25,633 nucleotides of DNA from a virus (taxonomy: Duplodnaviria > Caudoviricetes), in IMG/VR virus record IMGVR_UViG_3300045998_000057, positions 1 to 25,633 of that record; one strand, 5' to 3'. Position numbers and translations under genes: made by a program. Below the pieces are notes generated by a model, which saw only the letters and a program-made list of their open reading frames with translations, made no database searches and was not told the DNA's origin. This document shows positions 1 through 25,633 of this stretch, piece after piece (the first letter of the stretch is position 1; each line of letters opens with the position of its first letter).

Positions 1-693
1 GGTGTAGCTGTAGCCGCGCTTCTTGTCGCTGCCGGGGACGTCGACGTCGTGGACCCGGCCCCAGACTTGGACGCGCTTGCCCATCGCGGCGTCCTTGTGC
101 TCCAGCATCTGCTCCGCCAGCCGGCCCTTGCATTGCACGAGGTAGCCGCCCCGCTCACCGCGCAGCCGGAACCCAAGGGCCGACCCGGTCGGGGTCTGCC
201 GCAGCAGGTAGTCCGAGGTCGAGGCATTGCCGGCCTCGACGGTGCCGAAGAAGCTGCCGTCATCCCCCTGCTCCACCTTGCTGGGCAGTGGCCGGGCGGC
301 GTTGCCGGCGGCGCGGTTGCCGTCATCGTCCTCCTCGGCGGCGATGCCCAGCATCGCCTGGATGGCGTAGCGCCGGAGGTAGGTGACGGCGGACCCGAAC
401 GCCTGGATCTCGCCGAGTTGCGGCAGGGCCGTCCGTGACGCCAGCGTCTGCCCAGAGGCGTGGATGAGCATCGTCACCAGCTCGTCGGGGTCGAGCAGCT
501 GGACGAGCGCGAGGTCGTTGTCCGTCAGGGGCTTCCGCACGGCCGCGAGGATGCTGTCGAGCGGCGCATAGGCGAAGTCGTAGGTCCCGCCCGTCTTGGT
601 CTTGACGGTGACCTTCTTGTCGCGCGTGATCGCCGGGAACTGGCCCTGTGCCCGGACCAGCGCGACCGCGAGCTCGTTGAGCGCTTCCGTCAT
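1..693 (-). CDS. ERF-family ssDNA-annealing protein with C-terminal extension (3' end runs off the window)
   Basis: Not in the ORF track; translated by hand from ATG at 693: MTEALNELAVALVRAQGQFPAITRDK...YDFAYAPLDSILAAVRKPL...QAFGSAVTYLRRYAIQAMLGIAAEEDDDG. GSAxTYxRRY and EDDDG are ERF hallmarks. The frame stays open to position 1. Confidence 0.9.
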   Translation of the reverse strand, partial: MTEALNELAVALVRAQGQFPAITRDKKVTVKTKTGGTYDFAYAPLDSILAAVRKPLTDNDLALVQLLDPDELVTMLIHASGQTLASRTALPQLGEIQAFGSAVTYLRRYAIQAMLGIAAEEDDDGNRAAGNAARPLPSKVEQGDDGSFFGTVEAGNASTSDYLLRQTPTGSALGFRLRGERGGYLVQCKGRLAEQMLEHKDAAMGKRVQVWGRVHDVDVPGSDKKRGYSYT

Positions 694-929
694 CTCGTGC
701 CCTCCCGCGCAATCGCGCGTTCGATCGCCTCCTGCGGCGTGGCCCCGCAGCCGACGACGGTCCCGGTCACCTTGCCGTCGATCGAGCGGGTGATCCGCAT
801 CGTGAACGGGCCGCGGCGCGACGAGGCGTAGCCGTAGGCGTAGGCCATACCCTCGAGGGCACGCAGCCGGTCGAGGTCGCCTGCGCCGAGGCGGGCCCGG
901 AAGTTGGACGTCGTGGTGACATGGATCAT
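690..929 (-). CDS. hypothetical protein (79 aa)
   Basis: ATGA-type overlaps at both ends, with the 35-aa ORF upstream and the ERF gene downstream. Confidence 0.7.
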   Translation of the reverse strand: MIHVTTTSNFRARLGAGDLDRLRALEGMAYAYGYASSRRGPFTMRITRSIDGKVTGTVVGCGATPQEAIERAIAREGTR

Positions 930-1033
930 CGCGACAGCCCGGAGCCCGTCCCGCCGCAGCGGGGACAGGTGATGCGCTCGCGACCGGTCCAGATCGTGCC
1001 CTTGCCGCCGCAGCGGGGACAGACGTGACTCAT
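926..1033 (-). CDS. 35-aa DnaJ-type zinc-finger mini-protein
   Basis: Hand translation MSHVCPRCGGKGTIWTGRERITCPRCGGTGSGLSR has two CxxCxGxG motifs. It fills the gap exactly and its stop overlaps the next start. Confidence 0.75.
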   Translation of the reverse strand: MSHVCPRCGGKGTIWTGRERITCPRCGGTGSGLSR

Positions 1034-1037
1034 GCGG

Positions 1038-1265
1038 TCACTCGCCGCTGGTGAGCAGCATCGGGATGCTCGGCGTGCGGCCCGTCATCTTGGCGTACTC
1101 CATCTGGAGCTTGACGATCCTCAGCATCGCGGCGGACGAGTTCACGATCGCATTGGCAACCGCTGGGGTGGCCTCGCCGTCCCGCAGCCGCTGGATGTTC
1201 TCGCCCATTACTTCGAGCAGGTCCTGGGCCGTCGCCGGTGCCTTGCTCTTGCCGTTGGTAGTCAT
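1038..1265 (-). CDS. small helical phage protein (75 aa), partner of the upstream repeat protein
   Basis: ATGA overlap with 1262-1720 and AGGAG upstream. The LRDGEATPAVANAIVNSSAAMLRIVKLQMEY pattern resembles a recurrent small phage protein family (recalled, not searched). Confidence 0.75.
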   Translation of the reverse strand: MTTNGKSKAPATAQDLLEVMGENIQRLRDGEATPAVANAIVNSSAAMLRIVKLQMEYAKMTGRTPSIPMLLTSGE

Positions 1266-1720
1266 GCCCGTTCTCTCCTTGCCCTGATCTCCCGGCGCGC
1301 CTCTTGGATGAGGAGCGCAATCGGTCGCAACTCTTCCGGCAGTCGGTTGATGTGAAACAGCTCGCCCCCTAGTCGAATGCGCTGCGCCGCCAGGTAAGCC
1401 CGTCTCTGTTCGCGATGCGTCGCCCGGTAGGCCGCGTCGTAAGCCCGCTTCTGCTCGCGATGCGTCGCCCGGTAGGCCGCCTCGTACGCCCGTCTCTGCT
1501 CGCGATGCGCCACGTAGTAGGCCGCGTCGTAGGCCCGCTTCTGCTCGCGATAGGCCGCGTCGTAAGCCCGCTTCTGCTCGCGATAGGCCGCGTCGTAAGC
1601 CCGTCTCTGCTCGCGATGCGTCGCCCGGTAGGCCGCCTCGTAAGCCCGTCTCCGCTCGGGATGCGCCGCCCGGTAGGCCGCCTCGTAGGCCCGTCTCTGT
1701 TCGGGGTCTTTGCGTGGCAT
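1262..1720 (-). CDS. R/A/Y-rich tandem-repeat helical protein (152 aa)
   Basis: Repeated REQ[K/R]RAY[D/E]AAY(RATH) units followed by a C-terminal INRLPEELRPIALLIQEARREI segment. TAATG overlap with the upstream gene. Confidence 0.8.
   Translation of the reverse strand: MPRKDPEQRRAYEAAYRAAHPERRRAYEAAYRATHREQRRAYDAAYREQKRAYDAAYREQKRAYDAAYYVAHREQRRAYEAAYRATHREQKRAYDAAYRATHREQRRAYLAAQRIRLGGELFHINRLPEELRPIALLIQEARREIRARRERA
1392..1702. repeat. coding tandem repeat with 33- and 45-bp units
   Basis: Recurrent 'taggccgcgtcgtaagcccgcttctgctcgcga' variants, with or without a 12-bp insert; all units keep frame. Confidence 0.9.
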
Positions 1721-2013
1721 TACCGTCCGTATGCCTCCACGATCTCCCCCGGCGACCAGTCCGCGAGCGGCGCCTCGGCCTCTGCCAGGTCCGCGAGGTC
1801 CGCCATCGTCGCCTCGTGGGCCGCGTCGAGCTGCGCCTCAGTCAGGCGGAACGCGGCGCGGATGGCGAGGTTGGCGGCGACGGTGCTCGCCCAAGCGTGG
1901 GCGACGTCGGGGTCCTTGCCGGGGATGTTGGCGAGGTACTCGGCGCGCGACTCGAGCGCGGCGATGGCCTGGTTGGCCATGAGGAGGTCCATCAGGACGG
2001 GGATGCGTGCCAT
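1720..2013 (-). CDS. hypothetical protein (97 aa)
   Basis: GGGAGG RBS upstream of the ATG, high GC3, and a stop overlapping the next start. Confidence 0.75.
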   Translation of the reverse strand: MARIPVLMDLLMANQAIAALESRAEYLANIPGKDPDVAHAWASTVAANLAIRAAFRLTEAQLDAAHEATMADLADLAEAEAPLADWSPGEIVEAYGR

Positions 2014-2037
2014 GCGTTGTGCCCTCCCTGTGAGGCG

Positions 2038-2079
2038 ACCCCGACGGGGCTGGGAAGCCGCCCTGAGCCCCGTCGGGGT
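2038..2079. terminator. intergenic hairpin (14-bp stem, 14-nt loop); possible terminator or processing site
   Basis: accccgacggggct (2038-2051) pairs with agccccgtcggggt (2066-2079). No U-tract. Confidence 0.45.
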
Positions 2080-2085
2080 ATGGGG

Positions 2086-2319
2086 TCAGTCGTCGATGAC
2101 GCTGACGGGGTGCCTCTCGGCGCCCTGCTCAGGGCCGGGGGAGTGCCCGGACTCCGGGGGCACAACCGAGCCGGGACCGGCCCTGAGCGGGGGGTCGATG
2201 GCGCTGAACGCCTGCGAGATCAGGCGCGAGGTGTGGACCTCGCAGTGGGCGAAGGTGACGGCCGGGTTGCGCGACACGAGCACCTCGCGCCTGCACCCCG
2301 GCGTCGAGCAGGTCGTCAC
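2086..2319 (-). CDS. hypothetical protein (77 aa, Cys/His-containing N-terminus)
   Basis: GTGA overlap with the upstream wHTH gene; CxxPGC...HCxxH pattern. Confidence 0.6.
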   Translation of the reverse strand: MTTCSTPGCRREVLVSRNPAVTFAHCEVHTSRLISQAFSAIDPPLRAGPGSVVPPESGHSPGPEQGAERHPVSVIDD

Positions 2320-2543
2320 AACAGCACCAGCTGCTCGGACTCGTGGAGGACGTAGCAGGCGATCCGTGCGCCGCGCGCCGTCGCCTTGAGGGTGCGCGTG
2401 ATGTCGTAGCCCTCCGCCTGGAGCTCGTAGATCCGGGCCGCGAGGCGTTGGGTACCCACGAGCTCGAGCGCCTCGAGTGGCGTGAGCCCGTCGCCGCCCT
2501 TGGCGCGCAGCACGCGCAGCGTGCGCTCCGTCTGGGGCTTCAT
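2316..2543 (-). CDS. winged helix-turn-helix protein (HTH_39-like)
   Basis: GLTPLEALELVGTQRLAARIYELQAEGYDI is the typical phage small wHTH pattern; ATGA overlap. Confidence 0.85.
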   Translation of the reverse strand: MKPQTERTLRVLRAKGGDGLTPLEALELVGTQRLAARIYELQAEGYDITRTLKATARGARIACYVLHESEQLVLL

Positions 2544-2737
2544 CGCGGCGCCGATGCCTCGATCAGGACGGCGCGCAGGCGATCAGCCTCGAGCTCCGTC
2601 GGGACCACGCCCCGCTCGATGATGGACAGCCGCCCGGAGTTGATGCCGGCGCGGCGCGCCACCTCGTTCATGCTCAGTCCGGGGATCGTCTCGCGCCATG
2701 CTCGCCAGGGGCTCGCGGGCGCCTCTCTCGTCTGCAT
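2540..2737 (-). CDS. XRE/Cro-like HTH regulator (65 aa, probably leaderless)
   Basis: GLSMNEVARRAGINSGRLSIIERG is an XRE HTH. The start is placed at ATG 2737 because a promoter lies directly upstream. Confidence 0.85.
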   Translation of the reverse strand: MQTREAPASPWRAWRETIPGLSMNEVARRAGINSGRLSIIERGVVPTELEADRLRAVLIEASAPR

Positions 2738-2743
2738 AGCGCC

Positions 2744-2772
2744 ACTATGCACCACCGTGGCGCCGTCGTCAA
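2744..2772 (-). promoter_or_regulatory. sigma70-type promoter TTGACG-N17-CATAGT
   Basis: -35 at 2772-2767, -10 at 2749-2744, 17-nt spacer; 6 nt separate the -10 from the ATG. Confidence 0.75.
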
Positions 2773-2803
2773 GACCCGACCGGTACATGGTGCCGGACAT
2801 AGT

Positions 2804-2843
2804 GATACCCCCGCGCCCGGGGGGATGGGGGCGCGGGGGTATC
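2804..2843. terminator. perfect 15-bp inverted repeat ending the structural operon
   Basis: gatacccccgcgccc (2804-2818) pairs with gggcgcgggggtatc (2829-2843), 8 nt past the stop of the last tail-region gene. No U-tract. Confidence 0.6.
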
Positions 2844-2851
2844 GGGGGAGG

Positions 2852-3340
2852 TTAGCGCGCGGTGACGAGTGGCAGCTTCGGTCGCGTCACCTTCGGTCGT
2901 TTGGCCGTGCGTCCCTTGTCGTCGAGGAACAACGGCCGGTCCGGGCCGCCCACCAGGTCGCGGATATCAGCAGGCTGCCCATTGGCCGCGGCGATGCGCT
3001 CGGCGATGGCCGCCTCGATGGTGGCCCGCTCGCGGCGATGGCCGCTGGTCTTGTGGACGAGGGCGGCGATCCGCTTCTTGCCCGCCGGGCCCTCGAGCTC
3101 CACGCGGAAGTCATGGGCACTCGCGCCCAGCCATTCGGGCCACGTCTTGGAGCCCTTGATGGGCTTGCCGGGGTCGCCTGAGTCGACGACCCACACGTCC
3201 GTCATGTCGCCCCCAGCGGCCTCGACGGCCGAGAAGTCGACCAGGCCCGTAACGTTGCCGTCGTCATCGTGCGCGACAGCATGGTCGAGGGTCGCGAGAA
3301 CGTCGCCGTCGGCGTTGTAAGCAAGGAGCATGGACAACAT
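2852..3340 (-). CDS. hypothetical protein downstream of tail tip (possible fibre chaperone/assembly factor)
   Basis: 162 aa, abuts the tail-tip gene; function inferred from position only. Confidence 0.7.
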   Translation of the reverse strand: MLSMLLAYNADGDVLATLDHAVAHDDDGNVTGLVDFSAVEAAGGDMTDVWVVDSGDPGKPIKGSKTWPEWLGASAHDFRVELEGPAGKKRIAALVHKTSGHRRERATIEAAIAERIAAANGQPADIRDLVGGPDRPLFLDDKGRTAKRPKVTRPKLPLVTAR

Positions 3341-5653
3341 TCAGATGCCCGCCTCGATCAGAACGTAGTAGCGCGAGTAGATCGTTTGGCCGTTGAGGTT
3401 GAGGGCATAGTTGGCCGCCCCGACGGTGACGACCAGATACCCTGAGGACACCTTGATGGTCGTGTATCCAAGGCAAGCCCATGTGTCGGCGGTTGTGTAG
3501 ATGGCAGGGATCATTGACGGCCACCGCTCCGTGTTGAAGTTGGCGCCGCTGCCGTACACATTCGCTAGGAAGGCCGGCGGCGTGCTATAGCCGTTGCCCA
3601 AGGCAGTAAGCTGCGTCGTTGTAGTGGCGGAGGTGTTCGCGCCGTCGGGGAACGTCCTCGATGACGTGCCCGTGGCAGCGATCTTGAACATGTTCGACGA
3701 GCCGTCGATGATGACCGTCGCGCCCGCGTTGGTAACGGTGATCGCGCCGTTGGTGACCGTGATGCCCGAGCCGTCGATGGCCACGTCGCCATCGGCCGTG
3801 ATGAGGTCGGCGGGCTCAAGGACCACGTCCTCGAACACGGCCACTTCGGTATCGGCCGGCGTGCCCGCCATGCCGATCTCGATCCGCAGATAGGACACGG
3901 TCCCGTCGTCGGGGACGTCATACTCGCCGTTGTAGTGGGTCTGCGTCGTGCCGGCGTTCGGCCCGGCGAGGATGACGTTGGAGGTGACGGTAGCCTTGGT
4001 CTCGTCTGCCGAGTGGGCGTAGATGTAGGCGCTGGCGCCGCCCGCGACGGCCTTGTTGACCCACCCCGAGAGGCGGTAACGGCGTCCGGCTACGACCGGG
4101 ACGAACTGCACCAGCCGGGGGTTGGCCGTGACGCCGTTGCCCTTGACGCCGGCGACATAGGCGCCCGTCTTGGCGTAGCCCGACGCGGTGAAGCGAGCCG
4201 ATGAGCTGCCCGAGAATGTCCAGCCGATCAGGTTGGTGCCCGAGGTCTGGTAGACGGTGTGCCCATCGCCGTCCGCCTCCTCGAAGGAGCCGTTGACCAT
4301 GAGATTGCCCGTCCCGATCCCGCCCACAAGCATCTTGTCGGCGGTGATGGCCCCGGCCGCGATCTCCGACGCGCTGACAGCGCCGGCGGCGATCTGTGCG
4401 GCCGTGATCGAGTCGGCCACGATATCGGCGCCGTTCACTCCGAGGACCCAGGAGCCGCCGACGTTCTTGTACAGGCGGTGCGTCGTCGAGAGGACGACGT
4501 AGCAGTCGAGCGGGTAGATGGGGTCGGGCAGCGACGGCAGCGAGCCGACGATGATGACCGGCCGGACGGTATCGGCGAATGGCGTGATCGAGAGCGAGCC
4601 GGGCGCGATCAGCCGTCCGGGGATCGCCGAGGGCGCGGCGTTGCTGCTGCTGAACCGCGGCAGGGCCCCCCCGAACTCGACGGTGTAGTGGCGGTTGCCG
4701 GTGCCGGTGAGGTAGCGGCGAGTCACCTTCTGGATGACGAACGTGGCCCCCGAGAGCCCGTGCGCCGCCGAGGTCACGGTGAGCGTCTGCTCCGCTGCCC
4801 AGCCGTCGTTGGGGCTGAGGGTGGTGAACGTGCCGCGCGCGATGGGGTCCTTGGTCTGCGCGAGGGCCGCCGTGGCGTAGGCGTCGCGCTTGCCCGTGGT
4901 ATCGGCATCCGGCGCGTGGAGGTAGCCCTCCCGCCGGCCATAGGCCGAGATGCTGGTGGCGTCGGTGACCCATCCCGAGGCGATGTCATTGGCTCCCTGG
5001 ACGTAGTAGGCATTGACGATCCCGGCGGCGTCGCGCGCGACCTCGATCGTCTCGGGCGCAATCTCCCCGCCACCCGGCGTGCCGACCTTGATCGCGTAGG
5101 GTGCCGCGGTCGGGACGGTCTTGTAATAGTGCAGCTTGCCGGTGGCGTCGACGTAGAACGTCGCCGCGGGATCCGCCAGCGCCGCCACCGCCTCGAGCGC
5201 CGAGCGAAGGCTCATGTTGGTGAACGTCTGCGCGGGGAGTGAGCCGTTGAGCGTGGCGATGCTGGTGTACGTCGTCGACAGCCCGGTGCCGTAGGTCGAG
5301 AGCAGGTGGACGATGCGGTTGTAGTCCGACTCCGCCGTGCGGCTGTCGGAAGGCACGAGCAGCCGATCGAGCAGGAGTCCCTTGCTGACGCACCGCACCT
5401 TGATGACGCGCCCGACCGCCGCCATGGGGACCGGCGTCACCAGCTGGACGAAGCCGCCGAATGTCTGCGCGCCGCCGGACTCGGTGAGGCTCACCGCGGC
5501 GTTCTCGGTGACGGTCAGGCTCCCCGCCGCGTCGACGAGGTCGAAGTCGAGCGTCTCGGAGTCGGCCATCCCCGAGCCCATGAGACTGAGCGTCGCGAGG
5601 TCCAGCTTGGCCGTGACGTCGACGCCGCCGACGAGCAGGGTGGGGATCGCCAT
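3341..5653 (-). CDS. tail tip/hub-fibre protein with carbohydrate-binding-like module
   Basis: Follows the tape measure. N-terminal hub-like region (GIVNAYYVQG...DATSISAYGRRE), IAAGA[V/I]xAxx fibre repeats, and a GNLMVNGSFE start of a CBM4/9-like jelly roll. Confidence 0.8.
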   Translation of the reverse strand: MAIPTLLVGGVDVTAKLDLATLSLMGSGMADSETLDFDLVDAAGSLTVTENAAVSLTESGGAQTFGGFVQLVTPVPMAAVGRVIKVRCVSKGLLLDRLLVPSDSRTAESDYNRIVHLLSTYGTGLSTTYTSIATLNGSLPAQTFTNMSLRSALEAVAALADPAATFYVDATGKLHYYKTVPTAAPYAIKVGTPGGGEIAPETIEVARDAAGIVNAYYVQGANDIASGWVTDATSISAYGRREGYLHAPDADTTGKRDAYATAALAQTKDPIARGTFTTLSPNDGWAAEQTLTVTSAAHGLSGATFVIQKVTRRYLTGTGNRHYTVEFGGALPRFSSSNAAPSAIPGRLIAPGSLSITPFADTVRPVIIVGSLPSLPDPIYPLDCYVVLSTTHRLYKNVGGSWVLGVNGADIVADSITAAQIAAGAVSASEIAAGAITADKMLVGGIGTGNLMVNGSFEEADGDGHTVYQTSGTNLIGWTFSGSSSARFTASGYAKTGAYVAGVKGNGVTANPRLVQFVPVVAGRRYRLSGWVNKAVAGGASAYIYAHSADETKATVTSNVILAGPNAGTTQTHYNGEYDVPDDGTVSYLRIEIGMAGTPADTEVAVFEDVVLEPADLITADGDVAIDGSGITVTNGAITVTNAGATVIIDGSSNMFKIAATGTSSRTFPDGANTSATTTTQLTALGNGYSTPPAFLANVYGSGANFNTERWPSMIPAIYTTADTWACLGYTTIKVSSGYLVVTVGAANYALNLNGQTIYSRYYVLIEAGI

Positions 5654-7452
5654 CAGCGCACCGCCGCGCCGGGCGCCGTCACGCGCCGGTAGTAGAGCTC
5701 ACGGTCGACGACCTCGGCAACCACCCGGCCATCGAGGTTGAGCTGGATCGTGACCGGCGACCCGCCGTCCGGGCTGCCACCGCTGCCACCGCTGCCGCCG
5801 CTGGGCACGACGTAGCCTCCCCTGGCCCCCATGACGAGCGTCTCGGGGCCGGCCTCGCCGACGGTGTAGACGCCGAACGGCACGACCGGACCGCCGGACG
5901 CCCGGCCGCCCTGGTTGTCCGAGCCGACCGACTGCCCGCCGGGCAGTCGCGTGATGCCGTTGAGCAGGCGCGCCGCCTTGTAGGCATCGAGCAGCTCGTT
6001 CGTGACCTTCTTGCCGGCCGCCCGCAGGCGCTCCATGTTGCGCAGAATGTCCTGCAACGAGACGCCGTCGAGGCCGTCGAGTGCGGCCTGCGTCTTGAGG
6101 ATCTCCTCCTTGTTCTGCGAGAGCCTGAGCCGCGTGTCGATGAGGTCCTTGCGCTGCTCGTCAGTCGTGATGCCTTGCTTGTTGAGCTCGTTGATGTGGT
6201 CCGTCAGCAGGCGCGTCTCGACCTTGAGAGACGCGAGCTTGAGCGCGAGCTGCTCGGCCTTGAAGGCGTTCTCGACCTGCACCCCGAGCGCGCGGTCAAG
6301 GCTGTCGCGGAAGTCGTCGAGCTGCTTGGCTGCATCCCCTGCCGCCTTGGCGATGTCCTCCATCGGCGTCGCCAGTGCCGACGTGGGACCGTGTGACTTG
6401 GCCGCCGCATCCCCGGCGAGCTGGTGCGCCCTGGCGCGCTCCTTCTCCGCCCGCGTGAGATCCTCGGCGGACTGCGTATCCGCCTGCTGCGCCTCGGCGA
6501 GCCTGTTGAGCTCGTTTGTCGCCACCTTGACGGGGCCGCCCGTCAGGTTATCGAGCGTGAGGCCGAGGACCTGGAAGATCGTCTCGTTCTCCTTGGCCCA
6601 CTGCACCGTGCCCTTGAGTGCGGGGACGAGGTCGTCGCGCGCCCACTGGGCCAGCTCGACGGCGACCGGCAGGAGCTCCTTGCCGATCGAGACGGTGAGG
6701 TCATCCAGCTGCGCGTTGAGTGACTTCTGGATGCTTGCGAGGTTGTCGCTGTCGCGCCCGAAGGCCCCCTGCGACGCGGCCGTCTGCTCGAGGATCAGCT
6801 GGTACCGCGCCATCGTCAGCTGCGCGGTCGTGAACGTCCTGTCGACCGGCACCATGCCCATCGCGAGGGCCTTGGCCTTGACCTCGGTCGCGGTGAGGGA
6901 CACGCCGAACTTCTGCAGCCCCTCGGTCTGGCCCAGCAGCCCGGACCTGAGGGCGTTGGCGGCCTGCTCGCTCGAGGTGTGGAATGCCGCCCCGAGGTCC
7001 GCCGCGCGCTCGGTGAGGTCCATCGAGCGCTTGGCCGCCTCGTCCATCGAGAGGCCGGCGTTGGTGAGGGCCGTCCCGAAGGAGGATGCGAAGTCGATCG
7101 CGGCCGTCTTGCTGGTCCCGAACCGATCCGCGGCCGAGTTGGCCCACGCGATGATCGAGTAGGTGCTGTCGCCGAACGTCTGCTCGGCGAGCGCCATCGC
7201 GTCCTGCGCCCGGGACGCCGCCTCGACGGCCTTGAAGCCGAAGTCGACGACCGCGCTCGCGGCGCCCGAGACCATGCTCCCGATCATCTCGAACGCCTTG
7301 GCGCCGATGCCGAGGCCGACGCCCTTGAGGACGGTCTGCGCGCCGGTGCTCTCGACGGTCTTGTCGAGCTCGCCGCGGAAGTCCTTGATCTCCTTCCCCG
7401 CCGCCGCCGCCCCGTCGACGCCGACGGCGACGCGGATGCTGTTTGCTGCCAT
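5653..7452 (-). CDS. tape measure protein (599 aa)
   Basis: Ala-rich and helical; contains AADLGAAF...ALRSGLLGQTEGLQKFGV and a C-terminal GGRASGGPV...VGEAGPE motif. Confidence 0.92.
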   Translation of the reverse strand: MAANSIRVAVGVDGAAAAGKEIKDFRGELDKTVESTGAQTVLKGVGLGIGAKAFEMIGSMVSGAASAVVDFGFKAVEAASRAQDAMALAEQTFGDSTYSIIAWANSAADRFGTSKTAAIDFASSFGTALTNAGLSMDEAAKRSMDLTERAADLGAAFHTSSEQAANALRSGLLGQTEGLQKFGVSLTATEVKAKALAMGMVPVDRTFTTAQLTMARYQLILEQTAASQGAFGRDSDNLASIQKSLNAQLDDLTVSIGKELLPVAVELAQWARDDLVPALKGTVQWAKENETIFQVLGLTLDNLTGGPVKVATNELNRLAEAQQADTQSAEDLTRAEKERARAHQLAGDAAAKSHGPTSALATPMEDIAKAAGDAAKQLDDFRDSLDRALGVQVENAFKAEQLALKLASLKVETRLLTDHINELNKQGITTDEQRKDLIDTRLRLSQNKEEILKTQAALDGLDGVSLQDILRNMERLRAAGKKVTNELLDAYKAARLLNGITRLPGGQSVGSDNQGGRASGGPVVPFGVYTVGEAGPETLVMGARGGYVVPSGGSGGSGGSPDGGSPVTIQLNLDGRVVAEVVDRELYYRRVTAPGAAVR

Positions 7453-7983
7453 CTACTTGAGCCCCTTGAGCAGGTCGGCCGCGTTGTCGGTGATGATCTG
7501 GACCATCCGCCACTTGGCATCGGCGAAGGGGTGCGCGCGCAGCTCGATGCCCTGCATCGAGCCGATGTACCGGCCGATCCGGCGGTTGGCGGCGGACATC
7601 GCGGTCCCCCTGTCGGGCGAGTCGTGGAACACGCGCGTCACCTGCGATAGGCGCCTGCCGGCGAGGCTGGCCTGGACGCGCCGCGCGATGGCGCCGGTGG
7701 GTCGCCTCTCCGAGATGCCGGCATGGGCCGAGACGACCGCCGTCGCCCGCCATTCCTTGCCGGCGGCGGACGCGGTGACGCCCCGGATGTACTCCGCCGA
7801 GATCGGCTTGCCGGACGCCCTGGTCGGGGCGTTCTCGATGCCCACCGTGACGATCGCCTCGCCGCGTTGGGCGACCTTGACCATCAGGTCGTGGACATTC
7901 CGGTCGAAGGTCTTGCGGACGTCGGGGTCCGTCAGGAACGGCCCTTCAACGTGGACCATGTACGGGGAGTCGCGCCTACTCAT
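7453..7983 (-). CDS. probable tail-completion / HK97 gp10-like protein
   Basis: Basic 176-aa protein with a C-terminal AHPF...; lies between chaperone and tape measure. The family call is tentative. Confidence 0.5.
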   Translation of the reverse strand: MSRRDSPYMVHVEGPFLTDPDVRKTFDRNVHDLMVKVAQRGEAIVTVGIENAPTRASGKPISAEYIRGVTASAAGKEWRATAVVSAHAGISERRPTGAIARRVQASLAGRRLSQVTRVFHDSPDRGTAMSAANRRIGRYIGSMQGIELRAHPFADAKWRMVQIITDNAADLLKGLK

Positions 7984-8203
7984 CGGTCCTCACGCTGCTC
8001 TCCATGCGGCTGTACTCCAGGCAACGGATGACCCAGACGGTCGGCGGTTGGTCGATGGGGTATCCCTCGAAGACCCACGGCGGGATGCCCATCCTCGCCG
8101 CCAGCTGCCAGAGCGCGTAGTCGAACGGGACCGCCTGCGGCTGGTCAGGCCGGAGCGCGGCTGCGCTCAGGGCTCGTCGGAGCCGGTCCCGGTCGCCGGG
8201 GGG
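7976..8203 (-). CDS. tail assembly chaperone C-terminal extension, reached by -1 frameshift
   Basis: The -1 frame relative to 8167-8469 encodes ...DYALWQLAARMGIPPWVFE..., and a slippery C CCC CCG lies at 8203-8197. Confidence 0.7.
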   Translation of the reverse strand, partial: PPGDRDRLRRALSAAALRPDQPQAVPFDYALWQLAARMGIPPWVFEGYPIDQPPTVWVIRCLEYSRMESSVRTDE

Positions 8204-8469
8204 ACCGCTTCCTCCCGGTGCGCTCGTGTCCATGCGCCCATGAGCGCCAGCCCCTCGCCGAGGTCGAGCTCCGTGCCGTCGGGGAGCGTCGTGTCCACGA
8301 TGGCCTCGAGCGCCAGCTCCATGAGCCGGCCGTCGTCGATCTCACCGCGGCGCATGGCGATGAATGTCGAGGCGGGGATGCGGTGCATGATGAACTCGTG
8401 CCCCGCGAGGGGGCCGTCCGGTCGGACCGTGATCTCCGGCCGGACGTGGTCGCGCTTCTCCAGCGCCAT
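8167..8469 (-). CDS. tail assembly chaperone
   Basis: 100-aa acidic ORF directly after the major tail protein, overlapped by a -1-frame ORF. Confidence 0.8.
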   Translation of the reverse strand: MALEKRDHVRPEITVRPDGPLAGHEFIMHRIPASTFIAMRRGEIDDGRLMELALEAIVDTTLPDGTELDLGEGLALMGAWTRAHREEAVPPATGTGSDEP

Positions 8470-8481
8470 CGGTGACCCTCG

Positions 8482-9456
8482 TTAGCTGATGGACGCCACG
8501 CTGTTGGTGACGACGGCATTGTGGTCGCTCGTGCTGGTCGCGTCCCAGATGGGCTCCAGCGTGAGCTCCTCGGTGATGATGCCGTCGACCGAGCCCGTCC
8601 GACGCTCAGTGTAGGTGCCGTACAGGTCGAGCTGGAAGATCGCCGAGGCGCCGGTCGTGGCCTTGACGCGGATCTTCTCCGTCGTCTGGGCCTTGTACGC
8701 CGTGGTGGCGGTGGCGCTGTTGTACTGGCGCGTGATCTTGGCCGACCAGGTCCGGTAGTTGGGCCGGTAGATCGCGTTGGCCGCCACCGTCCCGTCGAGC
8801 GTGTAGAACGGGACGGGCCCGAGGTCCACGCTCCAGTCGACCTCGGTGACCAGCGGGTCCGCCGTGGTGCCGATCGTGCTGGTGTCGATGTAGACCGTCG
8901 TGTTGTTCGCGCTCATCGGCGTGAGGCCGGTGCGGTCGGACAGCGAGCCCGTGAACGCCGTGATCGCGGTCGCAGGCTTCTGGACGAACAGGTCGGCGTT
9001 GTAGGTGACCGCCCCGTCGGCATTCTTGGCGAACTTGAGGTTGAGCTTCGACCCGAAGCAGCCGTTGTACCGGAAGCCCGGCGCCGTGCCGATCGTGTCG
9101 GCGTAGGCGAGCTCGATGGTGGCCGTCTTGACGTCGTCGGCGGTGGGGTTGGGCAGGAACGTGTAGACGTAGGGCCCGGCGCCGGTCGGCGTCAGCTTGG
9201 GGGCCATGAACAGGTTGAGCCACCACGGCGCGTCGTCATAGGTGAGTCGGCCCTGGAAGTTGAGCCGGCTGTGCTCGGGGCCGGCGGACGCGGAGTAGAC
9301 CGGCGAGTAGCTCGCGCGGTGCTCCTGCGGCCGGATGGTGGCGACGTCCTGCGTCTCCGTCGCCTGCTCGAAGTAGATGATCCTGGTCGGCGTGAGGCTG
9401 GTGCCGCGGACGGTCTCGAGCGCGGCCCGCCCGGAGTAGAAGACTTCGAGAGCCAA
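8482..9456 (-). CDS. major tail (tube) protein
   Basis: 324 aa, Thr-rich and beta-strand-like (GAGPYVYTFLP). TTG start with AAGGAGG RBS; canonical position. Confidence 0.85.
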   Translation of the reverse strand: MALEVFYSGRAALETVRGTSLTPTRIIYFEQATETQDVATIRPQEHRASYSPVYSASAGPEHSRLNFQGRLTYDDAPWWLNLFMAPKLTPTGAGPYVYTFLPNPTADDVKTATIELAYADTIGTAPGFRYNGCFGSKLNLKFAKNADGAVTYNADLFVQKPATAITAFTGSLSDRTGLTPMSANNTTVYIDTSTIGTTADPLVTEVDWSVDLGPVPFYTLDGTVAANAIYRPNYRTWSAKITRQYNSATATTAYKAQTTEKIRVKATTGASAIFQLDLYGTYTERRTGSVDGIITEELTLEPIWDATSTSDHNAVVTNSVASIS

Positions 9457-9459
9457 CGC

Positions 9460-9618
9460 TCATTCCTCCTTGGGCTTGGCGGGTGGATCCGCCTTCTTCG
9501 GGGCTTCCGTGGTGAACGCGCCGGACGCCACGCACCGCGGGTCCGTGCAGAGATGGGGGACGGCCGGCACGTCGACGAGATATCGGCCGGGGACGGGGTA
9601 GACGGTCACTTCTTTCAT
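9460..9618 (-). CDS. 52-aa hypothetical protein
   Basis: Hand translation MKEVTVYPVPGRYLVDVPAVPHLCTDPRCVASGAFTTEAPKKADPPAKPKEE; ATGA overlap; fills the gap before the tail tube gene. Confidence 0.7.
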   Translation of the reverse strand: MKEVTVYPVPGRYLVDVPAVPHLCTDPRCVASGAFTTEAPKKADPPAKPKEE

Positions 9619-10064
9619 GGCGCCAGCGTGGTTACCACCTCGTTGAACCGGACTCTGACCGTGAGCTCCACGACGTCGAAGGTGTTGCCGGCATAGTCCT
9701 CGCCGTCGAGCTCGGCCCGCATCGCCACGGGCTGTGCCCAGGCGACGTAGTCGAGGCCGAGCGTCATCTGCTTCTCCACCTCGTCGCGCATCGCGTCGTA
9801 CCAGGCGTACAGGTCGTTGCTACGGGTCGGCACGTCGAGCGGGTCGAGCAGCAGGCGGACGCGGAACGTGAGCGTGTCGTCGCGCAGCCGTGCCGTGATC
9901 CCGAGGTCGCCGGTCGGCGGGTAGACGAGCAGGGCCGGGCCCTTGGCGATCGTGTTGGGCAGGCTGGCCGTGGGTCCGACCGCCAGCGAGGGTGACGATG
10001 CCCCGGTCGCGGTCAGCCCCGAGAACCGCGCGGCGAGAGCATCGGCGACGGCCTTGGTGTTCAT
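9615..10064 (-). CDS. probable tail terminator
   Basis: 149 aa upstream of the tail tube gene; alpha/beta pattern ending in ...TLGL...YAGNTFDVVELTVRV. Confidence 0.7.
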   Translation of the reverse strand: MNTKAVADALAARFSGLTATGASSPSLAVGPTASLPNTIAKGPALLVYPPTGDLGITARLRDDTLTFRVRLLLDPLDVPTRSNDLYAWYDAMRDEVEKQMTLGLDYVAWAQPVAMRAELDGEDYAGNTFDVVELTVRVRFNEVVTTLAP

Positions 10065-10966
10065 ACCGGCCGCACCCGGTAGCTCTCGACGATCGCCCGC
10101 GCGTCAGGCGAGAGCGACGCCAGCAGCCGCACGCCGCCGGCGGGCCCGACGGCGATGGCGGGAGCGGCCGTCTCCTTGCCGATGTACCGCCTCGTCGCGG
10201 CCTCGATGGCCACGCCCCGGATGTCGGCCGGCACGGCGGCGAAGCCGAAGGACCCGGTGACCTCGGCGCCGAAGGTGGCGGTCCAGAAGTAGGAGCCGGT
10301 GGTCGGCACCATGCGGATGCTCGTGGCCGGCCAATCGACGTCCCGCTCGATCTCCGGCGGGTCGAGGTAGTAGGCCGAGCTCGAGAGGGTCGTGTAGGTG
10401 CCGCCCGTGTCGGGCTGCGACGTCGAGGCGACGCCGAGGCTCGTGATCGAGCGGATCCCGACCGGCACCCGGAGGACGAGCCCGTAGTGGGTGTGGAACC
10501 GGTACGTGGTGGTCCCCGACGCCGGCCGTGGTCGGAGCCAACGGCCGGTGGCGTGCTCGAGGCTGGATCCGACCTCGCGGATGATGTCGAGCAGGGTCTC
10601 CTGGTCGGCGTTGCTCACGGTGGCCGAGCCGAAGAGCCGCTCGGTCACGTCGTCGAGCGAGCAGATGAGCCCATCGTCGGCGCCCGCCTGGAAGGCGACC
10701 GTCCAGTCCGAGAGCCGTGTTCCGCCGGCGTCCTCGTACCGGGTGCGATACCACGAGCTCGAGACCCCGGCGGGATCGTAGCCGGTGTACAGGCGCGTCC
10801 CCGAGACGAGCCCGAGCGTCGGCGTGGAGCCCGTGCCGGTGAGGTCGGCGTAGGTGCCGGCCTGGGTCGCGGAGGTCTGGATGCGGATCAGCGCCCCCGC
10901 CCCATAGGCGCCCGTGTTGAGCAGCTCGGCCGCGTTGTCGACGGTGATCGTCAGGATGTTCGGCAT
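10061..10966 (-). CDS. head-to-tail adaptor (gp6/gp15-like) with extra N-terminal beta domain
   Basis: From about residue 98: LICSLDDVTERL...FGFAAVPADIRGVAIEAATRRY...LSPDARAIVESYR. The first ~95 aa form an additional FN3/Ig-like segment. Confidence 0.8.
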   Translation of the reverse strand: MPNILTITVDNAAELLNTGAYGAGALIRIQTSATQAGTYADLTGTGSTPTLGLVSGTRLYTGYDPAGVSSSWYRTRYEDAGGTRLSDWTVAFQAGADDGLICSLDDVTERLFGSATVSNADQETLLDIIREVGSSLEHATGRWLRPRPASGTTTYRFHTHYGLVLRVPVGIRSITSLGVASTSQPDTGGTYTTLSSSAYYLDPPEIERDVDWPATSIRMVPTTGSYFWTATFGAEVTGSFGFAAVPADIRGVAIEAATRRYIGKETAAPAIAVGPAGGVRLLASLSPDARAIVESYRVRPV

Positions 10967-13479
10967 CAGGTCCCCTTGGCGGTGGCGCGTGGCACGCTGG
11001 CGACGGCGGTTGACGACGGGGCCGCCTGGGTCGCGGCGACGGCGGACGGGGCGGGGCCGCCGATGAACAGCGGCTGGCCGTAGGCGGTGCCGGTCGCGGC
11101 GGCGAGCTCCGCCTGAGCGTAGGCGTTGCTCGGCCCACCCGCCGTCGCCCCGTAGGCCGCCGCGGTGGCTGCCGCGAGCCCGGCGATGGCCGAGGGCACC
11201 TTGACGAGGGCCGGCTGGTGGGCCGTCCCGGTCGCCGTGGCGAGGCCGGCGTCGACGGTCTTGGCCGCGGTCGCCGCGGCGGCGTAGGCAGCGCCGATGG
11301 CCGTCGCGGCGCTGGCGTTGATGGCCGCGGCCGCCATGGCGTCAGCCGCGACCGCCGTCGCCGATGCGAGGCCGGCGTTGGCATAGGTGTCGACTACGGT
11401 CGAGATGTTGGGCTGGTATGCCGCGCCCGTGGCCGCCGCGATACCGGCCGCCGGCTGGACCTTGGCCGCGGGTGCCTGGGCGGTGCCAGCGACCGCGGCG
11501 GCGCCGGCGTTGACGTTGATGCCAGCCGAGGTCTGGACCGTCGGGTCGACGGCCGTGCCGGTGGCGGTCGCGACGCCCGCCACGAGCTGGACCGCCGTCC
11601 CCGCGTTGATCGCGGTACCCGTGGCCGTCGCGAGCCCGGCCGGGGCCTGCGTGCCGGAGCTGGTCTGGATGGTCGGGTTGGTGATGGCTCCCGCAGCCGT
11701 CGCAACCCCGGCCTGCGCCGTCTGCATGGCCGTCGCCCTGGCCATGCCCGTCGCGGTCGCGAGACCCGCGTTGGGCTTGACGGTCGTGCCCGCGGTGTAT
11801 GCCGCGCCCGTGGCCGCCGCGACACCGGCCGCCGGCTGGACCCTGGCCGCAGGTGCCTGGGCCGTGCCCGTGGCGGTCGCGAGGCCCGCGTTGGGCTTGA
11901 CGGTCTTGCCCGCGGTGTAGGCGGTACCCGTGGCGGTCGCGAGCCCGGCCGCCGGCTGGACCTTGGCCGCGGGCGCCTGACCGGCACCGGTGCCGGTCGC
12001 GAGGCCGGCGTTGGCGTTGGTGCCGGAGCTGGTCTGGACCGTCGGGTTGATGGCCGTGCCGGTCGCCGTGGCGAGTCCGGTGTCGATCGCGAGCTCGGCC
12101 CACGAGAAGGCCGCCGCCTCGCCCGTCGCCGAGGCAAGCCCCGCGTTGGCAACCGTGCCCGTCGACACGGTCGGATTGTTGGCTGTGCCGGTGGCGGTGG
12201 CGACGCCAGCAGCCGCGGCTCCGGCCGGGTTGCTGTACGTCGTCGACCAGTCGCCCCACGTCCAGGTGACGGTGGACACGGTGGCATCGAGCCCGGTGCC
12301 GGTGCCGGTCGCGAGCGTTGGCGCCGGCTGGACCTTGGCGGCCGGGAGTTGGGCCGCACCGGTGGCGGTCGCGAGCGTTGGCGCCGGCTGGACCTTGGCG
12401 GCCGGCGCCTGACCCGCACCCGTCCCGGTCGCGAGACCGGCGTCGACGTTCTTGATGCTGGACGTCTGGACCGTCGGGTTGATGGCCGTGCCCGTGGCCG
12501 TCGCGAGGCCGGCGTTGGGCTTGACGGTCTTGCCCGCGAGGTAGGCGGTACCCGTAGCGGTGGCGAGCCCGGCCGCCGGCTGGACCTTGGCGGCCGGTGC
12601 TCGTCCGGTGCCCGTCGCCGTCGCGAGGCCGGCGTTGGGCTTGACGGTCTTGCCCGCGGTGTAGGCGGTACCGGTGGCCGTCGCGAGCCCGGCGTCGACG
12701 GTACCGGCTGCCTCGGCCGGGTTGCTGTAGGTGCTCGACCAGTCGCCCCACGTCCACTCGAGGTGGGTAACCGTCGGGTTGATGGCCGTGCCGGTCGCCG
12801 TGGCGAGACCGGCCGGGGCATTCTTGGTGCTGGCCGCCTCCTGCACCGCGATGACCGCCCAGCCGCCATCGTCGCTGCTCTGGGTCCAGGCGAAGCTCGT
12901 GTACGCCGAGCCGGTGCCGGTGTAGGTGGTGGTCTTCTGGTCGATGACCGAGACGAAGTTGCCGAAGTCCTGGCTGTGCCGCCGGGTCAGCGACGAGTCG
13001 TCGGTGATCGAGGACAGCGCGTTCTCGCCCGAGTACAGGCCACCGTACAGGGCGACGACCAGCCCGTTGGGGATCGTCAGGCTGGTCGTGATCGTGCTGA
13101 TGCTGGTGCTGCTGCCCTCGTCGTATCCGACGTTGATCCCGCCGGGGACGATCGAGGCGTGGCCCGTGGAGCTCGTGCCATCGAAGGCGGTGGCGATGTA
13201 GGTGCTGCTGCCCGACCGGGTGATCTCGACGGTCTGCCCGCCCGAGCCCGGGGCGTCGATGAACCAGCACGAGGTGGTGCCGCTCTCGCCGGTCGTGTTG
13301 GCACCGGTGGCGATGCGGTCCATCGCCGCGCCGCCCCAGGTGACGCCGGACGTCTCCTCCACGGCGCCGCCGCTGATGACGACGACGCCGTACGCCTTGC
13401 TCGACGTCGTGGGCGAGGTCCAGTTACGGGTCCCGGTCCCGCTCGCGAGGTTGGTGAAGGACCCGAGGGTGACCGCCAT
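10966..13479 (-). CDS. 837-aa Ala/Thr/Gly repeat fibre-like virion protein
   Basis: ~215-aa N-terminal globular region, then about 26 AGLATATGTA-type repeats with ~20-aa periodicity. Confidence 0.8.
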   Translation of the reverse strand: MAVTLGSFTNLASGTGTRNWTSPTTSSKAYGVVVISGGAVEETSGVTWGGAAMDRIATGANTTGESGTTSCWFIDAPGSGGQTVEITRSGSSTYIATAFDGTSSTGHASIVPGGINVGYDEGSSTSISTITTSLTIPNGLVVALYGGLYSGENALSSITDDSSLTRRHSQDFGNFVSVIDQKTTTYTGTGSAYTSFAWTQSSDDGGWAVIAVQEAASTKNAPAGLATATGTAINPTVTHLEWTWGDWSSTYSNPAEAAGTVDAGLATATGTAYTAGKTVKPNAGLATATGTGRAPAAKVQPAAGLATATGTAYLAGKTVKPNAGLATATGTAINPTVQTSSIKNVDAGLATGTGAGQAPAAKVQPAPTLATATGAAQLPAAKVQPAPTLATGTGTGLDATVSTVTWTWGDWSTTYSNPAGAAAAGVATATGTANNPTVSTGTVANAGLASATGEAAAFSWAELAIDTGLATATGTAINPTVQTSSGTNANAGLATGTGAGQAPAAKVQPAAGLATATGTAYTAGKTVKPNAGLATATGTAQAPAARVQPAAGVAAATGAAYTAGTTVKPNAGLATATGMARATAMQTAQAGVATAAGAITNPTIQTSSGTQAPAGLATATGTAINAGTAVQLVAGVATATGTAVDPTVQTSAGINVNAGAAAVAGTAQAPAAKVQPAAGIAAATGAAYQPNISTVVDTYANAGLASATAVAADAMAAAAINASAATAIGAAYAAAATAAKTVDAGLATATGTAHQPALVKVPSAIAGLAAATAAAYGATAGGPSNAYAQAELAAATGTAYGQPLFIGGPAPSAVAATQAAPSSTAVASVPRATAKGT
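11090..12820. repeat. degenerate coding repeat array (AGLATATGTA)
   Basis: Near-identical blocks such as 'gtcgcgaggccggcgttgggcttgacggtcttgcccgc' recur several times. Confidence 0.9.
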
Positions 13480-13482
13480 CGC

Positions 13483-14466
13483 CTACTCCAGCGTGCCGGC
13501 CCTCACGCGGCGATACCACGTCGTCGCGGTAAGGGCCGACGTGACGGAGAGGTTGACCTCGTTGCCGGAGTAGGCGGACGGCATGCCGGTGGACGGGATC
13601 GCCACCCATGAGCCGCCGTTGTAGTAGGTCCAGTTGGTCTGGTCGGTCGACGAGTCGTACGTGCGGAGGTTGCCGGTGTCGAACGTGTTGGCCGTGTCGA
13701 GTTGCAGCTGGAAGTGCTGCGCCACGCCGCTGGTCGGGCTGTCGAACTTGAGGTCCGGCGTCGTGCTCATCGTCACGGTGTCGGCGGGCGTCGTCCACGT
13801 CGGGCCGGTTGCCGTCGCGGCCGCGTAGTGGGCCGCGATCTGCGCCCCGGTCAGGACGCTCTTGTAGCCCGCGACGTAGGCGAGGCGACCGCTAATCGGG
13901 TCGCCGGCCGCGTTGATCTGGAGGTCGCCCGCCGTGTCGGAGAGCGCATTAGCATAATCCTCGTACGAGAGCGTCTGAAGGACGCCGTTGATGTAGCACT
14001 TGTAGTCGCCGGTCGTGCTCGGGCTAGGGGCAACGGTCCAGACGTAGTGGCGCCATACCCCGTCCACGCTGTAGCCCGTGGTCACTGCCGCGAGCTGACC
14101 GGTGCCGTTGCGACCGAGCGCAGGATGGTCCCCACTGTTCCAGCCGATCCAATAGCCGCCAGTCCCGATCTTGCTGAGGAACAGGTCCCACGTCGAGAGG
14201 CCGCCGTCCTTGGCGTACCACGCCTCGATCGAGAACCCGCCCGAGCCCAAGTCGAGCGCGTTGTCGTCGCCGACCGCGAAGTAGTCGGACGCGGAGCCCA
14301 TGTAGATCGCGGTGTGCCCCGTGACCGGGCCCGTCTGGCCGTAGGTTGGAGAGCCGTTCGCTGTCCCCGTCAGCGCGCCGACGAGGTCCGTGAGGTTCCC
14401 AGACGCCTCGTCCATCGCGAAGGCGAACGACGCCCCATCGGCGAGGATTACGCTCTCGTAGCTCAT
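13483..14466 (-). CDS. LamG/concanavalin-A-like lectin domain protein with C-terminal FN3-like module
   Basis: FAMDEASG..., FSIEAW, WRHYVWT, CYINGVLQ and VAGYKSVLTGAQIAAHY are LamG_3-like. The C-terminus ends in TTWYRRVRA. Confidence 0.85.
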   Translation of the reverse strand: MSYESVILADGASFAFAMDEASGNLTDLVGALTGTANGSPTYGQTGPVTGHTAIYMGSASDYFAVGDDNALDLGSGGFSIEAWYAKDGGLSTWDLFLSKIGTGGYWIGWNSGDHPALGRNGTGQLAAVTTGYSVDGVWRHYVWTVAPSPSTTGDYKCYINGVLQTLSYEDYANALSDTAGDLQINAAGDPISGRLAYVAGYKSVLTGAQIAAHYAAATATGPTWTTPADTVTMSTTPDLKFDSPTSGVAQHFQLQLDTANTFDTGNLRTYDSSTDQTNWTYYNGGSWVAIPSTGMPSAYSGNEVNLSVTSALTATTWYRRVRAGTLE

Positions 14467-15455
14467 GGCACGTACTCCACCCAGCCCGCGTCGCTGCCGT
14501 CGTGGGCACCGCCGATGGCCGACGATCCGCCCGTCAGCCCGAACTCGGGGTCAGCGGTGATCGTTTCGCCCCAGTAGTTATAGCCCGCAGTCGTGTAGGC
14601 CGAGTCGTTCGGGTCGGAGAGGTTGTACGCGGTACTCTCGCTGGCATCCTCGCCCGCATTGTCGCGGACCGTGATCGTGCCGTGGCGGTAGAGGTCGTAG
14701 TTGCGCCCGCAGCCGACGAACGTGTTGTGCTCGAACGTCCCGGTGACGCCGGTGGGGTCGCCATCGTCACCGTACAGCTGGACTCCCTTGTGAAGATCAA
14801 CAAACACGTTCCGATGGATCCACAGGTTGAGCGCGGATGGGGTGTGGTCAGTGCCCACGCCCGCGCCATCCGGGTCGGTTGCGGGGTAGGGGCCACGGAT
14901 GATGTTGTAGGCCACCTCGGCGGTGTCGAAGTAGGCACCGAAGTAGAGGACCTGTGCCGAGTTGTCGCCGGGGCTGACCTTCTGGATGTCGCAGTTGAGG
15001 ATCGACCAGTCCTCGCACAGTCCCGTCGTGCCGTTGGTGCCGTTGAGGGTGATGACCCCGTTCTGCACCATGCAGTAGTTGACGAGTTTCAGCCCGTCGA
15101 GGACGAAGTGAGAGTAGCCGCCGTTGGTCTGGAGGAAGTAGCGGTCGTCGTCGGTCGAGCCGTTGGCCTGCCCGTCGAAGATCGCCGCGTGCTGGTGCTC
15201 GGCAACAATCCTGATTGGCTGGCTGGCCGTGCCGGTCGCGACGCCGATCGTCGGGAAGTAGAGTTGCCGGTTCAGCGATCCGTTGTAGGTGCCGTCCTTG
15301 CAGATGACGGTGTCGCCGGCGGCCACCATCGAGAGCGCCTTGTGGAGTGAGGCCCACGGCGACCCGGACGTGCCATCTCCCGAGTCGCTGCCGGTCGGGC
15401 TGATGTAGTAGCCGGACGGGGGCTCGTCGCCCATGTGGATCGTGAGCGATGTCAT
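14463..15455 (-). CDS. parallel beta-helix (pectate-lyase-like) protein
   Basis: YYISPTGSDSGDGTSGSPWASLHKAL...AGDTVICKDGTY...GTASQPIRI cap, followed by IHRNVF / FEHNTFV / VRDN rungs. An alternative in-frame start lies at 15539. Confidence 0.85.
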   Translation of the reverse strand: MTSLTIHMGDEPPSGYYISPTGSDSGDGTSGSPWASLHKALSMVAAGDTVICKDGTYNGSLNRQLYFPTIGVATGTASQPIRIVAEHQHAAIFDGQANGSTDDDRYFLQTNGGYSHFVLDGLKLVNYCMVQNGVITLNGTNGTTGLCEDWSILNCDIQKVSPGDNSAQVLYFGAYFDTAEVAYNIIRGPYPATDPDGAGVGTDHTPSALNLWIHRNVFVDLHKGVQLYGDDGDPTGVTGTFEHNTFVGCGRNYDLYRHGTITVRDNAGEDASESTAYNLSDPNDSAYTTAGYNYWGETITADPEFGLTGGSSAIGGAHDGSDAGWVEYVP

Positions 15456-15546
15456 CGCCTCGCCCCTCCCCAGGGCGACCCCGGCGTGAGCAAGGGTCGC
15501 CCGCGGCCGGCGCGGCCTCGGAGGCTTCCGACGCGCCATGCCACTG

Positions 15547-16032
15547 CTAGACCGTGATCGTGAAGATCCCGCTGCCGTTCCAGACGATAGTGAACGTCCC
15601 GAGGGTGACGCTCTGACTGCCGCCGAAGTAGTTGAAGCAGATCCCCTGGTCGGCCACGGGGGTCGTGATCGTGTCGTCGTAGACGAGGCAGCCGTACGCC
15701 GCGGTGATCGTGGTCACCGCGTTGGCGCTGGCCCTGTCCGCGGCGTCGAAGGTATAGGTCCCGGTGGCGAACGTGGACGTGACCGAGCCGAGATCGAGCC
15801 CCACCGTCGGCCAGCCCGCCGGCGCCGAGCTGCCGGTGTCGGTGATGTGGTCGGACGCCCAGGTGCCGGTGTTGTACGCCGTGCTCGCCGAGGCGACCGT
15901 TCGGTCGGGGGTGACGCCGGTCCCGTGGAGGGCGACCTTGATGTTGGCGTCGGTGTTGAGGTCCATCGCCGTCGTGTTGTTGAGCACGTCGGTGATGAAG
16001 GCCGCAAAGATGCGGCTGTCGGTCCAGGCCAT
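15547..16032 (-). CDS. virion structural protein (161 aa)
   Basis: AGGAG RBS. MDLNTDANIKVAL...TFDAAD...AYGCLVY...FGGSQSVTLGTFTIVWNGSGIFTI is a recurrent phage structural family found ahead of fibre genes (recalled). Confidence 0.75.
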   Translation of the reverse strand: MAWTDSRIFAAFITDVLNNTTAMDLNTDANIKVALHGTGVTPDRTVASASTAYNTGTWASDHITDTGSSAPAGWPTVGLDLGSVTSTFATGTYTFDAADRASANAVTTITAAYGCLVYDDTITTPVADQGICFNYFGGSQSVTLGTFTIVWNGSGIFTITV

Positions 16033-16036
16033 CTCG

Positions 16037-16348
16037 TTACTCTCCTGCTACTCCATGGGCGGCGGGGGCGAACACCATGACGTCGTTGCCGTCGTCGCGG
16101 GTGGTCACGATGGACATGATCGGTCGGCCAGCCGGGTCCGTCTGGACGTCCTCGCGCCCGACGTAGTCGTCCCGGTCGCGGGCCTCGACCTTCGCCGCCA
16201 CGCCCTTGGGCAGCATCGGCGCGGACAGGTAGCGGAGCTTGGGGCAGACGTGGTAGCGGGTGTGGGGCCTCGCCTCCCGCGTCTGGTCCGTGGCGCCGCA
16301 GTTGGGGCAATACCACTCCGTGACCGGCGTCTCGAGGATCGGGATCAT
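16037..16348 (-). CDS. Cys/His zinc-binding hypothetical protein (103 aa)
   Basis: WYCPNC...HTRYHVCP; tightly packed in the operon. Confidence 0.75.
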   Translation of the reverse strand: MIPILETPVTEWYCPNCGATDQTREARPHTRYHVCPKLRYLSAPMLPKGVAAKVEARDRDDYVGREDVQTDPAGRPIMSIVTTRDDGNDVMVFAPAAHGVAGE

Positions 16349-16349
16349 C

Positions 16350-16940
16350 TCAGGTCGTCAGGTAGTTGGGGATGGTATGGCTGTGGATGACGGTGTAGAC
16401 GCTCGTGCCGGCGTGCGTGATCTTGAGGAAGCCCGACACGTCGCAGTCGTACAGGTAGAGGCCATTGGCGATCGAGGCCGCCAGGGTCCCGATGCCGCCG
16501 GCGGCGTCGGCGGGCGCGATCGAGGTCGCGGTCGTGCCGGTCACGAGGATGCCGTGCAGGACGCCCGAGCTGCCCATGACGTAGGCATCGGCGGCCTGCC
16601 CGACGATGATCGTGTCGTTGCCGGTGTTGATGACCCAGCCGGCACCGGTGACGCTGGTCAGGCTCTTGAAGATCGCGGAGCCGCTGCCGCCGACGCCGTC
16701 GGTCAGGGTGATGACCTCGGTGAGCGGAGCTCCGGCGAGGTCGGTCCCGACGACGGTGAGGGTGCCCGCGGTGTCATTGCCGGTCACGGGCGTGATGGTC
16801 GCCGTGACCTTGAAGCCTGCGCCGTGCGCCGCGGTCGTGTTCGCCAGGGTGTAGGCGCCGACCTTCATGTTGGTGCTGGTGACGAACCGGTTGGTGACGG
16901 CCGCCGTCGTGGCCGAGAGCGCGGTGCGGGTGAAGCCCAT
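16350..16940 (-). CDS. putative head decoration/structural protein (196 aa)
   Basis: Thr/Gly-rich beta-type composition; second gene after the capsid gene; TGATG overlap. Confidence 0.65.
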   Translation of the reverse strand: MGFTRTALSATTAAVTNRFVTSTNMKVGAYTLANTTAAHGAGFKVTATITPVTGNDTAGTLTVVGTDLAGAPLTEVITLTDGVGGSGSAIFKSLTSVTGAGWVINTGNDTIIVGQAADAYVMGSSGVLHGILVTGTTATSIAPADAAGGIGTLAASIANGLYLYDCDVSGFLKITHAGTSVYTVIHSHTIPNYLTT

Positions 16941-17161
16941 CAGACGCCTCGCTTCTCGCCGGGGCCGGCCGTGGCCTGCTCGACGACCGGACCGCTCGAG
17001 CGCAGCCGGACCGGGCCGAAGAGCTCGGACCAGCGACGCACCACGGGATCGTCGGCCGGGAACAGGTCGCCGCGGACGATGTTGATCTCGGTCTTGCCGA
17101 GGCGCCCGGTGAATGACTCGAGCGCCACCATGACCTGCGGATCTGCTGCCGCCCTTGCCAT
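16940..17161 (-). CDS. 73-aa post-capsid protein
   Basis: GGAGG RBS before MARAAADPQ...; ends in VEQATAGPGEKR, a tail often seen on genes following capsid genes. Confidence 0.75.
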   Translation of the reverse strand: MARAAADPQVMVALESFTGRLGKTEINIVRGDLFPADDPVVRRWSELFGPVRLRSSGPVVEQATAGPGEKRGV

Positions 17162-17181
17162 GCGGGTACCTCCGGGGGTTG

Positions 17182-17210
17182 GGGGCGGGGGCCGGGAGGG
17201 CCCCCGCCCC
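17182..17210. terminator. GC hairpin after major capsid gene
   Basis: ggggcgggggcc (17182-17193) pairs with ggcccccgcccc (17199-17210), 7 nt past the capsid stop. No U-tract. Confidence 0.6.
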
Positions 17211-17217
17211 GTCGGGA

Positions 17218-19521
17218 TTACTGGACCTTGAGCTGGCGGCCGGCGTCCGCGTTGACCACGCGGGCGGTGTTGCGCCAGAAGGCGTAGATGCCGATCTCGC
17301 CGGTCGGGAAGGACGGCGTGGCGCCGTTGAGCATGTCGGGGATGACCTTGATGCTCATGCCCACCCGGTCGAGGATCAGGTAGCGGGACGGGTCGAACAG
17401 GACGCCGTTGATCGTGGCGTCGGTCGTCGGCGTCCACGGGATGGACGGCGCCTCCCACAGCGGGTAGCCGATGAGGGTGAGTCCGGTGTTGGAGTTGACC
17501 GGATCCGGCCGGCCGAAGCGGCCGACGTTGGGGTAGCCGACCCCGTTGAACAGCTGGCCGTACGCCGTCTCCCAGCCCTGGGCGGCCCGGATGCCCTTGC
17601 GGGTCATCATCCAGATCGCGTTAGCCCGGTAACGGAGCGGCAGCCCGGCCTCCACGAGGAACAGGTCGCCGACCGCGGTCGTGTCGTTGGTGGCCGTGGT
17701 CACCGCGGTGAAGGCCCCGTCGAGGGCGACGCCCTGCGGGTAGACCGTGGTGCCGACGCCCACGGCGAACTGGTTCTCCTCGAGGTTGTCCTTGGCCTCC
17801 TGGAACAGCCCGGCGAGGTCGGAGTCGAGGCCCGGGCGGTCCTGCGCCATCTCGTAGCTGACGGTGACGAACGCGTGCGCCCGCTTGGCGATGAACTCCG
17901 GCCGGGCGAACGTCGGGCCCTGCTCCGTGGCCGCGGCGGCCTCGAGGGCATAGGCCGCGGTGATCGCCGTGGCGGTGAGCACCTGATAGGTGTCCGTGCC
18001 GACGATGGTCTCGACGCGGCAGACCTGCCGGAAGGGGTTGAGGGTCGTGTGCGCGCCGATGGCGAGCACGGTGGGGTCGAAGGCGTACGGGACGGCGTAG
18101 CCGCCGGTGCCGTCGACACCGACCGCGAGCGCTGTGCCGCGCTCCGCGCCGCCGGTGCGGACGTAGCGCGCGAAGTCGCGCCGGTACTGGGGGCTGCCGG
18201 TGGTGATGATCCGGCGGGCGAACTCCTTGTCCTCGGTGTCGCGGTAGTCGAGGAAGGTGGTCAGGCCGCTGCGGAAGCCGTCCTGGTCGGCGGACGGGTG
18301 CGGGCTCACCACCTGCTCCACGGCGCGCATCGCGTTGTCGCGGAGCTTCTGGTCGCGCTGCTCGCGGGTCGAGCTGCTGCGCTCGATCGCGGTCAGGTCG
18401 TAGATGTCGGCCTCGGACGGCCGGCGGATGACGGCCGGTGCGGCGCCGACGCGGACCTGGGTGGCCGCGTCCTGGCGGGCCGCCTCGTCGACGAGGCGCT
18501 GCTGCCGCTCGTCCCAGGCATTGATGTCGGCCTTGAGCCGGTCGAGCTCGGCGGTCTGGTTGTCCCAACGAGCCTGCGCCTCGTCGGGCAGGACGCCGGG
18601 GTACTCGACCGCGAGCGCCGCGAGGGCATCGCGGAGCTCGGTGACTCGCGCGGCCTTCTCGTCACGGGTGACGTATTCCACGGTTGATGTCTCCTTGTGG
18701 TCTGGCTTGCTGGGCGGCACCGGCTCGTCGCGGCGCTCCGGCTCGAGGTGCGGCGCATCGGCCGCGGCGTCGAGGGAGGGTGCTACCGGCGGGGTGGGGA
18801 TGGGGCGCATCTCGTCGGTCATCGACCGCAGAGACGCGGACGCCTGCGCATAGGCAGGCCAGGTGACGGGGCCGAGCTCGAACAGCCGGGCCTCGCTGAT
18901 GGTGCGTTCGGGGAGCTTGTTGGGGTTGTGCGGGCCGCCAACCGGGCGGTCTTCCCACTTCTCGCGGATCACGCTGAACCGGTGAGAGGCACCATAGACG
19001 CCCTTGCGGAGGCCGTCGACCACGAGCTCGGGGAGCCCGTCGAGGATGCGACCACGGGCGAATGGGCTCGTCTCGTCCTCGCCGACCTCGTCGGTGGTGG
19101 CGATCGGCTTCTCGCCGATGGCCGGGTCCTTGCCATGCTGGAACAGGATCTTGGGCGGGTGCTCGGCCATCGTCTTGCGGTAGGCCGTCCGGGTGAACCG
19201 CTCGAGGAAGTGGCCCTCGCTCTGGGACTGGATCTCCGCCCATTGGTCGTGCGGCGCGAGCCGGATGGTCAGGGTCTTGCCGTCCTCGGACGTGATCCCG
19301 CCCTGCATCGCTCGGTACAGGTCATCGCGTGGAGCGTGGTGGATCGGGTCATCGGTCATGGGCGGATCCTCCGTGGAACGCGGCTCGTTCGCATACAGCG
19401 CGGCGAGTTGGGCCTTGGCTTTCTCCTTGTCGGGGTGGCAGCCGACGACCTTGCCATCGGCGTCCTTGACGACGGCCACGCCGGAGCACTCCGGGTTGTC
19501 AGTCTCCAGGTGCCACGGCAT
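17218..19521 (-). CDS. HK97-type prohead protease - major capsid protein fusion
   Basis: Protease motifs ILFQHGKD, GASHRFSV and LFELGPVTWPAY; coiled-coil delta domain; capsid motifs TGGYAVP, NPFRQVC, GEIGIYAFWR. ATG at 19521 has a GGAG RBS. Confidence 0.93.
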   Translation of the reverse strand: MPWHLETDNPECSGVAVVKDADGKVVGCHPDKEKAKAQLAALYANEPRSTEDPPMTDDPIHHAPRDDLYRAMQGGITSEDGKTLTIRLAPHDQWAEIQSQSEGHFLERFTRTAYRKTMAEHPPKILFQHGKDPAIGEKPIATTDEVGEDETSPFARGRILDGLPELVVDGLRKGVYGASHRFSVIREKWEDRPVGGPHNPNKLPERTISEARLFELGPVTWPAYAQASASLRSMTDEMRPIPTPPVAPSLDAAADAPHLEPERRDEPVPPSKPDHKETSTVEYVTRDEKAARVTELRDALAALAVEYPGVLPDEAQARWDNQTAELDRLKADINAWDERQQRLVDEAARQDAATQVRVGAAPAVIRRPSEADIYDLTAIERSSSTREQRDQKLRDNAMRAVEQVVSPHPSADQDGFRSGLTTFLDYRDTEDKEFARRIITTGSPQYRRDFARYVRTGGAERGTALAVGVDGTGGYAVPYAFDPTVLAIGAHTTLNPFRQVCRVETIVGTDTYQVLTATAITAAYALEAAAATEQGPTFARPEFIAKRAHAFVTVSYEMAQDRPGLDSDLAGLFQEAKDNLEENQFAVGVGTTVYPQGVALDGAFTAVTTATNDTTAVGDLFLVEAGLPLRYRANAIWMMTRKGIRAAQGWETAYGQLFNGVGYPNVGRFGRPDPVNSNTGLTLIGYPLWEAPSIPWTPTTDATINGVLFDPSRYLILDRVGMSIKVIPDMLNGATPSFPTGEIGIYAFWRNTARVVNADAGRQLKVQ

Positions 19522-19693
19522 CGTCGTCTCCATCAATCACGGCAGAGCGGTGATTTAGAAAGTCTGCCCATTCGGAGAATGTGGGGTCCTCCGGCCCGAT
19601 CTCGACCATGCCATCGCCAATCAGTCCATTCGGGCCCTCGGCCCTGAATGGCACGAGTAGACGACCATTCGGCAGCACTTGTGCGGTGGTCAT
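19499..19693 (-). CDS. 64-aa acidic protein coupled to the portal-peptidase (candidate immunity/inhibitor)
   Basis: ATGA overlap with the portal stop; MTTAQVLPNGRLLVPFRAEGPNGLIGDGMVEIGPEDPTFSEW...; shares the atypical codon usage of the peptidase domain. Confidence 0.65.
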   Translation of the reverse strand: MTTAQVLPNGRLLVPFRAEGPNGLIGDGMVEIGPEDPTFSEWADFLNHRSAVIDGDDDAVAPGD

Positions 19694-21789
19694 TTGTCGT
19701 TCCTGATCGCGAAGATCTTCATCCAATCGTCTACCTGAGAGGAGATCGCGGTTCCATAGGTCTTGGCTACTGCGGAATTACCCCACTTGACGTGGATGGC
19801 GAACACCTCGGCCCACATCTCCTGGGCCCCCGCGTTGCCTGGTTGCCGGAAATAAGGCGACACCCCGGGTCTACTCTTCGCCATTTCCCATGCCGTCGAC
19901 CATTCGATGCTCGATGAGATGCCGCCGTAGTGATCCATCGCATGTCCCAGCTCGTGGAGCATGAGGCTGGTCGAGCCGTGTGCGCTCGTGTCCCCGGCAA
20001 ACACGAGGTTGGCATCGGGATCGAACACCCCCGGCACATCCTTCCATGTGGACTCGGCAGACCATCCACGCGGCTTCCCCTTAAGCCCCAACTTGGAGGA
20101 CGGAGCAGCGCTGATTGCGATCTTCCCGCCGCCGTCGACAAACGTCCGTAAAACTCCCGGCGGCACATCACCCAGATCGCGGAGGTGACGCACGACCTTT
20201 GGATCATCCCCGTTCTCCACCGTTAGCGAAGAACCGAGGATCTTGATCGCCTGCCGCGTTCCGAGAGACACATACGGCACGTCAGTGGTCGTCGCCGTGT
20301 TTCCCTTCGGGTGACCACCCTCAGACTTCTTGCCGCCTGACCAGGCACCGTAGTAGTGGTCATCCTCGTCGGTTGCACGGTCATCGAAAGGGTCGTCCGA
20401 TGCACCCCGTTTCGGTGCGGCGTTCTTGTCGGTCGTGACGTCCGCTGGGTTGATCGGCACCGATGACGGCCCGCCCTTGGCGAGCGCGCCATTGGGGATC
20501 TGGTCGGACGGGACGCCCTCCGGCATCGGCGGGCGGAGCTGGACGCTGTAGAGGTTGGTGTGCTCGAGGCGCGACAGGTCGCCAGACTTGATCGCCTCGA
20601 TGACGGATGCCGGGACGAAGCCGGCGTCGACGTACTGGCGGATCGCGCTGGCGTGCTGGGCCTGGACGGCCGCGGCGTCGCTGATGTCGTCCTTGAGCGC
20701 CGGGATGTCCTGGTCGTTGTACCACAGCTGGGCGCCGTTCTCGGCGGGGACGAGCTTGGCGAGCGAGCCGGCGGCGTTGCGCCACCTCGGGCGCATCGTG
20801 AGGTCCGCGAACCGCCGCATGCTGGCGGCGAAGTTGCCGGCGTTGAGGCTCGATCCCGACAGGCCCTCGGAGAAGCCGGCCACCACCGGCGGCACGCCGG
20901 CCGCCGCGGCGATGCGCGTCTCGCCGGCGCCCTGCGTGGCCTTGAACTCGAGCTGCTGGAGGTCCTTGCCCACGACCTGCGCCTGCGCGCCGGCGCCGAG
21001 GTACATCGTCTTGTAGGCGTTGGACACGCCGCCGTACTTGTCGTCGAACTTCTCGATCCACTCCTTCCACGCGGTGCCGGTGATCGCCGGGTCGAGCGAG
21101 ACGATCATGTTGGGCGTGGCGCCGTTCTCGAAGAAGCGCAGCTTGTGCTCCGTGGCGGCGAAGTCCGCCGACACCTCGCGGGCGAGGACGCGCAGCCAGC
21201 CCACCCCCCGGAAGGGGGCCAGCGGGTCCGGCGTCGGCATGTAGTGCGCCACCTGCGACCACTGGAACGGCTCGGCCTCGAGGCCCGAGTTGCGCCCGCC
21301 GGGGTGGTAGATGATGCCGATCGGCACGGCGCGCGAGGTCCGGTTGTCGGCGCCGAGGACGATGGTGACCCAGTCCGGCCGCGGCTGGAACAGGGTGCTC
21401 TCGTCGAGGCGCACGACGAAGGCGTTGCCGGCGAGATCCTCCTGCTGGCTCATCCGGCCCAGCAGGTCGCCGGTCGTGCCGCCCGGCCACGGCCTCGTCA
21501 GGAGGTCGAGGGCCGGCTTGCTGAACAGGTCCCCGGGCCGCCCGTTGCGGATCTGCCGGTAGAGGAACGTGGCCTCGGAGAACAGCGACATCCGCGCCTG
21601 GACGCAGGCGTAGACGATGGGGTTCTCGAGGTACGCCTGCGACAGCCCGCCGTAGCTCGTCTCGATCTCGAGCTGCTTGCCGCCCGGCAGCGTCTGCGGG
21701 AGGTTGTACAGGGGATAGGTGAGGCCGTTGAAGTTGACGGTCTCGCGCGGGCCCGATGGCCAGAGCATCGAACGGAGCAAATTGGTCAC
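19690..21789 (-). CDS. HK97-family portal protein fused to C-terminal HExxH zinc metallopeptidase
   Basis: Residues ~1-420 are portal (NPIVYACV, LAGNAF, RFFENGATP, IAAAAGVPPVVAG). After a linker come LMLHELGHAMD and QEMWAEVFA. Confidence 0.92.
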   Translation of the reverse strand: MTNLLRSMLWPSGPRETVNFNGLTYPLYNLPQTLPGGKQLEIETSYGGLSQAYLENPIVYACVQARMSLFSEATFLYRQIRNGRPGDLFSKPALDLLTRPWPGGTTGDLLGRMSQQEDLAGNAFVVRLDESTLFQPRPDWVTIVLGADNRTSRAVPIGIIYHPGGRNSGLEAEPFQWSQVAHYMPTPDPLAPFRGVGWLRVLAREVSADFAATEHKLRFFENGATPNMIVSLDPAITGTAWKEWIEKFDDKYGGVSNAYKTMYLGAGAQAQVVGKDLQQLEFKATQGAGETRIAAAAGVPPVVAGFSEGLSGSSLNAGNFAASMRRFADLTMRPRWRNAAGSLAKLVPAENGAQLWYNDQDIPALKDDISDAAAVQAQHASAIRQYVDAGFVPASVIEAIKSGDLSRLEHTNLYSVQLRPPMPEGVPSDQIPNGALAKGGPSSVPINPADVTTDKNAAPKRGASDDPFDDRATDEDDHYYGAWSGGKKSEGGHPKGNTATTTDVPYVSLGTRQAIKILGSSLTVENGDDPKVVRHLRDLGDVPPGVLRTFVDGGGKIAISAAPSSKLGLKGKPRGWSAESTWKDVPGVFDPDANLVFAGDTSAHGSTSLMLHELGHAMDHYGGISSSIEWSTAWEMAKSRPGVSPYFRQPGNAGAQEMWAEVFAIHVKWGNSAVAKTYGTAISSQVDDWMKIFAIRNDK

Positions 21790-21944
21790 TTGTCCACCTC
21801 GATGCCGAGCAGGCCGGCGGCGGCGAGCGCGAGGCCCGCGAGGATGATGGCGGCGGGGAGATAGACGAGCGCCACGCCCGCCACGACGAGCGTGCAGCCG
21901 AGGGCCACCAGCGCGAGCGCCTGTCGTCTACGGGTCAGCGCCAT
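21786..21944 (-). CDS. 52-aa two-TM membrane protein
   Basis: Hand translation MALTRRRQALALVALGCTLVVAGVALVYLPAAIILAGLALAAAGLLGIEVDK; GTGA overlap with the portal start. Confidence 0.8.
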   Translation of the reverse strand: MALTRRRQALALVALGCTLVVAGVALVYLPAAIILAGLALAAAGLLGIEVDK

Positions 21945-23536
21945 GCGATCAGTACCTCGGAAGGGGCGGGTTGTTCAGGCATCGTCAATGCCGCCTCATG
22001 GGCTAGGACATCGGCCACCGCGCCGTCAATGCGCCGCCGGTCATCGCCTTTGATGAGCACGTACTTGGTGCGTCCGTCGGCCTCGTCCTCGGCCGCCCGG
22101 ACCTTGCGAAGATGGGCGGCCTTGACGTGCTCTGCCGTCAGCGGGTCGCCGTCGTGCGTGTGCGTCCCCTCGCGCAGGGCCGTCAGCCATCGGTCAACGG
22201 CCGGCGCGAACCGACTGGGTTGGTTGGTGTCAAGCGCGACCACGATGGCCTCTCCGTAGGCTGCGGCCCACGCCTCAACTTCTGATCGCCAGAACGGCGG
22301 GTCGCAGTACATCCGCCCGACTGAATAGTGCTCGAACGCCCACGCGACTCGCTCGTTGACCTCGATGCGGTTGACGGACCAGTCGAGCGGAGCCCCGGGC
22401 GGACGCTGCCACGATCCGACAATGAAGCCGTAGCCGTCGGCGGTGCAGCCGCGGAGAAATGTGGCGTCATGGCTGATGGAGCCATCGAAGCCGAGCGCGA
22501 TGTATGCCCCATCGGGGACGTCGCGGGGCTTTGCCAGCGCATCCCATAGTCGCGGGTCGACAGCCCGACCGCTGCCCGCGCTGCGGATGTTGAAGTAGTA
22601 GCGGAGCGTGTCGTCCCAGCTGGTGGCCGGGTCGCGGATCTCAGCGATCAGCCGGCGGCGGTCGATCCACCAGGCGTCACCGTAGGCTTCATCAAGGCTC
22701 GCGATGAGCCGCTCGTCCGTCCAGTCGGGATCAGGATCGACCGCCGGTCGTCGCGCGTAAAGCATCACGCCGGGATCGAGCCCGGTCTGCTCGGCGACGG
22801 ATTTCTCGCCCAGCGTCGGCGCATTGGTCGTTTCCATCGTCCGGCCGCCCATCTTGGCGGCATTGCGCCGGAGCGTGCCCGCCAGCCGCACCCCGCCATT
22901 GCGTCGGAGCCAGAGGTGCGTCTCGTCAAGGACCGCGAACGTCACCCGCTGGCCCTCGCGGCTGCCAGCTGAGGCTGTGACCGGCTCGAGAACGCCGGGC
23001 TTGCCGCGCAGGTAGAGCCGCGTTCGTCCGTCGTCGATCCCGAGCTCCCGGGCCGCCCGGTGGTCGTTGGCGACGAGCATCTCGTACAGCGCGTGGTAGG
23101 TGTTGTCGGTCTGATCTTCGGACACGGCGGCAATCTGGACCCACGGGTTGTGCCACGCCCGCCCTACCGGCTGGTGGTATTCGTCCCAGTGATCGAACAG
23201 GACCGGCCCGGCGAACTCGGCCAGTGCGATGGCCGCGGCGAGCGGGGATTTACCCCAACCCTTCGCCATTTCCATCGCGCCGCGGCGGTGGAGAAACTCG
23301 CCGGTATCCCGATCGACGGCGTACCAGCGCAGCACGAGCCACGCCTGCTCATCGGTCAGGATCAGCGGCTTGGTCTGGTCGACCGGGCTCGGCAGATAGC
23401 GCGCCATCCATTCGAGGACGCCCCAGCCGAGCGTCGGACCGACAAACCGACCGGGAGTCGACGATCGAACGGGAACGTTCTTAACTGGTCTGCGGCGGGT
23501 GGTCGGTTGTGCTTCGGCGACCAAGCTATCCGTCAT
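21935..23536 (-). CDS. terL: terminase large subunit
   Basis: Walker A MAKGWGKS, Walker B FAVLDETH, nuclease motifs LGFDGSISHDAT and RIDGAVA. Start position uncertain. Confidence 0.95.
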   Translation of the reverse strand: MTDSLVAEAQPTTRRRPVKNVPVRSSTPGRFVGPTLGWGVLEWMARYLPSPVDQTKPLILTDEQAWLVLRWYAVDRDTGEFLHRRGAMEMAKGWGKSPLAAAIALAEFAGPVLFDHWDEYHQPVGRAWHNPWVQIAAVSEDQTDNTYHALYEMLVANDHRAARELGIDDGRTRLYLRGKPGVLEPVTASAGSREGQRVTFAVLDETHLWLRRNGGVRLAGTLRRNAAKMGGRTMETTNAPTLGEKSVAEQTGLDPGVMLYARRPAVDPDPDWTDERLIASLDEAYGDAWWIDRRRLIAEIRDPATSWDDTLRYYFNIRSAGSGRAVDPRLWDALAKPRDVPDGAYIALGFDGSISHDATFLRGCTADGYGFIVGSWQRPPGAPLDWSVNRIEVNERVAWAFEHYSVGRMYCDPPFWRSEVEAWAAAYGEAIVVALDTNQPSRFAPAVDRWLTALREGTHTHDGDPLTAEHVKAAHLRKVRAAEDEADGRTKYVLIKGDDRRRIDGAVADVLAHEAALTMPEQPAPSEVLIAWR

Positions 23537-24014
23537 TGATGACACGCAGGTGCCCGTAATGGCCCGGGCCATTGTCGACAGCCGCCGGCGCCGCTTGCTC
23601 GGCCCCTGTGATCCTGATGCCGAGCCGCTGCCTGGCGGTTGGTGTCAAGCCGAACTCGTTCTCCAGGCGCAGGATGACGCCCTCGAGCTTCATCACGTGA
23701 TCGGCGAGCGGGTTGGTGCGGATCTGCCCCGTCGAGCCCTTGACGACGAGGGCCATGCGGACCACGTCCATCGAGCGCGCGTGCTGGTCGTAGAGGTCGA
23801 ACAGGCGCCGGATCGCCGGAGCGTCCACATCGAGGACGACGCGCGCCATGTCGCTGGCCCAGTACGCCTCCCACGCTGCGACCGTGACCGGCAGCCAGGA
23901 CTCGTGCGGCTTGCGCCCGACCAGCGGGGTAGACGGCGGGACGGATTGCGGCTTGCGCTTGCGATGCCCCATGATCGCGTCCGCGGGCTTGGGCATCGGC
24001 CCTCTACTACCCAT
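23526..24014 (-). CDS. terS: terminase small subunit (P27-family-like)
   Basis: MGSRGPMPKP...GSTGQIRTNPL...EFGLTPTARQRL; GGAG RBS before ATG 24014. Confidence 0.92.
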   Translation of the reverse strand: MGSRGPMPKPADAIMGHRKRKPQSVPPSTPLVGRKPHESWLPVTVAAWEAYWASDMARVVLDVDAPAIRRLFDLYDQHARSMDVVRMALVVKGSTGQIRTNPLADHVMKLEGVILRLENEFGLTPTARQRLGIRITGAEQAAPAAVDNGPGHYGHLRVINDG

Positions 24015-24062
24015 AGCGCCTAGCTCCGCATTGACATCGGTAACGACCACAGACGGGACAGG

Positions 24063-25316
24063 TCACGGCAGCCGCTCCGACGTACGGCCGGTGAAGTCCT
24101 CCCACCGCTTGATCGCCACAGCGACGTAGCGCGGGTCGAGCTCCATCGCAAAGCAGCGGCGTCCGAGTTGCTCGGCCGCGATGATGGTCGAGCCGGAGCC
24201 GGAGAAGGGATCCACGATGACCTCGGAGGCACGCGAGGAGTTACGGATCGGAACTTGCAGCAGTTCGACTGGCTTCTGGGTCGGATGCTGGTAGTCTCGC
24301 CCGGACTCACTGGCCACGTGCAGCGTGGATACCTGGGAGCGGTCGCCGTACCAGTTGGCCGGCTGTCCTTTCTGCGCCCCGTAGAGCATCGGCTCGTGTT
24401 GATGCTTGTAGTGGGCGAAGTTGAATCCGGGCCTGGATTTCACCCACACCAACTCAGCCCTCGGCTCGAGACCGGCGGCGTCGTAGGCGGCGAAGACCTC
24501 TGGCGCGCGAAGGCTGGCGAAGCAGCAATAGACCGGCGCCCCGTGGTCGAGATGCGCGATGTTGGTCACTAGGAAGCGCGTCCAGAAGGCGGTCAGCGCT
24601 TCACCTACCAACTCGTCATCCGCGATGGCGTCGAACCTCGGCTTCAGCGCTCCGGCCCGCTTCCTGGCGAGTTTCTCCGGCCCCCACGCACCAGAGCCGG
24701 TATCGCGGTAGGCCACCCCATAGGGCGGGTCGGTTACCATGGCTGCCGCCCTCTGGCCGTCCATCAGCCGAGCGACGTCCTCGGCCTTCGTCGAGTCACC
24801 GCACATCAGCCGGTGGTCGCCGAGCGCGAACAGGTCGCCAAGGTGAACGTTCGACTCGTCGCCCAGCGGCGGCGCGTCGTCGGGGTCCGTGAGCCCCACG
24901 GTTCCCTTCAGCGGCGCGAGGTCGGCCAGCAGCGTCGTCAGACCCGCGTCGTCGACGGCGATCCCGCTCAGCAACTCGTGGAGCCGCTCGTCGTCACGGG
25001 TCGCCATGGCGCCGATGGGATCGAGCACGGCGAGAACAAGCGCCTCCTCCTCGGGTTCGAGGTCAACGTAGAGCACCGGGACGGTAGGTTCGCCGCGAGA
25101 CAGCGCTTCCTCTATGCGCGCGTGGCCGTCGATGACGTACCCCGTGCGGCGATTGACCATGACCTGCTGGACCCACCCGACCTCACCGAGCGAACCACGC
25201 AATGCGTTGCGCTGGCCGGCCGGATGCGTGCGCCAGTTGGCCGGGTTGGCGACCAGCTGGTCGGGCGCCTCCTCGCCGGTGCCAATGATGCGGTTGCGCC
25301 AAGCTGCGGCGGTCAT
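24063..25316 (-). CDS. ParB-like domain - N6/N4 DNA methyltransferase (beta class) fusion
   Basis: N-terminal LVANPANWRTHP...VIDGHAR; then GDHRLMCGDS, TDPPY, HPTQKPVEL and DPFSGSGST. GGAG RBS before ATG 25316. Confidence 0.92.
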   Translation of the reverse strand: MTAAAWRNRIIGTGEEAPDQLVANPANWRTHPAGQRNALRGSLGEVGWVQQVMVNRRTGYVIDGHARIEEALSRGEPTVPVLYVDLEPEEEALVLAVLDPIGAMATRDDERLHELLSGIAVDDAGLTTLLADLAPLKGTVGLTDPDDAPPLGDESNVHLGDLFALGDHRLMCGDSTKAEDVARLMDGQRAAAMVTDPPYGVAYRDTGSGAWGPEKLARKRAGALKPRFDAIADDELVGEALTAFWTRFLVTNIAHLDHGAPVYCCFASLRAPEVFAAYDAAGLEPRAELVWVKSRPGFNFAHYKHQHEPMLYGAQKGQPANWYGDRSQVSTLHVASESGRDYQHPTQKPVELLQVPIRNSSRASEVIVDPFSGSGSTIIAAEQLGRRCFAMELDPRYVAVAIKRWEDFTGRTSERLP

Positions 25317-25425
25317 TGCGGGGTCTCCAAAAGGCGGGAGAACTCGGGCACATTGCGAGAGATCGGGCAGCGGGGTCCGTAGCCCCTCTGAGCACCCGTA
25401 GGCACCCCTCCCCCCTGTCTGCCCT
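25317..25425. other. putative cos/packaging-site region
   Basis: Non-coding gap right after the HNH gene containing GGGGGGAGGGG (minus strand, ~25415-25405); typical position for HK97-like cos phages. Confidence 0.5.
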
Positions 25426-25632
25426 CTATCGCGCGGCTCGATGTCTCGTTGATCCGAGCGAACCGTGACACGAGGGACACAGCGTCCGGTACCCCCACGT
25501 CGGATCGCCAGCGACGAGATGATCGAGGTGCAGTGGTGGGGCGTCAGTACCGCACCCCTCGCAAACGTCCCCCAGGTAGAGACGACGGTCCCGCTCATGC
25601 GCTGCGCCGTAGCCACGTTGTCGGCGCCCCTC
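25426..25632 (-). CDS. terminase-associated HNH endonuclease (gp74-like), 5'-partial
   Basis: Not in the ORF track; hand translation ...RRQRGYGAAHERDRRLYLGDVCEGCG...LHLDHLVAGDPTWGYRTLCPSCHGSLGSTRHRAAR*. Confidence 0.85.
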   Translation of the reverse strand, partial: EGRRQRGYGAAHERDRRLYLGDVCEGCGTDAPPLHLDHLVAGDPTWGYRTLCPSCHGSLGSTRHRAAR

Positions 25633-25633
25633 G

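Follow-up and report, generated by a model that had tools for sequence, protein, structure and literature searches.

The question raised by this locus is what a metallopeptidase does on the portal protein of a phage, and whether the small gene behind it encodes its inhibitor. In the window, i.e. the whole stretch of 25,633 nucleotides analyzed here (a 25.6-kb partial contig, in which a scan of 25 ORFs turned up no integrase), an enzyme domain is in frame with the sole portal, within a head module of terminase, portal fusion and protease-capsid gene (Table 1).

Table 1. Features of the head module and of the portal-fused zincin.
Feature	Positions	Strand	Basis
Terminase large subunit (context)	21935..23572	-	PHROG 9, E 1e-62
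Portal part, HK97-type, aa 1-432	20494..21789	-	Pfam PF04860, E 6e-31; PHROG 12
Low-complexity linker, aa 433-506, start of inserted DNA	20272..20493	-	GC3 changepoint, composition
ATLF/PPEP-type zincin, aa 507-699	19690..20271	-	Pfam PF07737 above cutoff; AlphaFold2 model
S-loop, P573-R574-G-W576 to W582, matches PPEP proline pocket residues	20044..20073	-	PPEP-1 alignment
HELGH zinc motif, H612, E613, H616 (aa 612-616)	19942..19956	-	Sequence; invariant in 35/35 rows of alignment A5
Oxyanion Y646 to third zinc ligand E657	19819..19854	-	Invariant in A5; roles by analogy to PPEP-1
64-aa partner gene, unnamed family, core RAEGPxGxIGD, no signal peptide	19499..19693	-	Profile match; predicted inhibitor
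Prohead protease (S78) fused to major capsid protein	17218..19536	-	Pfam PF04586 + PF05065

A portal fused to a zincin

The preliminary description of this DNA had read the portal as continuing through a low-complexity linker into a peptidase. This is borne out by a single 699-aa ORF (21789-19690, minus strand) without internal stops, in which an HK97-type portal is followed by a linker of ~75 aa and an ATLF/PPEP-type zincin. Pfam places the portal domain at aa 57-376, and the portal part shares 39-54% identity with 27 viral portals. The ATLF domain (aa 542-665) scores 31.4 bits against a curated cutoff of 27.4. The fusion has no signal peptide and its linker has no PHROG match.

No MuF domain was detected by Pfam or PHROG in the fusion protein or elsewhere in the window, in agreement with the first reading. 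A MuF profile built here, which, apart from duplicated training rows, recovered three carriers that it had not been trained on, gave a best E of 3.4 over all six frames of the window. No hidden MuF domain was found in the linker with this profile.

Fold and substrate pocket of the zincin domain

The catalytic set is complete: the HELGH motif lies exactly where it was first placed, and the oxyanion tyrosine and third zinc ligand correspond to Y178 and E185 of PPEP-1 (as given in the available sections of PMC12828418). The S-loop motif PRGW begins at aa 573 and QEMWAE at aa 656. Among PDB sequences the best match of the domain is PPEP-1 (E 1e-5). The predicted AlphaFold2 model (pLDDT 94; an earlier fold from two sequences only had reached 39) superimposes on PPEP-2 with Z 18.1 and an rmsd of 2.4 Å over 167 residues, on PPEP-3 with Z 17.8 and on lethal factor with Z 13.7, compared to at most 5.1 for unrelated zincins. 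Since the underlying alignment included 11 PPEP-like Firmicutes-type rows, the model may be biased towards PPEP. The sequence match to PPEP-1 together with the fold match to PPEP-2 makes a chance assignment untenable, and the family proposed at the outset stands.

All residues of the S1 and S1' proline pocket are retained (P573, W576, W582, V585, H604, L609 and H612; reference is the PPEP-3 pocket in the available sections of PMC12828418). At the edge strand and S2 site R574 is kept, whereas F589, D590 and Q656 replace G117, G118 and E184 of PPEP-1. Because of these departures Pro-Pro specificity is not certain. The domain also falls outside the 11-row PPEP-like clade (support 100/99) in a tree that contained no solved PPEP. 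Judged from its sequence, the zincin looks intact and would likely cleave at proline-proline-type bonds.

No stand-alone homologs were found in our search. Single-sequence viral scans with the peptidase, the partner or P0002, a second portal-peptidase fusion described below, and a genome scan with alignment A4 returned no matches; all ESM Atlas matches remained below 0.9.

A recently inserted cassette

GC3 falls at a changepoint from ~99% in the portal part to ~70% from codon 432 onwards, and is 0.61 in the partner gene. The peptidase tail is missing from all 27 close portals (three of which are truncated), and in three cultured phages the portal is directly followed by the protease with nothing in between. 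The compositional fall and the missing tail argue for a recent insertion: a foreign cassette of ~1 kb has added the peptidase to the portal tail, plus the small partner gene. Repeats or a target-site duplication were sought at the cassette edges, and just short pairs, likely due to chance, were seen. Portal C-termini did not prove polymorphic in this set, with no other enzyme cargo on any of the 27 close portals. In one locus (L012) another small domain is attached to such a portal tail.

A search of 5.8 billion proteins, of limited sensitivity, yielded two portal-peptidase fusions. The second, P0002, is known from three contigs of a different source and bears the same peptidase (53% identity) on a distant portal (27% over one 115-aa block). 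Both peptidases belong to one lineage (support 99/95).

The partner gene and its association with the peptidase

The 64-aa ORF noted previously is confirmed. Its ATG at 19693 forms an ATGA overlap with the stop of the portal fusion, and its 3' end overlaps by 23 nt the probable start of the protease-capsid gene (MPWH, 19521). Against a leave-one-out profile of its family the partner scores E 3.5e-17. This family is present in none of Pfam, PHROG and NCBIfam; 45 partner sequences gave no Pfam match better than E 0.11 and hence no SuFu-type immunity protein, the best E of the profile against PDB sequences was 0.52, and phage records returned no matches.

In a peptidase-first scan, 22 of 30 viral loci have the partner immediately after the peptidase (18 of 24 clusters; six clusters lack it), compared to none in reversed controls and none in 30 plain-portal loci. 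The ORF downstream of a mycobacteriophage peptidase did not match the partner profile. Starting from the partner, all three true viral matches, 16 of 40 matches in genomes and one of three on plasmids stand behind a peptidase, the last being an unannotated DcrB-PAAR-ATLF locus. Left out of these counts were 9 of 12 viral pattern matches, L060 and L085, which are not partners, and L044-L046, which have other or marginal peptidases. In addition, the partner is fused to the peptidase in 18 of 150 relatives (reversed control 0), and also in L033, L110 and L127. Such frequent fusion fits a regulatory domain equally well as immunity to a lethal toxin.

The proposed coupling of both genes is supported by the viral loci and the fusions, whereas 24 of 40 bacterial partners have no neighboring peptidase (three of these 24 are short of upstream DNA). 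These orphans go part of the way towards the refutation named in the first reading, a small ORF that is common without an effector domain. The partner closest to that of the window (L054, 51%) has no peptidase within 2.5 kb. A hydrophobic N-terminus is present in 13 of 24 orphan partners vs 0 of 16 paired ones, in rows that are not independent. For the L049 partner a lipoprotein-like start has been annotated that overlaps the peptidase gene; the true start probably lies further downstream. Among bacterial-type partners, 35 of 41 have PP[FWY] at their end and 24 of 41 a strict PPxP; a PP tail is rare in phage-type partners (2 of 22).

Carriers of the pair

The peptidase domain is C-terminal in 122 of 150 relatives. 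On the phage side it is carried by MuF, portal plus MuF (L116, in one ORF) and tape measure proteins, and on the plasmid mentioned above by PAAR. Among 39 proteins chosen by length or domain position the carrier is VgrG in four and an eCIS core protein in one. Since the pair recurs on further phage head proteins and on the injection systems of bacteria, the peptidase is likely to be delivered and the partner to be its inhibitor. Judging by this sequence evidence, the carrier range and the partner likely reflect what is typical of polymorphic effectors that come with an immunity or inhibitor protein.

Comparison with known systems

Jamet et al. 2017 (PMC5576092, Tables S5 and S7) already include ATLF among the toxin domains of MuF proteins, with 31 rows in Table S5, and report a small downstream ORF for 89% of MuF toxins. 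The window shares with these MuF-ATLF toxins the Pfam domain, the place in the head module beside the portal, the C-terminal cargo and the small downstream ORF. They differ in the carrier, which is MuF there and a dodecameric portal here. The available sections of that study name no partner family and report no ATLF experiment. For PBECR, 2H, InPase, Nudix and ART domains fused to portals, packaging and injection have been put forward (Iyer et al. 2017, PMC5512222; 2022, PMC9503650), and zincins are given there as the commonest domain of phage polyvalent proteins. These are likewise enzymes on portals, but a portal-zincin fusion or the partner gene was not found in the available article sections. 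The portal as direct carrier without MuF is upheld, but its novelty was overstated: with ATLF on MuF and effectors on portals already published, the portal-ATLF fusion varies a known scheme rather than introducing a principle of its own.

PPEP-1/Zmp1, PPEP-2 and PPEP-3 share with the window domain the fold, S-loop, S1/S1' pocket, HExxH, oxyanion Tyr and third Glu. According to the available sections of PMC8610288 and PMC12828418, PPEPs are secreted by Firmicutes, where they free the producer's own adhesins. The window domain, in contrast, shows no signal peptide, groups apart from the PPEP-like clade, departs from PPEPs in the edge strand and is accompanied by a partner gene. The Tox-ALF metallopeptidase of polymorphic and PVC toxins (Zhang et al. 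2012, PMC3482391) is likewise a lethal-factor-like zincin, predicted to act as the toxin domain of secretion carriers. Its listing names Imm-SuFu and delivery by PVC/T2SS, whereas the window's partner matches no Pfam family. The cultured Myxococcus phage Mx4 (OK085710.1) has the same peptidase and partner after its portal (p46-p47), but its carrier is MuF, and both proteins are annotated as hypothetical. We found no published description of a direct portal-ATLF fusion, of the partner family or of a retained Pro-Pro pocket.

Discussion

On balance, we favor the view that the portal-fused PPEP-type peptidase, brought in with its partner as a foreign cassette, serves as an effector loaded into the head, and the partner as the inhibitor of that effector. 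Portal C-termini face the head interior. Consequently, up to 12 peptidases could be loaded per head during assembly. Because portals remain in the particle and are not ejected, the domain would need to be cut free from the linker, most likely by the neighboring S78 prohead protease. Once free, the enzyme would be carried into the cell along with the phage DNA and cleave host proteins there, with proline-proline-type bonds as the likely sites. In the producing cell the partner, through its translational coupling at hand from the start, would bind the peptidase and keep it in check, possibly via a conserved G-[D/H] hairpin. No release site was identified in the fusion. Pro-Pro sites exist (LRPPMP at aa 418-423 of the window protein, ANPPEP in P0002), but plain portals already end in QPPG. 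Pro-Pro self-release was rejected as a general mechanism, since PPxP occurs in 0 of 27 phage linkers with 1.6 expected by shuffle.

Of the two roles first suggested for the domain, particle maturation is weaker than delivery. An enzyme that is never delivered and works in the producing cell or prohead, in late anti-defense or head-protein processing, with the partner as regulator, cofactor or substrate, is a serious but rather unlikely alternative. Retention of portals in the particle and the fused partners speak for it. The same holds for the tails of bacterial-type partners, which resemble the PPEP substrate (available sections of PMC8610288), and for the zincins of phage polyvalent proteins, proposed as processing enzymes in the corresponding sections of PMC5512222. 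However, the phage already possesses an S78 protease, all 27 close relatives do without the domain, the position at the C-terminus of VgrG, PAAR and eCIS-core proteins is that of an effector, and most phage-type partners lack the PP tail.

The cassette might also be a hitch-hiker in a tolerant, disordered portal tail, with no portal-specific function and with the domain trimmed and destroyed at maturation. The recent and rare insertion, the run of the partner's stop into the next gene and the small domain on the same kind of tail in L012 would suit such a passenger. We regard it as improbable, because one peptidase lineage sits in frame on two distant portals, with all catalytic residues and the coupled partner intact. 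An assembly chimera or a lost stop codon merging two genes is very improbable. The fusion in the window is known from a single contig with an abrupt compositional break, and no contig bridges the junction in the part (~37%) of one run that was examined, contigs only, which is evidence neither way. P0002, however, has the same architecture in contigs from elsewhere, and L116 combines portal, MuF and peptidase within one ORF.

Beyond head loading of an effector in this phage, a broader reading is doubtful, yet worth stating. The pair may belong to a widespread, undescribed effector-inhibitor system in which PPEP-type peptidases travel via phage heads, type VI spikes and eCIS and are held by a ~60-aa inhibitor family. 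An Asp/His hairpin of these inhibitors would block the PPEP-type active site, and bacterial forms would add a PVPPxP substrate-mimic tail. Secreted orphan partners would serve as stand-alone shields. By the phage route, each portal ring would deliver 12 Pro-Pro-cutting peptidases into bacteria.

ATLF domains have been listed with MuF since 2017, but we came across no publication on what they do, what they target or which protein confers immunity to them. The locus yields a candidate partner family, a testable Pro-Pro specificity and, with Mx4, a cultured carrier; hence the role of metallopeptidase phage cargos becomes testable. The portal fusion poses the question of how a cargo leaves the head when the protein to which it is joined remains there. 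If the proposed function is true, PPEP-like chemistry would extend from adhesin release in Firmicutes to conflict between phages and bacteria, and a small inhibitor family would be added for the PPEP-type protease class.

The portal-peptidase fusion

The contig (25,633 bases) is the full extent of its record. On the minus strand, the terminase gene is followed by a 52-aa ORF, the 699-aa ORF and a prohead protease-capsid fusion. The preliminary description had proposed a portal and an ATLF-type peptidase in a single ORF, coupled to a small ORF. In the assembled contig, PF04860 and ATLF were both matched in the 699-aa ORF, the peptidase motifs lie where they had been placed, and the 64-aa ORF with its overlap is present. 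TIGR01537 matched below its cutoff only. A carrier devoid of MuF, as had also been claimed, was borne out, since Pfam, PHROG and a MuF profile detected no MuF in this ORF or in the window.

Coordinates of features in the window and in comparison loci (L numbers)
Feature	Position	Observation
Fusion ORF, 699 aa	21789-19690 (-)	
Portal domain	aa 57-376 of the 699-aa ORF	PF04860, E 6e-31
ATLF domain	aa 542-665 of the 699-aa ORF	Pfam score above cutoff
Partner ORF, 64 aa	19499-19693 (-)	start overlaps end of 699-aa ORF as ATGA
Linkers of window and P0002	20300-20400; P0002 aa 425-445	each R-A, His-containing stretch, glycines, then cargo
DNA methyltransferase with ParB-like N-terminal part, and ERF annealing protein	24063-25616 and 1-693	
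Small protein encoded 3' of capsid gene	16940-17110	resembled (by eye) by the 93-aa portal tail, L012:4760-5042
Related portal	L027:2140-4245	apparent intein interruption with endonuclease region (by eye, from translation)
Head protein	L115:2157-4619	MuF-peptidase-topoisomerase IB, no partner
Head protein	L109:1362-3647	MuF-ADP-ribosyltransferase-peptidase, no partner
Head protein	L028:3891-6851	peptidase, then ADP-ribosyltransferase, no partner
Long ORFs	L110:2316-7046; L127:1356-5666	peptidase and fused partner; L110 runs on into S78 protease and capsid domain
Tape-measure-like protein	L134:3147-6362	ends in same peptidase, no partner
Unlisted PAAR-ATLF gene	L049:1893-2936 (NZ_CP080245.1)	DcrB on one side, partner on the other; partner's annotated start overlaps the gene
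Lone phage-type partner	L054:2386-2580 (Solibacter genome)	51% to window's partner; resolvase and integrase flanking
Peptidase after hydrophobic N-terminus	L088:1468-2304	N-terminus resembles Flp pilin leader (by eye); lipoprotein-like partner follows
Mycobacteriophage Iwokeuplikedis gp3	L048:1328-2149	distant relative; after DUF4417 gene, ahead of unrelated 72-aa ORF
PDB 23wm_A ('PP507', 1552 aa)	residues 30-158	peptidase-profile match, E 1e-7

Judged from sequence, the peptidase tail is a recent insertion. GC content at 19501-20500 is 59-62%, compared with ~70% in the flanks. Third-position GC is ~99% in the portal, ~70% after codon 432 (log-likelihood gain ~53) and 61% in the 64-aa ORF. None of 27 related viral portals (39-54% identity, three truncated) carries this peptidase; 23 stop 18-45 aa beyond the region matched, and one more bears a tail of 93 aa. 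The portals of the cultured relatives Shagrat, Madraxi and Eyre comprise 471-504 aa, with the protease gene directly after; their hosts are actinobacteria, and the portal identity of 41-46% is too low to fix the host of the window phage.

P0002 (657 aa, three contigs) is one further portal-peptidase protein. Its portal is distant (27% over one block); its peptidase is 53% identical to that of the window, and both pair in the tree (support 99/95). Since the same peptidase thus sits on two distant portals, the fusion either originated twice or was transferred between portals. The pattern seen in both linkers may be a short common motif.

The peptidase domain

His612, Glu613, His616, Tyr646 and Glu657 are invariant in all 35 rows of the alignment from which the structure was modelled (pLDDT 94). 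Among 48,161 chains, the model matched PPEP-2 (Z 18.1, rmsd 2.4, 167 aa) and PPEP-3 (Z 17.8), as well as lethal factor at Z 13.7; 11 alignment rows are PPEP-like, which may bias this ranking towards PPEPs. All counterparts of the PPEP-3 proline-pocket residues listed in the available part of PMC12828418 are retained (P573, W576, W582, V585, H604, L609, H612), but the S2 edge-strand glycines and E184 of PPEP-1 are not. Hence, Pro-Pro specificity is only likely. In contrast to PPEPs, the domain has no signal peptide and falls outside the PPEP-like clade, so that it is not a PPEP by membership. Among 1.84 billion entries its profile matched 427 clusters at E <=1e-30 and 2,277 at 1e-10, PPEPs included. 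The left-end 'peptidase' of several mycobacteriophages (PHROG 4415), exemplified by L048 gp3, is a distant relative.

Carriers and partner

MuF is the carrier in 9 of 21 phage proteins scanned, one being portal plus MuF (L116); further phage carriers are VG15, a tape measure protein and a capsid-protease polyprotein. Bacterial carriers include Myxococcota peptidoglycan-binding proteins and PAAR. In 39 of 150 relatives, chosen by length or domain position, we found VgrG (4), eCIS core (1), DUF1353 (6) and MuF (2), and a portal in none. Over all 150, the domain stands at the C-terminus in 122. One C-terminal domain on many delivery proteins, with one small gene after it, conforms to the polymorphic-toxin pattern.

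The partner matched no family in Pfam, PHROG or NCBIfam. Relatives adjoin peptidase matches in phage Mx4 (p47) and L030, and L033 has a fused version. All 30 viral pattern matches to the peptidase were true peptidases, and a partner lies downstream at 22 of these loci (20 separate, 2 fused; 18/24 clusters at 70% identity), a count that includes three seed contigs and was made with a profile iterated on those matches. No partner turned up in reversed sequences or in 30 plain-portal loci. Searching partner-first, 3 of 12 viral pattern matches were true partners, all behind a peptidase; in genomes 40 of 42 were true, 16 of them behind a peptidase; on plasmids one of three matches followed an unannotated PAAR-ATLF gene, beside DcrB. 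The partner is fused to the peptidase in 18 of the 150 best relatives (reversed control 0), and 16 of these 18 have His where separate partners have Asp (by eye).

The proposed coupling is supported by the viral loci and fused relatives; 24/40 bacterial partners are orphans. Hydrophobic N-termini occur in 13/24 orphan versus 0/16 paired bacterial partners, and a PP[FWY] C-terminal end in 35/41 bacterial-type versus 2/22 phage-type partners.

Possible function

The portal tail would face the head interior and the portal would stay in the particle. With the in-frame fusion, intact catalytic site, insertion and peptidase-partner pairing all observed, we lean towards a head-loaded effector with its inhibitor. 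The S78 prohead protease would free the peptidase from the portal; once ejected from the head, it would cut host proteins in a Pro-Pro-type manner, and the partner would inhibit it. Self-release at a Pro-Pro site found no support (0/27 linkers).

Orphan partners, including L054, the nearest relative of the window's partner, speak against a strict cognate pair. It is conceivable, if rather unlikely, that the peptidase acts in the producing cell or prohead, the partner being a regulator or substrate. We regard a neutral hitch-hiker cassette as improbable and an artefactual fusion as highly improbable.

Available parts of PMC5576092 report ATLF on 31 MuF proteins (supplement rows), metallopeptidases as 20% of MuF toxins and a small ORF after 89% of them. 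Portal-fused effectors are described in accessible sections of PMC5512222 and PMC9503650, and a lethal-factor-like toxin is listed with Imm-SuFu in those of PMC3482391. For PPEPs, the accessible portions of PMC8610288, PMC12828418 and bioRxiv 2024.03.15.585006 apply; 'phage' (at word start) is absent from that of the first, and those of PMC7824862 and PMC11806420 hold nothing further on the ATLF domain. Neither a portal-ATLF fusion nor such a partner came up in the literature searched, a point on which subscription papers and supplements to Iyer 2017 may bear. The portal-peptidase observation is real, and the portal as carrier, taken alone, is modest news. Together, the unnamed partner family, the carrier range and the retained Pro-Pro pocket make the function testable.
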